Shown: one piece after another, positions 1-64,000 of the stretch
How positions within the stretch are numbered: the first letter of the stretch is position 1
How the letters are laid out: each line of letters starts with the position of its first letter
Assembly (NCBI GenBank): GCA_965223545.1
Contig: OZ245006.1
Coordinates: 7,744,001-7,808,000 of the forward strand
Length of the DNA stretch: 64,000 nt
Direction of reading: 5' to 3'
Origin: Planctomycetota bacterium
GTDB taxonomy: Bacteria; Planctomycetota; UBA1135; UBA2386
Notes under the pieces: model-generated
What the model saw: the letters and a program-made list of their open reading frames with translations, nothing else
The model's database searches: none
Told to the model about the DNA's origin: nothing
Translations under genes and position numbers: made by a program

Positions 1-1
1 G

Positions 2-1528
2 GTCTGGGGCTGGTTGAACCTGACGCTGGCGGCGCTGCTGGCGCTGGGCGCATGGGGCCTGATCTCGCTGCTGTTCGCCCGGCCCAGCCTGCGGCAGCTG
101 TGGGACGTGTCGCCGCAGGCGCGGTTCAGCGTCGAGCCGGCGACCGAGGATCTGCTGGCGCAGATTCGCGACAGCGACGAGCCGATCGAGTTCCACACCG
201 TCTACCTGCCGATCCGCTCGATGCAGGTCGGTGGCCCCGAGGGCAAACAGTACCGGGCGCTCTACCAAGCCCTGCAGCAGAACACGACCGATCTGCTGCG
301 CACCTACGACTTCCTCGGCGGCGACGCGGTGACGGTGACGCACCACGATCTGATGCGCGACGTCGACGCGATCCGCGCGGTGATGCAGCAGATCCAAAAC
401 CGCAACTACAACGTCGTCGTCATCCGGCGCGGCAGCCGCAGCAAGGTCCTGCACCTGGTCAACGACCTCGCCGATCTCGAGCTGCCGGACGCGAGCGCGC
501 CGGTGCCGGGCGGGCAGCAGGCGGTGCCGCGGCTGCGCGACTACAAGGGCGAAGAGGCGATCTCCACCGCGCTCAAGCAGCTGCTGGTGGAGGGCACGCC
601 AAAGATCTACTTCCTCGCCGGCAACCACGTGTCGCTGACCGACGGTATCGCCGACAGCTACTCGGAGATGGTCGGCGCGCTGGCGGACGACGGCTTCGAG
701 GTGGCGAGCCTGAGCCTGGCGCAGGAGGGCCGCATCCCCGACGACGCGACCGTGGTGGCGATCCTCGAGCCGCGCGCCGAGCTCACCGACGCCGAGGCGG
801 AGCTGCTGATCGCGTTCATGCGCCGGGGTGGGCGCGTGTTCCTCAACCTCGCCTACTCGTTCGTCGGGCCGAGCTGGAATCCGACCATGCGCGCGCTGGG
901 CGAGCGCCTCGGCTTCGAGATCGGCCGCGAGCTGGTGTGCCACATCGTCGAGGACCCGCGCAACCCCGGCGCCGAGATGGGCGGCGACTACGCGGTCAAC
1001 CTCAACCTGACCGACCTCAACCCGGTCCACCCGGTGACCCGCGTGCTGCTGCAGAACCAGCGGTTTCCAGTGGTCAAGGGCGGCCGGGAGATCCGCAAGG
1101 TCGACGGCGGCGAGGACGGGGTCCGGGTCGACACGAGCTTTCTGCGCACCGGGCCCAAGGCCTGGATCGACCCGCGCGCCACGCGGGTTCCGCCGCGGCA
1201 GCGCGAGGCCTACGCGTCGCGCTGCATCGGCGCGGTGATCGACGTCGACCCCACCGAGGGCGAACGCCCGGGGCACTGCGTCTTGCTGAGCGGGGCGGCC
1301 TTCGTCAACACCGGCTTCAGCGTCAACGGCGACCTCGCCCTCAACTTGTTCAACTGGCTGGCGCGGCGCGACGCGCTGGTCAGCGTGCGTGGCAACCGCT
1401 ACGTCTCGCGCGCGCTCGAGCTCAAGCCGCAGCAGCTGGAGCGCATGTACCAGCTGCTGGTGTTCGGCGTGCCCGGCGCCTTGCTGCTGCTGGGCGTGGC
1501 GGTCGCCTGGCGCCGGAGGCGGGCCTGA
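2..1528 (+). CDS. GldG-like ABC transporter auxiliary component (5' end probably outside window)
   Basis: N- and C-terminal TM helices; PKIYFLAGNH, RRGGRVFL, HPVTR and NGDLALNLFNWL motifs typical of GldG/ABC_transp_aux; frame open to window edge. Confidence 0.75.
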   Translation, partial: VWGWLNLTLAALLALGAWGLISLLFARPSLRQLWDVSPQARFSVEPATEDLLAQIRDSDEPIEFHTVYLPIRSMQVGGPEGKQYRALYQALQQNTTDLLRTYDFLGGDAVTVTHHDLMRDVDAIRAVMQQIQNRNYNVVVIRRGSRSKVLHLVNDLADLELPDASAPVPGGQQAVPRLRDYKGEEAISTALKQLLVEGTPKIYFLAGNHVSLTDGIADSYSEMVGALADDGFEVASLSLAQEGRIPDDATVVAILEPRAELTDAEAELLIAFMRRGGRVFLNLAYSFVGPSWNPTMRALGERLGFEIGRELVCHIVEDPRNPGAEMGGDYAVNLNLTDLNPVHPVTRVLLQNQRFPVVKGGREIRKVDGGEDGVRVDTSFLRTGPKAWIDPRATRVPPRQREAYASRCIGAVIDVDPTEGERPGHCVLLSGAAFVNTGFSVNGDLALNLFNWLARRDALVSVRGNRYVSRALELKPQQLERMYQLLVFGVPGALLLLGVAVAWRRRRA

Positions 1529-3277
1529 ATGGGCGGGCGCTCGACGCTACTGCTGCTGATTCTGGTCGGCGCGCTGGTCGCGGGCATCTACTGGACCGAG
1601 GGCGTGGAGGAGGACCGGCCGGTGCTCACCGTGCGCGCGCTGGGCGAGCGGAGCTTCGCGCACGTCGCGCGGATCACCGTGCAGCGCGGCGAGGCGACAC
1701 CGATCGTCCTCGAGCGCGGCGGAGTGCGGGGCTACCGCGTCCTCGAGCCGCTGCGCGATGACGCCTCGCGGGCGCGCATGCTGGCGGTGCGCGACGCCTG
1801 GAACTCCGCCGAGCTGGTGGCGATCTACGGGCCGGGCACCGTCGACGAGGACCTCGCCGCGCAGCTCGGCCTGTCGCCGCCCGCGCTGCGGGTCGAGTTC
1901 GTGTTCGAGGACGGCGAGCGGCGCGAGTTCGAGATCGGCAGCGAGGGGCCGCTCGGCACGGAGTTGTTCGTGCGGCTGGGGGAGACGGTGTACCACGGCG
2001 GCAAGGCACTGCGCAGCGTGATCGAGGGCAACGTCGACGACTTCCGCGAGCGCCAGGTGTTCTTCAACGAGCCGGGCAACATGCACCGCCTGGAGCTGCG
2101 CCGCCGGCAAGAGGACCACACCTACTCAGTGGTGCGCCTGGAGCGCGGCCGCGAGGGGCTGCGGCTGACCGCGCCGATCGAGACCGCCGCACACCAGGGC
2201 AGCGCGCACTCGTTCGTCGCCAACTTGCTCGGTCTGTCGGTGCAGAGCTTCGTCGCCGGCAACACCGGCTTGGGGCCGATGGCGGAGCCGAGCTTCGTCA
2301 TCGAGGTCGACGGCGCGGCGGGCAGCGAGTCGCTGCAGCTGTGGCGCGAGGGCGAGTTCATGATCCGCGGGCACCTGACGCCGCGCGATCTCGACTTCAC
2401 CTTCGAGGCGCGCAACGTCCTGCCGGCCCTGCAGGCCAGCGTCGAGGCGCTGCGCTCGCGGCTGATGAATCCGTTCGCCCCGGACGAGCTCACCGAAGTC
2501 GTCGTCGATCCCGGCGCCGGGGTTGGCTCTCCGCTCGTCCTTCGCCGCGGCCGCGACGAGCTGCTGCGGCTGGAGGGTCCAATCCGCAGCGAAGCGGATC
2601 CCAGCGTGGTGACCCAGCTGTTGGATGCGCTGAGTCGGTTCGGCGCCGAGAGCTTCGTCGAGCAGCCGTCTTCGGATCCCAGCGCGTACGGATTGGAGGA
2701 GGGCGCGGTCGGCATCGAGCTGGTCGGCCCGATGCGACAGCGTAGGGTGGAGGTCGCGCTCGGCCGCGCCGCCGACGGGGCGGCCTACGCAAGGCGGGCT
2801 GGCGAGACGCACGTCGCTCGCATCGCCGCCGATGTCGCCGACGTACTGGCGCGGCCGTGGTACGAGTACGTGCACAAGCAGGTCCACCGCCAGGCCGTGG
2901 TCTTCGACATCCGGCGCGTGACCTACTCGAAGGGCGGCGTCGAGCGGCGCTTCATCAAGGACGACGACGGCAAGTGGGCGGTCGAGGGTGGTGGTGCCGC
3001 GCCGCCGGACTTCGCGTCGCTGGTGTCCGAAACGCTCGCCGACCTGCGCGGCACGGCAGTGCTCGACGGCGAGCGGGACGACCTGCCGGAGCCGCTGGTG
3101 ATCGAGCTCGCCCGCGCCAACGGGATGGCGCTCGTGGTGTTCGAGCTCTACCAGGGCGTGCCGGGCGAGGCGGACACCGTGCTGGTGCGCAACCGGCAGC
3201 AGCCGCGCCTTCTGTACCGGCTGCGAGTGTTGGAGGGCGCCCAGCTGCTGGCGCCGTTCGCGGCCGCCTCCGGCTAG
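1529..3277 (+). CDS. DUF4340 domain membrane-anchored protein
   Basis: N-terminal TM, repeated '(Y/L)GL..P' segments, directly after GldG-like gene. Confidence 0.65.
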   Translation: MGGRSTLLLLILVGALVAGIYWTEGVEEDRPVLTVRALGERSFAHVARITVQRGEATPIVLERGGVRGYRVLEPLRDDASRARMLAVRDAWNSAELVAIYGPGTVDEDLAAQLGLSPPALRVEFVFEDGERREFEIGSEGPLGTELFVRLGETVYHGGKALRSVIEGNVDDFRERQVFFNEPGNMHRLELRRRQEDHTYSVVRLERGREGLRLTAPIETAAHQGSAHSFVANLLGLSVQSFVAGNTGLGPMAEPSFVIEVDGAAGSESLQLWREGEFMIRGHLTPRDLDFTFEARNVLPALQASVEALRSRLMNPFAPDELTEVVVDPGAGVGSPLVLRRGRDELLRLEGPIRSEADPSVVTQLLDALSRFGAESFVEQPSSDPSAYGLEEGAVGIELVGPMRQRRVEVALGRAADGAAYARRAGETHVARIAADVADVLARPWYEYVHKQVHRQAVVFDIRRVTYSKGGVERRFIKDDDGKWAVEGGGAAPPDFASLVSETLADLRGTAVLDGERDDLPEPLVIELARANGMALVVFELYQGVPGEADTVLVRNRQQPRLLYRLRVLEGAQLLAPFAAASG

Positions 3278-3381
3278 CCAGGCCGCCGTTCGGCGGCAAG
3301 GGCGTGCCCAGCAGTACGCCCGGCAAGCGCGTCAGGCCGCTCGATCCGGTGGCGCGCACGGAGCGCGCGGTGCGTCACGCA

Positions 3382-4554
3382 CTACTCGCGGCGGCGGTGC
3401 ACGATGACGCGCACGCGTTGCCACTCGCCGTTGGCTTCGGTCTCGATCTCGGTCCGCCGCTCGTCGTCGCCAACCCAACGCATCGTCGTGCGGATGCCGA
3501 AATCGCCGCCGCCGGCGCGTCGCATCGTCAGTTGTTGCACGCTCGGGTCCTCGCCGATCGGCCCGCTCAACAGGCCGATCGGTCCGCCGAAGTTGTCGAC
3601 GAACGTGCCGGTCCACTGCCCGTCGCGGGTCAGGAAGCCGAGCACGGTGTGCGCCCAGGTCGCGGAGCCATCCGCCCGGTCGGCCTGCATGTCCGAGATC
3701 AGCCAGCGCCCGCCCGACGGAAAGCGACACACTTCCGAGCCGGGGTACTCGCGGCTCCGGTCGCCGTTGTAGTCCGTGATCGTGAGGTCCCACGTGCCCT
3801 CCTGCTTCGCGAGCACGGCGCGCCACTTGTCGGCGGGGTCCTGCGGTCGAGTGACCGTGTGGCCGACGGAAAGATCAGAGCTGCCCGTGGCATCGTGGAG
3901 CACGGCAGTGCCGGAGAGCAGCGTGATGGCCGCGGTCGCGGCAGGAGTGAGACGGTGCATGTGTAAATCCTCCGTGAGGTTCGAGAACGTTCGGGGGCCG
4001 AGTTGGTAGTCGTCGTCTAGCGCGCGCACGCGCAAGCGTGCGCCCGGGGCGGCGGTGACCGAGGTGCGCCCGACTTCGACGACACAAGGGCTCGTGCGCG
4101 CGCAAGCGACGGTGACGGCACCGCGCAGCAGCACGACGCGTGGTGTGGCCTCGGCGCCGAAGATGCGCGCCACCGCCCCGGCTGCCAGCTCGGCGCGCGT
4201 TCCGCGCGGCCACTCGAGCGCGGCCGGCTGCTCGGCGGCGACCGTGTGGCCGCTCGTGACCCGGTTGGTGGTGCGCGGCTCCCACTGGCCTGGCGCCGAC
4301 GAGAGGGCTGGCGGGTCGAGTCGGACCACAGCCCGGCCGGAACTCAGCATCTGCTGGGCCATGAGTGCGAGCGCGGCGCTGCCCACCGCACCGAGCAGCC
4401 ACGGCCAGGCGCGCAAGCGTGTGCCGCGCCGCCTCGCGGAAGCTGCGCCGGCCTGCCGCCACGCCGACACGACGCGCCAGCTGAGATCGTCCACCGGGGA
4501 TCCGAGGACTTGGCGGAGGGCTTGTTCGAGCACCAGCTCGCGCGGCTCCTTCAC
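3382..4554 (-). CDS. Putative anti-sigma factor (TM + FecR-like region + C-terminal DUF1579-like domain)
   Basis: GTG start overlaps ECF sigma stop; TM helix; 'LLRGAVTV' FecR-like strands; 'EGTWDL...GGRWLISD...WTGTFVDNFG'. Confidence 0.55.
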   Translation of the reverse strand: MKEPRELVLEQALRQVLGSPVDDLSWRVVSAWRQAGAASARRRGTRLRAWPWLLGAVGSAALALMAQQMLSSGRAVVRLDPPALSSAPGQWEPRTTNRVTSGHTVAAEQPAALEWPRGTRAELAAGAVARIFGAEATPRVVLLRGAVTVACARTSPCVVEVGRTSVTAAPGARLRVRALDDDYQLGPRTFSNLTEDLHMHRLTPAATAAITLLSGTAVLHDATGSSDLSVGHTVTRPQDPADKWRAVLAKQEGTWDLTITDYNGDRSREYPGSEVCRFPSGGRWLISDMQADRADGSATWAHTVLGFLTRDGQWTGTFVDNFGGPIGLLSGPIGEDPSVQQLTMRRAGGGDFGIRTTMRWVGDDERRTEIETEANGEWQRVRVIVHRRRE

Positions 4555-5075
4555 TGCAGCCTCCGCTCGATGCACTCGCGCAGGCGCGTCTTGCCACGCA
4601 GCAGGATCGACTTGACGCCACCCTCCGAGAGCTGCGCGCGGCGGGCGATCTCGGCGCGCGACAAGTCCTGCCCGTAGCGCAGCTGCAGGACTTCACGCGT
4701 GCGCGTCGTCAGGGCGTCCAGGCACGCGCGCAGTGCTTCCAAGTACGAAGCGCCATCGTCATGCCCCTCGTAGGCCTCCCAGGCCGCGTCGACTTCCGAC
4801 AGCTCGACCGAACGCGGCGAGCGCTGCACGGCTTTGAGAAAACCGTTCTTGACGGTGCGCCGCAGATACGCCGCCGTCGAGCCGCGATCGCGTTCGACGA
4901 AGCCCGACCGCAGCAGTGCCAAGAAACCCTCCTGCAGAATGTCGGGGACGTGGCTCTGCGGACATCCGAGCGCGGTCAGGTAGGCGGCCAGCGAGCGCTG
5001 GTGGCGTCGGACGAGGCGGGTGATCCGCTCGTCGGTCCACGCTCCGGCGCGCGCAGTCGGTTGTTCGATCGCCAC
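4551..5075 (-). CDS. ECF RNA polymerase sigma factor
   Basis: Region 2 'DILQEGFLALL' and region 4 'LRYGQDLSRAEIA...GVKSILLRGKTRLR'. Confidence 0.9.
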   Translation of the reverse strand: MAIEQPTARAGAWTDERITRLVRRHQRSLAAYLTALGCPQSHVPDILQEGFLALLRSGFVERDRGSTAAYLRRTVKNGFLKAVQRSPRSVELSEVDAAWEAYEGHDDGASYLEALRACLDALTTRTREVLQLRYGQDLSRAEIARRAQLSEGGVKSILLRGKTRLRECIERRLQ

Positions 5076-5149
5076 GTTGGCAGAATCCTCGTTCGGCGCG
5101 AACGGCCGCAGGATTCTGTCGGGATTCTGCGTTCAGGCTCCGAATCGAG

Positions 5150-8100
5150 CTACGGCAGTTGCTCGACGTCGACGACAATCGGCGACCGCGATGCGGAGAG
5201 GTCGGAGATCGCGAACTCGCCGCGAAACCGCCGGCCGTCGTCGAGCTCCAGCTCGAGCCGGTAAGCGCCGGCCGGCAGCGCGGGAGCGTAGCGGTACGGG
5301 TGCTCTTCGCGCGGGTCGTAGACACTGCTGTGCAGTGTGCGCCCACCGGCGTCGCGCAGCCAAAACTCGACGCGCTGGACCCCTTCCCAACCCGGCGGCT
5401 CCACGGCCGGAAAGCGGATCAGCCGCCGCGTGGCCGGCGCCAGGTCGAGCGTGACGACCGTCGATCGGGCCGCGTCGATGCGCACGCGCTGCGAGACCCA
5501 TTCGGCGTTGTTGGACAGAACGGCAATGCGATAGTCGCCCGCCGGCAGCGCGCGCGTGACTTTGCCGTCGGGAGTCGGCGTCGCCGGACTCGGGATCTCG
5601 CGGCCGCCGGGCCGCACGAAGTGCACCGTGGTCCCGCGCAGCGCCTCCCCGTCGTTGCGCCTCACTTGGAGATCCAGCTGGCCGGCCGCTGGCAACGACA
5701 CGCGGCCGGCGTCGACGCGCTGGCCGATGCCGATCTCGAACTCGCCCAGATCGGCAACCCATCGATGTGCCGGTCGGGCCGCGAACAAGGACAGGGCGTA
5801 GCGTCCGGCGGCGAGGGGGCCGACTTCGAAGCTGCCTTCCTCGACCGCAAACCGGCCGATCCACGCCGGCACTCGGTTGACGCCGAGCTGATGCACGGCG
5901 ATGGTCATCGCGCCGAACTGCTCTTCGGTCGCATCGAGGGTGCCGCGCAGCGCACCTGCGGCGGTGCGAGCGGCGCCGATGCGCACCACGATCTCGTCGT
6001 CGCTCGGGCGCAGATCTCCGAGCCAGTCGCAGCGCCATTCTCCGTGGATCGCCGCGGCGCGCACAGCGAGCCTGCCGCGCGCGCCGGGTGCCAGAGGCAG
6101 AGTTGCCCGGCCCTGATCGTCCGTCTGCGCGCGGTCGCCGCCCCGCCCGATCCACCGCACTTTCCATCCGCCCAGCGGTTGCTCGGCGTCGTCGACCAGT
6201 CGCAGCCGCACGATCGCTTCTCGCTCGAGCGTCGCATCCCAGCGCAACCCTGCCGCGTCGGGGTAGAACACGCGGCGCGCGGTCTGCCAGCCGGTGGCGC
6301 GCGCGGTGACCTCGATGCGCTGCGCGGGCAGACAGGCCAGCGAGAAACTGCCGTCGGCGCCGCAGCGCGTGGAGACGGTGTGGTGGTCGGCAAAACCGGT
6401 CACCCGCACGTCGGCCTCGATCGGGCGGCCATCGCGATCGCGCACCGAGCCAGTCAGCAGAGCGCCTCGCTCGAGCGAGATCTCCACCGCGGTCCGCTGG
6501 CCGGCGACGAGCTCGACGCGCCGCGACAGGGGCGCCGCGCCGGCGGCGCGCACGTCGAGGAATTCGGTGCCGGGGTGCAGATCGGGCAACGCGAAGCCGC
6601 CGTCGGTGCCGGTCCTCACCACGCGAGGCGGCCACCCCATGAGCCCCCCGGCGAACTGGCGGGAGAGTGCGCCGGCCGTTGTCACCACGGCATCGGCCAT
6701 CGGCCGTCGATCGGGGCCGTAGACGACGCCGACGAGCCCCGCGGCCAGCCCGCGCAACGCGATCGAGAGCTCGACCTCGGCACTGCCCGGCGCGTGGGCC
6801 CGATACATCAGCGAGGGCGCGTGGCCGGCGGCGCTGGCACCGATGCGGCTGCCGATCTGCAGCCCTTCCACCGCGAAGCGACCGCTCGCGTCCGCCCGTC
6901 CGATGCGCGAGCAGGGAAAGCCGACGACCTGTCGCAGCAGCCAGAGGTCGGCAAACGGCACCGCCACACCCCGGTCATCGACGACGATGCCCCGCGCCCT
7001 GGTCCCCGGTCGCAGCACCAGCGCGACGCGCGTCTCGCCGCCGGCCGGGATGTCGACCGCCGGGCCTGCCCCGCGCCGCTCGCGGTCGAGCCAGACGTCG
7101 AAGAGGCCGGCGGGCAGATCGTCGAACAACGCGATGCCCGCGTCATCGACCGCGATGGCGGCGGGACCGAGCGTCGGGTCGCTGCCATCGCGCGATGCGA
7201 CCGACACCGCGACCCATCGCGCCGGGTCACCGGATTCGGTGCGCACCTCGACCCGCAGCGCACCGCGGCCGGTTGCCAGCGGAGCCGCCGCGGCGACGCC
7301 GATGCGACGCTCGGCGTCGGCGGGCTCGGGTCCGCCCGACTCGGTGCTGGCGTGGCCTCCCTGCAAGGCGGTCGCCGGCGGAGCGTCCGCTGCCGAGGGT
7401 TCGGAGACGACGCCGACCTGTCCTTGTCCCGCATACCAGACGAGTGCCGCTGTGAGTGCGACGATTCCGACCCAGAGTTTCTTCATGCTCAGCAAGCCTC
7501 CGATCGAGAGCAGGGGCGCCGCCTTCCACGCCAGCGGGGCCTTCGCCAAGACGTCGGCCCGCACCCGGGCCAGCCCGCGCACTGCCGCGCGAGTCGAAAT
7601 GCCGCAGAGCGCGACCAGCACGCCGGCGGGCAACAACGCGCGCAGTTTGGCCAAGCCGCGGTGCAATCGCATGCGCACGGTGCCCGCCGGGATCCCCAAC
7701 ACTTCGCCGATCTCGGCCGGTTGTAGGCCGTGCTGCATCCGCAGCAGGACCACCTGACGGCAGCCATCCGGCAACCGCTCGACTCCGCGCCGCAGCAGCG
7801 ACACCAACTCGGCACGCTGCGCCAGCTCTTCCGGGCCGGACGCCTCGACCGGGCGCATCCGCTCCGGCCGCGGGCGGCGCCGGCTCCGCCGCGCCTCGGT
7901 GGCGGCGTGCCGCGTGAGAATCCCGTTCAGCCACGGCAGCACCGCAGCTCCCGACTGAAACGACGCCGCGCGTTCCATCGCCGTGACGAAGGTCGCTTGC
8001 ACGAGATCCTCCGCATCAGCGGGCTCTCCCGCCAAGTGCAGCGCCAACGACAGCAGCCGCGGCGCGGCGACGTCGAAGACGTCCGCCAGACACTGCGGAT

Positions 8101-8152
8101 CACCGCTGCGGCGATACTGCTCGAAGCGGGCATCGATGGACGGGGGCCTCAT
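5150..8152 (-). CDS. ECF sigma factor fused to TM and carboxypeptidase-regulatory-like repeats
   Basis: 'AEDLVQATF', 'EIGEVLGIPAGTVRMRLHRGL', TM, then repeated 'G.V.D..G.P' beta-sandwich modules. Confidence 0.85.
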   Translation of the reverse strand: MRPPSIDARFEQYRRSGDPQCLADVFDVAAPRLLSLALHLAGEPADAEDLVQATFVTAMERAASFQSGAAVLPWLNGILTRHAATEARRSRRRPRPERMRPVEASGPEELAQRAELVSLLRRGVERLPDGCRQVVLLRMQHGLQPAEIGEVLGIPAGTVRMRLHRGLAKLRALLPAGVLVALCGISTRAAVRGLARVRADVLAKAPLAWKAAPLLSIGGLLSMKKLWVGIVALTAALVWYAGQGQVGVVSEPSAADAPPATALQGGHASTESGGPEPADAERRIGVAAAAPLATGRGALRVEVRTESGDPARWVAVSVASRDGSDPTLGPAAIAVDDAGIALFDDLPAGLFDVWLDRERRGAGPAVDIPAGGETRVALVLRPGTRARGIVVDDRGVAVPFADLWLLRQVVGFPCSRIGRADASGRFAVEGLQIGSRIGASAAGHAPSLMYRAHAPGSAEVELSIALRGLAAGLVGVVYGPDRRPMADAVVTTAGALSRQFAGGLMGWPPRVVRTGTDGGFALPDLHPGTEFLDVRAAGAAPLSRRVELVAGQRTAVEISLERGALLTGSVRDRDGRPIEADVRVTGFADHHTVSTRCGADGSFSLACLPAQRIEVTARATGWQTARRVFYPDAAGLRWDATLEREAIVRLRLVDDAEQPLGGWKVRWIGRGGDRAQTDDQGRATLPLAPGARGRLAVRAAAIHGEWRCDWLGDLRPSDDEIVVRIGAARTAAGALRGTLDATEEQFGAMTIAVHQLGVNRVPAWIGRFAVEEGSFEVGPLAAGRYALSLFAARPAHRWVADLGEFEIGIGQRVDAGRVSLPAAGQLDLQVRRNDGEALRGTTVHFVRPGGREIPSPATPTPDGKVTRALPAGDYRIAVLSNNAEWVSQRVRIDAARSTVVTLDLAPATRRLIRFPAVEPPGWEGVQRVEFWLRDAGGRTLHSSVYDPREEHPYRYAPALPAGAYRLELELDDGRRFRGEFAISDLSASRSPIVVDVEQLP

Positions 8153-8241
8153 GCCACCCCTCTGTCTACGTGAACCCGCCCAGCGTCACCCCAAAAGCAG
8201 AGATCCGGCTGTCCGCGTCGGTCATCATGTGGGCGATGAGG

Positions 8242-9348
8242 ATGCGTGTTGCCTATGTCGGAGGCCTCGGCCTGATGGCGTCCCCCGCAGCCCGACACCT
8301 TGCGGGCGGGCCCGCGCGCGTGCTGCGCGTGCACGACCGCGGCCAGCCGGGCGCGCGGCGCGACGCGGCGCGGGCGGCGTGGCGGGCACATGGGGCGGAG
8401 TTGGTGGGGGATCTTCGATCGTTGGTCGCCGGCGGGGACCTGGACGTCGTCGTGGTCTGTTGTGGCAAGAACGGAGACGACTTACCGCTGGTCGCCGAGC
8501 TCGGCGCTCGGTTGGCGCGCGCCGCGCCGGCGGCGACCGTGTTGCATCTCTCCACCGTCAGCACGGGCTTCGCCCGGGCGGCACACGCGTACTGCGGCGA
8601 CCGCGGCATCGCCTACGCCAACTATCCGCTGACCGGAGGCCCACTCGGTGCCGAGCGCGGTGGCGGCGAGGGCGGCATGCTGATCTTGGCGGGAGGCGAC
8701 CGAGCGCTCTACGACCGGCTCCGCCCGACGCTCGAGCGCCTGGGACACCCGCGCCACCTCGGCGCCCGCGTCGAGGCCGGCGCCGAGACCAAGCTGATCG
8801 GCCACCACATGGTGTTCGACGGCTGCATCGGCATGAGCGCGGCCGTCGCCCTGCACGCCGAGGGCTTCGCCGGCGGCGCGATCGGCGGGGACGAACAGGT
8901 CGCGTTCTTCGACTTCCTCAACGGCGGCGCCGGCGGCACCCGGCAGTGGGAGGTGGCGCTGGCCAAAGGTGTGCGTGACGGCGTGTGGGATCAGGGCTTC
9001 ATGCTGCGCCACGCCGTCGTCGACGCGATCTACGCGGCGGACTTGGCGATCGAACGCGGCCTGCCGCGGTTGGCAGTGCGACCGATCCTCGATCTGGCGT
9101 TGGCGTTCTCGCACTTGATGCATCGCGAGCCCGACCAGGATCTCGCGACGCACGCGGTCGCGCGCCAGATGCTGGCGGCGCACGCGGCGGAGTTGGATGC
9201 GTTCGCGTCGCGGCACGGCGCGGACGAGACGGATCCACGCATGGCTTTGCAGCGGTGCGTGGCGTCGCTGCCCGACGATGTGCGCGCGTCTGTGCGGCTC
9301 GATGTCGAAGCGGAGATGCTCGCCGATGCTGCGCGCGGTGTGGAGTGA
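8242..9348 (+). CDS. NAD(P)-dependent oxidoreductase, 3-hydroxyisobutyrate/6-phosphogluconate dehydrogenase family
   Basis: 'VGGLGLMA' Rossmann motif, 'LSTVS', 'PLTGG', 'GAETKL'; start uncertain (8227-8242). Confidence 0.75.
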   Translation: MRVAYVGGLGLMASPAARHLAGGPARVLRVHDRGQPGARRDAARAAWRAHGAELVGDLRSLVAGGDLDVVVVCCGKNGDDLPLVAELGARLARAAPAATVLHLSTVSTGFARAAHAYCGDRGIAYANYPLTGGPLGAERGGGEGGMLILAGGDRALYDRLRPTLERLGHPRHLGARVEAGAETKLIGHHMVFDGCIGMSAAVALHAEGFAGGAIGGDEQVAFFDFLNGGAGGTRQWEVALAKGVRDGVWDQGFMLRHAVVDAIYAADLAIERGLPRLAVRPILDLALAFSHLMHREPDQDLATHAVARQMLAAHAAELDAFASRHGADETDPRMALQRCVASLPDDVRASVRLDVEAEMLADAARGVE

Positions 9349-9390
9349 CGTTCCGAACCAGGTCCGGCCCCCTTTCGCAGACGTTCGTCT

Positions 9391-10208
9391 TCAGTTGCGA
9401 GAGGAGTCGCCTGCTCCGTTCGGTCGCTGCAGCAGGTCTGCTAGTGTCGGCCAGCTGTGTCCAGCGCGAGTGCGGGCCGTGCCGACCACCGTTGGCTGGT
9501 CATCGGGGACGACGATCCTCGCGTTGTCGAGCATGGTCGCGTGGTTGCCGAAGCTGCTGAGATCGGGCGTTTGGCCGAGAAGATCGCTTCCGATCATGGA
9601 CCAGTTGCCGACCAGGCCCGGCGCCCGGTGCCTGGGAATGCCCCGCATCCCGGCTTGGATCTCGGCCTGCGTACGGGCGACGTTCCAGATGCGTGCCTCA
9701 TCGATCATGCCCGCGAAGAAGTTGGTCGTGGATCCTGCCTGAGCGCCCAAGCGCAGGGGGACGGTGGACTCGAGCACAGGCCCGGCCGACACCGCCCGTT
9801 CGGTGTCGAGTTGGCCGTCGATGTAGAGCCGCGCGACGACGCCGTCGTAGGTGAAGGCCGCGTGGGTCCAAGTGTCTTCTTGGATCGGAATGACGCCATC
9901 GAAGAAGGTGCCTCCAACGTTTTCGTTGATGGCGACGCGCACACGCTGGATCGTGCGATGGTAGGACAGGCCGTAAGGGCGTTCTCCGAGCGAGCTGCTG
10001 AATTGCGCGATGATCGCCTCACGCCGTTGCTGAAGAAGGCGGAGGAGTTCGGATGAAACCAGGCCTCCGCGGTGATTTGTTGCAGCCCGCTCAGTGACGG
10101 GCTGTCGGCGATCTCGGCGGTGTCGTTGACGCCGTCTAGCAGCAGAACCGAGTTCAGCGTGAGGCTGCCCAGCGAAACAGCGGCGAGTCCCAGTGCAAAG
10201 TGCTTCAT
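9391..10208 (-). pseudogene. LamG/concanavalin A-like secreted protein with an apparent frameshift near 10020
   Basis: 'LLLDGVNDTAEI...ITAEAWFHP' in one frame; 'WTHAAFTYDG...LYIDGQL...GMIDEARIWN' in another. Confidence 0.65.
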
Positions 10209-10304
10209 TTCATCTGTGTGGTGTGAGAGAGGTGCTCGGGCGAGGCCGCCGGGGCTTCGCCGTGACTCGTGGTGTGGCCGGTCTGAAAACGCTACAGTAA
10301 CCCC

Positions 10305-10949
10305 ATGGGTGGTTTGCGGTTTGGGCCCGCGCTGGTCGCGGGGCTTTCGTGGTGTGGCGCGTGCACTTCGCCGCCGCCGATGGACCTGAGCGCCAACGAG
10401 GCGCTGTATCGCGACACCGGCTACCGCGCGACGCTCGCGGCCGATCGGGGTGCCTTCCTCACGCCGGTGGTCGACCAGCGCGACGAGGTGGAGCCGCTGG
10501 AGGCCACCGTCGGAGCGCCGGTGCAGCTGCTGCCGGACGGCGGCTGGGAGCGTGGCGTGCCGGCGATGGTCGATGCGATCCTGCGCCGTGAGCTGGCCGA
10601 CAGCGGCGTGGTCGCCGGCATGCGCGAGCGGGCGGCGCCGGATGCGCTGGTCGTGCAGTGCGCGCTGCGCCGTTTCGGCGCCGGGGTGCAAGAGGTCGTC
10701 GATGGCCGGCGCAGTCTGGGCTTCGTCGAGGTCGAGCTCACCGTGCACGCGCCTGCGGGTCCCAACGGCCGGCGCGCGGTGCTGCTGCGCGAGCCGTTCG
10801 CCGAAGAGGTGCACAGTGGGGTCGCGATGCGGCCGCCGAGCCCGCGGGTGTTGGCCGGGGCGGCGTTGCGGCAGTGCATCGCGCGGATGTTGGCGGCGAT
10901 CGATCAGGGCAACGTGGCGCGGGCGCACGTTCCGCTGTCGGTGCAGTGA
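10305..10949 (+). CDS. Putative lipoprotein, hypothetical
   Basis: Signal-like N-terminus with 'GAC' lipobox-like motif; good codon usage. Confidence 0.55.
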   Translation: MGGLRFGPALVAGLSWCGACTSPPPMDLSANEALYRDTGYRATLAADRGAFLTPVVDQRDEVEPLEATVGAPVQLLPDGGWERGVPAMVDAILRRELADSGVVAGMRERAAPDALVVQCALRRFGAGVQEVVDGRRSLGFVEVELTVHAPAGPNGRRAVLLREPFAEEVHSGVAMRPPSPRVLAGAALRQCIARMLAAIDQGNVARAHVPLSVQ

Positions 10950-10989
10950 CGCGCCGGCGCGGCCATCCCGGATCGCGGGAGGACCAGCG

Positions 10990-13266
10990 ATGCGCGTGAC
11001 CGAGCTGGTCCGGCAGTGGCGCGAGCAGGCCGAGCAGCCGGCCGAGCTGGTCGCCCAGCACACGCTGCCGCCGCGGCCGGCCGCGATGGCGCCGTACCCC
11101 GACTGGGTCGCGCCCGCGCTGCGGGAGGTGCTCGAAGCGCGTGGCATCCTCGAGCTCTACGCGCACCAGGTCGAAGCCGCCGACCACCTGCATGACGGCC
11201 GCAATACCGTGGTCGCCACCGGCACCGCGTCGGGCAAGTCGCTCTGCTACAACCTGCCGGTCCTGAGTCAGCTACTGACCGATCCGTCGGCGCGCGCGCT
11301 CTATCTGTTTCCGACCAAGGCGTTGGCGCGCGACCAGATGGGGGAACTCGAGCGGTTGCTCGAAGGCGCGGGTCGCGAGGATCTGCGCTTGGCAGTCTAC
11401 GACGGCGACACGCCGCCGGCCGTGCGCCGCGCGCTGCGTGAGGCCGGTCATCTGGTGCTGACCAACCCGCACATGCTGCACTCGGGGATCCTGCCCAACC
11501 ACACCAAGTGGCAGGGTCTGTTCACGGGCCTGCGCTTCGTCGTGGTGGACGAGGTCCACACCCTGTCCGGCGTCTACGGCTCGCACGTCGCCAACGTGCT
11601 GCGGCGGCTGCGCCGGATCTGCGCGCACTACGGCAGTGAGCCGGTCTTCTGCGCGGCCAGCGCGACGATCAGCAACCCGGGCGAGCACGCCCGGCGGCTG
11701 CTCGAACGGCCGGTCGAAGTCGTCGATCGCGACGGCAGTCCGCGCGGGCCCAAGCACTACCTGTTCTTGAATCCGCGCCTCTTCTCCGAGCTCTCCGGTC
11801 AGCGGACGCCAGCCGTGGAGGCCGCGCGGCAGGTCGCTGGGGCGCTGATGGCGACCGATCTGCAGACGATCGCCTTCGCGCGCTCGCGCGCCACGGTCGA
11901 GGTGCTGGTCAAGTACCTGCGCGACGAGGCCGACAAGCGCAACGTGCCGCAGAGCCGAGTGGCGGGCTATCGCGGCGGCTACCTGCCGCAGCTGCGCCGC
12001 GATCTCGAGCAGGGCATCGCGTCCGGCGACATCCGCACCATCGTGACGACGAGCGCGCTGGAGCTCGGCATCGACATCGGCTCGCTCGACGTCTGCCTGC
12101 TGGTCGGCTACCCGGGCACGGTGTCGAGCACGTTCCAGCGCGCCGGCCGCGTCGGCCGCCGCCAGCGGGAGAGCGCGGTGCTGTTCTTGGCGCGCTCGTT
12201 CGCCATCGATCAGTACGTGGTGCAGAACCCGGGCTATCTGTTCGACCAGCCGCGCGAGGCGGTGTCGATCGATCCCGACAACCCGATCATTCTCGCCAAC
12301 CACCTCAAGTGCGCGGCCTTCGAGCTGCCGTTCGACGCCGACGGCGGCTTTGGCGAATCGGAGAGCGCGGCCGACGTGCTGGCGTTCTTGTGCGACGAGC
12401 TGCGGCTGTTGGTGCGCGAGGGCGGGCGCTATCACTACGCAGCGGCGACGTTCCCCGCCGATGGCGTGAGCCTGTCGGCGGCGGACATGGACAACGTCGT
12501 GATCATGGATCGCGACGAGGGCGTCGTGCTGGGCGAGGTCGACCGGGCTTCGGCGATCACCGAGGTGTACGATGGCGCGATCTACGGCCACCAGGGCGAG
12601 CAGTACCAAGTCGAGCGCTTCGACTACCACGGCCGCCGGGCCTACGTGCGCAAGGTGGAGGTCGACTACTACACCGACGCCGAGACCGAGACCGAGGTGC
12701 GGGTGCTGCACGACGACGAGGTCGCGCGCTACGCGGCCTACGAGGCCCATCTCGGCGAGGTGCACGTCTCCACTCTGGCGAAGGGCTTCAAGAAGGTGCG
12801 CTTCTACACCCGTGAGAACGTCGGCGTCGGCGAGATCCACCTGCCGCCGGAAGAGCTGGAGACCGAGGCGTGCCTCTTGGTCTTGGATCCAGAAGCAGCG
12901 CTGGAGGCGGGGCTGCACACCGCCGCCGACGCCGGTGGACTGCGCGGGGTCGCCGACCTGATCCAGGGGCTGGTACCGCTGTTCGTGCGCGTCGATCCGG
13001 GCGATGTCCGCGTCACCGCCGAGGTGCGGCACCCGCACTTCGAGCGGCCGACCTTGACGATCTACGACGTGGTGCCGGGCGGCGTCGGCCTGTCGGAACG
13101 GATCTTCCGCCAGCACCGCGCCGTGCTCGAAGCGGGCTTGGGCCTGCTGGGGCGCTGTGCTTGCCAGCGCGGCTGTCCGTCGTGCATCGGGCCGGCACGC
13201 GACCAGGGCGGGCGCGGCAAGCTGCTGTCGCGGAGGTTGCTGGAGATCATGCTGCGCGCGTCGTGA
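10990..13266 (+). CDS. DEAD/DEAH-box helicase with DUF1998 (MrfA/Hrq1-like)
   Basis: 'TGTASGKS', 'DEVH', 'SAT', 'QRAGRVGRR', C-terminal 'CACQRGCPSC'; GGAGG RBS before ATG 10990. Confidence 0.9.
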   Translation: MRVTELVRQWREQAEQPAELVAQHTLPPRPAAMAPYPDWVAPALREVLEARGILELYAHQVEAADHLHDGRNTVVATGTASGKSLCYNLPVLSQLLTDPSARALYLFPTKALARDQMGELERLLEGAGREDLRLAVYDGDTPPAVRRALREAGHLVLTNPHMLHSGILPNHTKWQGLFTGLRFVVVDEVHTLSGVYGSHVANVLRRLRRICAHYGSEPVFCAASATISNPGEHARRLLERPVEVVDRDGSPRGPKHYLFLNPRLFSELSGQRTPAVEAARQVAGALMATDLQTIAFARSRATVEVLVKYLRDEADKRNVPQSRVAGYRGGYLPQLRRDLEQGIASGDIRTIVTTSALELGIDIGSLDVCLLVGYPGTVSSTFQRAGRVGRRQRESAVLFLARSFAIDQYVVQNPGYLFDQPREAVSIDPDNPIILANHLKCAAFELPFDADGGFGESESAADVLAFLCDELRLLVREGGRYHYAAATFPADGVSLSAADMDNVVIMDRDEGVVLGEVDRASAITEVYDGAIYGHQGEQYQVERFDYHGRRAYVRKVEVDYYTDAETETEVRVLHDDEVARYAAYEAHLGEVHVSTLAKGFKKVRFYTRENVGVGEIHLPPEELETEACLLVLDPEAALEAGLHTAADAGGLRGVADLIQGLVPLFVRVDPGDVRVTAEVRHPHFERPTLTIYDVVPGGVGLSERIFRQHRAVLEAGLGLLGRCACQRGCPSCIGPARDQGGRGKLLSRRLLEIMLRAS

Positions 13267-13288
13267 AGTCCGCCATGGGAGGGTTGGG

Positions 13289-14149
13289 TTGAGAGACGCG
13301 CGGCGGGTGTTGCGGAGGGCCTTTGCCGACGCCGTCGCGGGAGCCGATGGTGATCTGCCCCGCCTGCCGGCCGCGCGCCGGCCGTCACCCGCACTCGCCG
13401 CGGCGCTCCGGCGGCACGCCGCGCGCGTGCGCCGCGGCAAAGTCCAACTGCCTCCCGGCGACGAGATCGACAACGACTTTGGCCGCTGCTACGTGCGCCG
13501 CATCGAGTACCCGCTGGACACGCGACACGGCCGCGAGCCGCTGGCGGCCGCGCGCGCCGTGTCCTGGGCGCGGATCGCGGAGCTCGCCAAGGCGAAAGCG
13601 CTCGACCTCGGCCTCGAGGACTGCCTGTTCTTGGACACCGAGACGACCGGCCTCTCGGGTGGCGCCGGCACGGTCGTGTTCCTGACGGGATTGGGCTTCT
13701 TCGAAGCCGACCGCTTCGTGCTCGAGCAGGTGTTCCTGCGCTCGTTCGCCGACGAGCCGGCGGCCCTGGCGCACGTCGGCGCGCGCTTGGCCCAGCGGCC
13801 GTGGCTCGTGACCTTCGTCGGCAAGAGCTTCGACCGCCATCGGCTGGCCTCGCGCATGACCCTGCACCGGGTGCCGGCGCCCGTGCTCACCGACAAGCAC
13901 CTGGACCTCTACTACTTGGCGCGGCGGGCGTGGGGCAAGGAGTTGCCCGACGTGCGCCTGCGCACCGTGGAGGAACGCCGCCTCGGCGTGCTGCGCGACG
14001 ACGACCTGCCGGGCTCGCAGGCGCCGTGGGCGTTTCTGCAGTGGCTGCGGGACGCGACCGGGCCGGTCGACCGCGTGCTCGAGCACAACCGCATCGATGT
14101 GCTCTCGTTGGTCAGTCTGCTTGTGGCCTTGGGCGAATCACGCCAGTAG
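13289..14149 (+). CDS. RNase H-like exonuclease (YprB/MrfB-like)
   Basis: 'FLDTETTGLSGGAG', 'GKSFD', 'HLDL', 'HNRIDV'; follows DUF1998 helicase. Confidence 0.85.
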   Translation: MRDARRVLRRAFADAVAGADGDLPRLPAARRPSPALAAALRRHAARVRRGKVQLPPGDEIDNDFGRCYVRRIEYPLDTRHGREPLAAARAVSWARIAELAKAKALDLGLEDCLFLDTETTGLSGGAGTVVFLTGLGFFEADRFVLEQVFLRSFADEPAALAHVGARLAQRPWLVTFVGKSFDRHRLASRMTLHRVPAPVLTDKHLDLYYLARRAWGKELPDVRLRTVEERRLGVLRDDDLPGSQAPWAFLQWLRDATGPVDRVLEHNRIDVLSLVSLLVALGESRQ

Positions 14150-14303
14150 CCACACGCCGCGACCTTGGCCGGACGGCGTGCCGTAGGCGCTTGGCGAAAC
14201 CAACCAGCACGCGCCGCTTGGTTCGGTCTCAACGCCTCCGCACGAGCGGTCGTGAGCGTCGCCGCCACGTTTGTGAGCCGCCATAGTGGCCCGCCTGCCG
14301 CAA

Positions 14304-14783
14304 TCAGGGCGCCCCACAGCACTTCTTGTACTTCTTCCCCGAGCCGCAGGGACACGGCTGGTTGGGCCCGACCTTGGGCTGCGTGCGGCGGAAAGTGCTG
14401 TTCTGCATCTTGCCCTCGATCAGCATCCAGCGGGTGCCGCTGCGGCGGAACTCGGCGACCTCGTGGTGGCGGCTCTCCTCGCCCTTGTGCACGAAGCGGG
14501 CGACGAACTCGACCTTGCCGGTGTCGTCGCTCTCGCCGCCGCCCTCGGTGCCGAGGACCTCGAGGCCGAGCCAGTCGGAGTCGCGCGACCAGCTCTCGGT
14601 CGAGGCGCGGTCGGCGTCTTCGCCCGAGTCCTGCGTGCTCATGATGAAGTCGATCTCACCGCGCGCGTAGGCGGAGTAGCGCGCGCGCATCAACGCCACC
14701 GCGGTGGGGGCGTCGCGCTCGCCGCTGAGGATCGGGCCGCAGCACTGCTCGATCGGGAGGCCGGTATCACAGGGACACGTCAA
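14304..14783 (-). CDS. ychJ: YchJ family SEC-C motif protein
   Basis: 'CPCDTG...CC', 'LMRARYSAY', C-terminal '[17 protein letters not shown]'; TTG start inferred. Confidence 0.85.
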
Positions 14784-14820
14784 GGTCGGTTCTCCAGGCG
14801 TGGACGGCGAGAGGGTAGCG

Positions 14821-15393
14821 TCAAGCGCGCCGCGAGGCGACCCAGCGCTCGATGGCTTCGGGGTAGGCCTCGCACTCGGCGGCGAACACGCGCGCCGCCA
14901 ACGTCTCCACCGTGTCGTCGGGCGTGACCGGCACGGTGCGCTGCACCAGGATCTCGCCGCGGTCGTACACCTCGTCACAGAGGTGGACGGTGCAGCCCGA
15001 CGTGGTTTCGCCGGCTTCCAGCACCGCGCGGTGCACGCGGTCGCCGTAGAAGCCCTTGCCGCCGAACTTCGGCAGCAGCGAGGGATGGATGTTGAGGATG
15101 CGACCGGCGAAGTCGGCGGCGATCGGCAGCAGGCGGAGATAGCCGCACAGGCAGACCAGCTCGACGCCGTGCTCGCGCAGCATGGCGTAGATCAGTTCGG
15201 GATCGCGGGTCACCGCGGTCGGCAGGCCGGCGCGCACGCCGCGTTCGATGCCGACCGTGCCCTCGCGGTCGGCGATCACGCAGCGCACCTCGGCCGCCAA
15301 GCGGCCGTCGTCGATCCGGTCGAGCAGGTTCTGCAGGGTGCGGCCGCTGCCCGAGAGCAGCACGCCCAAACGCACCGGCGCCGTAGCGGTCAC
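14821..15393 (-). CDS. purN: Phosphoribosylglycinamide formyltransferase
   Basis: 'LLSGSGRTL', '[12 protein letters not shown]', 'GCTVH...D.G'. Confidence 0.9.
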
Positions 15394-16223
15394 TGCACCA
15401 TCCGCCGGACCACGCCGGTCAGCAGGGATGCCATGCGTGGTGCGGCGAGGTCGGCGGCCTCGATCATCGCCTCGATCGACACCGGGCTGTGGCTCTCGAG
15501 GTTGATGCTCTGCGTGACTCCGATCAACGCCAGCACGCGCGCGCCCGAGTGCACCGCGGCGAGCACTTCGGGCGCCAGCGACATGCCGACCAGGTCGGCG
15601 CCGAGCCGCCGGTAGGCGCGGTACTCGGCCCGGGTGGGCAAGCTCGGGCCCGGAACCGAGGCGAACACCGCCTGCGCGCAGGGAATGCCCGCCTCGGCGG
15701 CAACCTCGCGCGCCAGGCCGCGCAGCGCGGCGTCGTAGGGCTCGGACATGTCGGGGAAGCGCGGCCCGAGCTCGGCGTCGGGGGGACCCTGCAGTGGGTG
15801 GATGCCGGAGAAGTTGAGGTGGTCCTCGACCACGGCGATCGATCCCGGCTCGAGCTGCAGCGAGAGGCTGGCGCCGGCGGCGGTCAGTACCAACCGGTCG
15901 GCGCCCATCGCGCGCAGGACGCGGACCGGAAAGGTGACGTCGCCGGCCGAGTAGCCCTCGTACGGTGCCAGCGGCGCGTCGCCGACGACCACCGGCGTGC
16001 CGTCGAGGGTGCCGAACACCAGTGGCGAGCCGCTGGAGAATCGCATGCCCGCCGGCAGGTCGTCGGCCCGCACCGTCAGCTTGTTTGCGAGCTGGCCGGC
16101 GATCGCGCTGTGGCCGGTGCCGAGCAGCATGGCGACCTTGGGGCGTTGCGAGACGCGCGCCAAGAGCTCCTGCGCGGCGTCGTGCACGCGCTGGCGCAGA
16201 GGGGGTTGCGGGGGCCCGACCAT
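15390..16223 (-). CDS. Purine nucleoside phosphorylase family protein with divergent active site
   Basis: 'YEGY', 'GPRFPDMSEPYD', 'GADLVGMS'; several canonical catalytic residues replaced. Confidence 0.75.
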   Translation of the reverse strand: MVGPPQPPLRQRVHDAAQELLARVSQRPKVAMLLGTGHSAIAGQLANKLTVRADDLPAGMRFSSGSPLVFGTLDGTPVVVGDAPLAPYEGYSAGDVTFPVRVLRAMGADRLVLTAAGASLSLQLEPGSIAVVEDHLNFSGIHPLQGPPDAELGPRFPDMSEPYDAALRGLAREVAAEAGIPCAQAVFASVPGPSLPTRAEYRAYRRLGADLVGMSLAPEVLAAVHSGARVLALIGVTQSINLESHSPVSIEAMIEAADLAAPRMASLLTGVVRRMVQ

Positions 16224-16299
16224 GGGGCGTGGAAGCGTACGCCCGGTGTCGCCCGCGCGCGACTGGGGATCGTCCCAGAATCTCGCGCGCGGCGGTGCT

Positions 16300-18897
16300 T
16301 CAGAACGCCGCCGCCATCAGGCTGCGCGCGTGGTCGCGCTTCAGCTCGTCGATCAGGTTGGCCGCCGACCGGTTGCGGTGACCGGCGAAGTCGCGCAGCG
16401 CGCGCACCAGCAAGTGGGCGGCGCGCACCTCGCGGCGGAGGTGCATCGCCCAGGGCTCTTGATGCGGCCTGAGCGCATCGAGGGCGGCGACGATCGCGCC
16501 GTCGTCGTGCGGAAACGCGCCATCGCCGGTGCCCGAGCTCGCGTCGTTCGGGTCGATGGCCGTCAAGTAGCGCGCCGCCGCCGCCCGCAGGTCGGCGATG
16601 CTCAACCAGCCGAGAAACGCGGCGCGGTCGGCGACCGTCGGCTTGTCGGTCGGAATGCGGAACGACCGCGCCAGCGCGGTGCCGCGCAGCTCGGCGAGCG
16701 GGATCGTGTCGAGCGTGCGCCGCAGCGAGCGCACCTCGCGCAGCTTGAGACCGGCCTCGTCGCCCTGCGCGACGAAGCCGACGACCTCGCGCTCGGCGTC
16801 GCCTTCGGCGGGTGCCTCGAGCAGCGAGCTCTCCGCCGCCTGCGCGAAGCGCGTGACGAACGCGTCCGCTCGTTGCAGGGACTGCGCCATCGCGCCCGCC
16901 CGCTCGCCGAGCGAGAACTCGCCGAGCTCGTCCGCCAGCGCCCGCGCGCCCTGCTCGGCGTCGTCGAGGGCCAGGGCATCGACGTCCGCCAGCAAGCCGT
17001 CGTCGGCGAGCACTGCGGTGGCAAAGCGCTCCCACGCCGCGTTCTCGACGTCGGCGCGGAGCGACAGCTGCAGCTCCGACAGTGCCTCGCGCTGCTCGGT
17101 GGTCCACTGTTCGAGCTCGGCGCGGTCCTGGAACACACCCGCCGGCCAGCCGCCGTCCGCGGCGACCACGGCGGCGATCGCGTCGATCGCCGGCGCCATC
17201 GCGTCGGCGTCGCGCGCGTCGAGCGCGGAGGTCACCGCCCCGCGCAGCTGTGCCAGGCGCGCCGCCGCGTGGCGGCGCACGCGCGCCGCCGCCTCATCGC
17301 GCGCGGCCTGCACCGCGTCCTCGCTGCGCAGCTCCGCGGGGACCACGGCGAGCTCGAGGGTGGCGAGCGCCGCAGTGTAGTCGCCCTCGTCGAGGGCTCC
17401 GTCGACCGCCTTCCGCACGCCGTCCGCCGCCGCCCGCACCGCTTCGTCGTGGGCGAGGCGCGCGGCCTCGCGGCGCCGCTCTTCCGCGCGGATGCGGGCG
17501 GCATCCTTGCTGGCGGCGGCGGCCGCATCGGTGTCGGCATGGTCCTTGGCGACCACGTCGAGGGCCGCCGCGCGCGCTTCGGCCGAGCCGCCCGTGGTGT
17601 CGAGCAGCGCCTGGCGCCGGGCGAGCTCGCCCTCCATCTGGCGAATGCGCTCGAGCAACCCCGCCACGCGGGGGTCCTTCTCCTGCACCACCTCGCGCAC
17701 CGTCTTGCCCTCGGGGCGGGTCAGGCCCCAGGCGAGGCCGCCGCCGGCGAGCAGGACGGCGGCGGTGATGGCCGCGATCCACATGCCGCGTCGGCTCGGT
17801 GGCGCCAGCGCGGCCTCGATGTCTTGGACCAGCTCCTCGGCGCTCTGGTAGCGCGCGTCGGGGTCCTTTTGCATCAGCCGCTCGACCATCGCCGCGGCCT
17901 CGGGACCACCCGCGGGCGCCAAGTCGGTCAGCGGCTCGGGCGTCTCCTTGACGTGCGCGACCAGGATCTCCTTGACCGACGAGCGGCGGAACGGCGTGCG
18001 CCCGCTGAGCAACCGGTACAGCGTGCAGCCGAGCGAGTACAGATCGCTGCGGTGGTCGAGCGGGCGGCGCAGAGCCTGCTCGGGCGACATGAAGTGCGGC
18101 GTGCCGACGACCTTGCTGTTGTCGTCTTCGTCGGTCATCGCCAGGCCGAGGTCGGCGATCTTGACGCTGCCGTGCGCGTCGACCATCAGGTTGTCGGGCT
18201 TGATGTCGCGGTGCACCAGCCGGAGCGACTCGGCGTAGGCCAGCCCGCGGGCGGCGTCGCCAATCACCGCCAGCGCTTCCTCCGGCGGCAGTGGGCCCTG
18301 CTTGAGCCGGTCCTCGAGCGAGCCCGACATCAGCTCCATCGAGAAGTAGTAGGTGTCGCCGTCGTGCCCGACGTCGAACACCTGCACCACGTTGGGGTGG
18401 CTCAGCCGCGCCGCCGCGCGCGCCTCGGCGACGAAGCGCGCGACGAACACCGGGTCCTTGGTCAGCTTCTTCGACAGCACCTTGAGGGCGACTTCGCGGT
18501 TGAGGCTGACCTGCTCGGCGCGGTAGACGGTGCCCATGCCGCCGGCGCCGAGCACCTCGGCGATGCGAAAGCCGGCCACGGTGATCCGCTTGCCGCCGCT
18601 CGCGCCGCGTGCCGACGCGGAGAATCGGAGCACGATGCCGGCGAGCTCGATGGTGTCGCCATCGCGCAGCGGCGACGCCTCGATGCCGGCGCCGTTGACG
18701 TCGACGTCCGCGTCGAGCGCCTTGACGCCGAAGCCCTCGCCCTTGAGCGCCTTGATCACTGCGTGCCGCTCGGCGATGCCGGGCGCGTCCAGGACGAGGT
18801 CGCAGTCCGGATGGCTGCCGACGGTGCAGACTTGATCGCGCGACAGGGAGACGACGGTGCCCTTCTGGACGCCGTTCTCGACGGTGAGCTGGGACAT
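16300..18897 (-). CDS. FHA domain + Ser/Thr protein kinase + TM + coiled-coil
   Basis: 'GAGGMGTVY', 'VALK', 'HRDIKPDN', 'DLGLA', 'GTPHFMSPEQ'; N-terminal FHA-like domain. Confidence 0.9.
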   Translation of the reverse strand: MSQLTVENGVQKGTVVSLSRDQVCTVGSHPDCDLVLDAPGIAERHAVIKALKGEGFGVKALDADVDVNGAGIEASPLRDGDTIELAGIVLRFSASARGASGGKRITVAGFRIAEVLGAGGMGTVYRAEQVSLNREVALKVLSKKLTKDPVFVARFVAEARAAARLSHPNVVQVFDVGHDGDTYYFSMELMSGSLEDRLKQGPLPPEEALAVIGDAARGLAYAESLRLVHRDIKPDNLMVDAHGSVKIADLGLAMTDEDDNSKVVGTPHFMSPEQALRRPLDHRSDLYSLGCTLYRLLSGRTPFRRSSVKEILVAHVKETPEPLTDLAPAGGPEAAAMVERLMQKDPDARYQSAEELVQDIEAALAPPSRRGMWIAAITAAVLLAGGGLAWGLTRPEGKTVREVVQEKDPRVAGLLERIRQMEGELARRQALLDTTGGSAEARAAALDVVAKDHADTDAAAAASKDAARIRAEERRREAARLAHDEAVRAAADGVRKAVDGALDEGDYTAALATLELAVVPAELRSEDAVQAARDEAAARVRRHAAARLAQLRGAVTSALDARDADAMAPAIDAIAAVVAADGGWPAGVFQDRAELEQWTTEQREALSELQLSLRADVENAAWERFATAVLADDGLLADVDALALDDAEQGARALADELGEFSLGERAGAMAQSLQRADAFVTRFAQAAESSLLEAPAEGDAEREVVGFVAQGDEAGLKLREVRSLRRTLDTIPLAELRGTALARSFRIPTDKPTVADRAAFLGWLSIADLRAAAARYLTAIDPNDASSGTGDGAFPHDDGAIVAALDALRPHQEPWAMHLRREVRAAHLLVRALRDFAGHRNRSAANLIDELKRDHARSLMAAAF

Positions 18898-18939
18898 GGA
18901 GTGGCGGCGGCGGAGTCGCGGGGCGGTCGGGGCTGGGGC

Positions 18940-20406
18940 TCAGTATCGCGCGGTCGGCGGTGTCGCGCCATGGTCGGCCGGCGTCGGCAGCAGCCGAAGC
19001 TCGATTGCCGACTGGCTGTCGGCGGTCAGCCGCGCGTGCGCGGCGATCTCGACTCCCGCCAACCAGACGATGCGATCGCTGCTGTCGACGACGACTGGCA
19101 GCCGGTCGCGCTCGAGCCGGGCGACGTCGCGCGCGGCCAGCAGCGGGCGCAGGCGCCGGGCGCGCGGCGCGCCGAGCGGCCGCATTCGGTCGTCGGGCCG
19201 CGGGGCCCGCACGAACAGCGCACCGCCGGCTGCCGCCGCGTCCAGCATGGCGGTGTCTCGGGAGGGCACGGTGGCGCGCCGGGGTGCGGCGGGCCTCGCG
19301 CGCCGCGCGATGCTCCAACCGGTTGCGCCGAACGGAGTGACCGGGCGATCGAGCGCGGTCGGTGGCGGCAGCGGGCCGAGGCATCGCCGGTCGAGCAGGA
19401 GCAGGCCGTGCCGCCGTCGTTCGGCGAGCACCGGCCCGGTCAGCTGTGCGCCGGTGTCAGCGTCGAGCAGCGCCACCGCGCGCGCGAGCCAACCGCGGCG
19501 CGGTGGCGCGCCGCAGACGGCGACGTGCGCGTCGCGCAGGGCGATCTGCCAATCGGCGCCGGCCAGCGCCGCGGCGCGCAGTGGCCGCTGCCGGTCGCCG
19601 AGCTGCAGTCGACCCGGCGCGGCGGTGTGGGCCGCGTGCGCCAGTCCCAGCGCGACGCGTTGCTGGCCGGCTTTGTGCAGGCGGCGCGCGGCGTGGGCCA
19701 GCGCCAGCAGCGCGCCGTTCGCCGGCCGCGCCAGCGCCCGGTCGAGCGCCGGCAGCAGCACGTGCCGAACGCGAGCCCGCGCTTGCCGTGGGTCGCGGTT
19801 GGTGGGGTCGTGCCAGCCGCGCACGCCGTGCGCGGCGCAGGCGTCGGCCAGCCGCGCGCGCGGCAGCGACAGCAACGGGCGCAACAGCAGCACGCCCGGA
19901 GCCAGGAGCCGGCGGGCCGCCATGCCGCAGAGTCCGGCCGGTCCCGCTCCGCGCAGCGCGCGCAGTGCGACGGTCTCGGCGTCGTCATCGCGGTGGTGCG
20001 CGGTCAGCACTGCGGCCGCACCGCGTTCGCGGGCGACGGCGAGCAAGGCGTCGTAGCGGGCCGCGCGCATCGCCGCTTCGGACGCCGGCCGCGGTAGATG
20101 GGCCGTGAACAGGGCGAACGGCAGCTGCAGCTGCGCGGCCAGCGTCCGCACCAACGCCTGCCCGTGGCTTGCCGCGCGCTGCTGGCGGTGATCGACGCAC
20201 ACCGCGGTGAACGGACCCCGCCGGTGGCCGCGATGGCGCAGGTGCGCCGCGGCGAGAGCCAGGGCACAGGAGTCCGGACCACCCGACAGCGCGAGGACGA
20301 GGCCGGCGTCTGCCGGCAGCGCGGCGTCCTCCAAAGCGCGGACCAACGCGTCCGCCAGCTCGTCGACGGCGGCGCTTGCGTCGCGCGGGAAGGGAGAAAG
20401 CTGCAT
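18940..20406 (-). CDS. tilS: tRNA(Ile)-lysidine synthetase
   Basis: 'LSGGPDS', 'TAHHRDDDAET', 'RPLL', 'DPTN', 'ERDRLPVV'. Confidence 0.9.
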   Translation of the reverse strand: MQLSPFPRDASAAVDELADALVRALEDAALPADAGLVLALSGGPDSCALALAAAHLRHRGHRRGPFTAVCVDHRQQRAASHGQALVRTLAAQLQLPFALFTAHLPRPASEAAMRAARYDALLAVARERGAAAVLTAHHRDDDAETVALRALRGAGPAGLCGMAARRLLAPGVLLLRPLLSLPRARLADACAAHGVRGWHDPTNRDPRQARARVRHVLLPALDRALARPANGALLALAHAARRLHKAGQQRVALGLAHAAHTAAPGRLQLGDRQRPLRAAALAGADWQIALRDAHVAVCGAPPRRGWLARAVALLDADTGAQLTGPVLAERRRHGLLLLDRRCLGPLPPPTALDRPVTPFGATGWSIARRARPAAPRRATVPSRDTAMLDAAAAGGALFVRAPRPDDRMRPLGAPRARRLRPLLAARDVARLERDRLPVVVDSSDRIVWLAGVEIAAHARLTADSQSAIELRLLPTPADHGATPPTARY

Positions 20407-20595
20407 TTGGGTCGGGCCCCGCCGCTCGATATACTCCGCCACGCCGCCGGCAGACAAACCCTCGAAACCCGAACTTTCGCGCCGCTGCAGGCCGCACGCA
20501 GCGGCGCGCCGGCGTCGACCCACCCTTCGGCGCCCCCGTTTGTCGAGCCACGGCCTGTCCGCGAAACGGAGAATCGAAACGGAGAACTCTAGGCG

Positions 20596-21597
20596 ATGAA
20601 GATTGCAATCAACGGCTTCGGTCGAATCGGCCGGTTGGTGTTCCGCGTGCTGCAGCAGCGCGACGACTGCGAAGTCGTGGCGATCAACGACCTGGCGCCG
20701 AGCAGCGCGCTGACCCACCTGCTCAAGTACGACACGGTGCACGGTCGCTACGCCGGCACCGCCGAGGCCACCGAGGGCGGCATGCTGGTCGACGGCGTGG
20801 AGATCAAGACGCTGGCCGAGCGCGATCCCGCGAGTCTGCCGTGGGGTGCGATGGGCATCGATTTCGTCGTCGAGTCGACCGGCGTGTTCGCCAGCCAGGA
20901 CGCGTGCATGAAGCACGTGCAGGCCGGCGCCAAGAAGGTGCTGCTGACGGTGCCGCCGAAGGGCGACATCGACGCCATGGTGGTGCTCGGCGCGAACGAC
21001 GAGGACCTCAAGCCCGAGCACAAGGTGATCTCCAACGCCTCGTGCACCACCAACTGCCTGGCGCCCATGGCCAAGGTGCTGCACGACGCGTTCGGCATCG
21101 AGCGCGGCCTCATGGTGACGGTGCACGCCTACACCAACGACCAGCGCATCGCCGACCTGGTGCACTCCGACATGCGGCGCGCCCGCGCCGGCGCGCAGAA
21201 CATCATCCCGACGACGACGGGCGCCGCCCGCGCGGTCGGCAAGGTGATCCCGTCACTCAACGGCAAGCTCGACGGCTATGCCCTCCGCGTGCCGGTGCCG
21301 GACGGCTCGGTCGTCGACCTCACCGCGACCTTGACCAAGTCGGTGACCATCGCCGACGTCAACGCGGCGTTGAAGAGTGCTGCCGAGGGCAAGCTGAAGG
21401 GCATCCTCGCCTACACCGAGGACCCGATCGTGTCGTCCGACATCCTGGGCGATCCGCACAGCTCGGTCATCGACGGCCAGTCGACGATGGTCGGCGAGGG
21501 CGGCCGCATGGTGAAGGTGGTCAGCTGGTACGACAACGAGTGGGGCTACAGCAACCGCGTCGTCGACCTGATGCAGAAGGCCCACGCGCTGGGCTGA
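20596..21597 (+). CDS. gap: Glyceraldehyde-3-phosphate dehydrogenase type I
   Basis: 'INGFGRIGR', '[10 protein letters not shown]', 'WYDNEWGYS'. Confidence 0.98.
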
Positions 21598-21654
21598 GAA
21601 CCCGCCCGCAACAGGCGACCTCGAGCACAGACCCCGAGCCAGCAGGAGCCGGCC

Positions 21655-22824
21655 GTGCAGCGACTTTCCGATCTCGACCTCGCGGCCAAGCGCGTGCTGG
21701 TGCGCGTCGACTTCAACGTTCCCCTCGACGACGACCTCCGGGTCACCTCGGACGCGCGGATCACCGCGGCGTTGCCCACCCTGCGCGCCATCCTCGAAGC
21801 CGGTGGCCGGCCGGTGCTGATGTCGCACCTCGGCCGCCCCAAGGGCGCGGTGGTGGAGCGCATGCGGATGGCGCCGGTGGCCGAGTGGCTGCGCGCCCTG
21901 CTCGGTTGCCCGGTCGAGACGGTTGCCGACTGCGTCGGCGCGGAGGTGGAAGCGGCGGCAGCGGCGCTGCCGGCGGGGGCTTGTCTGCTGCTGGAGAACC
22001 TGCGCTTCCATGCCGAGGAAGAGCGCGGCGACGCCGATTTCGCGGCGGCGCTGGCGCGGTTGGGCGACGTCTACGTCAACGACGCGTTCGGCACCGCGCA
22101 CCGCGCGCACGCCAGCGTCGCCGGCGTGCCGCGCCATCTGCCCAGCGCGCCGGGGCTGTTGCTCGAGCGCGAAATCCGCGCGTTCGACCGCGTGTTGCAG
22201 GCGCCGGAGCGCCCGCTGCTCGCGATCCTGGGCGGCGCCAAGGTCAGTGACAAGCTGCCGGTGCTGCTCAACCTGATCGACGTCGTCGATGGGCTGATCA
22301 TCGGCGGCGCGATGGCCTACACCTTCTTGGCCCAAGACGGCACGGCGATCGGCGCCTCGCGGTGCGAGCCGGATCTGTTCGAGCAGGCGGCGGCGATCCG
22401 CGCCCGCGCCGCGGCGCGCGGGGTGCGGCTGCTGCTGCCGAGTGACCACGTCTGCGCGGCGGAGTTCAAGGCAGATGCTGCGGCGAGCGTGCACGGGCCC
22501 GCGATCCCCGACGGCCTCATGGCACTCGACATCGGGCCGGCGACCGTAGCGGCCTTCACCGAAGAGATCGCCGCCGCCAAGACCATCGTGTGGAACGGGC
22601 CGATGGGCGTGTTCGAGATGCCGGCCTTCGCCGCGGGCACCGAGGCAGTGGCCCGGGCGGTCGCCGACAGCGCGGCGTTCTCGGTGGTCGGCGGCGGCGA
22701 TTCGGTCGCGGCGGTCGAGCAGGTCGGCGTGCAGGACCGCGTCGGCCACGTCTCCACCGGCGGTGGCGCGTCGCTCGAGCTGCTCGAGGGCAAGACCTTG
22801 CCCGGCATCGCGGCCTTGGACTGA
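21655..22824 (+). CDS. pgk: Phosphoglycerate kinase
   Basis: 'RVDFNVP', 'SHLGRP', 'LLENLRF', 'STGGGASLE'. Confidence 0.98.
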   Translation: MQRLSDLDLAAKRVLVRVDFNVPLDDDLRVTSDARITAALPTLRAILEAGGRPVLMSHLGRPKGAVVERMRMAPVAEWLRALLGCPVETVADCVGAEVEAAAAALPAGACLLLENLRFHAEEERGDADFAAALARLGDVYVNDAFGTAHRAHASVAGVPRHLPSAPGLLLEREIRAFDRVLQAPERPLLAILGGAKVSDKLPVLLNLIDVVDGLIIGGAMAYTFLAQDGTAIGASRCEPDLFEQAAAIRARAAARGVRLLLPSDHVCAAEFKADAAASVHGPAIPDGLMALDIGPATVAAFTEEIAAAKTIVWNGPMGVFEMPAFAAGTEAVARAVADSAAFSVVGGGDSVAAVEQVGVQDRVGHVSTGGGASLELLEGKTLPGIAALD

Positions 22825-22870
22825 CGCAACCCTTCGCTTCGCCGCCCATCGACCGACCCGCAGGAACAAA

Positions 22871-23539
22871 ATGCACCCGACGCGCATCTCCCCGTCGTTG
22901 CTCTCGTGTGACTTCGCCCGCATCGCCGACGAGGTGGCGCGCGTCGAGGCAGCCGGTGCCGATTGGCTGCACGTCGACGTCATGGACGCGCACTTCGTGC
23001 CCAACCTGACCATCGGCCCGCCGGTGGTAGCGGCGATCAAGAGCGTGGCGCAGCGGCCGCTCGACGTGCACCTGATGATCGACGACCCGTGGACCTACGC
23101 CGATGCGTTTCTCGATGCGGGTGCCGACGTGCTGACCTTCCACCTCGAAGTGGCCGACCGCGGCGATGCGCTGGCGCTGATCGAGAGGATCCGGGCGCGC
23201 GGTGCGCGGCCGGCGATGGCGCTCAACCCGGATGCCGACGTCGAGCGGTTGCGGCCCTACCTGCCGGAGCTCGACATGGTGCTGGTGATGAGCGTGTTCC
23301 CGGGATTCGGTGGGCAGAAATTCATTCCGGACGTGCTGGCCACGGTGCGGGCGCTGCCGGACCTCGGTTTCCGCGGTGAGATCGAGATGGACGGCGGGGT
23401 CGCGCCGGACACGGTGGCCGCCTGCGCGGCGGCGGGAACCAACGTCTTCGTCGCCGGCACCGCGGTGTTCGGAGCGCCCGATGCCAAGGTGGCGATCGAC
23501 ACTCTGCGCGGGACCGCGGACGCGCACCGGCCTCGGTAG
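22871..23539 (+). CDS. rpe: Ribulose-phosphate 3-epimerase
   Basis: 'HVDVMDAHFVPNLTIG', 'DVHLM', 'MSVFPGFGGQ', 'DGG'. Confidence 0.97.
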   Translation: MHPTRISPSLLSCDFARIADEVARVEAAGADWLHVDVMDAHFVPNLTIGPPVVAAIKSVAQRPLDVHLMIDDPWTYADAFLDAGADVLTFHLEVADRGDALALIERIRARGARPAMALNPDADVERLRPYLPELDMVLVMSVFPGFGGQKFIPDVLATVRALPDLGFRGEIEMDGGVAPDTVAACAAAGTNVFVAGTAVFGAPDAKVAIDTLRGTADAHRPR

Positions 23540-23630
23540 AACGCCGGATTCGAGACCAGGGGGGCTTTGCGCGGTCCCGAAAGGTATCCTTGGATCTCAC
23601 CTCTACCCTCTTTCAGACCTGGCGATTGCG

Positions 23631-24641
23631 ATGGCCTGGACCCGATTTGGCAAGAAGAAGGACATGCCCGGTGGGCTTTGGATCAAGTGCGAGCGGTGCG
23701 GCACCATGCTGTTCCGCAAGGACTTCGAGCAAAAGCGCCGGGTCTGCGCGTCCTGCGGACACCACTTCACCTTGCCGGCGCGCGAGCGGATCGCGCTGAC
23801 TGCCGACGAGGGCTCGTTCGTCGAGCTGGCGCAGGAGCTCACCGGCGGCGACCGGCTGGGCTTCGTCGACCGGGTGCCCTACGGCGAGAAGCTGGAGAGC
23901 ACGCGGCAGAAGACCGGCGAGAAGGAGGCCGTGATCATCGGCACCTGCACGATCCGCGGCCTGCCGGCGGTGCTGGGGGTGATGAACTTCTCCTTCCTCG
24001 GCGGCTCGATGGGTGCTGTCGTCGGCGAGAAAGTGGCCCTGGCGGCGGAGCACGCGCGCGAGCACGGCCTGCCGCTGATCCTGTTCTCCTGCTCCGGCGG
24101 GGCGCGGATGCACGAGGGCGCCATCTCGCTGATGCAGATGGCCAAGACCTGCGGCGCGCTGTCGCGGCTCAACGACGCCGGCGGCTTCTCGATCTCGGTG
24201 ATGACCCACCCCACGACGGGTGGCGTCACCGCCAGCTTCGCCTCGGTCTGCGACGTCCTGCTCGCCGAGCCCGGCGCGCTGATCGGCTTTGCCGGCCCGC
24301 GGGTGATCGCCACGACGATCAAGAAGGAGCTGCCCAAGGGCTTCCAGCGGGCCGAGTTCTTGCTCGAGAAGGGGCAGCTCGACCGGATCGTCACGCGCGA
24401 CAAGATGCGCGCCGAGCTGGCGCGGTTGATCGCCTACGCCACGAATGCCGACCCGGTCGCGGCCTACGCGGCCGAGGCCAGTGAGGGCAAGGGCGACGGC
24501 GCGGCCAACGGCAACGGCGCCGAGGCCGGCAGCGCCAACGGCAAATCGAATGGCAACGGCAAGGGCAAGGGCAATGGCCGCACCGCGGTGGCCGAGGCCA
24601 AGCCCAAGGGGCGGCGCGGCAAGAAGCGCGCCAAGTCCTGA
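23631..24641 (+). CDS. accD: Acetyl-CoA carboxylase carboxyltransferase beta subunit
   Basis: 'LWIKC..C' Zn finger, 'GGSMG', 'SGGARMHEG', 'PTTGGVTASF', 'GFAGPRVI'. Confidence 0.95.
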   Translation: MAWTRFGKKKDMPGGLWIKCERCGTMLFRKDFEQKRRVCASCGHHFTLPARERIALTADEGSFVELAQELTGGDRLGFVDRVPYGEKLESTRQKTGEKEAVIIGTCTIRGLPAVLGVMNFSFLGGSMGAVVGEKVALAAEHAREHGLPLILFSCSGGARMHEGAISLMQMAKTCGALSRLNDAGGFSISVMTHPTTGGVTASFASVCDVLLAEPGALIGFAGPRVIATTIKKELPKGFQRAEFLLEKGQLDRIVTRDKMRAELARLIAYATNADPVAAYAAEASEGKGDGAANGNGAEAGSANGKSNGNGKGKGNGRTAVAEAKPKGRRGKKRAKS

Positions 24642-24667
24642 GTCTGCTGCAGAAGCCGACCCGCCCG

Positions 24668-25708
24668 GTGCCGCGCACGCCGCGCGCCGGCGCGCTGCCC
24701 GGTCGCTACAAGAGCGACAGCGACGACTTCGTCGTCGAAGAGGTGCCGCTGTACGAGCCCTGCGGCGAGGGCTCGCATACCTACCTGTGGATCGAGAAGC
24801 GCGGCCGGTCGACGTTCGACGCGATCGCCGCGCTGGCGCGGGCGCTCGGCCGGCGTGACCGTGACTTCGGGGTTGCCGGGCTCAAGGATGCGCGCGCGGT
24901 GACGCGGCAGTGGGTGTCGATCGAGGACGTGCCCCCTGCCAGCGTCGAGGGCCTGCAGCTCGATGGCGTCGTGGTGCTCGCCGCGCGGGCCCACACCAAC
25001 AAGCTCAAGCTGGGCCATCTGCGCGGCAACCGGTTTCGCATCACGGTTGTTGGCGCGGGCGCCGAACACGTTGGCGAGGCCGAGCAACGGCTCTCGCAGC
25101 TGGCGGACGCCGGCGTGCCGAACTACTTCGGTGTGCAGCGGTTCGGCAAGCGCGGCGCCAACCTCGACAAGGGGCTGCGCATCCTGCGCGGCAATCCACG
25201 CAAAGCGGCGCGCACCATGCCGCGCCGGCTGCTCGGCCTGGTGGTCTCCGCCGTGCAGAGCGAAGTCTTCAACCGCGTCCTCACCGCTCGCATCGCCACC
25301 TGCGATCAGCTGCTCGAGGGCGACGTCGCCTGGCTGCACCGCAACGGCGCGTGCTTTGTGGTGGAGGACGCCGCCGCCGAGGCGCCGCGCGCCGCCGCCT
25401 TCGAAGTGTCGCCGAGTGGACCCCTGCCGGGGCCGGACCTCCTCGCCGCGACCGGCGAAGCCGGCCGCATCGAGGCCGAGGCGATGGCGGCGCTCGACCT
25501 GTCGGCGCACGCATTCGCCCGGGTGCCGGGCAAGCGCCACGCCGGCGCGCGCCGGCCGCTGCGCGTGCCGCTGATCGAGCCGAGGGTGCGCAGCACGGAC
25601 CGCGGGCTGGAGCTGGCATTCGAGCTGCCGCGCGGCAGCTATGCCACGGCAGTGCTCGACGAGCTGCTGGTTGACGCGCCGTGGTTCGGCGACGACGCGG
25701 GGCGCTGA
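24668..25708 (+). CDS. truD: tRNA pseudouridine(13) synthase
   Basis: 'DFVVEE', 'AGLKDARAVTRQ', 'GNRFRI', 'NYFGVQRFG', 'LPRGSYAT'. Confidence 0.95.
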   Translation: MPRTPRAGALPGRYKSDSDDFVVEEVPLYEPCGEGSHTYLWIEKRGRSTFDAIAALARALGRRDRDFGVAGLKDARAVTRQWVSIEDVPPASVEGLQLDGVVVLAARAHTNKLKLGHLRGNRFRITVVGAGAEHVGEAEQRLSQLADAGVPNYFGVQRFGKRGANLDKGLRILRGNPRKAARTMPRRLLGLVVSAVQSEVFNRVLTARIATCDQLLEGDVAWLHRNGACFVVEDAAAEAPRAAAFEVSPSGPLPGPDLLAATGEAGRIEAEAMAALDLSAHAFARVPGKRHAGARRPLRVPLIEPRVRSTDRGLELAFELPRGSYATAVLDELLVDAPWFGDDAGR

Positions 25709-25737
25709 GCGCCGCGGCACGCGCTACCGTGGGCGTG

Positions 25738-26433
25738 ATGGCTTCCACCTCGTTCAGTGGGTTCCCGCGCGGCACGCGCAAGTTCTTGGGCCAGCTTGCC
25801 GCCAACAACGACCGCACGTGGTTCGCGGCCAACAAGCCGCGGCATGAGGAGGATGTGGTGGCGCCGGCGCTGGCGTTCATCGAGGCGATGCGGGCGCCCC
25901 TGGAGAGAATCTCGCCGCACTTCACCGCGGTGCCTTCGCGCACTGGTGGTTCGTTGATGCGGATCTACCGGGATACGCGCTTTGGCGCGGACAAGACTCC
26001 GTACAAGACCAACATCGGCATCCAGTTCCGCCACGAGGCTGGCAAGGACGTGCACGCCCCCGGTTTCTATGTCCACATCGAGGCGAAGAGCGCGTTCTTG
26101 GGCGCTGGGCTGTGGCACCCAGAGCGCGACGCGTTGGCCGCGATCCGCACCGCGATCGCCACCGACCCGCCGGCGTGGAAGAAGGCGCGCGGCGGCGCCG
26201 CGTTTCGCCGCGACTACGAGCTAGCCGGCGAGTCGTTACAGCGTCCGCCGCGCGGCTTCGACCGCGACTCCCCGGTGATCGAGGATCTCAAGCGCAAGGA
26301 CTTCATTGGCGTCGTCGAGCTGCGGCCCACGGCGGTCGAGGCTCGCGACTTCGCCGCCGGCGTGGCGCGGCGGTTCTCCGCGGCGAAGGGTTTCATGCGC
26401 TTCCTGTGCGAGGCGGTCGGCGTGGACTTCTGA
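25738..26433 (+). CDS. DUF2461 family protein
   Basis: 'NNDRTWF', 'RIYRDTRF..DKTPYK', 'PGFYVH', 'LKRKDF'. Confidence 0.9.
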   Translation: MASTSFSGFPRGTRKFLGQLAANNDRTWFAANKPRHEEDVVAPALAFIEAMRAPLERISPHFTAVPSRTGGSLMRIYRDTRFGADKTPYKTNIGIQFRHEAGKDVHAPGFYVHIEAKSAFLGAGLWHPERDALAAIRTAIATDPPAWKKARGGAAFRRDYELAGESLQRPPRGFDRDSPVIEDLKRKDFIGVVELRPTAVEARDFAAGVARRFSAAKGFMRFLCEAVGVDF

Positions 26434-26449
26434 GACTCCTGCTCAACCT

Positions 26450-28693
26450 TCACCCCGCCGGCGTCGTCTCGATGACGGTGGGCGTTGCGGCATCGAGCAC
26501 GATCCGCACCCGCGGACCGAGCGCGAGGCACGCGGCCAGATCCGGATGGGCGCGCAACAGCGCGAAGTAGTCGTCCGAGAACGCTTCGATGCGGCGCACG
26601 TGGCGGCGCATTTGGTCGCCGTAGGCGCGGTCGATCCATACCTCGCCGACCTGGTAGAACGTCCGGCCGCCCGCGCGGCGTGTCTGCGGCGCCGCCGGCG
26701 GGGGAGTGGTGGGGCGGGCGCGCTGTCCACCCGTGCCACCCGTGAAGAACTGATCGGCGCCGACGACCAAGGCGCGGCTGTCAGCGACCGCTTCTGCGCC
26801 GGTCTGTTGTTGACCAAGCCGCTCGAAGCGACGCTTGGAGGCCGCGGCCGCCGCGCCAGGGGGCGGCGCGGGTGAGCTCGGTCCTCCCGAGGCTGGACCG
26901 CTCGGCCTTGGCGTGGCGGCGGTGCCGGACCGCGGAAGCGCTGCGGTACGGGGACCGGGGCTCGCGCCCAGCCGCACGCTCTCCTCGATCACCAGATGCG
27001 AGGTGAATGGCGTGACCAGGCCGAACTCGACCCCGAGCCGTTCCACCTCCTCGGTCAGCTCCGGCGCGTGGCCGTTGATCCGGATCGACTCGAGGAGCAC
27101 CGCGACCCGACGCTCCGCCCACAGAGCGGGCAGAAACTCGTGGTCGCGGCACTCCTCGGCGAACGTCCCCTCGTAGACGAACTCCTTCTGACAACCGGCC
27201 ACCGCGCCGCGCAGTCGCACCGCGTGGTGGCCGTATTCCGTATAGCGCCCGACGACGCCGACCCGGCTGCCGCGGAACAGATCCGCAAGCGTTTGCGGCA
27301 TCACGCCGTACACGCGTGCACCGCCCAGGTCGAGCGTGGGCCGTGCCAGCACCGGATGGCTCAGCTTGGTGAGCAGACCGGTGGTGACGATCCCGATGTC
27401 CTCGCCGGGCCGGATGTAGCTCCGCGCGCCCTGTGTCGAGGCCGCCAAGTGGTCGAGCAGGTGTGTGTTGACGTCGTCGCCGACGCCCAGCGCGAAGATC
27501 CGCTGGCCTGCATCGTTGATGCTGCCCGCGCTCGCCACCAGGGTGCGGGCATCGGTCGTGCCGACCGTCGGCTGCCCGTCGGTCAAGAGCACGGTCATCG
27601 GCACGCGCTGGTCGTCGCTGGCGGCGCGCAGCGCGCAGTGCAGCGCGTCCTCGATGTTGGTGCCGCCTCGCGCGGTGATGGTCGCGGTCAGCTGCAGCGC
27701 CTGCGCGACGTGCTCGGCCGACGCGGGCACCGGTTCGGAGAAGAACGGCCGGGCCTCCGTCGAGAACGGCACGACGTTGAAGTGGTCCTCGGGGTGCAGC
27801 GAGCGCAGGAAGAACCGCACCGCGGCGCGTGCCTGCGCAATCTTGTCGCCCTTCATCGAGCCGGACGTGTCGAGCACCAGCTGGATCGACTTGGCCAGCC
27901 GTTGGCCGTCGGGCAGCTCGACCTTGGGCGACAGCAGCGCCAAGAAGTAGCCGGGCTCGCCGGGACGCCGGTGGGTGAGCAGGTGGACGCCGAAGTCGGC
28001 ATCGCCGGTGCCCCAGTACACCGCGCCGTCGCCACCGGTGGTGCGCGGCGCATCGTACTCGGCGCTGATTCGTAGGGAGTGGTCGTCGCGGCGCGCGATC
28101 TCGACGCCTGCCAACGGCGAGAACACGTTGACGATGGGATCGGTGCTGTGCACCGACAGGTCGAAGGTGGTGGCGTCCGGGCGCGTGCCGTCGACCGAGG
28201 GTGCGGACAGCGGCAGCCGGTAGGCCAGCAGGCCGCCGTCCTGCGGCAGCACGTGCCGGAAGCGGACCTCGAGCGTGACCTGGCCGCGCGCCGGGACCGG
28301 AAACACCCGCGCCCGCACGCAGCCCTGGCCGTCGTACTCGAGCAGGGCGGGGTCGCGGCGCTGGCGCACGATGCGCTCGTAGATGCCGCGTGCGCGACCG
28401 GCGTCGAGCACCTCGCCCGTCGTCTCGACCCCGTCGACGGTGAGCCGCAGCTGGTCGGCGGCCGCGCCCGGTGGCAGCGGGAGCACCCAGCGCGCCTCGC
28501 GTGGTCGCGACGTGTGGTTGCGGATCACTTGGCGCCATCGCGTGGTGGCGACGCCATCGCGCACTTCGGCCGTGACGCGCAGCGGTCCCGCGGCGCCGGC
28601 CGACGCGAGGGGGCGGGGCGACTGCGTCGCCGGTGGGCGTTGCTGCGGAGCGAGCGAGAGCATCAGGCAGAGCAGTGGCGTCGCGGCGGGCAT
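26450..28693 (-). CDS. VIT + von Willebrand factor A domain protein
   Basis: VIT 'AR.IYE.IVRQRRDPALLEY'; MIDAS 'DTSGSM', 'GGTNI', 'LTDGQPT'. Confidence 0.9.
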   Translation of the reverse strand: MPAATPLLCLMLSLAPQQRPPATQSPRPLASAGAAGPLRVTAEVRDGVATTRWRQVIRNHTSRPREARWVLPLPPGAAADQLRLTVDGVETTGEVLDAGRARGIYERIVRQRRDPALLEYDGQGCVRARVFPVPARGQVTLEVRFRHVLPQDGGLLAYRLPLSAPSVDGTRPDATTFDLSVHSTDPIVNVFSPLAGVEIARRDDHSLRISAEYDAPRTTGGDGAVYWGTGDADFGVHLLTHRRPGEPGYFLALLSPKVELPDGQRLAKSIQLVLDTSGSMKGDKIAQARAAVRFFLRSLHPEDHFNVVPFSTEARPFFSEPVPASAEHVAQALQLTATITARGGTNIEDALHCALRAASDDQRVPMTVLLTDGQPTVGTTDARTLVASAGSINDAGQRIFALGVGDDVNTHLLDHLAASTQGARSYIRPGEDIGIVTTGLLTKLSHPVLARPTLDLGGARVYGVMPQTLADLFRGSRVGVVGRYTEYGHHAVRLRGAVAGCQKEFVYEGTFAEECRDHEFLPALWAERRVAVLLESIRINGHAPELTEEVERLGVEFGLVTPFTSHLVIEESVRLGASPGPRTAALPRSGTAATPRPSGPASGGPSSPAPPPGAAAAASKRRFERLGQQQTGAEAVADSRALVVGADQFFTGGTGGQRARPTTPPPAAPQTRRAGGRTFYQVGEVWIDRAYGDQMRRHVRRIEAFSDDYFALLRAHPDLAACLALGPRVRIVLDAATPTVIETTPAG

Positions 28694-28836
28694 CGGCGTT
28701 TCCTGGCAGGGACAACGAACACCGCCGCACGGGGCAAGAAGCGGGCCGGCCGCGTCAACCGCGACCGACCCGCTTCTACTAGCTCCGGAGTTGCGCCCGC
28801 GTAACGACTGCGTGCCGGCGGTGCACGAGCGCGCCC

Positions 28837-31185
28837 CTACCGGACCTCGATCACCTCGTCGCCGACGACGAGGACCAGTCTCGACGACAGCGCGAGGGCA
28901 GCCGCCAGGTCGGGGTGTTTGCGTAGCAACGCAAAGTAGTCATCGGAGAACGCCTCGACCGTGCGCAGCCGCGCGCGATCGGCCTCGCGGAACGCGCCGT
29001 CCACCCAGACGCCACCGGCCAGATAGAAAGTGCGCTCACCGACCCGGCGCCGCAGCAGCTCGCCAGCCAGGCCGCCCTGCTCGCCGAACATCGGTGCCGG
29101 CGTCTGCGCTTCGCCCTTTGCCAAGAGCGACAAGCCGACGCTGTTGTTGACCGCGTCGGCCCCGACCTGGTCGAGCGCCAGCCGGCCGAGCCGCTCCTCG
29201 GTCTTCTCGGCCTCCGCGCTGGCCTGGCCGAGTGCCGCGCCGAGGTAGACCTCGGTGGGTTGCCCGTCCGGCGCGGGAGAGGTCGGGGGCAGGGCGCCAG
29301 CGCGAATGAAGTCGCGGGTCAAACGGGGCAGCGCATCCGCATCGCCGAACGACCAGCGGTTGCCCTGGATGTGGATGCCCCGCGCGCGCGCGACGCGCAT
29401 GCCTTCCTCGACGATCAGGTGCGAAGTGAACGGGGTGACGATGCCGAACTCCTTGCCCAAGCGGCGGACCTCTTCGACCAGCTCCGCCTGCTGACCGTTG
29501 GTGCGGATCGCTTCCAGCAGCATCGCGATCTTGCGCTCGGCCCACAGCGCCGGCACGAAGTCGTGACGGGTGTCGTCCCCGGTGAACTCGCCCTCGAAGA
29601 CTAACTCGACCGCGCGGCCGTCGAGGGTGCCCTTGAGCCGGATCGCCTTCTGTCCCGTGCCGCGGTAGCGGCCGAGCAGCAACAGGCGGCTGCCCTTGAA
29701 CAGGTCGAGAGTCGTGCGCGGGAACACATCGAACCCCTCGATGCCGTCGCACACGATCTCGACGCCGGTCATCACCGGGTGGCTGAGCTTGGTGAACAGC
29801 GCGCCGGTCTTGACCTCGATGTCCTCGCCGTCGCGCACGTAGTCGCGGTCGCCGCGGCTGTCGGCGGCGATGCCGTCGAGCAGGGCCGTGTTGACATCGT
29901 TGCCGACGCCGAACACGAACACGCGGCCGGCGTCGCGGTTGGCCTTGCGCACCGCCGCGCGCAGCGCGTCGGCGTCGGTGGTGCCGACCGTCGGCAGACC
30001 GTCGGTCAAGAACACGGTGATCGGCACGTAGTCGACGTTCTCTGCGGCGGCGTCGGTCGCCTCCTGTGCGACCGCGTGCAGCAGGGCGTCTTCGATGTTG
30101 GTGCCGCCGCGCGCATCGATGCCGTCGACCATGCCGAGCGCGCGCTCGACCTCTTCGGCGCTCGCGCGCGTGGGCTTGGCGAAGAACGGCCGCGCCGCGG
30201 TCGAGAACGGCACCACGTTGAACAGGTCTCGCTCGTGCAGCGAGCGCAGGAAGAAGCGCAGGGCGCCGCGCGCCTGCGCGATCTTGGTGCCCTTCATCGA
30301 GCCCGACGTGTCGATGACGAAGGTGATCTTCTTCGCCGTGTTCTCGGGCACCGGCCACTCCTGCTTGGGCGCCAGCAGCATCAGGAAGGTGCCGGCCTCG
30401 CCCTCGCGGCAGTGCGTCATCAGGTTGAGACCGAACTCGCCGTCGGCGATGCCGTAGTGCAGCTGCAGGTCGCGCGCCGGCAGCTGCCCCTTGGCCTCGT
30501 AGGTGACGCGGGCGCGGTGGTCCCCGTTCCGGCTGATGTCGACACCACCGAGCGGCGTGTAGACGTTGAGCAGCGGCTCGGTCGAGTGGATCGAGACGTC
30601 GAGGGTGATCTGCTCGGGCGGGGCGCCGTTGAGGCCAGCCGCGCGCAGCGGAAACGTGTACGAGTGCAGCCCGGCGGTCACCGGCAGCACTTGGCGGTAG
30701 CGCACGGACACGGTGACGTTGCCCTGAGCGGGAATCGGGAACACCCGCGCGCGCAGGCAGCCGCCGCCGAAGTACTCGAGCAGCCCCGGATCGCGCTGCC
30801 GGCGGACGATGTCCTCGTAGATCTGGCGTGCCCGCGCGGCGTCGAGCACCTCGCCTTCCATCTTCACGCCGCCGGCGATCATCTCGAAGCCGTCGGCCAG
30901 TGCTCCGGGCGGCAGCGGCAGGATCCAGGTGCCCTCGCCGATGGTGCGGCCGCTGTTGTGCAGGACCTGCTCGATGTGGGTCGTGGCGATGTGGTTCTCG
31001 ATCGAAGTGCGCACTGCCAGCGACGTCGCCCGGATCGCCGGCGTCCCCGGCCGCACCGAGATCGGCAGCGGGCGGGGCTCCTGGCTCGGTGGAGTGTGGG
31101 TTGGCGGCGCGGGCTCCGGGCCGACGTAGAGGCCCTGGGCCACCGCGGGGCTCAGGCCGAGAAGGGTGAACGGTGATCGCAGCAT
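28837..31185 (-). CDS. VIT + von Willebrand factor A domain protein (paralogue)
   Basis: Same VIT and MIDAS motifs ('DTSGSM', 'LTDGLPT'). Confidence 0.9.
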   Translation of the reverse strand: MLRSPFTLLGLSPAVAQGLYVGPEPAPPTHTPPSQEPRPLPISVRPGTPAIRATSLAVRTSIENHIATTHIEQVLHNSGRTIGEGTWILPLPPGALADGFEMIAGGVKMEGEVLDAARARQIYEDIVRRQRDPGLLEYFGGGCLRARVFPIPAQGNVTVSVRYRQVLPVTAGLHSYTFPLRAAGLNGAPPEQITLDVSIHSTEPLLNVYTPLGGVDISRNGDHRARVTYEAKGQLPARDLQLHYGIADGEFGLNLMTHCREGEAGTFLMLLAPKQEWPVPENTAKKITFVIDTSGSMKGTKIAQARGALRFFLRSLHERDLFNVVPFSTAARPFFAKPTRASAEEVERALGMVDGIDARGGTNIEDALLHAVAQEATDAAAENVDYVPITVFLTDGLPTVGTTDADALRAAVRKANRDAGRVFVFGVGNDVNTALLDGIAADSRGDRDYVRDGEDIEVKTGALFTKLSHPVMTGVEIVCDGIEGFDVFPRTTLDLFKGSRLLLLGRYRGTGQKAIRLKGTLDGRAVELVFEGEFTGDDTRHDFVPALWAERKIAMLLEAIRTNGQQAELVEEVRRLGKEFGIVTPFTSHLIVEEGMRVARARGIHIQGNRWSFGDADALPRLTRDFIRAGALPPTSPAPDGQPTEVYLGAALGQASAEAEKTEERLGRLALDQVGADAVNNSVGLSLLAKGEAQTPAPMFGEQGGLAGELLRRRVGERTFYLAGGVWVDGAFREADRARLRTVEAFSDDYFALLRKHPDLAAALALSSRLVLVVGDEVIEVR

Positions 31186-31410
31186 TCCCGAGTGGTCTCA
31201 CGGTGGTCTCCGGGTTTCGATGGAAAGCGTCCCCGGCCGCGCCCCGCGCTCCTCCGGGAGAGCTAGCCAGAACGCCAGGGGCCCGCGCGGAGTTCCTGTG
31301 GGCAGCGGCGGGCCCGAGATTTCTACCCACGGCGTTCCAGGCCGACTTGAACCGGCGCCGATGAGAGCTACTGTTCTGCGCTTCGCATGGGCGCTTGGCG
31401 CCCGGCGTGA

Positions 31411-31486
31411 TCCCCGATAGCTCAGTTGGTAGAGCAACTGACTGTTAATCAGTGGGTCGCAAGTTCGAGTCTTGCTCGGGGAGCCA
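31411..31486 (+). tRNA. tRNA-Asn (GTT)
   Basis: TCCCCGA/TCGGGGA acceptor stem, D-arm GCTCAGTTGGTAGAGC, anticodon loop CTGTTAA, TTCGAG T-loop, encoded CCA. Confidence 0.97.
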
Positions 31487-31489
31487 ACT

Positions 31490-31538
31490 AAGCGCCCCTG
31501 GCCGCCAAACTTAGGTCGGTCCGGGGCGCTTTTCTTTT
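31490..31538 (+). terminator. Intrinsic terminator after tRNA-Asn
   Basis: AAGCGCCCC...GGGGCGCTT stem followed by TTCTTTT. Confidence 0.7.
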
Positions 31539-31632
31539 CGCCATCAGGCGTCGCTGAAGGCATCGCGACAACGTCCGAGTTGTACCGCGGGCTGTACCAC
31601 GGAACGGCGTTGGTAGCGGAGGGGGCGGTACG

Positions 31633-32544
31633 ATGACGGCTCCCGCGACAGCCGTCTCTCCGGTTGCGGCCGCCGCCAGCGCCCGCAACCGGATCGCGGT
31701 CGTTGGGGACCAGGCGTTCATGGCCCTTCCCGGTGGTCGCATCGTGCTACTCGATGCGGGAGTTGTGGCCAAGGTCGCACCCTTCAACTGGATGAAAGGT
31801 GGCGGCCGGAACCCGACCGCGGTCAGAGCAGTCACGGGACGGATTCGGACAAGGCGTGTCGAGTCCCTCCTCCACAAGTTCCTGACCGACGCGACCAAGT
31901 TCCAGCAGGTCGAGTTTCTCAACGCCGACCGCGACGACTTCCGCCTGGCCAACCTCCGCGTCGTCGATCGTCGGGTCCCAAGGCGCACCCCGTTCCTCCC
32001 GGTCCATGGCCTCCCGGGCGTCGCGGCTCGCAACCCGGTCAAGATCGTCGACGGAGTCGCACTCATGGAGCTGCCCACCGGCGAGACCGTGCTCCTCGAC
32101 CTCCGCGACGTCGCCCTCGTCGGCGAATGGCGATGGACGCGGCAGGTCAACCCCCGCACGACCTACGCCCGGACCGTGATCGGTGGTCGCACCGTTGGCA
32201 TGCACCGCTTCCTGCTCGGTCTCCAGGACGAGCACCGCGAGCCCGGCGGCAAGTGCGTCGACCACATCAACCACAACGGTCTCGACAACCGTCGTGCGAA
32301 CCTGCGGGTCGGGGACTACGTGCGCAACGGGCAGAACCGGCGGCCCAACCGCGGCACCGCCTGCGGGTTCAAGGGTGTGACTCGCTCGGGTAGCCGATGG
32401 GCCGCGCACATCACCGTGGAGGGGCGGGACATGCTCCTCGGCACCTACGAGACTGCCGAGGCGGCGGCCGCAGCGTACGACGCCGCGGCTTGCGAGCACT
32501 TTGGCGTGTTTGCGCTGACGAACGGGGGGGCGTGCCGTGGATGA
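31633..32544 (+). CDS. HNH endonuclease with AP2 domain
   Basis: 'MHRFLL...VDHINHNGLDNRRANLR' and 'FKGV...WAAHI...LGTYETAEAAAAAYD'. Confidence 0.9.
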   Translation: MTAPATAVSPVAAAASARNRIAVVGDQAFMALPGGRIVLLDAGVVAKVAPFNWMKGGGRNPTAVRAVTGRIRTRRVESLLHKFLTDATKFQQVEFLNADRDDFRLANLRVVDRRVPRRTPFLPVHGLPGVAARNPVKIVDGVALMELPTGETVLLDLRDVALVGEWRWTRQVNPRTTYARTVIGGRTVGMHRFLLGLQDEHREPGGKCVDHINHNGLDNRRANLRVGDYVRNGQNRRPNRGTACGFKGVTRSGSRWAAHITVEGRDMLLGTYETAEAAAAAYDAAACEHFGVFALTNGGACRG

Positions 32545-33169
32545 CGTCGTCCACACCCCTCCCGATCGCCTCCGGGTGGGCACTCAGTTGCCGCGTCACG
32601 TCGCAGACCGTGAGCGCGGGCGGTCAGCAGTTGCAGGTCGCTCCGTGGTCTGGGCGCCCACTGAGGTCGTCGAGGGCGGTGGCACCTGGGGCGCGTACCC
32701 AAAGGGCTTCCTCGCTTGGGCCATGGAGCGCATGGGGCGCCCAGACCCAAGTGAGACGCTGCACGTCTGCAGCGGAGGCCTCGGCCCCGCCACCCCAGGC
32801 ATCCGAGTCGACATCCGCCCCGAGGTCCTGCCGGACGTGGTCGCAGACGGCCGCGCCCTACCGTTCCCGGACCGTCGGTTCCGGGCGGTGTTGCTCGATC
32901 CGCCCTATTCCGTGGAGTACGCGGAGTCGCTCTACCAGACCGAATACCCGCGCCCCGCACACCTCTTGGCGGAGGCAGCGCGCGTCACTCGCCCGCTTGG
33001 GCTGATCGGGTTCGTCCACTTCCTCGTTCCGAACCCGCCACCCGATACGCGGTTCGAGAGGGTGATCGGCATCCATCAAGGGTGCGGTTACCGGATCCGC
33101 GCTCTGACGCTGTATCGCAAGCGGGCGCCGGGGTTGCCGTTCCAGTGGAAGGAGGCCCAACGTGGCTGA
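32537..33169 (+). CDS. Putative N6-adenine/N4-cytosine DNA methyltransferase
   Basis: 'LHVCSG', 'VDIRP', 'LLDPPY'. Confidence 0.7.
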   Translation: MDDVVHTPPDRLRVGTQLPRHVADRERGRSAVAGRSVVWAPTEVVEGGGTWGAYPKGFLAWAMERMGRPDPSETLHVCSGGLGPATPGIRVDIRPEVLPDVVADGRALPFPDRRFRAVLLDPPYSVEYAESLYQTEYPRPAHLLAEAARVTRPLGLIGFVHFLVPNPPPDTRFERVIGIHQGCGYRIRALTLYRKRAPGLPFQWKEAQRG

Positions 33170-33830
33170 CCGCTGTCCTGAATGGCTCACAGCTCTCCGC
33201 GTCTACCGTGCTCAGTGCGAGCGCGACGAGGAGGTGCGGCAGCTAGACGAACTCGAGCGGCTCATCCAGTCGGAGATCGACAAGCACAAGGTGGAGGCTG
33301 GTCAAGATGTGCCGCGCCAGCCCCCTGACCATGTGGCTGATTTCACTCAGACGCTCACCACGCGCCTTCTCGGCCTGATGGAGGTGTGGAAGGACACCAC
33401 TCCCGACGAGCGTCGCACCGCCGCCGCGCATATCGCTGCCATGACTGCCGGCGAACTCGACGAGCACAAGCTGCAGGCCCGTAGACTCGCCGCCTCTCTC
33501 GCACGCGAGCAATCCGCACGCACCGACGCCATCCTCGCACTCGAACGAGTCCTCGACGACGGCAGCGACAACTGGACGCCAGCCACGAAGGTCGCCGAAA
33601 TCGTCGGCGAGTCCCGCCGCCTCCTCGCGGATCTGAGGGCGACGGCAGACGACCTGCGCGAGTCGGCGCTCACCGTTAAGGACTGGCCGGCCGACGCCGT
33701 GCTCGGCGAGGCCGGCGTGCAGGCGATCGAAGCAGTTGTGAGCGCCTACGAGCGGTTGAGCGCACGCCTCTCGAACTATACCGAGGAGGCGCGTCACCGT
33801 AGGTGGGCGGAGGAGGCGCGGCGTGGTTAG
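33162..33830 (+). CDS. Phage hypothetical protein (coiled-coil)
   Basis: Coupled ORF with GGAGG RBS and 8-nt overlap. Confidence 0.65.
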   Translation: MADRCPEWLTALRVYRAQCERDEEVRQLDELERLIQSEIDKHKVEAGQDVPRQPPDHVADFTQTLTTRLLGLMEVWKDTTPDERRTAAAHIAAMTAGELDEHKLQARRLAASLAREQSARTDAILALERVLDDGSDNWTPATKVAEIVGESRRLLADLRATADDLRESALTVKDWPADAVLGEAGVQAIEAVVSAYERLSARLSNYTEEARHRRWAEEARRG

Positions 33831-34131
33831 CGCTGAGCACTTCGTCACCTACGGCCCTGCCACCGTCTCGCTCCTTGCGCTGATGATGGCGATCCGGGCA
33901 ACCCATCGGACGCGTCAGTGCTGGCGATGGGACCGTGCGGATCGCAACGCCGGCAAGGCACTGCAGGACGTCTATCTCCTACGCGAGGACTTCCAAAGCC
34001 TCCGTCGCGAGATCGGCAAGCTGCGCGATGCGCGGGACCGGCTGCGCCGTCGCGTCTACCTAATGGAGCGCTCGCCGGAGTCACGAAACGCGCTTGGGAG
34101 TCTTCGTGGAGAGGAGGTGCGCCGTGGCTAA
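33823..34131 (+). CDS. Phage hypothetical protein (TM + coiled-coil)
   Basis: Coupled ORF. Confidence 0.6.
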   Translation: MVSAEHFVTYGPATVSLLALMMAIRATHRTRQCWRWDRADRNAGKALQDVYLLREDFQSLRREIGKLRDARDRLRRRVYLMERSPESRNALGSLRGEEVRRG

Positions 34132-34480
34132 CGCGTTCAACCCCCTTGCCGCGAGAGCAAGGCTCTCCCGGGTCCGACGTCCAGATGGCGTCCATCCACC
34201 GTGCATGAGCGAGATCGAGCGCTACCTCTACCGCGACGCCGAGCAACACATTGACCTGATCTGCGAAATGAGGGTGAGGGCCAGACGGCTCGAACAGCGT
34301 CTCGCGGCAGCCCACAGATTGATCGGCACCGGTCAGCAGGAGCATGCCTCATGGTGCTCAACCTTCTGCGTCTCCCAGTCGACGGAGTGCGAGTGCGGCC
34401 TGCTGCAGGCGCAACGCGAGTTCAACCGCATCGAGGCGGGCATGGGACCTCCTCCCGAAGAGGAGGCGCGCCGTGGCTAA
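34124..34480 (+). CDS. Phage hypothetical protein
   Basis: Coupled ORF; H..WC...CECG motif. Confidence 0.6.
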   Translation: MANAFNPLAARARLSRVRRPDGVHPPCMSEIERYLYRDAEQHIDLICEMRVRARRLEQRLAAAHRLIGTGQQEHASWCSTFCVSQSTECECGLLQAQREFNRIEAGMGPPPEEEARRG

Positions 34481-34784
34481 ACACGCCGTCCGCATGGCCA
34501 AAGCATCTGACGCCGACATCGCCCAGGCCATCGATCTGTGCTCCGCGCTCGATGCGCTGAGAAGTGGTTGGGATCCGAGCAACATCGACGAGTCCATCGA
34601 CGTCGACGATCCAACGGCGTGCAAGCGTGCGCTGAGTCATCTGTTGACTTGCTGCTCGCAGGCGAGCCTGTTCCGCGTCGTTTTCGGGATGTCCACGCTG
34701 TGCAACCCCCGGAACAGGCTGATCGACCCCGACAGCGACGTCCTGGATCTGCATCCGGAACTGAAGGCGGTGCGCCGTGGGTAA
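34473..34784 (+). CDS. Phage hypothetical protein
   Basis: Coupled ORF. Confidence 0.65.
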   Translation: MAKHAVRMAKASDADIAQAIDLCSALDALRSGWDPSNIDESIDVDDPTACKRALSHLLTCCSQASLFRVVFGMSTLCNPRNRLIDPDSDVLDLHPELKAVRRG

Positions 34785-34989
34785 ACAGCGTTCCACGCCC
34801 GCCGCAGTGCAGTGCGCACAACGCACTGTCCCCGCAGGCGTTCTGCCGCCGGGCTTCCCGACGGTCGAGCAGATGTTCTGCACTTCGTGTCGCTGGCGCG
34901 TGCGCCGCGAGCTGAATCAACGGCTGTGCAGGCACTGCCACGCCGAATCGGAGCGCAAGCGTCGTGCGCGAAAAGGAGCAACAACGTGA
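34777..34989 (+). CDS. Small Cys-rich phage protein
   Basis: Coupled ORF, CxxC pairs. Confidence 0.5.
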   Translation: MGKQRSTPAAVQCAQRTVPAGVLPPGFPTVEQMFCTSCRWRVRRELNQRLCRHCHAESERKRRARKGATT

Positions 34990-35558
34990 CCGACCTCCCC
35001 TGGATCGTCGCCGGCTGCGCTCGCTCGGGCTCATCGCTTGTCATGCAAATGCTCGACCGCGGCGGCGTGAGCTGCTTCGGCGAGTTCCCTGCCTACGAGG
35101 ATCCGCGCACGGCCAACCTGCACAACCAGACCTGGTTGCAACCGGGTCGCGCACACAAGGTGCTCTGTCCGCCGCTGCTGCGAGACGCTCCGCCGCCGCA
35201 AGCTCTCTACGTCTGGATGGAGCGCAACGCGACCCAGCAGGCTCGCAGCCAAGTCAAGTTCATGCGCGCGATGGGCGTGTCCGCGCTTGTGAGCGGGGCA
35301 AACCTCGAGCGCGTCGCGGAGTCTATCCGACGCGATAACCAGACGTTCCGCGATGCCGTTCGCGCCGACAGGTTGCTCGTCATTCGTTTCGAGGACTTGC
35401 TGCGATCGCCGGAGGCGACCGCGAAGTCGATCAGCCAGTTCCTCGGCGCAGGCGACCCCGCGGCCATGGCTGCGGCGGTGATCCCGCGCGAACCAGAATG
35501 CTTCGACGGGCTACTGGAAGCGCGACTGATTCAGGAAGAGGGGGCGCGCCGTGCCTGA
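34986..35558 (+). CDS. Sulfotransferase-family protein
   Basis: PAPS-binding loop 'IVAGCARSGSSLVMQML', 'MERN......S', 'RFEDLL..P'. Confidence 0.75.
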   Translation: MTDLPWIVAGCARSGSSLVMQMLDRGGVSCFGEFPAYEDPRTANLHNQTWLQPGRAHKVLCPPLLRDAPPPQALYVWMERNATQQARSQVKFMRAMGVSALVSGANLERVAESIRRDNQTFRDAVRADRLLVIRFEDLLRSPEATAKSISQFLGAGDPAAMAAAVIPREPECFDGLLEARLIQEEGARRA

Positions 35559-36129
35559 CCGTCCCACGCTCCCCTACGAAGAGGCTGCCGGGGTCGTCAC
35601 CGTCACCGGCTGGGCGTGCAAGTCGTGCAAGCGCTGGTTCGCCGACGAAGAGGATTTGGCGCGCTACTGCTGCGCCGAGTCGATGCCGTGCGACTGCGGC
35701 CGACAACGCCGCGAGAAGCACTACACGTGCTGCGAGTTGTGCCGCGCGGAGCGCGCTGCCGAGCGATACGCAAAGCTCTCCCGCGTCGAGTGGGACGGCG
35801 AGACCCCGCTCTGCGAGTGGATGAGCGATCGCTACTTCTGGGATATCGACGAGGTCCAGGACGCGATCGACGAGGACCCAGACATCCGCCTGGAGGTTTG
35901 TGTGCCGCAACTCTCGCCGATCTTCGAGATGTCGGAGTTCTTGGCCGACGTCTTGCCGCTCGAGGACGGAGAACTTCGGGCAGACGCCACGGAGATCGAC
36001 GCCGCGGTGAACGCCTGGATCGCGAAGCACTCTCCGTTCTCGTGGACAGGGAGCGGCAAGGTCCCGTCTCGCGAGTCGCTCGCGAAGGTCGTCGACCTGC
36101 GTGATGACGAGGAGGACGGTGATGCGTGA
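35551..36129 (+). CDS. Phage hypothetical Cys-rich protein
   Basis: Coupled ORF, several CxxC. Confidence 0.65.
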   Translation: MPDRPTLPYEEAAGVVTVTGWACKSCKRWFADEEDLARYCCAESMPCDCGRQRREKHYTCCELCRAERAAERYAKLSRVEWDGETPLCEWMSDRYFWDIDEVQDAIDEDPDIRLEVCVPQLSPIFEMSEFLADVLPLEDGELRADATEIDAAVNAWIAKHSPFSWTGSGKVPSRESLAKVVDLRDDEEDGDA

Positions 36130-36454
36130 GCGCGTCCATACTCTCAAGACCTGGCCCGAGCCGTGGCGAGCCGTTCGCGAGGGCCGCAAGACGTTCGAGG
36201 TCCGCATCGACGACCGCGGCTACATGGTCGGCGACGTCCTGCTGTTGCAGCTGTTCGACCCTGGTGTGGAGCGCGCAGGCCGCCGATCCGGGCGCTACTG
36301 CAACGAAGACGGAAGTCCACTCATGATCGACCAGCATGTCCCCGCGGAGATCCGTAAGCGCGTGACCTACGTGCTGCACGGCGGCCGCTTCGGGGTCGAC
36401 ATGCACTGGGTCGTCCTCGGACTCGGCGAGATGGGGGAGTCGAAAGATGTGTGA
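36122..36454 (+). CDS. DUF3850/ASCH (PUA-like) domain protein
   Basis: 'HTLKTWPEPW.AV..G.KTFEVR.DDRGY.VGD.L.L'. Confidence 0.85.
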   Translation: MRERVHTLKTWPEPWRAVREGRKTFEVRIDDRGYMVGDVLLLQLFDPGVERAGRRSGRYCNEDGSPLMIDQHVPAEIRKRVTYVLHGGRFGVDMHWVVLGLGEMGESKDV

Positions 36455-36587
36455 GCGCGACAACAATGCCGCTCGGCAACGCGTGATCGTCTGGGGCTGC
36501 GTGCTGTTCGCTAGCCTGGCACTCTGGGCCGGGTTCGGTGTGCTCACCGTCTACATCCTCTACGCCTTGGGCAACGGAGGAGCGTGA
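36447..36587 (+). CDS. Small membrane protein (46 aa)
   Basis: Below ORF-track cutoff; overlaps both neighbours, one hydrophobic helix. Confidence 0.5.
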   Translation: MCERDNNAARQRVIVWGCVLFASLALWAGFGVLTVYILYALGNGGA

Positions 36588-37039
36588 TGGTCACGGTTCA
36601 CGATGACGACCGCGCACGTTTCGTCGACGTCGCTCGCGTCGGCGCCAAGACACTCGACTCGATAGCGAATGCTGTGGCCGACGGCGCGGACTGGAAGCGC
36701 ATCGTCGATCTCTGTGCCAACGCCCAACTGGTTCTCGTGACCATGCGTGAGGGCGCCGAGCAGCGAGGACGAGTCGAGCGTGCGGCGGAGCATCCGCGCA
36801 CCGAGCAAGACTTCCAAGACTTCGCGGAGGCCGGTCGAGTTGGCTGGATCTCAGCGCTCAGCAGGCGGATGGAGAACCCCAACGCCAAGATCGGCCCGGT
36901 CCTCTTCTCTGCACTCGATGAGTGCAGCGATGACGTGGTGCGCGGGGCATTGGCCTGGTTGTCGTCCGAGCTGATCGGCCAGTGGTTTACGGAGTTCGAG
37001 AACGCCAAGGCGGCCGCGGCAGGAGGTGACGTCAGATGA
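36587..37039 (+). CDS. Phage hypothetical protein
   Basis: TGATG coupling. Confidence 0.6.
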   Translation: MVTVHDDDRARFVDVARVGAKTLDSIANAVADGADWKRIVDLCANAQLVLVTMREGAEQRGRVERAAEHPRTEQDFQDFAEAGRVGWISALSRRMENPNAKIGPVLFSALDECSDDVVRGALAWLSSELIGQWFTEFENAKAAAAGGDVR

Positions 37040-37248
37040 GCAAAGAGGCAAACCGACGCGCGGCCTTCCGGGGCATGTGCACTGGCAACATCCTCCTCAC
37101 TGAGGAGCTTGCAGCCCGTGCGAGAGGCGGAGCTTCGTGGGTTGAGCTGTCCGAGAGAGTTGCCAACCTGAGACGTGCCCTGGAGCTGATGCAGCACTTG
37201 GTCGACCAAGTAGCGCTGGAGCAGAAGCAGGAGGTCGAGAGCAACTGA
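37036..37248 (+). CDS. Phage hypothetical protein
   Basis: AGGAGG RBS, ATGA overlap. Confidence 0.55.
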   Translation: MSKEANRRAAFRGMCTGNILLTEELAARARGGASWVELSERVANLRRALELMQHLVDQVALEQKQEVESN

Positions 37249-37430
37249 TGCCTGGCTGCGACCGATGCGAAGCGGCCGAGCGCCGCGCCTACGAGCTCGA
37301 GGAAGAGCTGCGGGAGATCGCGACCGTGGCGCTCGATCTCGTGACGGACACGGGGCGCTACCCGTCGCGGCGCGACGTGGTTGCGCGCAAGCTGCGGGCG
37401 TTGCTGCGGCGCTTTGGGGACGAGGTGTGA
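37248..37430 (+). CDS. Phage hypothetical protein
   Basis: TGATG coupling at both ends. Confidence 0.55.
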   Translation: MPGCDRCEAAERRAYELEEELREIATVALDLVTDTGRYPSRRDVVARKLRALLRRFGDEV

Positions 37431-38251
37431 TGGCGAAGACGAAGACTGCATCCAAGATGACGGCTGCTGTCGTTGCGAGCTGCATCCGAGCCCGCTACCG
37501 CACTGACAAGGGCTGGCTCGTCTTGGACGAGGTCGCCGACGCACCAGGGTTTGGTGCGCGCAACCGGATCGACCACTGTGCTGTCGGCGTTTGGGGCAGC
37601 AACGCTGCGGCGGTCATCGCCTTCGAGGTCAAGGTCAGTCGCCAGGACTGGCTACGCGAACTCGACAAGCCGCGCAAGCGTGAGCGCTTCTGCGAAGAGT
37701 GCAACGAGTTCTGGTTCGTGTGCGCACCAGGTGTCGCTGAAAAGGCTGAGGTGCCAGAGGGCACTGGCCTGATGGTGGTACGAGGCGAGCGGCTCGTGAC
37801 CGTAGTGCGTGCACCGCACAGCAAGTACGAGCCGACGCCAGCGATGGTCGCGACACTGTTCCGCGCGGCGGTGCGATGGGCCGCCGAACTCGAGCACCAG
37901 AACCAGCGATTCGCCGAGTTCGCGGGTCGACCGATCACGGTCGAGGATCTCGATCGACTCGTCGATCTTTGGTATGGGAGCAAGCTCAGCCGGCTTCAGA
38001 AGCAAGTCGACGCACAGAGTCCTGAGAGGAAGGAGAGGCGCGAACGATCCCGAGAGTGGGCTGGGGCGGTGAAGGCTGTCGAGAACCTCGGGTTGAAGAT
38101 CCAGGGCTACCGGGGTGAGCGCAGTGACCGTGTCGCTGCGGTGCACTGGGCTTGCGACCTGCTAGGCGAGTTCGGGACCGTGCGTCGAGCGGCGGAGAAC
38201 TTGCAAGTCACTGCTGAGCGATTGCTGGGTAGGGAGGCTCGCGATGCCTGA
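37430..38251 (+). CDS. MmcB-like PD-(D/E)XK nuclease
   Basis: 'EV...RID...FEVKVSRQDW..EL..P.K...CNEFWFV.....EVPEGTGL'. Confidence 0.75.
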   Translation: MAKTKTASKMTAAVVASCIRARYRTDKGWLVLDEVADAPGFGARNRIDHCAVGVWGSNAAAVIAFEVKVSRQDWLRELDKPRKRERFCEECNEFWFVCAPGVAEKAEVPEGTGLMVVRGERLVTVVRAPHSKYEPTPAMVATLFRAAVRWAAELEHQNQRFAEFAGRPITVEDLDRLVDLWYGSKLSRLQKQVDAQSPERKERRERSREWAGAVKAVENLGLKIQGYRGERSDRVAAVHWACDLLGEFGTVRRAAENLQVTAERLLGREARDA

Positions 38252-38657
38252 CCAAGCCTGCAGATTCTGCGGCGACGTCGATTGCACCGAGAAGTGCGGC
38301 TTGTCGGCGTGGGCGCGGCAGCGGCTCGCGAAGATGGAACACGCTCTTGCTGAGCGTCAAGGGATCGTACTCAATCTGCTCGGTCTTCTGATGGACTTCA
38401 CGGGGTGGCAAGCGCTACTCGACGAGGAAGGCTACGAAACCGACGCGAAGGGGTCCGACTACTTCGACTGCGTCAAGGAGCACGAAGAGATCTCGCTTGC
38501 ATTGGAAGAAGCCGGAGTCACTGGAGCGGAGATCGAAGCTGTGGCGCGTTCAACCGAGGCACGCCGTCTCCAGAGGGTCATCGATGGCTTGAAGGCCAAG
38601 CAGCGTGACGTGAAGATGGAACTTGACCGAGCGAAGGAGGCGTTGCGCGATGCGTGA
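38244..38657 (+). CDS. Phage hypothetical protein
   Basis: Coupled ORF. Confidence 0.6.
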   Translation: MPDQACRFCGDVDCTEKCGLSAWARQRLAKMEHALAERQGIVLNLLGLLMDFTGWQALLDEEGYETDAKGSDYFDCVKEHEEISLALEEAGVTGAEIEAVARSTEARRLQRVIDGLKAKQRDVKMELDRAKEALRDA

Positions 38658-38985
38658 TGGAAACGTCATCCATTCAGGCATTGGCGTCTCGGGTCAGGCC
38701 CGCTTTGAGCGCAAGCACGCGGAGCCTGGGCAGTGCCGTCACCGTGCTGGGTATCTGGTCGACGACGCTTCGGGGATCGTCTCGTGTCGGAAGTGCAAGG
38801 ATCAAGTCGAGCCATTCGTTGCGCTGTCTCGAATAGCGAAGGAGGCATCGCGCTGGAGGCAGCAGGAGATCTCTCTGCAGGCCGAGGTTCGGCGCCTCCG
38901 GTGTGTCGTCGACGACCTGAAGCGAGAGGAACGCAACGCTAGAGCGCACTTGAAGCGCGCGGAGGAGGCGGCGCGCGATGCGTGA
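38650..38985 (+). CDS. Phage Zn-finger + coiled-coil protein
   Basis: 'CRH...VSCRKC...EPF.AL'. Confidence 0.6.
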   Translation: MRDGNVIHSGIGVSGQARFERKHAEPGQCRHRAGYLVDDASGIVSCRKCKDQVEPFVALSRIAKEASRWRQQEISLQAEVRRLRCVVDDLKREERNARAHLKRAEEAARDA

Positions 38986-39457
38986 CTACCACAACCCGAT
39001 CCACCAGCACGTCGAGGCGCTGCGCTACTTCCTCAGGAACGAGAGATCGCTTGGTGTCTACGGCAGCGAAAGCGATCTGGCGCGCACCAGGTCTGCGATC
39101 CGCTACTTCGCCGACCAAGGTGCGGAGCACGAGCTAGACCGTGCGTGCAACCGGATTGTCGAGCTAGAGGAACGGTGCGCATCCCTCCGCGCAAACCTGG
39201 AGCGGGTTGATGCCGCGCAGGCCAAGCAGAGGTTGATCGCGCAGGCGTTGCTCCGGTTGCTGTGGAACTTCACGGAGTGGGAACCAACGAAGCCCACCTA
39301 CGAGTCACGGAGTCCTGCGCACGGACACTGCTGCACATGTCAAGACTGTGGGCGAGACCACGGCGACTGTGTTTGCGAGCACAACGACATCACCGAGGCG
39401 ATTGCGGAGCTTGGGATCTCCGAAGCCGAAGTCCGGGAGATGCTGCCCCATGCGTAG
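38978..39457 (+). CDS. Phage hypothetical protein
   Basis: Coupled ORF; 'HGHCCTCQDCGRDHGDCVC'. Confidence 0.6.
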   Translation: MRDYHNPIHQHVEALRYFLRNERSLGVYGSESDLARTRSAIRYFADQGAEHELDRACNRIVELEERCASLRANLERVDAAQAKQRLIAQALLRLLWNFTEWEPTKPTYESRSPAHGHCCTCQDCGRDHGDCVCEHNDITEAIAELGISEAEVREMLPHA

Positions 39458-39839
39458 CACCACGAGAACACCCAACAGGAGAGGGGCCCCCGCTAACGAC
39501 GAGGGTGTCCGAGCTGGTGAGCTGCGGGAAACCAGCGGTCAGAGGTCAAGCGCAGCCGTCGGGGGGCCCTTTCACACACCTACACCCGCGCGCCGGCGCG
39601 GCGGACACGGGAAACCGTGGTCCGGGCTTTCCACGCGCGGGCCGGCGACCGCGCGTGGGCTTACGCATTCGGGTGCTGGCCCGGTGCTGCCTTGGTGGCG
39701 GCACCGTCCGATCGACGGGCCAGCGCCCACCTTGTTCATGTCGCTGTTCGATGCTGGGGGGTTTGGCATCGGCGGCACGCGGCGACCGCGGTCCGAGCTT
39801 CTCGCGGTCGCCGCACTTCTTCCCGAGGGCGGTAGCTGA
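39450..39839 (+). CDS. Phage hypothetical protein
   Basis: Coupled at both ends; low-complexity. Confidence 0.45.
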   Translation: MRSTTRTPNRRGAPANDEGVRAGELRETSGQRSSAAVGGPFHTPTPARRRGGHGKPWSGLSTRGPATARGLTHSGAGPVLPWWRHRPIDGPAPTLFMSLFDAGGFGIGGTRRPRSELLAVAALLPEGGS

Positions 39840-40408
39840 TGCAGAAGATCCCGATGCTGTTCTTGCGTGACCCGGACAACCCTCGAAGGGTTACGGATCA
39901 GGTCAATCCGGAATGCCAGTGGGTGTTCGATGGCGAAGGTGCCCCGCATCCGAAGTGGGATGGGACGGCTTGCCTCGTTCGTGGCGGCAGGTTGTTCAAG
40001 CGGTACGAGCTGAAGCCTGGCCGCACGCCTCCCCCCGACTTTGAGCCAGCGCAGGAACCGGATCCCAATACGGGGAAGACGCCAGGGTGGGTCCCGGTCG
40101 GCGACGGGCCGGAGGATCGGTGGCACCGGGAGGCGTACAGGCTCTCCCTCGCTGAGGGCACATATGAGCTGATCGGTCCGAAGGTGCAGGGAAACCCACA
40201 CAGCGAACCGGGCAGGCATTGGCTGAGTTCGCACAAGTTCCCGATCGCGGGCAACCCACGCACGCGAGAAGAGATCCGTGCATGGCTCGATGGACACCGG
40301 TGCGAGGGCATCGTCTGGCACCACCCAGACGGCAGGATGGCCAAGATCCGCCGGAAGGACTTCGGGCTGTCGTGGCCCGTCAAGCAGGAGGACGCAGCCC
40401 ATGCCTGA
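39839..40408 (+). CDS. RNA ligase-like nucleotidyltransferase (DUF5565-like)
   Basis: Motif I 'KWDGT', 'TYELIG', motif IV 'EGIVW', motif V 'MAKIRRKDF'. Confidence 0.75.
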   Translation: MQKIPMLFLRDPDNPRRVTDQVNPECQWVFDGEGAPHPKWDGTACLVRGGRLFKRYELKPGRTPPPDFEPAQEPDPNTGKTPGWVPVGDGPEDRWHREAYRLSLAEGTYELIGPKVQGNPHSEPGRHWLSSHKFPIAGNPRTREEIRAWLDGHRCEGIVWHHPDGRMAKIRRKDFGLSWPVKQEDAAHA

Positions 40409-40655
40409 GCCATCAATCTGCGTCAACTGTCGACATCACCGCGGCCCAACCGACGAGTTCGACCGCAGCCTGCACTACTGCGATCACCCGAGCGCTGAGC
40501 GTAGGCAGAGAGTCGTCGACCACATCTCCGGGCTCGGTTGCTTCACGCGATCGGACGGTTCGCTGACGCTTGAGGGGCGACCCCGGTGCGACGAGGTCAA
40601 CGTGCGTGGGACGTGCCGGTACTGGGAGGCGAAGGTCAGCGAGGAGGGGGCATGA
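40401..40655 (+). CDS. Small Cys-rich phage protein
   Basis: 'ICVNCRHH...YCDHP...CRYWE'. Confidence 0.6.
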   Translation: MPEPSICVNCRHHRGPTDEFDRSLHYCDHPSAERRQRVVDHISGLGCFTRSDGSLTLEGRPRCDEVNVRGTCRYWEAKVSEEGA

Positions 40656-40765
40656 GTTGGTGGCTTCTCGCACTCGCGGTGCTTGTGGTCGGGGCCGCGG
40701 CCGTGGTCTTTCTTGCTGTCATCGCGCGGGCCGGGCAGGGCTGGAGCTAGAGGAGACGTTCAGAA

Positions 40766-41527
40766 ATGGCGATTGACTTCCTGCAGATCGATCCGGAGTA
40801 CTTCGATCATCGCCGGTTCCGCGGCATCGGCTTCTGTGGCGTTGTTGCGTTTCAGTTTCTGCTGAAATCGCACAAGCGTAGACCCAACGACGGCATCGTC
40901 AGCGCCGACAGGGCGCACCCGGAGACCATCTGGTGTGGGATCTGCACGATCCAGGAAGGGGTCACTGTCGACGACGTCGCGTGTGCGATGCGCGTGCTGG
41001 CGGAGCGTGGTCTCATCGAGATCCTCGAAAACGGCTCCGTGTTCATCCCGGGCGTTGCCCGCTGGGGACAGAGGCTGTCCCCAGCCCAGACATCCTCTGA
41101 ACGGTCAAGGAAGTCCCGGTCGAGACCTGAACCAGTTGGTGGGCGAGATGCTGAAGAGGCGCCCACTTCTCGGCCATCTCCACCCAGAGAACAGCACCGG
41201 ACGCGCGGCAACAGCGGGACGAACGCAACGCAGTGGGACGCGATGGGACGGCTGGGACGTGTTGCAACGCGATGGGACGGTTGGGACGAACTGCAACGCG
41301 ATGGGACGGATGCAACGCGCGCAACGCTAGAACGAGAACGAGAGCTAGAACGACAGATGACCGGTACCGCCCTCCCTCGCGGTACCGCTAAGAAGGTGGT
41401 GGAGGTGGATATCCCCTCTCAGGTACGGAACGGCGTACCTAAACCACCCTCCGTACCTGACCCACCCCCACCCCCTTCACGCCAGACCGCAACAGGTCCA
41501 CCGCGTAACAGCCGGAGGTGCTCATGA
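40766..41527 (+). CDS. Phage replication initiator (replisome-organizer-like)
   Basis: wHTH-like N-terminus ending 'L.ERGLIEI..NGSVFI', 'TSSERSRKSR' motif, internal iteron-like repeats. Confidence 0.65.
   Translation: MAIDFLQIDPEYFDHRRFRGIGFCGVVAFQFLLKSHKRRPNDGIVSADRAHPETIWCGICTIQEGVTVDDVACAMRVLAERGLIEILENGSVFIPGVARWGQRLSPAQTSSERSRKSRSRPEPVGGRDAEEAPTSRPSPPREQHRTRGNSGTNATQWDAMGRLGRVATRWDGWDELQRDGTDATRATLERERELERQMTGTALPRGTAKKVVEVDIPSQVRNGVPKPPSVPDPPPPPSRQTATGPPRNSRRCS
41215..41353 (+). repeat. Iteron-like direct repeats (putative phage origin)
   Basis: TGGGACG x6 and GCAACG x5 at ~9-10 nt spacing, then AGAACGA x3. Confidence 0.7.
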
Positions 41528-42066
41528 GTGCGCTGGACGACATGCCGGCGTCGGCTGAGGCTCTGTACGAGCTGCTCACCGACCACGGCGTCCGAACGAT
41601 GCCGAGCGCGCGTCGCGAGCTGGCCGAGAGCCTGGCCGCTGCGGGCGCCTCCTTGGCGGCTGTACGGATCCTCAGCGAGCACGCGAGGCGATCGTGCCCC
41701 GGAGAGCCGGAGCAGGCTGCGCGCGCACTGGGGGCGATCCTCGGCTCTCGTGAGTGGCGTGCCGCGGCGGCTGACGTGGAGCGGTTCCGGTCGGCCGGAG
41801 GGTCGCGCGATCCGGACATCGAGCCAGGACAGCGCGACCGCGAGGACGGGACGGCGCAGATGCGCAACTACGCCGAGTGCGAGGACCGGCGCGTGCGGCA
41901 GGCGCATGCGATCGCGGTTGCGGACGGGTTCGGGGTCAAGCACGCGGCCACGGTCATGGGCGTCGACACCGAGGAGGTGCACCGGCTGCTGGAGGCGTAC
42001 GAGCGAGCGTATCCGCCGCCGCCGGTGGTGGAGCGACGGGCGTTGAGTTTGGAGCCGACGTCATGA
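41524..42066 (+). CDS. Phage hypothetical protein with C-terminal HTH-like motif
   Basis: 'GVKHAATVMGVDTEEVHRLL'. Confidence 0.55.
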   Translation: MSALDDMPASAEALYELLTDHGVRTMPSARRELAESLAAAGASLAAVRILSEHARRSCPGEPEQAARALGAILGSREWRAAAADVERFRSAGGSRDPDIEPGQRDREDGTAQMRNYAECEDRRVRQAHAIAVADGFGVKHAATVMGVDTEEVHRLLEAYERAYPPPPVVERRALSLEPTS

Positions 42067-42644
42067 CAGCGACGAGGACGTTCCGCGAGTTGCTTGTGCA
42101 ACACGACGCGTGCGAGGAGGCGATCGCCTGGGTCGGTGACCGGGACGAGCCGCAGGCGTGGGCGGAGTGTCCGCGCGGAGACTGGCTGTTGTGGTGGGCG
42201 CCAAGGGCTGGCGTCCCCGTGAGGCTCGTGGCCCGAGCTGCCGCGGCATGCTCAAGGCTTGGGAGCACTCTGATGCCGAAGGGAGACGACTTGGCGCGTG
42301 CCGCCATCGAGGCTGCGGAGGCATTCCACGAGAGTGGGTCGGCAGCTGCAAGGGCCACGGCCCTCAGAGCTGCTCGGGCGGCGAACACTGCGGCGATGAT
42401 CTACAACGCGACTGATAGCGCGGCTTTCGCTGCCAGCGCTACCGACATAGAAGGCGTTGGCCGAACGGCATCCAACGCCGCGGCTGCGGTAGCCCACGCC
42501 GCCTACTCCGCCCATCTTGCGAAGCTTGGCCGAATCGATCCGAGCGACGATGCCGTCGCAAAAAGCGTTCGCAGCGCGATGCGCCGACGCTGCGCCGATG
42601 TGGTGCGCTCGATGATTTCGCTTCCTGGGGGAGTCATGTCATGA
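42063..42644 (+). CDS. Phage Ala-rich hypothetical protein
   Basis: 'AC.EAI.W......AWAECPRGDWLLW'. Confidence 0.6.
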   Translation: MTATRTFRELLVQHDACEEAIAWVGDRDEPQAWAECPRGDWLLWWAPRAGVPVRLVARAAAACSRLGSTLMPKGDDLARAAIEAAEAFHESGSAAARATALRAARAANTAAMIYNATDSAAFAASATDIEGVGRTASNAAAAVAHAAYSAHLAKLGRIDPSDDAVAKSVRSAMRRRCADVVRSMISLPGGVMS

Positions 42645-42783
42645 CCATTGAGGCAACGTCGATCGCACTCGCATTCATGCTTGGCTACATCGCCTGCGCC
42701 TGGCGCTACGCCGCGGGCCTGCGCGTTGCATTGCGTGACTCCCGGCAACCAGGCGCCAAGCTCATGGTCGCGAGGAGGGCGCG

Positions 42784-43167
42784 GTGAACGACTTCCAACG
42801 CGAACTCGCACGGGCCATCGCGCTGAAGTCGCCGCCTTGGGAGACGCCGGAGCAGTTCTGGGCCGAGTGCCCGGATCCGATGCGGATGCTGATGTGGGCG
42901 CGCCATCGCGGTGTGAGCATCGAGCGCATCACGTTGGCGATTGCTGACATCGAGGGCATCGCGCAGGTCCTAGTGCCGGACGAGGAGCTGGCGAAGGTCG
43001 CCGATGTGCAAGCGCTGCCGGAGGGTGGCCAGCGGAGAGCTGCGGCGACGAACCTGCAGCACCGGCTCGAGCGCATCATGGCGCGGGCGGGTCAAGGCGA
43101 GATCAAACGCATCGCGCGCGAGATGTGTGGCGCTGTGCGGAAGCGGATCCCGGAGGCGCCGCGGTGA
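42784..43167 (+). CDS. Phage hypothetical protein related to the previous ORF
   Basis: 'FWAECPDPMRMLMW...CGAVRKRIP'. Confidence 0.55.
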   Translation: MNDFQRELARAIALKSPPWETPEQFWAECPDPMRMLMWARHRGVSIERITLAIADIEGIAQVLVPDEELAKVADVQALPEGGQRRAAATNLQHRLERIMARAGQGEIKRIAREMCGAVRKRIPEAPR

Positions 43168-43553
43168 AGCCGGTCAACATCATCGGCCGCTTGCCGCTCA
43201 AGAGCGACGAGTCATGGACCTTGGACAAGGCGCGGGTCGAGTGCGTGCGCCGCGGCTGGTGGTTTGAGGCCACCACTTGGACTGAGCGGTTCCCGTTGCC
43301 TGGCGGTGGCTACCGCACGGTGACGCGGGACCTTCTCGGATTCGTCGATGCGCTGGCCGCTACGGGCAGCGGCACGGTCGCGATTCAGGTGACGTCGCGG
43401 AGTCATGTCGCGGACCGGGCGAGCAAAGCGCTCGCGTCTCCGCGACTAGAGTTCGTTCGCCAGGCTGGCTGGCGACTGGTGGTGTGGGGCTTCGAGCGCT
43501 CGTCGGGCGAGTGCTGGGAGCGGGTCTTAGTGGAGGGGATCTTGTGTGGCTGA
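43164..43553 (+). CDS. PD-(D/E)XK nuclease, putative Holliday junction resolvase
   Basis: 'DLLGFVDALA......AIQVTS...GW.LVVWG'. Confidence 0.65.
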   Translation: MKPVNIIGRLPLKSDESWTLDKARVECVRRGWWFEATTWTERFPLPGGGYRTVTRDLLGFVDALAATGSGTVAIQVTSRSHVADRASKALASPRLEFVRQAGWRLVVWGFERSSGECWERVLVEGILCG

Positions 43554-44539
43554 TCCCCTCCGACACCTCGACGTGTGTGCCGGAATCGGCGGCTTCAGCC
43601 TCGGGCTCAAGCTCGCGCTCGGAGATTCCGTCCGGACTGTGGGCTACGTCGAGCGGGAAGCCTTCTGCGCGTCCATCCTCCTGGCGCGGATGGGCGAACA
43701 GGCCCTGGATCGCGCACGTGTGTGGTGCGCGCCGATCGAAGAGTTGGACGGAAGCGAGCTGCGAGGACAGGTCGACATCTTCACCGCCGGGTTCCCGTGC
43801 CAGCCATTCAGCTGCGCGGGCAAGCGACGAGGGATGGCCGACGAGCGCGCCATCTGGCCAGCGATCAGGGATCTCGTCGCCGCAGTGGAGCCAGCTTGCG
43901 TCTTCCTGGAGAACGTCGACGCCGAGTCTTTTCGAGCGCCATGGCGGGACCTTCGAGACATGGGTTTCGAGCTGCCGCCGCCCGTGTGCATCGAAGGCGA
44001 AGACGTTGGCGCCCCCGTCGGGCGTGCGCGGTGGTTCGCGCTGGTCGTCTCCGACCGCTGGCGACAGCAAGCAGAGCGGATCCGCTGCCTACGCAGACAA
44101 AAACCCGAAGGCGGGTACGACGCTAACGGATGCGGTGAGGCGGTGGCCAGCACCGACGGCATGCCTGCGCAGCAGCAACCGCGGGGGCGGCGACAGCGCC
44201 GATCCGCGTGGCTGGAGCAGGAACGGCCCGGAGCGACCGCCCCTTGTGGGGATGGGTGCGAAGTGGGCGGCGCCGACGAGCCGCGACGCGAAGGGGGCTT
44301 GGTCGACGGGGCATGGCTCCGACCTTGGCCGCCAGCTCGCGCAGGCGGGGAGTGGGCCGAGTGGCCAGCGGAGCTCCGAGCTGAGTGGCTCGACTACATC
44401 GCGGCGGGTGGCCCTCAACCCGGAGTTCGACGAGGTGCTGATAGGGTTCCCGCGAGGGTGGACGGATGGGCGGACAGGATCCGAGCGATCGGCAACAGCG
44501 TCTGTCCGCAGATGGTGGCAGCAGCATGGAAGGGATTGA
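43544..44539 (+). CDS. Overlapping-frame protein with MTase TRD-like repeats and motif IX
   Basis: Stop-free frame over the whole MTase gene; 'WSSPTAGDSK', 'WAAPTSRDAK', 'LNPEFDEVLIGFPRGWT'. Confidence 0.6.
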   Translation: MWLIPSDTSTCVPESAASASGSSSRSEIPSGLWATSSGKPSARPSSWRGWANRPWIAHVCGARRSKSWTEASCEDRSTSSPPGSRASHSAARASDEGWPTSAPSGQRSGISSPQWSQLASSWRTSTPSLFERHGGTFETWVSSCRRPCASKAKTLAPPSGVRGGSRWSSPTAGDSKQSGSAAYADKNPKAGTTLTDAVRRWPAPTACLRSSNRGGGDSADPRGWSRNGPERPPLVGMGAKWAAPTSRDAKGAWSTGHGSDLGRQLAQAGSGPSGQRSSELSGSTTSRRVALNPEFDEVLIGFPRGWTDGRTGSERSATASVRRWWQQHGRD

Positions 44540-44544
44540 CGTGA
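43546..44544 (+). CDS. C5-cytosine DNA methyltransferase (motifs I-VIII and X)
   Basis: 'LDVCAGIGG', 'AGFPCQPFS', 'FLENV', 'RARWF', 'RIRAIGNSV'. Confidence 0.9.
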   Translation: MADPLRHLDVCAGIGGFSLGLKLALGDSVRTVGYVEREAFCASILLARMGEQALDRARVWCAPIEELDGSELRGQVDIFTAGFPCQPFSCAGKRRGMADERAIWPAIRDLVAAVEPACVFLENVDAESFRAPWRDLRDMGFELPPPVCIEGEDVGAPVGRARWFALVVSDRWRQQAERIRCLRRQKPEGGYDANGCGEAVASTDGMPAQQQPRGRRQRRSAWLEQERPGATAPCGDGCEVGGADEPRREGGLVDGAWLRPWPPARAGGEWAEWPAELRAEWLDYIAAGGPQPGVRRGADRVPARVDGWADRIRAIGNSVCPQMVAAAWKGLT

Positions 44545-45728
44545 GACGTTTCAGTTGGAAGTGTGAGTTTGCTCTCGGGGAAGCTCTGTTCTTGATCGTG
44601 GCCGTGGTCGCGGCGATCGCATCGGTGGCCTACCTGTCCGGTTGCGCGACCGGACCGACGCAGCTCGAGCAATTTCGCGCCGCGATTGGCGCTGACGCTC
44701 CGAATGCGCGACTGCGCGCCGCGGTGGCCCTACCGCCGTACGCGTTCTGCGGTCGGTTCGACGTGCTCGGCCGATGCACACTGATCGGCGGCATGATGCG
44801 CGAGAACGGCGAGCTGACGACCGAGGGCGACACGCTGCATCCCGCGGGACACGGCGGCGACCCGTTCGTCTGGCGCGAGGGCGAGCTGTACCGGATGGAC
44901 TTCCAGCATCCGGTCTATGACCGCGAGCTACGGCGTTGGCCGACCGCGATCGCGCACACGACTTCGACCGATGGACTGCGGTGGACACCGCCGAAGCTGA
45001 TCCGCAAGCCGATCTATCACGAGGACGGCAACCCGCAGCCGACGCAATTCGAGACGCCGGCGCACGCGGAGATCGCGGGGCAGCACGTGCGCGCTCTGCT
45101 GACGTACCGGTACGAGGGACGCTGGAGCCGACGCGACTCGGTGACGCTGTGGGCGTCGCGAGATGTGTTGGGACCGCTTGAGCAGTTCGGCTCGCCGCTA
45201 TCGCCCGAGCTTGCATGGGAGCAGCCATGGCTTGACCCGGATGGGGATCTGGTCGGTGGCGTGCAAGAGCCGACGTTCCTCGGGCCGTTCGGGCCGTGGG
45301 TGATCGTTGTCTATGGCGCTGTGACGTACGGCAAAGGGTTCGTGCCGAGCATCGGGCTCGCGGGCACACCGGACGGTGGGCAGACCTGGGTTCGGTTGCC
45401 GGACCCGATCATCCCCGACGGCGGACAGCCGCATGCGTTCCGCGATCCGCGCGGCGGATTCCACCTGTTCTGGCAGATGCGGGACGGGCCGCGGTACGAG
45501 GTGCACCACGCGTTCAGCGCGGGCAACCTGGCGCAGTGGCATCTCAATCCGGCGAATCCGGTGCTCGCGAGCGGTGGGCCGGACTGGCTCGGGCGGATCA
45601 CGGCGCCTTCTGTGCTCATCGAGGAGCGCGAGGGGCGCTGGGTGTGGCGGATGTGGTTCTTTGGTCATCCCGACGAGGATGAGCGGACCAAGTGGATCGG
45701 TGCGGCCGATTGGGTCGGTCGCCCGTAG
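44541..45728 (+). CDS. Lipoprotein-like five-bladed beta-propeller (GH32/43/130-like fold)
   Basis: TM + 'LSGC'; 'GDPFV', 'STDGLRW', 'EPTF', 'PDGGQTW', 'NPANPVL'. Confidence 0.6.
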   Translation: MRRFSWKCEFALGEALFLIVAVVAAIASVAYLSGCATGPTQLEQFRAAIGADAPNARLRAAVALPPYAFCGRFDVLGRCTLIGGMMRENGELTTEGDTLHPAGHGGDPFVWREGELYRMDFQHPVYDRELRRWPTAIAHTTSTDGLRWTPPKLIRKPIYHEDGNPQPTQFETPAHAEIAGQHVRALLTYRYEGRWSRRDSVTLWASRDVLGPLEQFGSPLSPELAWEQPWLDPDGDLVGGVQEPTFLGPFGPWVIVVYGAVTYGKGFVPSIGLAGTPDGGQTWVRLPDPIIPDGGQPHAFRDPRGGFHLFWQMRDGPRYEVHHAFSAGNLAQWHLNPANPVLASGGPDWLGRITAPSVLIEEREGRWVWRMWFFGHPDEDERTKWIGAADWVGRP

Positions 45729-45749
45729 GCGTTTGTGGAGGGGTGAGCG

Positions 45750-46610
45750 ATGTTGAGTGGACAGGTGACGGTGCTTCGGCACTGGGACGATGGTGTGCGG
45801 CTCCGGACGACGGTGCCGGGGATTCCGGATGCAGATTGTGCGCTGCGGTTCTTCCGTGGCAGTGGCAGCAACTCAGGCACGGTCATGCTGCACAGCGGGA
45901 CCACGGGGGCCGAGTACATCAGCTCGTCGCCCGAGGGCTTGGAGTTCGTGGCCAACCTGATCGTTAGGGGCTACACGGTCGTCGACCGCAAGTGGCTCGG
46001 GGGATGGTTCGCGGCCGGCTACTCGATCCGTGAGGCGGCGCAGCGAGGTGCGTTGGTCGCCGATTGGGTCATGACGACCGGTGGAACCGGCGGCGGGCTG
46101 CAGGGGCCGTTCCGGGCATACGGCAACTCAGGCGGTGCAGCGGAGGTCGCCTACGGCTTGACCTCGTACGGCATGGGCGATCGCTGGGACCGGGTCGTGC
46201 TTGGCGGTGGGCCACCGATGACGCGACTGCAGTACCTCTGCGCGAGCCCGCCGCCGGCGGCTTGGCTGCAGGAGGCTGAGGCCGCGCTGCAGCCGTACGC
46301 GTCGCAGTTCACCTGCAGCCCGATGACCTGGACGGATCCTGCGACCGTGGTTTGCCCGGTCATCAGCGGCGTTGCGCCTGGTGCTCTGGCTGAGGCGAGC
46401 GTGTTGCATCCGGGGGCGACAACTTCGTTCGGGTGCGAGGTGTCGATGCTGCTCGGGAGCAACGACTGCACGGTTGCAACTCCGCAAGCGGCGGTGTTCT
46501 TCACGGCGATCTCGAGCGCGAAGACGATCTCGATCGTGCCGGGTGGCGAGCACTTCATGCCGGCGACGGCTGGGGGGCGGGCTGCGATCCTGGCCGAGGT
46601 GGATCGGTGA
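45750..46610 (+). CDS. Alpha/beta-hydrolase fold protein
   Basis: Nucleophile elbow 'GNSGG', 'GSND', 'PGGEH'. Confidence 0.7.
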   Translation: MLSGQVTVLRHWDDGVRLRTTVPGIPDADCALRFFRGSGSNSGTVMLHSGTTGAEYISSSPEGLEFVANLIVRGYTVVDRKWLGGWFAAGYSIREAAQRGALVADWVMTTGGTGGGLQGPFRAYGNSGGAAEVAYGLTSYGMGDRWDRVVLGGGPPMTRLQYLCASPPPAAWLQEAEAALQPYASQFTCSPMTWTDPATVVCPVISGVAPGALAEASVLHPGATTSFGCEVSMLLGSNDCTVATPQAAVFFTAISSAKTISIVPGGEHFMPATAGGRAAILAEVDR

Positions 46611-46669
46611 GCGGGAGAGTGCATGCATCGCCACTCGCGCGAGTGCATGCAATTTTCTTCGCCGATCTA

Positions 46670-46719
46670 TTGCGCTGCTCACACCACTTCAGTAGAAGTG
46701 GATGAGGCGAACTTTCGCC
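46670..46719 (+). promoter_or_regulatory. Putative sigma70 promoter with operator-like palindromes upstream of the RAMP gene
   Basis: TTGCGC-17 nt-TAGAAG; CCACTTC-4-GAAGTGG overlaps the -10; GGCGAA-CT-TTCGCC downstream. Confidence 0.45.
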
Positions 46720-46775
46720 ATGTTCGGCGGCCTTGCACCACACGGGGCCGTCAACCACGAACACAGGAACAAGTG

Positions 46776-47342
46776 ATGAAAACTTGCACGGTTACGTTGC
46801 GGGGTGCCTCACCCTATTCGCAGTCCCGGCCCTTCCAGACCGAGATCGGCCCGAAGGAGTCGCACGAGGCGTTCGAAAAGCGCTGCTGGAGCGAGCGGCT
46901 CCACAAGAACGGCAACGGCGACGTCATCATTCCGCCGACGAGCCTCAAGGACTGTCTTTGGCAGGGCGCGAAGTACCTGTCAATCAAGAAGAAGGGGCAG
47001 CAGACATGGACCAAACACTTCCGATCCGGAGTGATGGTCGTCGTCGCTCCGGTCTTGACGGTCAAGGCAGATGAGGTAGAGGGTGAGTGGCTGTTCCTGA
47101 ATGCCGATGGCAAGAAGGGCTCTGGCACTCGCGTTTGGCGCTGCTACCCGAAGATCCCGGAGGGATGGCAGACGAACGTCTCGTTCGTGGTTCTGGACGA
47201 CGAGATCACTCAGGACATCTTCTTCCGCGTTCTGCGGGAATCCGGGATGCTGATCGGCATTGGTAGGTTTCGGCCGGAGAACGGGGGCTACTACGGTCGG
47301 TTCGACTTCGATCCGAAAGAGGCCCAGTGGGTCGAGGGCTAG
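46776..47342 (+). CDS. Stand-alone Cas7/RAMP-like protein (188 aa)
   Basis: N-terminal strand 'TVTLRGASP', 'IIPPTSLKDCL', 'RCYPKI', terminal G-rich loop 'GIGRFRPENGGYYGRF'. Confidence 0.75.
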   Translation: MKTCTVTLRGASPYSQSRPFQTEIGPKESHEAFEKRCWSERLHKNGNGDVIIPPTSLKDCLWQGAKYLSIKKKGQQTWTKHFRSGVMVVVAPVLTVKADEVEGEWLFLNADGKKGSGTRVWRCYPKIPEGWQTNVSFVVLDDEITQDIFFRVLRESGMLIGIGRFRPENGGYYGRFDFDPKEAQWVEG

Positions 47343-47345
47343 TTT

Positions 47346-47668
47346 CGCAACGCCTCGCGACGCTGCGCCGCGCCACGCCGCGCATCGCACCGCACCGCGT
47401 CGCACCGCTCCGCTTCGCCCCGCTTCGCGGCGCAACTCCATGCAACGATCCAGCTTCCCGCCGCACCGCGGCGCCTCGCCGCGCACCGCCCCGCCGACCC
47501 CACATCGCTCCGTACCGCACCGCGGCACATCACAGCTCTACTCGACGCAACGCAACGAACTGACCCAAGCGATTTTCCAACACGTCGCCACGCGCCACGA
47601 CGCGTTGCGCTTCAACGCGACGCTACTCAACGCCACACCACTTATCGCGACGCTCCGCAACTCAACGT
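47346..47668 (+). ncRNA. (CGC-NN)n pentamer array 1, three units; putative guide RNAs
   Basis: 18 consecutive perfect CGC-NN at 47346-47435; units 47346-47448, 47462-47558, 47581-47668, each ending in an xxC-AA-CG motif; RNA role inferred. Confidence 0.7.
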
Positions 47669-47696
47669 CTTTCTACCCGCAAGGGAGGGCCTAGCA

Positions 47697-48224
47697 ATGA
47701 CCGAGACCAGAGTCGAGCTGAAGGGCAAGAAGAGCCCGATTCACCCGCCGCACCCGGATACGCGAATCCTGGTGGAGAAACTGCGTGCCATCGAGCCGGG
47801 GGCGACCGTCACCTACTCCGAGATTGCAGAGTGGGTCGGTCGCGATCCGCAAAAGCAGCGAGGTCCGCTTGTCTCCGCGATGCGACGGTTGCTGCAGGAG
47901 GGCATCCGTTACGTCAGCGTCAAGAACGTGGGCGTCCAACGCTATACCAGCAGCCAGATCGTCAACCAGGATCTGCTGAAGGCGACGGTCAAGATCGGCC
48001 GGGCTGCTCGGCGCGCTGTTGCGGTCGCAGCAAACTGCGTTGACGTCACGAAACTGAGCCCGGACGAGCGCCGCGACTTGGAGGCGCGGAACTCGGTGCT
48101 CTACTTCGCGGCGAAGGGAACCAGTCAGAGCTTCGTCAAGCGCTTGCGCGAGCACGTTCCGGAGAGCTTGGAGGCGCTGCCGTTGTCGCGGACGCTGGAG
48201 GTTTTTCGGGAGACTCAGTCCTGA
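47697..48224 (+). CDS. Winged-HTH-like DNA-binding protein between the two arrays
   Basis: 'PGATVTYSEIAEWVG' helix-turn-helix; GGAGG RBS. Confidence 0.65.
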   Translation: MTETRVELKGKKSPIHPPHPDTRILVEKLRAIEPGATVTYSEIAEWVGRDPQKQRGPLVSAMRRLLQEGIRYVSVKNVGVQRYTSSQIVNQDLLKATVKIGRAARRAVAVAANCVDVTKLSPDERRDLEARNSVLYFAAKGTSQSFVKRLREHVPESLEALPLSRTLEVFRETQS

Positions 48225-48228
48225 CCTC

Positions 48229-48939
48229 TACCACGCTTCGCGGCGCTCCGCAGCGCTTCGCGCCGCAACGTGACGCTCTGCCTCGCAACGCTTCGCATCG
48301 CAACCCCTCTTTTTTCCACGCATCGCCCTGCCGTGCCCTGCATCGCTCCACACCGCACCTTGGCACATCGCAGCGCTACGCAACGCGACCGACAAACCAA
48401 CTCACACAACCTGCAGCATTCCACAGCGCCCCGCGTCGCAGCTCTCCGCGCCGCTCCGCAGTGCCGCGCAGCACTGCACTTCGCGTCGCATTGCTCCGCA
48501 ACTCACCGCAACGATTCTCATCTTCTCGCCGCCGCTCCCCTCGACGCGCTGCATCGCTTCGTGGCGCATCGCAGCGCTCCGCGGCGCGCTGCAACGCTCC
48601 GCAACGATTCCATCTTCCCGACGCCACGCCTCACGACTCACCGCCCCGCTTCGCGTCATATCGCATCGCCTCGCCGTTCCACGCATCGCTCCTCGACGCA
48701 GCGCTCGGCGCCGCAACGTTTCAGCCCCCCAATACATCTACTTCGCAGTGCGCTGCACTGCTTCGCTCCGCAACACTACGTGGCGCATCGCTTCGCTCCG
48801 CAGCACTACGCAACGATTTGGCTTCCGTCGACGCGCTGCATCGCTCCGCCCCATTACGCCGTGCTCCGCTTCGCCGCGCTCTTCTCCGCTCCGCTACTCG
48901 TCGCAGCGCACCTTATCGCGACTCAACTCAACGCAACTT
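48229..48939 (+). ncRNA. (CGC-NN)n pentamer array 2, seven units; putative guide RNAs
   Basis: Units 48229-48303, 48314-48388, 48412-48514, 48525-48607, 48617-48719, 48739-48816, 48827-48939, separated by G-poor linkers; RNA role inferred. Confidence 0.7.
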
Positions 48940-48957
48940 CTTGGGGGGTGATCTCGG

Positions 48958-49443
48958 ATGCCAAGAACTAACATCTACGTTCCTGATCCTCTTCGTGCCC
49001 GCATGAGAGAGCACCGCGCGAACTGGTCGAGAGTCTGTGCCGCCGCGATTGCCGCCAAGCTTGAGGAGATCGACCGCGATTCCAAAGCAACTCTTTCGGA
49101 CGACGCGGTCGTCACTCGATTACTTGCGACCAAGTCGGACGACCAGGTTCAAGACGAGACCCTGGGATTCAACGTAGGCGTCCGGTGGGCCAAGACCAGG
49201 GCCCGGTGGCGCGAGCTAGAGAGCCTGGAGCGGGCTCATCCCAAGCGCGCCTCTGATTTGGATGCCACGGAATGGCTCTGGTCCGCGATTGGCCGAGAAG
49301 GTCACCCTACTCCTGACGAAATCCAGGAGTTGTTCGACCGTCCGCCAACAAGGGTCTCCCAGAGCCTTGCCAACGGGTTCGTCACCGGAGCGCTCGCGGT
49401 GTTCAGGGACGTGCAGAAGCAGATCGCCGGCGGGGCTGGATAG
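48958..49443 (+). CDS. Ribbon-helix-helix (CcdA-like N-terminus) protein
   Basis: 'RTNIYVPDPLRARM....NWSRVCAAAI'. Confidence 0.65.
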   Translation: MPRTNIYVPDPLRARMREHRANWSRVCAAAIAAKLEEIDRDSKATLSDDAVVTRLLATKSDDQVQDETLGFNVGVRWAKTRARWRELESLERAHPKRASDLDATEWLWSAIGREGHPTPDEIQELFDRPPTRVSQSLANGFVTGALAVFRDVQKQIAGGAG

Positions 49444-49491
49444 TTGCCGCCGGAGATGGTTGGCGCCCTGAGGCTGCCCTGAGGCTTTGGC

Positions 49492-49884
49492 ATGGCAACA
49501 GATACGCAACCACCACAGAAGCCAACGCAATGCGAGCGTCACCGCGTCTATTGGTGCGGGGATTCGGTGAGGCCGAGCTTTTCCATCTACTACTCAGTGA
49601 CTGCCTACTACATGCGCTTTTTTGTTTTGCGCATCATCGACACGGACGGTTCCGCACCGATCTACCAGACCGTCCCCGACCGAGGCGGCATGCCCCGGGA
49701 CACGAAGGACATCGATGCTGCTGCATGCTCGATGCAGGGAGAGGCCAAGTGGGATCACTGTTGCGAGGTCGATATCGGGAGCCATTACCTAGGCGGGAAA
49801 GAGGACGCCATAGTTCTTGGGAGGATGGTCGAGGCGGTCTACAGCCTGGCCGCCGAAGAGATTCCTCGCTGGGATGTGCGGTGA
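49492..49884 (+). CDS. Hypothetical protein
   Basis: ORF with lower GC; 'GEAKWDHC'. Confidence 0.5.
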   Translation: MATDTQPPQKPTQCERHRVYWCGDSVRPSFSIYYSVTAYYMRFFVLRIIDTDGSAPIYQTVPDRGGMPRDTKDIDAAACSMQGEAKWDHCCEVDIGSHYLGGKEDAIVLGRMVEAVYSLAAEEIPRWDVR

Positions 49885-49966
49885 CCATTCGCCGACGGCG
49901 CTCTCTCTGTCTTCCAGAAGTCGTGTAGACTCCTCCCTGGAGATAGCTGGCGCCCCGAGGCCCAGC

Positions 49967-51940
49967 ATGACACACCGAATCGCGGCGTTCGTCGCCCCGC
50001 TCCTGTTCCTGCTCTCGCTGCCGGCGCAAGACCCGGTGGCGAGCGTCCACGTCGTCAACCTCGCCGGCCAACCGCGGTCGAGCATCGTGACGACGGTTCT
50101 CCCGTGGGCGCAAGGCGAGTACTACGGCCAGTCCCTTTCCGTCGCCGGCACCGCGCTCGACGTTCGCCAGCTCGGCGCATCGTGGCCCGACGGCTCCTGG
50201 CGCTACGCGCGGACGCACGTGCCCGTCCGGGTCGAGGCTCGGAGCCGAGTTCTTGTCCCGGTATCCCGGGACACCGCCGCACCGACCGCCTTCCGCTGGA
50301 CCCAATCCGTTGCCCAAGGCGCCGCCAAGCTCCGCATCATCCTCCGCGTCGGCGCCGCGGCCGCGGCGTTCGGCGCCTGGCAGCCGATCGAGAACGGCAA
50401 CCTCGTCAAAGCATGGCGCTCCCGCATCCGCGTCCCTGGCACCGTGGTCTGGGGCGAGTGCGTGCTCGAGGCCCTCTCCGGACACGACCTCGCCCGTGCC
50501 TGGATCTCGTTCGGCGACTCCGATCCGCGCGACCCGGCGTTGTCTCACGCACTACCCGCGATCGAGCTCGAGGTCGCTGGCGCGCATCCGGTCGTTCGCC
50601 ACGGGCAGACCAAGGTGCTCGCCGCGAGCTTCGCCGGCAACGCCATCCGCATGCGTGTGTGCCGACCCGCGACCTGGGCCGACGGCGAGTCGCAGACGCT
50701 GCACCTCTCTCTACTCTTCCCGACGACCGACTGGCAGACCGCGGAGGCTGAGCGAACCGTGCCGCTGCTCGCGGTCGCTGATGGCTGGGCTGAGTCGGGA
50801 GCGTTCGGTCCGTGGGGCTACGTGCCCGAGTCCTCTCGCGTCGACGAGGCCGAGGCGCGCCGGCGCGCGACCGCCGACTATCGAGCGATCCCGATCGGCG
50901 ACCCCTGGGCCGCGGCGCTGCTCGGCAATGCTCCGTATGCCGGCCAACCAGGCGACCAGACCGACTTCTCCTCGGTGGTGATGACGATGGCCGCCGCGGG
51001 GCAGCCGCATCGGCTCTACGCGATCGACTGGAGCGTGCGGCAGTCCGCGTGCCGGCCGACGCATCTGCGCGACGAGACCGGGGCGCCGGTGCTCATGTCG
51101 CAGGATCCCGACATCCTGCTGTGGGATTGCCGGCCGGACATGCGCATCACGCGCAACCGGCTGGGTAAGGAGCCAGGGCCGTCGAAGGGCCACGGTGCTT
51201 GGCAGGGTCACGCGGTCTCGCACTATTCGATCAACTACCTGGCAACCTACGCACTGCTCACCGGCGACCGCTGGGCGCTGTCCGAGATCGATCACCACTG
51301 CGAGACCTGGCTGGGCATGGTCCGCGTCAACTCCGGCAATACCGTGCTCGATAGCATGGGATCGGCGCGGACTGTGGGACGCACGCTGCAGGTTGGGACG
51401 TGGCTCTACCTGCTCACTGGCCGGCAAGACATCGCCGAACGGCTACGTGCGCGCGTGGCGTTGACCGCGGAGCAGTGGGTGGGCCGCACTTCGTCGCCCG
51501 TGCGCATCCTGGCTGTCGAGCCGAAGAAGGGCTCGATGCTCGACGGGCGCTGGGCGGGTTGGAAGCCGTGGATGGAGGCGATCGGCGTGCGCGGGCTCGA
51601 CGCGGTGGCTCAAGTGCTCGGCGACGAAACCGCGGCGGATCTCTCCCGGCACGTGGCCCGGACGGTCGCGACCTGGGGCATCTGGCAGACCGAGAGCGGC
51701 TGGACGGCGGCCGACGCGCTGCGCTGGATCGAGGGCGGTGCGGCGCTGACCGCGGATCAGATCGCGGACGGTGGGCGGTTCGAGTACCGGCCGTTTCTGC
51801 TGTGGATCGCGCCGGCGCTAGTCATCCTGGAGCGCGAGGCAGTTGCAGCAGGCGACGAGGCGATGGCGGCTCGGTGTCGGTCGGCGCTCGGGGCGATCGC
51901 TAGCGACTGGCGGTCGCGGGAGTGGGTGGCGTTGCGGTAG
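49967..51940 (+). CDS. Secreted protein, beta-sandwich + helical barrel (possibly glycan-active)
   Basis: Signal peptide 'MTHRIAAFVAPLLFLLSLPAQ'; 'WPDGSWRYA'; 'YALLTGDRW'; Trp-rich. Confidence 0.55.
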   Translation: MTHRIAAFVAPLLFLLSLPAQDPVASVHVVNLAGQPRSSIVTTVLPWAQGEYYGQSLSVAGTALDVRQLGASWPDGSWRYARTHVPVRVEARSRVLVPVSRDTAAPTAFRWTQSVAQGAAKLRIILRVGAAAAAFGAWQPIENGNLVKAWRSRIRVPGTVVWGECVLEALSGHDLARAWISFGDSDPRDPALSHALPAIELEVAGAHPVVRHGQTKVLAASFAGNAIRMRVCRPATWADGESQTLHLSLLFPTTDWQTAEAERTVPLLAVADGWAESGAFGPWGYVPESSRVDEAEARRRATADYRAIPIGDPWAAALLGNAPYAGQPGDQTDFSSVVMTMAAAGQPHRLYAIDWSVRQSACRPTHLRDETGAPVLMSQDPDILLWDCRPDMRITRNRLGKEPGPSKGHGAWQGHAVSHYSINYLATYALLTGDRWALSEIDHHCETWLGMVRVNSGNTVLDSMGSARTVGRTLQVGTWLYLLTGRQDIAERLRARVALTAEQWVGRTSSPVRILAVEPKKGSMLDGRWAGWKPWMEAIGVRGLDAVAQVLGDETAADLSRHVARTVATWGIWQTESGWTAADALRWIEGGAALTADQIADGGRFEYRPFLLWIAPALVILEREAVAAGDEAMAARCRSALGAIASDWRSREWVALR

Positions 51941-52156
51941 GACTTGTGCGCGAAGTTGTTCGGCTGCGCGCCGCACCGACTCCTTCGTAATCGCCTCACC
52001 CGTCGGTGCGTTTCCGAACGCGAAGCTGATTCGTTGTTCGCGCAACTCCTCCTCGGAGGCGCCGAGACGTGAAGCCTTGTCCAGCAATCGCTGCAGACCT
52101 CGCGATGGCTTGAGACAAGTGAGAAATCGACCCCAATCGCTAGGCTCGTTGGTCAC
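51818..52156 (-). CDS. Hypothetical protein
   Basis: 'EQRISFAFGNA...ITKESVR'; coupled to upstream minus-strand ORF; 3' end overlaps the convergent gene. Confidence 0.45.
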   Translation of the reverse strand: MTNEPSDWGRFLTCLKPSRGLQRLLDKASRLGASEEELREQRISFAFGNAPTGEAITKESVRRAAEQLRAQVLPQRHPLPRPPVASDRPERRPTPSRHRLVACCNCLALQDD

Positions 52157-52362
52157 CCCGAGTAGCCCTCCCGCGCCGAGCGCAGGGCCCGCCAGTTAGC
52201 CCTGCCGATGACCTCGACGATCTCATCCTCGAAGGCACGCAGGGCATCGATCTCGCGGGCCATGCGCCGCGCCGCGTGTTCCATGGTCTCAACCCGTCCC
52301 TTCCATGCGCCGATCTCGCGCCGGCGCAAGGAAACGTACTGGTCCTCCCAGTTCTTCGCCAT
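52153..52362 (-). CDS. Hypothetical protein
   Basis: Coupled at both ends. Confidence 0.5.
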   Translation of the reverse strand: MAKNWEDQYVSLRRREIGAWKGRVETMEHAARRMAREIDALRAFEDEIVEVIGRANWRALRSAREGYSG

Positions 52363-52784
52363 CAGGCCGGCCCCTCGACCCAGGTGCGCGAAGGCTCGAA
52401 CTCGTCAAACTGAGGCAACCAAGCACCTTCCTCGCGCATCCGCTTCTCCACTGGAGCCTGCGGGCGTCGCCCACGTCGCAGAATGCACCACTGCGTCGAG
52501 CCCCATTTCGGGCAAGCTCGCACTCGCTCGTAGAGATCCCAGAAGGGTGCCTCTCGCTCGTCACCGAAGCCGAGTAGCGGGAGGTCTTCGGCGTCGGCGC
52601 ACCCCCACGCGAACACGTCGCTGCAGTCCACCTCCGGCACGATGCGACCGTCGTTGTTGAGTAGGATCACGTCCTCGGTAAGCAGAAGCAGGGCCAACGC
52701 CTGCGCGTGAAACAGGCGGAAGGTCTCATCCGCGGGCGGCCATTCGCTGTGGGCCGGCCACCAGTTGGTTTCGACGTCGATCAC
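52362..52784 (-). CDS. Phage hypothetical protein
   Basis: 'CSDVFAWGCADAEDL'; GAGGG RBS. Confidence 0.6.
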   Translation of the reverse strand: MIDVETNWWPAHSEWPPADETFRLFHAQALALLLLTEDVILLNNDGRIVPEVDCSDVFAWGCADAEDLPLLGFGDEREAPFWDLYERVRACPKWGSTQWCILRRGRRPQAPVEKRMREEGAWLPQFDEFEPSRTWVEGPA

Positions 52785-52826
52785 GGGACATCCCTCTCTC
52801 TCCAAATCTTGGTGCGAAGCACCGAA

Positions 52827-54398
52827 CTACAGAAGCCCGCACGCAGCCTCTGTTCGTCCTCGCGCCTGTCGGCTCAGCCATTCTCTCCGCTGCCGACAGA
52901 GCAGGTCAAACGCCTCCTCGGGATCTGTCAGCGACGGCGCCACATCCGCCGCCTGCGAGATCAGTGCGGCCGCTTCCGGCTCCGCACCGATGAGTAACGA
53001 CCGGAGCAGCCCCGCCCCATCCACCGCAGCGATCGCGGTCGCCCGCTCAACAATCGGCCCGACCACTCCAAGCTCAGGCTCGGCTGTCGCCATCGCGGCG
53101 AGGTGGGGCCTGGCGATCACGCACGCGAGCAGCTCGACGGACGATTGCGCAAGCGGGTCCGCTCGCTTGGGGGGCTCCGCGTCGCGCTTGTGCTTGGTCG
53201 CGACTCGGATCGGTTGGATGCCAAGCTCGCGCCCCATCCGCTGCCCGAGCAGCTCGCGCTCGGCGGGATCCTCGATGACACCTAGCACACGCCGACAGTC
53301 CGCCAAGACCTCGCGGTCGGGGCGACCCCGCTTAAGGCCCAGCCACACCCGCAGCGCGTCGTCCGCCGAATCCACGATCCCGCGCAACTGTTCGGGCTGA
53401 GTGCGCGCCAGGTCGGCGGGGTCGACGCCCTCAGGCAGTAGTCCTATGCGCAGGTCGAGTCCAACGGGCGCGAGTTCCGCGTATGCCCGTTCCGCCGCGG
53501 CGCGCCCCGCCTTGTCGCCGTCGAGTAGGAGCACGACCCCATCCGACGCCCAGCGTGCAAGCGCTTGCCCGTGATCGGCAGTGATCGAGGTCCCAAGCGC
53601 CGCGACCGCCCCTGTCAGCCCCGCGCCGTGGCAAGCGAGCACGTCGGTGTAGCCTTCAACCACGACGATGCGGCGGGCGCCGGCGCGCTTGGCCTGGTGG
53701 AGGCCGTAGAGCTGTCGCCGCTTCTGGAAGGCTGGCGACTCGGGGGAGTTGATGTACTTGGCGCGAGCCTGGGTCATCGCGCGGCCGCCGAAGCCGACGA
53801 TGCGGCCGCGGGCGTCGGCGATCGGGAACATGAGTCGACCTAGGAACGGTTCGCGGTCGCCGCGTAGGATCCCAGTCGCGTCGAGCGCTGCCAGGTCGAG
53901 ACCCTCGCGTCGCACCCATCCAGCGAGCGCGCCCGGATTGCCAGGATGTAGCCCGACGCCGAACGTGGCCGCAATCTCGCCAAGCCCGCGGTCCTCGAGG
54001 TACGAGCGTGCCCGGGCTCCGGCCGGACTCCGGAGGTGAGCTTGGCAAGCTCTTGCCACGGCTTGGAGCGCTTCCGACGGCTGTGGCGCCCGGGTCGAAG
54101 GTCCGGAGAAGATGCCTTCGGTGTCGATCCCGGCTCGCCGTCCAAGTTCCTCCACAGCCTCGCGGAAGCTCAGCCCCTCGCGCTCCTGCAGCAGCGCGAA
54201 AGCGTCTCCTGATGCCCCGCAGCCATAGCATTTCCAACGCTGCGAGTCCGGGTAGACGGTAAAGGACGACGTCCGCTCCTGGTGTAGAGGGCAGAGACCG
54301 ACGAGCCGATGGCCACTCGGCTTGAGCCGCGTGTACCCCTCGACAAGCGCTGCGAGGTCGGTGGCCTCCTTGATTTGCAGCTTGCGGGACTCGTCCAT
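52827..54398 (-). CDS. dnaG: DnaG-type DNA primase (element-encoded)
   Basis: CHC2 Zn finger 'CPLHQERTSSF...KCYGCG', 'FGGR...KYINSPES', Toprim 'VEGYTDV', 'DGDKAG', 'DPAD'. Confidence 0.92.
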   Translation of the reverse strand: MDESRKLQIKEATDLAALVEGYTRLKPSGHRLVGLCPLHQERTSSFTVYPDSQRWKCYGCGASGDAFALLQEREGLSFREAVEELGRRAGIDTEGIFSGPSTRAPQPSEALQAVARACQAHLRSPAGARARSYLEDRGLGEIAATFGVGLHPGNPGALAGWVRREGLDLAALDATGILRGDREPFLGRLMFPIADARGRIVGFGGRAMTQARAKYINSPESPAFQKRRQLYGLHQAKRAGARRIVVVEGYTDVLACHGAGLTGAVAALGTSITADHGQALARWASDGVVLLLDGDKAGRAAAERAYAELAPVGLDLRIGLLPEGVDPADLARTQPEQLRGIVDSADDALRVWLGLKRGRPDREVLADCRRVLGVIEDPAERELLGQRMGRELGIQPIRVATKHKRDAEPPKRADPLAQSSVELLACVIARPHLAAMATAEPELGVVGPIVERATAIAAVDGAGLLRSLLIGAEPEAAALISQAADVAPSLTDPEEAFDLLCRQRREWLSRQARGRTEAACGLL

Positions 54399-54459
54399 CA
54401 CGTCTCGATCACGGTAGGATTGCGCCGGGAGCTAGCTGGACGCCCACGGAGCCGCGACC

Positions 54460-57400
54460 GTGAAACTGGGCGTCAACGTACTGCAGCTCGAGAGCTGGGC
54501 CAAGGCGAGGCCTTTCCAGAACGAGGCGCTTCAGGCTGCGTGGCCTCGCACCGACGGCTTCGTCGGCCCGGCTACGTACGCTGCCGGCGACTACGCCGCT
54601 GGCACGACGTACATGCTGCTGCTCACCGATGGCGATAGCCTCCCCACGGGCGACTACGTCTGGAAGGTCAGCGGCAACGCTGCGGGCAATGTCAACTCCG
54701 TCACCGTCAACGGCAACGGCGCTTCCACGGGCCCCAACAGCTTCACGGTCAGCGGCTCTCCACCGGTCAACGTGTGGCTCGACTTCACGGTCAGCGCGAC
54801 GACCGCGATGGCCGACGTGCAGTTCGAGGTCTACCCCGCGGGGTTCCGTTCGGGTGGCACCTGGAAACCAGAATTCGCCGACGCGCTGCGACCGTTCCGT
54901 CAGTGCGTCCGGCTCATGGATTGGAATGGCGCTTTCTCGCAGCTCGACGGAAGCGCGCCGTTCCCAATCTCCTACTCCGCCAGTCTACGGCCCAACACAA
55001 CCACATCGACGCACTGGTCGGGGACGACCTTCACCAACACGGGTGTTCGGGCCAAGTTTTGCAACGTGCCGCACGCGGAGCGCATCTGGCTCTGCGTGCC
55101 ACTCTACATCGGGCGCAATCAGACCAAGTTCCTGTCTTGGCTGAACGCGCGACTGAATCAGATCCCGACGTCGACCAAGGTCTACGTCGAGCTGAGCAAC
55201 GAGCTGTGGAATACCAACTTCCCGCAGCACGGTGTTCTAGACGACGCCTCGTTCGCCGAGTTTGGCGCCGGTATCCCAGGGCCTGAGCGCAACGCGATCG
55301 TCGCGAGCCGCTGGGCAAAAGAAATGAAGGACTGGGTCGTGGCAGCCGAGCTGCAAGGCCGCGTCCAAGTCGTCTTCGCCTGGCAGAACGCAGCAAGCGG
55401 ATCGTTTCCGTTCACGTCGCCGCCGTGGCTTGGCGGCAACCCTGTCCACCCCGAAGCGGTCGCCAACATCCAAGCGATAGGCCGCGTTGCGGTCGCTCCG
55501 TACTTCGGCAGCGGCGTCACGAGCCTTGCGAACCTGTCCGCCTCGATCACTCAGCCGATCGCGGATCTCGAGACCTGGCGCGACGATGTCACGGACGCGC
55601 TCGGCATCAAGCTGCTGTGCTACGAGGCGGGGCAGCATGTCGAGAACCAACCCGAGTCTTGGCAGAACTCTCCGGAGATGCTCGCCGCTATCGACGAGTA
55701 CCTCGACGAGCTCGAGACCGCGCTCGCGTCCGACGCTGAAGTCTGCTGGTACGGGCTCGCGAACGGATGGGACGCGCAGCAGGCATGGGGTCTGATCGAG
55801 ACCTTCGAAGAGCGCACAGACAAGTACCGCCTCGTGGCGTCTCGTGCGTCGGGCTACGGCTACGGCTTCCCAAGGCAGGAGCGGACCACGACGCTGGGGT
55901 CACTCGTCAACGGCACGTCGGCGCCGTGGCGGGGATCGCCGAACCAGGGTCACGGCGATGTCTTCGCCTACCACGATCCGGTAGCCGGTCTGGCGACGCT
56001 GTACTTCGGTGCGCGCAACACGATCGCCTACAGCGAGCAGTCGCCCTTCAACCCCGACAACATCCTCCAGCAGTGGAGCGAGACGCCGGCAGACCCCGGA
56101 TCACCATCGTGGCCGATCGCGCAGCTGTACGGGATCGAGGGGACGGCCAGCGAGGACGGTCTCGACACACCGTGCCTCATGTGGCACCCCGTGCTGCAGA
56201 AATGGTTCCTGTACCACCAGGTGATTCCCGGCACGACGCCCAACGGCGAGGCGGGCAGCATCTTCGCGATCCAGGCCGCGAGCTCGACCAACCCGACACA
56301 CTCCTCGCGCGTTTGGGTCCGGCATCCAGGATTTGTCCTGCAGGCCGACCAGGCGTGGGAGGGCGGTTTCCAGGTCTTCGAAGGTGAGCCCCCGAGCCAG
56401 ATCGTGACATGGCGCGGTGGCGTCAGCGAATGCTCGTTCTTTTGGGAGCCGCGACTCGGCCGCACGGTTGCGTTTTACCGCGGTCACAACGAGATCAGTC
56501 CCGGCGGAGCGCACCGGTGGCGGCTCGGGCGTGCGGTTGAGGATGCGGCGCTAGACGGACTGACGTTCACAAAGGACGCGGACTACGTCTTCTCGCCGTA
56601 CGAAGACACGCCGTCGGGTTACTCCGGTGCCGCGACCTCGGGCGCGCATCACTACAGCGTGCACCGCGACCCGACCGACGGGTCGTATCACTGCTTCTAC
56701 CTGCACGCGATCGGCACGTCCAACTGGGGCGTCCACCACATGCGGTCGGATGCCCTTGGCGTCAAGGGATCGTGGGTCGTCAACCCAGCTAATCCACTCA
56801 TCACGATCAGCTCGATCTCCGCTGATCTCGGCGGAGGTGAGGGGCTGCCAACGAAGGTGGGGGCGCCGTGCCTGTTGCCGGACCTGGCTAGCGGCAAGTT
56901 GTTCGTTTTCTTCGATGGCGCACCGGTGCAGCGGTACGTCAACGCCGGCGTGTTCGTCGCCGAGTCGTCGGTCGAGCGCGTCGTGACGGTGGGCGTGATC
57001 GAGGCGGGGACGAGTGTCGGTGCCGCCTCGACCGGCACGTCGGGTGGATCGCAGACCGTGGCCGTGTCTGTGCAAGAGGCTGTTTCGAGCGTGGCAGCGC
57101 CGGCGGTCTCACGCGTCATTCAGGTGCCACCACAGGACGTGGAGTTCCAGGTTTGCGACTGCCCGGTCGTGCAGGAGACCGCGCGGCTCGTGCTCGGGCA
57201 GAACCTGGAGACGGGAGTCGGTGCGGTTGGGATGGCTCGCGTCATCCCGGTCGCCACTGTGGAGCTGACGACCTCGGCGCCGGCAGTTGGCATGGATCGT
57301 GCGATTGCGGTCTCGGGCCAGACCGTGTCGGCAACCGCGCCATCCGTCGGGATCGTGCTCCGCGTAGCAGCGATCGAGGTGTCGACCTCTACCGCTGGGG

Positions 57401-59064
57401 CAAGTGTCGCCAACGCTCTCGTGCCTGCCGTGCTCGAGGCGCTTGCAACCACGGGATCGGTGACGGTCTCGCGCACGGTGCAGGTCCCGGCGCAGACAGC
57501 CTCGGCCTCGACCGGGATGGTCGGCGTCGAGGGCGCTCACCTGGTCGAGCCCCAAGAGGTTGTCACCGAGACCTTGCCAGTGCAGGTCTCGCGCGTCGTC
57601 ACTGTGCCGGCGCTCACTGCTATGGCCAGCGTTGGCCAGGTATCTCTCGACCGATTGCTGACTCTGGCCGCGGTGTCCGTGACCGCGACGACCGCGAGCG
57701 TCGGCATGGGGCGGGTGCTGCGGCCGGCCACGCAGCCGTTGGTCACCTCTACTCCTGCGCTGCAGGGCTCGACCAGGGTTGTTGCGGTCGGAGTCGTCGA
57801 GCTATCGACGTCAACCCCGTCGCTGGGCAGCGCGAGAGTGATGGCGGTCGCTGTGCAGGCAGTCTCCACAGAGACTCCAGCGCCGACTTCTGTCGGCGTC
57901 GTGATCCTGTTCCCGGCCGCGCAGCAGGCGGTCGCGACCATCACTTCGCCGACGGTGCTCGGTGGCAGCGTTGCACGCGTCCGCTTCCCGTCGCCGTTCG
58001 TGGTCTCTGGCCGGATGTTGACCGACGGCGGCAGCTTTGCAACAGACTCGAGCGAGAGCGATCCGCACGTGCGCGTCTCCGATGACGGCACACAGCTCGA
58101 GCTGCTGTTCTGTGCCTACGAGGATGCGCCCCAAGTCAACACCGAGGCCCCGCGTCCGTTGCAGATCGGTTACGCGGAGATGCCGATCGATGGAGATCCG
58201 CTGGCGGACTGGTCGGCGAGCTACGAGGCGGGCGATCCCGAGTCGCTGCAGATGGCGGCGACGCCGACGAGTCGTCACCGCAATGGTGTCACGGGGCCGC
58301 ACGTCGTTCGGCATTCTGCGCTCGGCGGGCTCAAGCTGCTGTTCTTCGCGCAGGATCCTGGCGTGCGCCCCGCGGACTCGGGGGGCAATACGCACACGGG
58401 CCAGGTCTCATCGATCGCGGTGGCGACTTCGCCGCAGCCGAATGGCAGGCTGTGCCGATGGTGCCTTGGAGGCGACGTCGATCGAGCAACCTTGGTGGAG
58501 CCTGGCAACGATTGGGCGCAGGCGTACACGACGGTGCCGGGTCCGGGTGTGCTCGAGTACGCCGGCGGGCACCGGGATCCGACCGCGGTCGAGCGGCCTG
58601 GCACCGACGAGCTGCTGGTCTTCACGGTTGCCGAGAGCGACTCGGGTCTGGTGCTCTCGCGCGCGGTGTCGACCGTGACCTCGGGGCGGATCATTCGGCC
58701 GATCGAGGACCCGGCGCCGGTGCTGTCTGGGATCGGTGGTGGGGCGGACGTGATCCTCGACCCGGATGGGCAGACGCTGCACCTGGTGTGTCAGGCGACC
58801 GATGGCCACCTCGACCACTACATGAGCACGGGGTGGGGTGCGGCAGGGACGTGGACCGCGAACCCAGCCAACCCAATCTTGCGGGTCGATGCTGCGGGGT
58901 TGTCCGGGATCGTCGGCACCGATGTGCTCGGCGGGCCGAGGCTTTTCATCCCCTCTGGCGGCGACGAGTTCTGGATGGTGCTCGACTTCCGGCCCGCAGG
59001 GGGCCGGGGTGGTGTTGGGGCCGGGCTGTACCTGGCGACGTCGGGGAGGCTCCTGGGGCTCTAG
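54460..59064 (+). CDS. Large multidomain protein (glycoside-hydrolase-like barrel, two beta-propellers, V/T/S-rich stalk); possibly virion or adhesion
   Basis: 'RLMDW', 'VYVELSNELWN', 'CYEAGQH'; two 'NPANP' propeller ends; V/S/T repeats. Confidence 0.65.
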   Translation: MKLGVNVLQLESWAKARPFQNEALQAAWPRTDGFVGPATYAAGDYAAGTTYMLLLTDGDSLPTGDYVWKVSGNAAGNVNSVTVNGNGASTGPNSFTVSGSPPVNVWLDFTVSATTAMADVQFEVYPAGFRSGGTWKPEFADALRPFRQCVRLMDWNGAFSQLDGSAPFPISYSASLRPNTTTSTHWSGTTFTNTGVRAKFCNVPHAERIWLCVPLYIGRNQTKFLSWLNARLNQIPTSTKVYVELSNELWNTNFPQHGVLDDASFAEFGAGIPGPERNAIVASRWAKEMKDWVVAAELQGRVQVVFAWQNAASGSFPFTSPPWLGGNPVHPEAVANIQAIGRVAVAPYFGSGVTSLANLSASITQPIADLETWRDDVTDALGIKLLCYEAGQHVENQPESWQNSPEMLAAIDEYLDELETALASDAEVCWYGLANGWDAQQAWGLIETFEERTDKYRLVASRASGYGYGFPRQERTTTLGSLVNGTSAPWRGSPNQGHGDVFAYHDPVAGLATLYFGARNTIAYSEQSPFNPDNILQQWSETPADPGSPSWPIAQLYGIEGTASEDGLDTPCLMWHPVLQKWFLYHQVIPGTTPNGEAGSIFAIQAASSTNPTHSSRVWVRHPGFVLQADQAWEGGFQVFEGEPPSQIVTWRGGVSECSFFWEPRLGRTVAFYRGHNEISPGGAHRWRLGRAVEDAALDGLTFTKDADYVFSPYEDTPSGYSGAATSGAHHYSVHRDPTDGSYHCFYLHAIGTSNWGVHHMRSDALGVKGSWVVNPANPLITISSISADLGGGEGLPTKVGAPCLLPDLASGKLFVFFDGAPVQRYVNAGVFVAESSVERVVTVGVIEAGTSVGAASTGTSGGSQTVAVSVQEAVSSVAAPAVSRVIQVPPQDVEFQVCDCPVVQETARLVLGQNLETGVGAVGMARVIPVATVELTTSAPAVGMDRAIAVSGQTVSATAPSVGIVLRVAAIEVSTSTAGASVANALVPAVLEALATTGSVTVSRTVQVPAQTASASTGMVGVEGAHLVEPQEVVTETLPVQVSRVVTVPALTAMASVGQVSLDRLLTLAAVSVTATTASVGMGRVLRPATQPLVTSTPALQGSTRVVAVGVVELSTSTPSLGSARVMAVAVQAVSTETPAPTSVGVVILFPAAQQAVATITSPTVLGGSVARVRFPSPFVVSGRMLTDGGSFATDSSESDPHVRVSDDGTQLELLFCAYEDAPQVNTEAPRPLQIGYAEMPIDGDPLADWSASYEAGDPESLQMAATPTSRHRNGVTGPHVVRHSALGGLKLLFFAQDPGVRPADSGGNTHTGQVSSIAVATSPQPNGRLCRWCLGGDVDRATLVEPGNDWAQAYTTVPGPGVLEYAGGHRDPTAVERPGTDELLVFTVAESDSGLVLSRAVSTVTSGRIIRPIEDPAPVLSGIGGGADVILDPDGQTLHLVCQATDGHLDHYMSTGWGAAGTWTANPANPILRVDAAGLSGIVGTDVLGGPRLFIPSGGDEFWMVLDFRPAGGRGGVGAGLYLATSGRLLGL

Positions 59065-59083
59065 TGCTCGTCGGCAACGCGCC

Positions 59084-59344
59084 TCAGTAGAGCCAGGCTT
59101 GACCCAGGTCGATGCTGCGAGGGTCGTCGGTCACATCGATACGGTAAGACTTTCCGCCCGCCAGGAATGCGACCTTGCAGTAGGCGCCGCACATCTCCTC
59201 CTCGCACTCTCGACGGATGCGAGAGAGTAGGGCCCGGAAAGCGTCGACGCTCATGTCGACATTCTCGGCGGGGAAACATCCGGCTTCGGTCCATCGGACG
59301 GTGACGCTCTCGGCGGCTTCGATGGTGGTGGCGACTTGTTCCAT
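59084..59344 (-). CDS. Hypothetical protein, probably leaderless
   Basis: ATG 7 nt after a TAGGAT -10 box. Confidence 0.55.
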   Translation of the reverse strand: MEQVATTIEAAESVTVRWTEAGCFPAENVDMSVDAFRALLSRIRRECEEEMCGAYCKVAFLAGGKSYRIDVTDDPRSIDLGQAWLY

Positions 59345-59351
59345 GTCCCCC

Positions 59352-59379
59352 ATCCTACTTTCCGAGTGCGCAAAGTCAA
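59352..59379 (-). promoter_or_regulatory. Sigma70-like promoter
   Basis: TTGACT-16 nt-TAGGAT on minus strand. Confidence 0.6.
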
Positions 59380-59594
59380 GCGGGTGGGCGTTGTTTCTTC
59401 CGACGAGTCAGCATCTCCGGGCGTACCCCAACCAGAACGTTCATCCGAATCCACTCCGACACCCCGACGCCAGATCTGTTTGCGGCGTTGCGCAACCATT
59501 CCCATTCGAGATCGCTGAATCGTACCGTCCTAGGCCGAAGCACATCCCCGTCGATGGACTCGGTCGGTCGCCCCATCTTGCGCTGCGCGCTCAT
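59376..59594 (-). CDS. Ribbon-helix-helix regulator with AT-hook-like N-terminus
   Basis: 'KMGRP', 'RTVRFSDLEW..L..AA...GVGVSEWIR'. Confidence 0.75.
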   Translation of the reverse strand: MSAQRKMGRPTESIDGDVLRPRTVRFSDLEWEWLRNAANRSGVGVSEWIRMNVLVGVRPEMLTRRKKQRPPA

Positions 59595-59637
59595 GGGGCC
59601 ATCCTCGCAGACTGGATCGAAAAGCGCAAATTCGCAT

Positions 59638-59675
59638 GCGCAAAGTCTTGACTTTCGACGCCGGATGCCGATACT
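59638..59675 (+). promoter_or_regulatory. Rightward early promoter with palindromic operator
   Basis: TTGACT-16 nt-GATACT; AAAGTC-TT-GACTTT palindrome over the -35. Confidence 0.6.
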
Positions 59676-59733
59676 GAAACCGTCGCCGGACGAAGCCGTC
59701 CACCACACGGCCCGGCGGAAAGGAACAAGCACG

Positions 59734-59937
59734 ATGAGATTCCGCTCGCCGGAGTACCTCTATTCCCCGCCGGAAGCCGCAGTCTGCGACTGCTGCGCTC
59801 TGCCCCTCGCCTACCACGGCGCCGACTCGTTCTGCCCCGAGTGCGAGCACGACGAGGACGAGCCGGCCAGGCCGCTGGATGGCAACCTGCTGGTGTCGTT
59901 GGGCGCGGCGATTGCCGAGCAACGGGAGGCGGGCTGA
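59734..59937 (+). CDS. Small Zn-finger phage protein
   Basis: AAGGA RBS; CDCC...CPEC. Confidence 0.55.
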   Translation: MRFRSPEYLYSPPEAAVCDCCALPLAYHGADSFCPECEHDEDEPARPLDGNLLVSLGAAIAEQREAG

Positions 59938-60176
59938 TGATCGTGTCAGACTCCACCGTCGAAGCGATCGCGCTCATCTTGGGCGACGAGGCCCCGCAGT
60001 CGATTCGCGGCGATCTTCACCTGGCGCGGACCTGGCCGGAGTTGCTCAAGGCCATCAAGGCTGGGCTGCGGTTGGCGCGGGATCTGGAGGAGGCGCTGCC
60101 TCCCGAGTGCCCTGAGTGCGGCGTCGATCTGGACGCCCGCGGGCGTTGCTGGCCATGCACGCGGGAGGGGGCGTGA
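59937..60176 (+). CDS. Small Zn-finger phage protein
   Basis: TGATG coupling; CPEC...CWPC. Confidence 0.55.
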   Translation: MIVSDSTVEAIALILGDEAPQSIRGDLHLARTWPELLKAIKAGLRLARDLEEALPPECPECGVDLDARGRCWPCTREGA

Positions 60177-60406
60177 TGCGCGACCCTCTTGTCACGATCG
60201 ATCACCTCTCCGACGAGGGCCTTGCCGCGGTCTGGATCGAGACCGATGCCGGCCGACTCAACGTTGCTTCGTGGATCCCTACGGCCGCGGCCGAGCACAT
60301 CGCCGCCGCGCTGAGGTGCGTCGGCATGGATGCCCTGCGCGTGCTCGTTTCTCTGCGCACACACCTCGGCGAGCCCGAGGCCGTCGAGCGCGTTTTCCCG
60401 ATGTAG
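60176..60406 (+). CDS. Phage hypothetical protein
   Basis: TGATG coupling. Confidence 0.5.
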   Translation: MRDPLVTIDHLSDEGLAAVWIETDAGRLNVASWIPTAAAEHIAAALRCVGMDALRVLVSLRTHLGEPEAVERVFPM

Positions 60407-60576
60407 TGTAAGATCACCCCCACGTCGACGCCCGACACCACGCGGGCCCGGCGATTCACCCAATCAAGGAACAAGCAAATGCAATCGCGCGAAGCGTTGC
60501 GCGAGGCCGCTACCTGTATCGCGGTGGCGGTTCTCGGCCTGGTCATTCTCGCCCTGCTACACGCGGAGCCGTGGCG

Positions 60577-60813
60577 ATGACCGTCATCCACGACCCCAAC
60601 AACCGCTGCCTCGGCTGCAGCGCGCCAACGGACGTCCCTGGCTGGTGCGTGGAGTGCATCGACTTGCACCCGCAAGCGCCAACAGGCTCGGACCGCCACA
60701 TGGATCTACTCGGCGTGCCGCCGGCAGACCGTTACTGCCCGCAGCACGGAGAGCCGCTCGTCATCCGCGATAGACCCGGTCGGAGCTGGGAATGCGGGTG
60801 CAGGGATTGCTAG
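60577..60813 (+). CDS. Small Cys-rich phage protein
   Basis: CxxC pairs. Confidence 0.5.
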   Translation: MTVIHDPNNRCLGCSAPTDVPGWCVECIDLHPQAPTGSDRHMDLLGVPPADRYCPQHGEPLVIRDRPGRSWECGCRDC

Positions 60814-60821
60814 GAGGAACG

Positions 60822-61715
60822 ATGACGACAACTCAGCTACCCACAAGCCAGCTCACGCCCGAGCAGCTGGAGTTTCGCAAGACCCGGATCGGCTCATCAG
60901 ACATTGCCGCCATCGCCGGACTCAACCCGTGGTCCGGCCCGATCGATGTTTGGCTCGAGAAGATGGGCAAGAGCACGCGCGAGCAAACGGCTGGGTCGCG
61001 GTTGGGCAACTTGGTTGAAGCGTGCATCGCGCAGGTCTACGCCGAAGACAACCCGACGGTGAGCTTGTTCGTGCCCCAGCCGGCGACGTTCTCCCATCCC
61101 GAGCGCTCTTGGCAAGCCGCATCACCCGACCGACTGTGCCTCGTGGACGGCGCGCCCGGTCGCGTGCTCGAGATCAAGCTCGTCGGCCGACGAGTGGCCC
61201 ACCACTGGGATGACGGCACGCCAGTCTACGTGACCACGCAGGCGCTTTGGCAGTGCGATGTCTCGGATCTGCCCGAGGCCCACATCGCGGCAGCGATCTG
61301 CGGGACCGAGTGGCACCTCGACGTCGTCGAATGGGACGAGGACACCGTCGGCGCTCTGCGTGACGTTGGCGAGCGCTTCTATCGCGACCACATGCTGACC
61401 AAGCGCCCGCCGGCGATCGATGCGTCAGAGACCTGGCGCGACTACTTCAAGGATCTGCATCCGCGCGTCACGAAACCGATGGCGGAGGCAAGCGAGCGCG
61501 AGTCGGAACTGGCTCGCCGCTGGCTGCAGGCAAGGCGAAGGAAGGCGGACGCCGACCAAGCCGAGAGCCTGCTACAGAATCAACTCATCGAGTTGGTCGG
61601 AGATCGCGAAGGGGTTCGTGGCGAGGGCTGGCGGCTCATGCTGAAACAGAGGAAGGGCACCGACAAGCGCGTGTTCGACCTTCGTGAGGTCAAGTCAAAG
61701 AAGAGGAGATCATGA
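60822..61715 (+). CDS. YqaJ-like viral recombinase (lambda exonuclease family)
   Basis: 'RKTRIGSSDIAAI.GLNPW', 'G...E', 'ASPD', 'LEIK', 'YVTTQ'. Confidence 0.9.
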   Translation: MTTTQLPTSQLTPEQLEFRKTRIGSSDIAAIAGLNPWSGPIDVWLEKMGKSTREQTAGSRLGNLVEACIAQVYAEDNPTVSLFVPQPATFSHPERSWQAASPDRLCLVDGAPGRVLEIKLVGRRVAHHWDDGTPVYVTTQALWQCDVSDLPEAHIAAAICGTEWHLDVVEWDEDTVGALRDVGERFYRDHMLTKRPPAIDASETWRDYFKDLHPRVTKPMAEASERESELARRWLQARRRKADADQAESLLQNQLIELVGDREGVRGEGWRLMLKQRKGTDKRVFDLREVKSKKRRS

Positions 61716-62761
61716 CGACAACAGAGAACGATGTCCGCGATGCGGTCCTGGACGTGGAGTCCACAAGTGCGGTCACCGTAGCGCAGGGGGAGGTGGGTGT
61801 TGCGGCCGCGACGGCGCGGGCTGTCGAGGAAGTGCGGGCCCTCTTCGTCGTGGCGGCCTCTCGCCCTCGCGACATGGACGTCGTGCGGCAAAAGCTCTTG
61901 CGCGAGTGCAAGCGGCCCGGGTTTGCCGAGTCGGCGACCTACACCTTGCCGTTTGGCGAAGAGAAGGCGAGCGGCCCGACCATCAGGTTCGCAGAGGCCG
62001 CGCTGGCAGCCATGGGCAACTGCCACGTCGAATCCACCGTGATCTACGACGATCTCGAGAAGCGCATGATCCGCGTGCGGGTCATGGATCTGGAGTCTTG
62101 CGTCCCCTACGTGCGCGAGGTCGTGGTCGACAAGACGGTCGAACGCCGGTTCTTGCGGAAGGGGCAGACGCCCCTGAGCGTGCGCGTCAACGCCAGCGGC
62201 AAAAAGGTCTACACCGTCAAGGCGAGCGAACCTGACCTCTTGGCGAAGGTGGGGCGCGAAGAGTCCAAGGCGTTGCGGACACTGGCCATGCGACTGTTGC
62301 CTGGCTGGCTCAGGGACGAGGCCCTGGCAACGCTCGAGCACACGATTGCCAACAAGGCTGCCGAGGATCCTGACGCATTCCGCCGCAAGCTGGTCGATGC
62401 ATTCCAGGCGGTCGGTATCGACGTGGCCGCGATCAAGGGCGCGGGCTACGACCTCGGGCGCGCGACCCCTGCCGAACTCGCAGAGCTTCGGTCGATCTAT
62501 CAAGCGCTCCGGGACGGCGATCTCGTTTGGGAGGACGTCGTCGCGATGAAGAACGGGAGCGATGCCGGTGAAGGCGAGGACAGGAAGGCGCCGCCCGCCG
62601 GGGCAAAGAAGCTACGCGAGGCGCTCAGCAAGGCGAAGGAGAGGCGCGAGGCCGACGCGAAAGTCGTCGAGACCGAGCCTCTATCGGGGCCTGAGCCCGA
62701 CCCCGACGACGCGCAGGGATTCGACCCCGACGCGGACGCGGACATGGTGGCGGGGGATTGA
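61712..62761 (+). CDS. Putative single-strand annealing protein
   Basis: Coupled to YqaJ; 'PRD', 'GPTIRFAE', 'SKALR', acidic tail; function inferred from position. Confidence 0.55.
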   Translation: MTTTENDVRDAVLDVESTSAVTVAQGEVGVAAATARAVEEVRALFVVAASRPRDMDVVRQKLLRECKRPGFAESATYTLPFGEEKASGPTIRFAEAALAAMGNCHVESTVIYDDLEKRMIRVRVMDLESCVPYVREVVVDKTVERRFLRKGQTPLSVRVNASGKKVYTVKASEPDLLAKVGREESKALRTLAMRLLPGWLRDEALATLEHTIANKAAEDPDAFRRKLVDAFQAVGIDVAAIKGAGYDLGRATPAELAELRSIYQALRDGDLVWEDVVAMKNGSDAGEGEDRKAPPAGAKKLREALSKAKERREADAKVVETEPLSGPEPDPDDAQGFDPDADADMVAGD

Positions 62762-63495
62762 TGAGTCTCTACAACGCCTTGTTCGGCAGGAACCAGCAGG
62801 CCAACTTGCTGTTGGCTGTCGTTGGCCTGAAGGCGAGCGACGTACAGCGCTTCCGTGACGTGCGCGCGAGTGATGACGGTGGCGAGATTCGAGTACTGTC
62901 TCGTACAGGAGGGGGAAACCGCGCGGACTACCCCCAACGCCTCATGCGCTCGATGCCAGCATGGGATCGGTCTGTTGATGACGAGTTCGATAGCACGTAC
63001 TGCACCGATGTCTTGTGCGTAGGCGAGGGGTGGCGTGGAGATGTCGTCAACCTTGGCGATGTGCTTGAGCACGGGATCCGAGCCGAGTTCGCGCGCTACC
63101 TTGGCCAAACGCTGCACCGTGAACCAACCCCGCGCGACGTGGAGGCGCGGGCTTACGAGAGCGAGCAGAACACCCTGGCGCGCACGAATCACACAATGGC
63201 GAACGGCCACACGTTCGTGCCGCACGATGACGCGTCGATGCGGCGCGCCCTTGAGCTTGCGGAGAAGAACAGGGGCAAGCTGCGGTCGGCGTGGGGGATC
63301 CTCCCGCTCAGGCTCCGGGTGCGGCGAGATGAGGAGGTGTTCGGGCGCTACGTCCGGCTAGAGACGGATGCGGTCTGGCAAATCGATCACCACTACTGGA
63401 AGCGGTGTCAGGAGAAGTTCGCGACTGAGTTTCCACTGGCGATGCGTCAGCTCGACACCGACGTCGAGAGACGGCTCCAGGGGGAGGTGTCATGA
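62761..63495 (+). CDS. Phage hypothetical protein
   Basis: 'SLYNALFG...RFRD...RTGGGNR...DD.FDSTY'. Confidence 0.65.
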   Translation: MSLYNALFGRNQQANLLLAVVGLKASDVQRFRDVRASDDGGEIRVLSRTGGGNRADYPQRLMRSMPAWDRSVDDEFDSTYCTDVLCVGEGWRGDVVNLGDVLEHGIRAEFARYLGQTLHREPTPRDVEARAYESEQNTLARTNHTMANGHTFVPHDDASMRRALELAEKNRGKLRSAWGILPLRLRVRRDEEVFGRYVRLETDAVWQIDHHYWKRCQEKFATEFPLAMRQLDTDVERRLQGEVS

Positions 63496-63818
63496 CTGCT
63501 GCCACCACGCACTTCAACACCGTCGAGGAGTGGAAGGCCGAAGGCGAGCGCCGCTTCGGCCCGGATGTCATGCGCTGGCGGTTCGTCTGCCCGGCGTGTG
63601 GCCACGTTGCCTCGGTCCAAGAGTGGAAGGCCGTTGGCGCACCTGAGGACGTTGTGGCGTACTCCTGCGTTGGCCGGTGGGCGGGTGCCGATCGCGTCGC
63701 GTTCGAGTCGGGTCGCGGGCCGTGCGACTACGCGGGCGGCGGCCTGTTCCAGATCAACCCGGTCCGCATCGGCGATCGGGAGTCTGGCGTATTCGCTTTC
63801 GCAGACGACGAGGAGTGA
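63492..63818 (+). CDS. VVA0879-like phage protein
   Basis: 'EW..EG.RRFG....WRFVCPACG...SCVGR...CDYAGGGL'. Confidence 0.75.
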   Translation: MTAATTHFNTVEEWKAEGERRFGPDVMRWRFVCPACGHVASVQEWKAVGAPEDVVAYSCVGRWAGADRVAFESGRGPCDYAGGGLFQINPVRIGDRESGVFAFADDEE

Positions 63819-64000
63819 TGCCTGGCCGCACACGCATCCTCCCGCTCCACACGCCGGCCGCCGAGGAGCGCCTCGTGCGCCACATCGACGACGCCAGGAA
63901 GCGTGCCGAGGTCGGTCGCAAGGCGAAGGCCCTGCGGGAGGTGGTCGCCACGTGGCAGGCGCAGATCGTCGAGTGGCGTGGTCTCGAGAGCGACCCCGAG
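63818..64000 (+). CDS. Phage hypothetical protein (partial)
   Basis: TGATG coupling; frame open to window end. Confidence 0.5.
   Translation, partial: MPGRTRILPLHTPAAEERLVRHIDDARKRAEVGRKAKALREVVATWQAQIVEWRGLESDPE

Follow-up and report, generated by a model that had tools for sequence, protein, structure and literature searches.

The locus at positions 46776-48936 of the window, the 64,000-nucleotide stretch of a Planctomycetota genome analysed here, raises the question of what a solitary RAMP-like gene does beside long runs of a fixed triplet and two variable bases, and at what such runs might be aimed. The gene, vipr (46776-47342, + strand), encodes a minimal single-RRM RAMP protein of 188 aa with a thumb at residues ~102-127 and a G-loop at 161-176. 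An earlier sequence-only reading gave the length and strand of this ORF correctly and placed the motif GIGRFRPENGGYYGRF at the very end of the protein, whereas it finishes 12 residues short of the C-terminus. The RAMP/Cas7 fold predicted there is borne out: the AF2 model has a pLDDT of 96, Foldseek with this model reaches Cas7/Csm3 at E 1e-7, with type III/VII Cas7 as the best-scoring folds, and VIA-align against Csm3 gives Z 12.3 and an rmsd of 2.5 with 146 aligned. The likeness to phage RAMP-plus-pentamer 'VIPR' loci, pointed out in the same reading, also holds, as the family profile A1 has SUSP1 Vipr (36pp_D, E 5.2e-9) as its sole significant PDB match, the second-best standing at 0.029. 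The Vipr profile matches LESphi2 Vipr at 98%, LESphi2 Vipr matches SUSP1 Vipr at E 1.8e-41, and identity to the type II-like Vipr is ~25%. The SUSP1 structure is absent from the Foldseek and VIA-align results (the Foldseek library ends on 8 April 2026). A Pfam search yields no match, PHROGs returns phrog_4652 alone, of unknown function, and a viral-contig scan with the single Vipr sequence finds no relative, while an alignment-based search did recover relatives. VIPR, described only recently, silences DNA under RNA guidance and is related to CRISPR, and the identification of the locus as a system of this kind (bioRxiv 10.64898/2026.04.26.720920) is confirmed at the sequence level.

About ten guides of (CGC-NN)14-21 lie on both sides of the accessory gene vap, in array 1 (47346 to ~47670), which opens 3 nt past the vipr stop as first noted, and array 2 (48234-48936). 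The arrays stand out by an excess of 0.21-0.28 in period-5 autocorrelation, the window as a whole having a median of 0.00 (sd 0.04). CGC fills 116 of 185 phased pentamers and GGC one, the remainder being mainly CTC, CAC, TGC and CGT, in a count where some units are entered twice because two runs overlap. Because the run finder favours CGC, part of the scaffold conservation stems from the method; the variability of NN does not, and the information content is 0.04 bits at pentamer position 4 and 0.02 bits at position 5. The original view of guides built from a fixed triplet and a variable NN is upheld. All guides read on the + strand. Array 1 holds U1 (47346-47445, 20 pentamers), U2 (47457-47555, 8 + 11 pentamers with a one-base slip at 47497-47500) and U3 (47581-47665, 17 pentamers); array 2 holds U4 (48234-48303, 14), U5 (48314-48383, 14), U6 (48422-48511, 18), U7 (48525-48604, 16), U8 (48617-48716, 20), U9 (48744-48813, 14) and U10 (48832-48936, 21). 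The paralogous U2 and U5 are identical at eight consecutive NN (16/16 bases), whereas their scaffolds differ at 8 of 24 bases. Guides are closed by scaffold-AA units, one to three in number, and a short linker rich in pyrimidines, and the ten tails are no better folded than shuffles (z -1.0 to +1.6).

Period-5 arrays beside homologues, a check named in the first reading, are present at 118 of 125 loci, the window locus counted. No Rfam family, ribozymes included, is found in 46500-49600. The locus contains neither a sigma-70-like promoter nor a terminator, and a single terminator-like site lies beyond it at 49563. Long ORFs over the arrays (47260-47694 and 48270-48971) are attributed to the scarcity of stop codons in the repeats. 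Over 8.1 Mb only one other CGC tract is present, at C1:4103406, which was rejected as a solo guide because it sits inside a coding frame. Searched as exact patterns, the U5 core has 0 matches in viral contigs and the U6 core 0 in metagenomes.

The gene between the arrays, vap (47697-48224, + strand, 175 aa), had been read as a wHTH gene, and its AF2 model (pLDDT 94) does combine a wHTH-like N-terminus with long helices; Foldseek matches wHTH regulators, every one weaker than E 0.001. It is a conserved partner, with a homologue 3' of vipr in 84 of 108 Vipr loci, and hhalign against the gene after vipr gives 81% (E 1.2e-5) for LESphi2 and 74% (E 2.7e-5) for Felixounavirus VSe11. A word-index search with vap recovered no homologue, despite the 84 present in the fetched loci. 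The RHH-like phage gene at 48958-49443 (+ strand, 161 aa) adjoins the arrays as described; its membership of the system does not stand, since no homologue of it lies 3' of any of the 107 further Vipr genes that were compared. Its product is 41% identical to that of a gene in the targeted element discussed below and resembles ESM Atlas clusters with CcdA in 29% or RHH_12 in 14%, which serves as a lead only. The reported absence of a CRISPR array and cas1 is upheld by the lack of Cas1 in the 91%-complete genome, of PADLOC matches to the three locus proteins and of Rfam families; the repeat-spacer array and multi-gene cas operon of class 1 CRISPR-Cas are both missing from the locus. The system is carried by a 77-kb prophage, with one att site (repeat of at least 40 bp) at tRNA-Asn (31411-31486, + strand) and the second copy at G000:C1:7852897, past the window end, where its terminase, portal, major head and tape-measure genes also lie.

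Targets were sought by the published 1-base-skip rule, in which NN is compared and one target base is passed over, with shuffled guides as control; the match threshold in the discovery paper is 80%. U6 matches at 28/34 the tape-measure gene of a satellite-like element (G000:C1:4165768-4165818, antisense), with 0/150 genome-wide shuffles as good, 22 at skips of 0, 2 and 3, and a best score of 21/34 in the tape-measure gene of its own prophage. Within the element, U10 matches a tyrosine integrase gene at 31/40 (C1:4170894-4170953, antisense), an integrase by both PHROGs and Pfam, again with 0/150 genome-wide shuffles as good and far lower scores at skips of 0, 2 and 3. U7 matches at 22/30 a ParB-like gene (C1:4161163-4161207, antisense), which is not significant genome-wide (38/60 shuffles) and is equalled by 0/200 within the element. 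In U8, eight consecutive NN match the element tape-measure gene in sense from C1:4166180 (core 16/16, versus 13/16 in the prophage's own gene; entire guide 23/38; 0/200 local shuffles), while U1 has a weak partial match of ambiguous codon phase (local shuffles 1/200). U4 has a candidate target elsewhere, matching at 20/26 codons 3-15 of a virion gene in a second phage on contig C2 (0/200 shuffles within C2, yet 7/60 genome-wide). The skipped base falls on codon position 3 for U4, U6, U7, U8 and U10. Only U6 exceeds 80%, with U10 at 78%, U7 at 73% and U1 and U8 partial; for U2, U3, U5 and U9 no target was found, and the own prophage has no significant skip-1 match. Two skip-3 tests likewise stand at 0/50, out of ~260 tests. 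A 14/14 host match of U2a was rejected as chance, being equalled by 2/8 shuffles. On a 547-tile grid, positioned by reference to the already known element, the element ranks first for U6, U8 and U10 and second for U1 and U7, with a summed z of 37.8 against 10.2 for the runner-up tile. Across related loci, 223 guides compared with 0.95 Mb of flanks give eight skip-1 matches at 18-19/20, a slight excess over other skips (1, 3, 5) and shuffles (2).

The element on which U6, U7, U8, U10 and U1 converge, as shown by these sequence matches, is 14.7 kb long and integrated in the same chromosome, with 20-bp att repeats at tRNA-Met. It encodes two integrases and a tape-measure protein 39.9% identical to that of the prophage over 951 columns; head genes, a baseplate gene and a solo CGC guide were not detected within it. 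Relatives of its tape measure appear as weak matches in 3 of 60 related genomes. Contigs of four runs show no att junction of the element, and contigs drop rare forms. The suggestion that guides are aimed at rival elements is supported, with five of them on one 14.7-kb element and 0/150 genome-wide shuffles for U6 and U10. Very probably, the locus is a VIPR system by which a temperate phage protects its tail from a parasitic satellite. By analogy with SUSP1 VIPR, the operon would be transcribed on the + strand, and Vipr would polymerise with one subunit per pentamer, burying CGC and presenting NN; the filament would then bind double-stranded DNA, passing over every third base, and stop transcription with no cutting. 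Silencing without cutting would allow helper and target to share one chromosome, and silencing of the integrase, ParB-like and tape-measure genes could leave the element unable to excise or to take over tail assembly at prophage induction.

A rather unlikely alternative is that the VIPR system is real and the resident element is a relative or escaped descendant of the true targets, so that the guides record past encounters and this copy is no longer silenced. Matches of 73-82%, the matching of U1 and U8 over only half their length, the four targetless guides and the intact state of the element beside the prophage would fit such an escape, as would a decayed relative of the element at C1 6.91-6.92 Mb. 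However, five guides converge on this one copy, SUSP1 vrRNA4 is described as active at a mean match of 89% to its satellites, and a non-cutting silencer leaves its target in place.

The scaffold itself had been thought to mark a possible distinct clade, and on present evidence CGC is not shown to be one, because the same family uses GGC about equally (36 CGC, 34 GGC, 9 GAC, 5 GTC, 3 CTC and 3 others in 90 labelled relatives), CGC requires 12-13 changes on the best tree, and it is compatible with the published YNNNG consensus. The Vipr trees are quick and poorly resolved, and their well-supported branches are compatible with one CGC origin. The guanine-reading residues of SUSP1 Vipr, H17, R138 and D177, align with S17, Y124 and R164 in the window protein (the S17 equivalence read from an ungapped N-terminal alignment), and W178 and R179 are kept as F165 and R166; with the three readers replaced, scaffold-binding chemistry in the window Vipr is an extrapolation. 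Residues V108-P109 occur in 34/34 GGC loci versus 0/36 CGC loci, and thumb residues 108-109 give the first scaffold base correctly in 48/48 held-out loci. Residues 108-109, with 124, appear to decide between C and G at the first scaffold base, and S15/R164 to favour G at the second, where 3 of 6 held-out loci with A keep S15/R164. Set beside SUSP1, the correspondence between residues and scaffold bases looks crossed.

That this correlation instead reflects shared ancestry or hitch-hiking, with these Vipr proteins binding any S-N-C scaffold, is a lesser possibility, about as doubtful as escape of the element. The poorly resolved tree, the compatibility with a single CGC origin, the degenerate scaffold of the window, the retention of V108-P109 in CTC loci (3/3) and the 44/48 success of nearest-neighbour labels alone all agree with it, and well-supported branches offer only 1-2 phylogenetically independent pairs for the rule. 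Nevertheless, the 108-109 rule is right in all four held-out loci where the neighbour label is wrong, and the columns that covary best map to the thumb, beta-1 and G-loop, with which SUSP1 Vipr reads RNA. A further, tentative proposal, to which we give slightly less than even credence, is a switchable code in which 108-109/124 (base 1) and S15/S17/R164 (base 2) would have changed again and again in step with entire arrays (GGC, CGC, GAC, GTC), yielding mutually orthogonal Vipr-guide pairs and a Vipr that no longer responds to GGY decoys, the guides by which satellites and rival phages hijack it.

It is very improbable that the complex targets mRNA and not DNA, in the manner of Csm3, the closest solved fold. 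Although type III/VII Cas7 are the best folds and U6, U7 and U10 could pair with mRNA, both strands are matched, U8 and U4 being coding-strand sense, and SUSP1 VIPR binds dsDNA. The notion that the arrays are low-complexity repeats without a function, or DNA boxes bound by a protein, and that their matches arose by chance is scarcely credible and largely refuted, for while the 70% GC genome inflates chance matches, as with U2a, the U6 and U10 matches are skip-1 specific, co-located, wobble-phased and unequalled by shuffles, and arrays follow vipr in 118/125 loci with the only other CGC tract in 8.1 Mb coding.

The VIPR system type, variant scaffolds in general and an anti-satellite role are already in preprints. 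VIPR is only months old, and the experiments in the published text available use GGY guides; the present locus offers natural-target evidence for a non-GGY scaffold under the same skip code, with helper prophage and target satellite in one cell. The residue rule makes scaffold reading by Vipr and the possible orthogonality of variants testable, a matter of interest for multiplexed tools and for how decoy guides may be evaded. Should the code prove switchable, the locus would be a ready test pair, setting native CGC guides against a co-resident tail-parasitising satellite.

Compared with the Cas7/Csm3 backbone of class 1 CRISPR, the window protein has the RRM core, thumb and G-loop in common, whereas its locus lacks a CRISPR array, Cas1 and other cas genes, and its guide is read non-contiguously. 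Published type II VIPR, as described in the accessible text for coliphage SUSP1 and a P. fulva prophage, consists of Vipr, vrRNA and vap (bioRxiv 10.64898/2026.04.26.720920; 10.64898/2026.04.26.720927). As far as that text goes, the window locus shares with SUSP1-type VIPR a ~20-kDa single-RRM RAMP, pentamer guides of a fixed triplet and variable NN, a phage location, a 1-base skip on the wobble position, use of either strand and the lack of a nuclease, and with type II-like systems a DNA-binding-type accessory gene, of which its vap is a remote homologue. Unlike type II SUSP1, it uses CGC and not GGY, distributes ~ten guides, each of 14-21 units, over two arrays, ends them with AA units without a folded 3' tail, and carries S17/Y124/R164 for H17/R138/D177. 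The discovery paper lists NNNGG/YNNNG/NNNNG repeat variants in its methods (10.64898/2026.04.26.720920), and non-canonical arrays with GAC, CAC, WGT and TGH triplets beside Vipr-like folds are reported in the available part of a further preprint (10.64898/2026.10.21.760802); the searchable text and supplement of the VIPR preprints, figures excluded, contain 0 occurrences of a CGC scaffold, and neither natural targets for it nor a residue-scaffold rule was found in those texts. The nearest parallel is the action of SUSP1 VIPR on F5 satellites, matched by vrRNA4 at 89% on average (10.64898/2026.10.15.759431, from its accessible portion), which shares an integrated satellite, a helper-related tape measure, a matched recombinase gene and a skipped wobble base. 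Within that portion the cases differ in the baseplate gene and solo guide, neither of which was detected in the present element, and in tape-measure identity (40% here, 26% for SUSP1), and the helper here is a temperate prophage that shares a chromosome with the element.

The locus encoding the Cas7-like protein is a real VIPR system, in which the 188-aa vipr ORF (46776-47342), array 1 (47346-47670), a 175-aa wHTH-like ORF (47697-48224), array 2 (48234-48936) and a 161-aa RHH-like ORF (48958-49443) follow one another on the + strand, the same ORFs, arrays and order as in the sequence-only reading. Period-5 autocorrelation excess over the arrays is 0.21-0.28 (window median 0.00, sd 0.04), and together they comprise about 10 guide units (U1-U3 in array 1, U4-U10 in array 2) of 14-21 pentamers apiece, which terminate in scaffold-AA followed by a short pyrimidine-rich linker. 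Information content is 1.5, 0.85 and 1.5 bits at the scaffold positions, values affected by the CGC-favouring score used to choose pentamer runs, and 0.04 and 0.02 bits at the variable NN positions. The paralogous units U2 and U5 share eight consecutive identical NN pairs, yet 8 of 24 scaffold bases differ, as expected if the selected information resides in NN. U2 contains a one-base slip (47497-47500), and since restoring phase extends its NN identity to U5 from 8 to 11 units, it may be a decaying duplicate. The last guides of the two arrays, U3 and U10, have similar 3' ends in both scaffold and NN (47641-47670; 48907-48936), suggesting that one array end was duplicated or converted from the other. 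The intergenic region 5' of vipr (46605-46775) holds three long predicted hairpins (-71.5 kcal/mol, without shuffle control) and no guide, whereas many relatives have one there. A 286-aa gene immediately upstream (45750-46610) has an apparent paralogue beside a decayed element in the source genome (G000:C1:6920089), with N-termini judged similar without alignment, and a weak period-5 signal occurs beyond the prophage at 9151-9450.

Vipr homologues make up 530 of 564 candidates. A profile from 116 homologues, compared with the PDB, has one significant chain, the Vipr of coliphage SUSP1 (E 5.2e-9; next 0.029), which substantiates the resemblance to VIPR loci proposed in the sequence-only reading. 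It also matches the LESphi2 protein with 98% probability, and the latter matches SUSP1 Vipr at E 1.8e-41. The AF2 model (pLDDT 96) aligns with Cas7/Csm3 in Foldseek (E 1e-7) and VIA-align (Z 12.3, rmsd 2.5, 146 aligned), so the suspected lone Cas7/RAMP-like gene is borne out by its fold; in line with the lack of cas1 noted before, the source genome, 91% complete, yielded no Cas1.

The family set contains 125 loci (80 viral, 44 genomic and the window), and the period-5 arrays anticipated beside homologues lie close to vipr in 118 of them. Removal of duplicates and one fragment left 108 proteins, of which 18 with weak arrays remained unlabelled; scaffolds of the other 90 are CGC (36), GGC (34), GAC (9), GTC (5), CTC (3), GTT, CAC and GGA (1 each). 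The run finder does not distinguish strands, and arrays are read on + on the basis of gene orientation, the canonical GGY of GGC members on that strand, and 3' enrichment of AA (59%, 51% and 29% in the three final units, over 291 runs). The earlier idea of a distinct CGC clade is not borne out: GGC and CGC are mixed in one family and the best trees require 12-13 changes for CGC, although a single origin is still compatible with the well-supported branches. The window locus has the most runs (10) among labelled loci; one member, L105, has no detected array and lies on a contig labelled archaeon. In 84 of 108 loci a gene homologous to the 175-aa ORF lies downstream of vipr; this is vap, judging by the remote similarity of its family to the genes that follow vipr in both LESphi2 and a Felixounavirus. 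No homologue of the RHH gene was found downstream of vipr in the family's loci (108 proteins).

The VIPR locus sits in a 77-kb prophage (window 31442 to G000:C1:7852897) whose ends are marked by a repeat, 40 bp or longer, at tRNA-Asn; its genes include those for terminase, portal, major head and tape measure. The prophage also has a DnaG-like primase on the opposite strand (52827-54401, -) and, within a 253-aa ORF (40766-41527), GGGAC-containing 10/19/29-bp repeats (41234-41319), perhaps akin to replication-origin iterons inside an initiator gene. Elsewhere on the same contig, a 14.7-kb satellite-like element (C1:4158920-4173601) is integrated at tRNA-Met between 20-bp att repeats. From 17 ORFs picked, 12 were scanned; these include a ParB-like gene, a tape measure and two tyrosine integrases, with no match to head or terminase genes. 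The element and prophage tape measures share 39.9% identity over 951 columns, and their DNA is 72-76% identical at the two ends; this homology points to the prophage as the element's probable helper. Two tandem homologues of the RHH-like gene (41% and 34%) lie in the element (G000:C1:4161741-4162595), and the gene may be a regulator that helper and satellite have exchanged. Decayed relatives of the element (78-88% DNA identity) occur at G000:C1:6909589-6918381 and 7922194-7923011, one of which adjoins tRNA-Ser and is interrupted by an apparent insertion sequence. A second contig (G000:C2, 39.6 kb; loci L127 and L128) is another phage, with capsid, portal and tape measure.

Guides were scanned against the 8.1-Mb genome at skips 0-3 as 11 queries, with terminal AA removed and U2 in two pieces. 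Under skip 1, the published rule of passing over one target base between NN pairs, U6 scores 28/34 and U10 31/40 (other skips 22/22/22 and 25/27/25), each reached by 0 of 150 shuffles genome-wide; the best skip-1 match of U7 (22/30) is equalled by 38 of 60. All three best matches fall at most 10 kb apart inside the element, where U6, U7, U10 and the U8 core outscore all 200 shuffles and U1 outscores 199. Among 547 tiles, on a grid anchored on the element after its discovery, the element takes first place for U6, U8 and U10, second for U1 and U7, and places 40-547 for the remaining six queries; its summed z is 37.8, that of the next tile 10.2. The skip-3 control also gave 0 of 50 shuffles in two tests, among about 260. 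Codon position 3 is the one passed over by U6, U7 and U10 (antisense) and by U8 (sense), the phase being ambiguous for U1. The U6 site is a tape-measure part diverged from the prophage's own gene, where U6 scores 21/34, and none of the guides matches its own prophage significantly at skip 1. U4 matches a virion gene of the second phage in wobble phase (20/26; 0 of 200 shuffles in C2, 7 of 60 genome-wide). Only U6 reaches the discovery paper's 80% threshold, and no targets were found for U2, U3, U5 and U9. These matches favour the view that the guides are aimed at rival elements. Computational evidence underlies the fold and partner-gene assignments, the arrays and the target matches. In locus L103, the first guide after vipr (L103:5589, CGC) decodes in codon phase to Vipr G-loop codons, scoring 19/20 against vipr of L023 and 18/20 against its own (best of 1165 shuffles, 18), and may act in autoregulation or as an anti-VIPR guide; decoding of the same kind at L035:5427 and L124:4895 scores 17/20, inside the shuffle range.

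By analogy, a mechanism like that of SUSP1 is very probable. Each pentamer would be bound by one Vipr in a filament with the scaffold buried, and NN would pair with dsDNA, every third base being passed over, to block transcription without cutting, assisted by vap. With an integrase, the ParB-like gene and the tape measure silenced, the element would be prevented from excising and capturing tail assembly. Guide expression, binding and silencing are predicted after SUSP1.

According to the text of the structural preprint, H17 and D177 of SUSP1 Vipr read G1, R138 and W178 read G2, and a pocket with R179 reads Y3 (10.64898/2026.04.26.720927). The residues aligned to H17, D177, R138, W178 and R179 are S17, R164, Y124, F165 and R166. 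Mutual information links base 1 to thumb columns 108-109 and base 2 to columns 164 and 15. V108-P109 occurs in 34/34 GGC and 0/36 CGC loci, and in 49/50 G-first against 3/40 C-first loci (the three CTC loci); S15 with R164 occurs in 71/71 G-second and 2/10 A-second loci, although supported branches offer few independent pairs. With the rule fixed beforehand, 48 of 80 metagenome loci were kept after removal of 32 near-copies or weak arrays, and base 1 was correct in 48/48 (35 G, 13 C), including 4/4 with a wrong nearest-neighbour label; S15 with R164 was present in 37/37 G-second and absent from 3/6 A-second loci, the locus searches being biased toward R164 by their conserved peptide patterns. 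These residues are inferred to read the scaffold bases.

VIPR has been defined with seven types and NNNGG/YNNNG/NNNNG variants (10.64898/2026.04.26.720920). Related preprint texts describe how SUSP1 VIPR immobilises a tape-measure-bearing satellite via the satellite's recombinase, as well as decoy solo guides (10.64898/2026.10.15.759431), and report non-canonical triplets in 21 clusters, naming GAC, CAC, WGT and TGH (10.64898/2026.10.21.760802). Neither the preprint texts consulted nor the literature searches turned up a CGC scaffold, natural targets of guides other than GGY or a rule linking residues to scaffold, all of which figures or bioRxiv supplements could contain. The system in the window is a variant that falls outside type II VIPR, from which it differs in scaffold, tail and base-reading residues, and its pairing of thumb with base 1 and G-loop with base 2 appears crossed relative to SUSP1. 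The evidence for its natural targets is good, and it yields a scaffold rule that can be tested.
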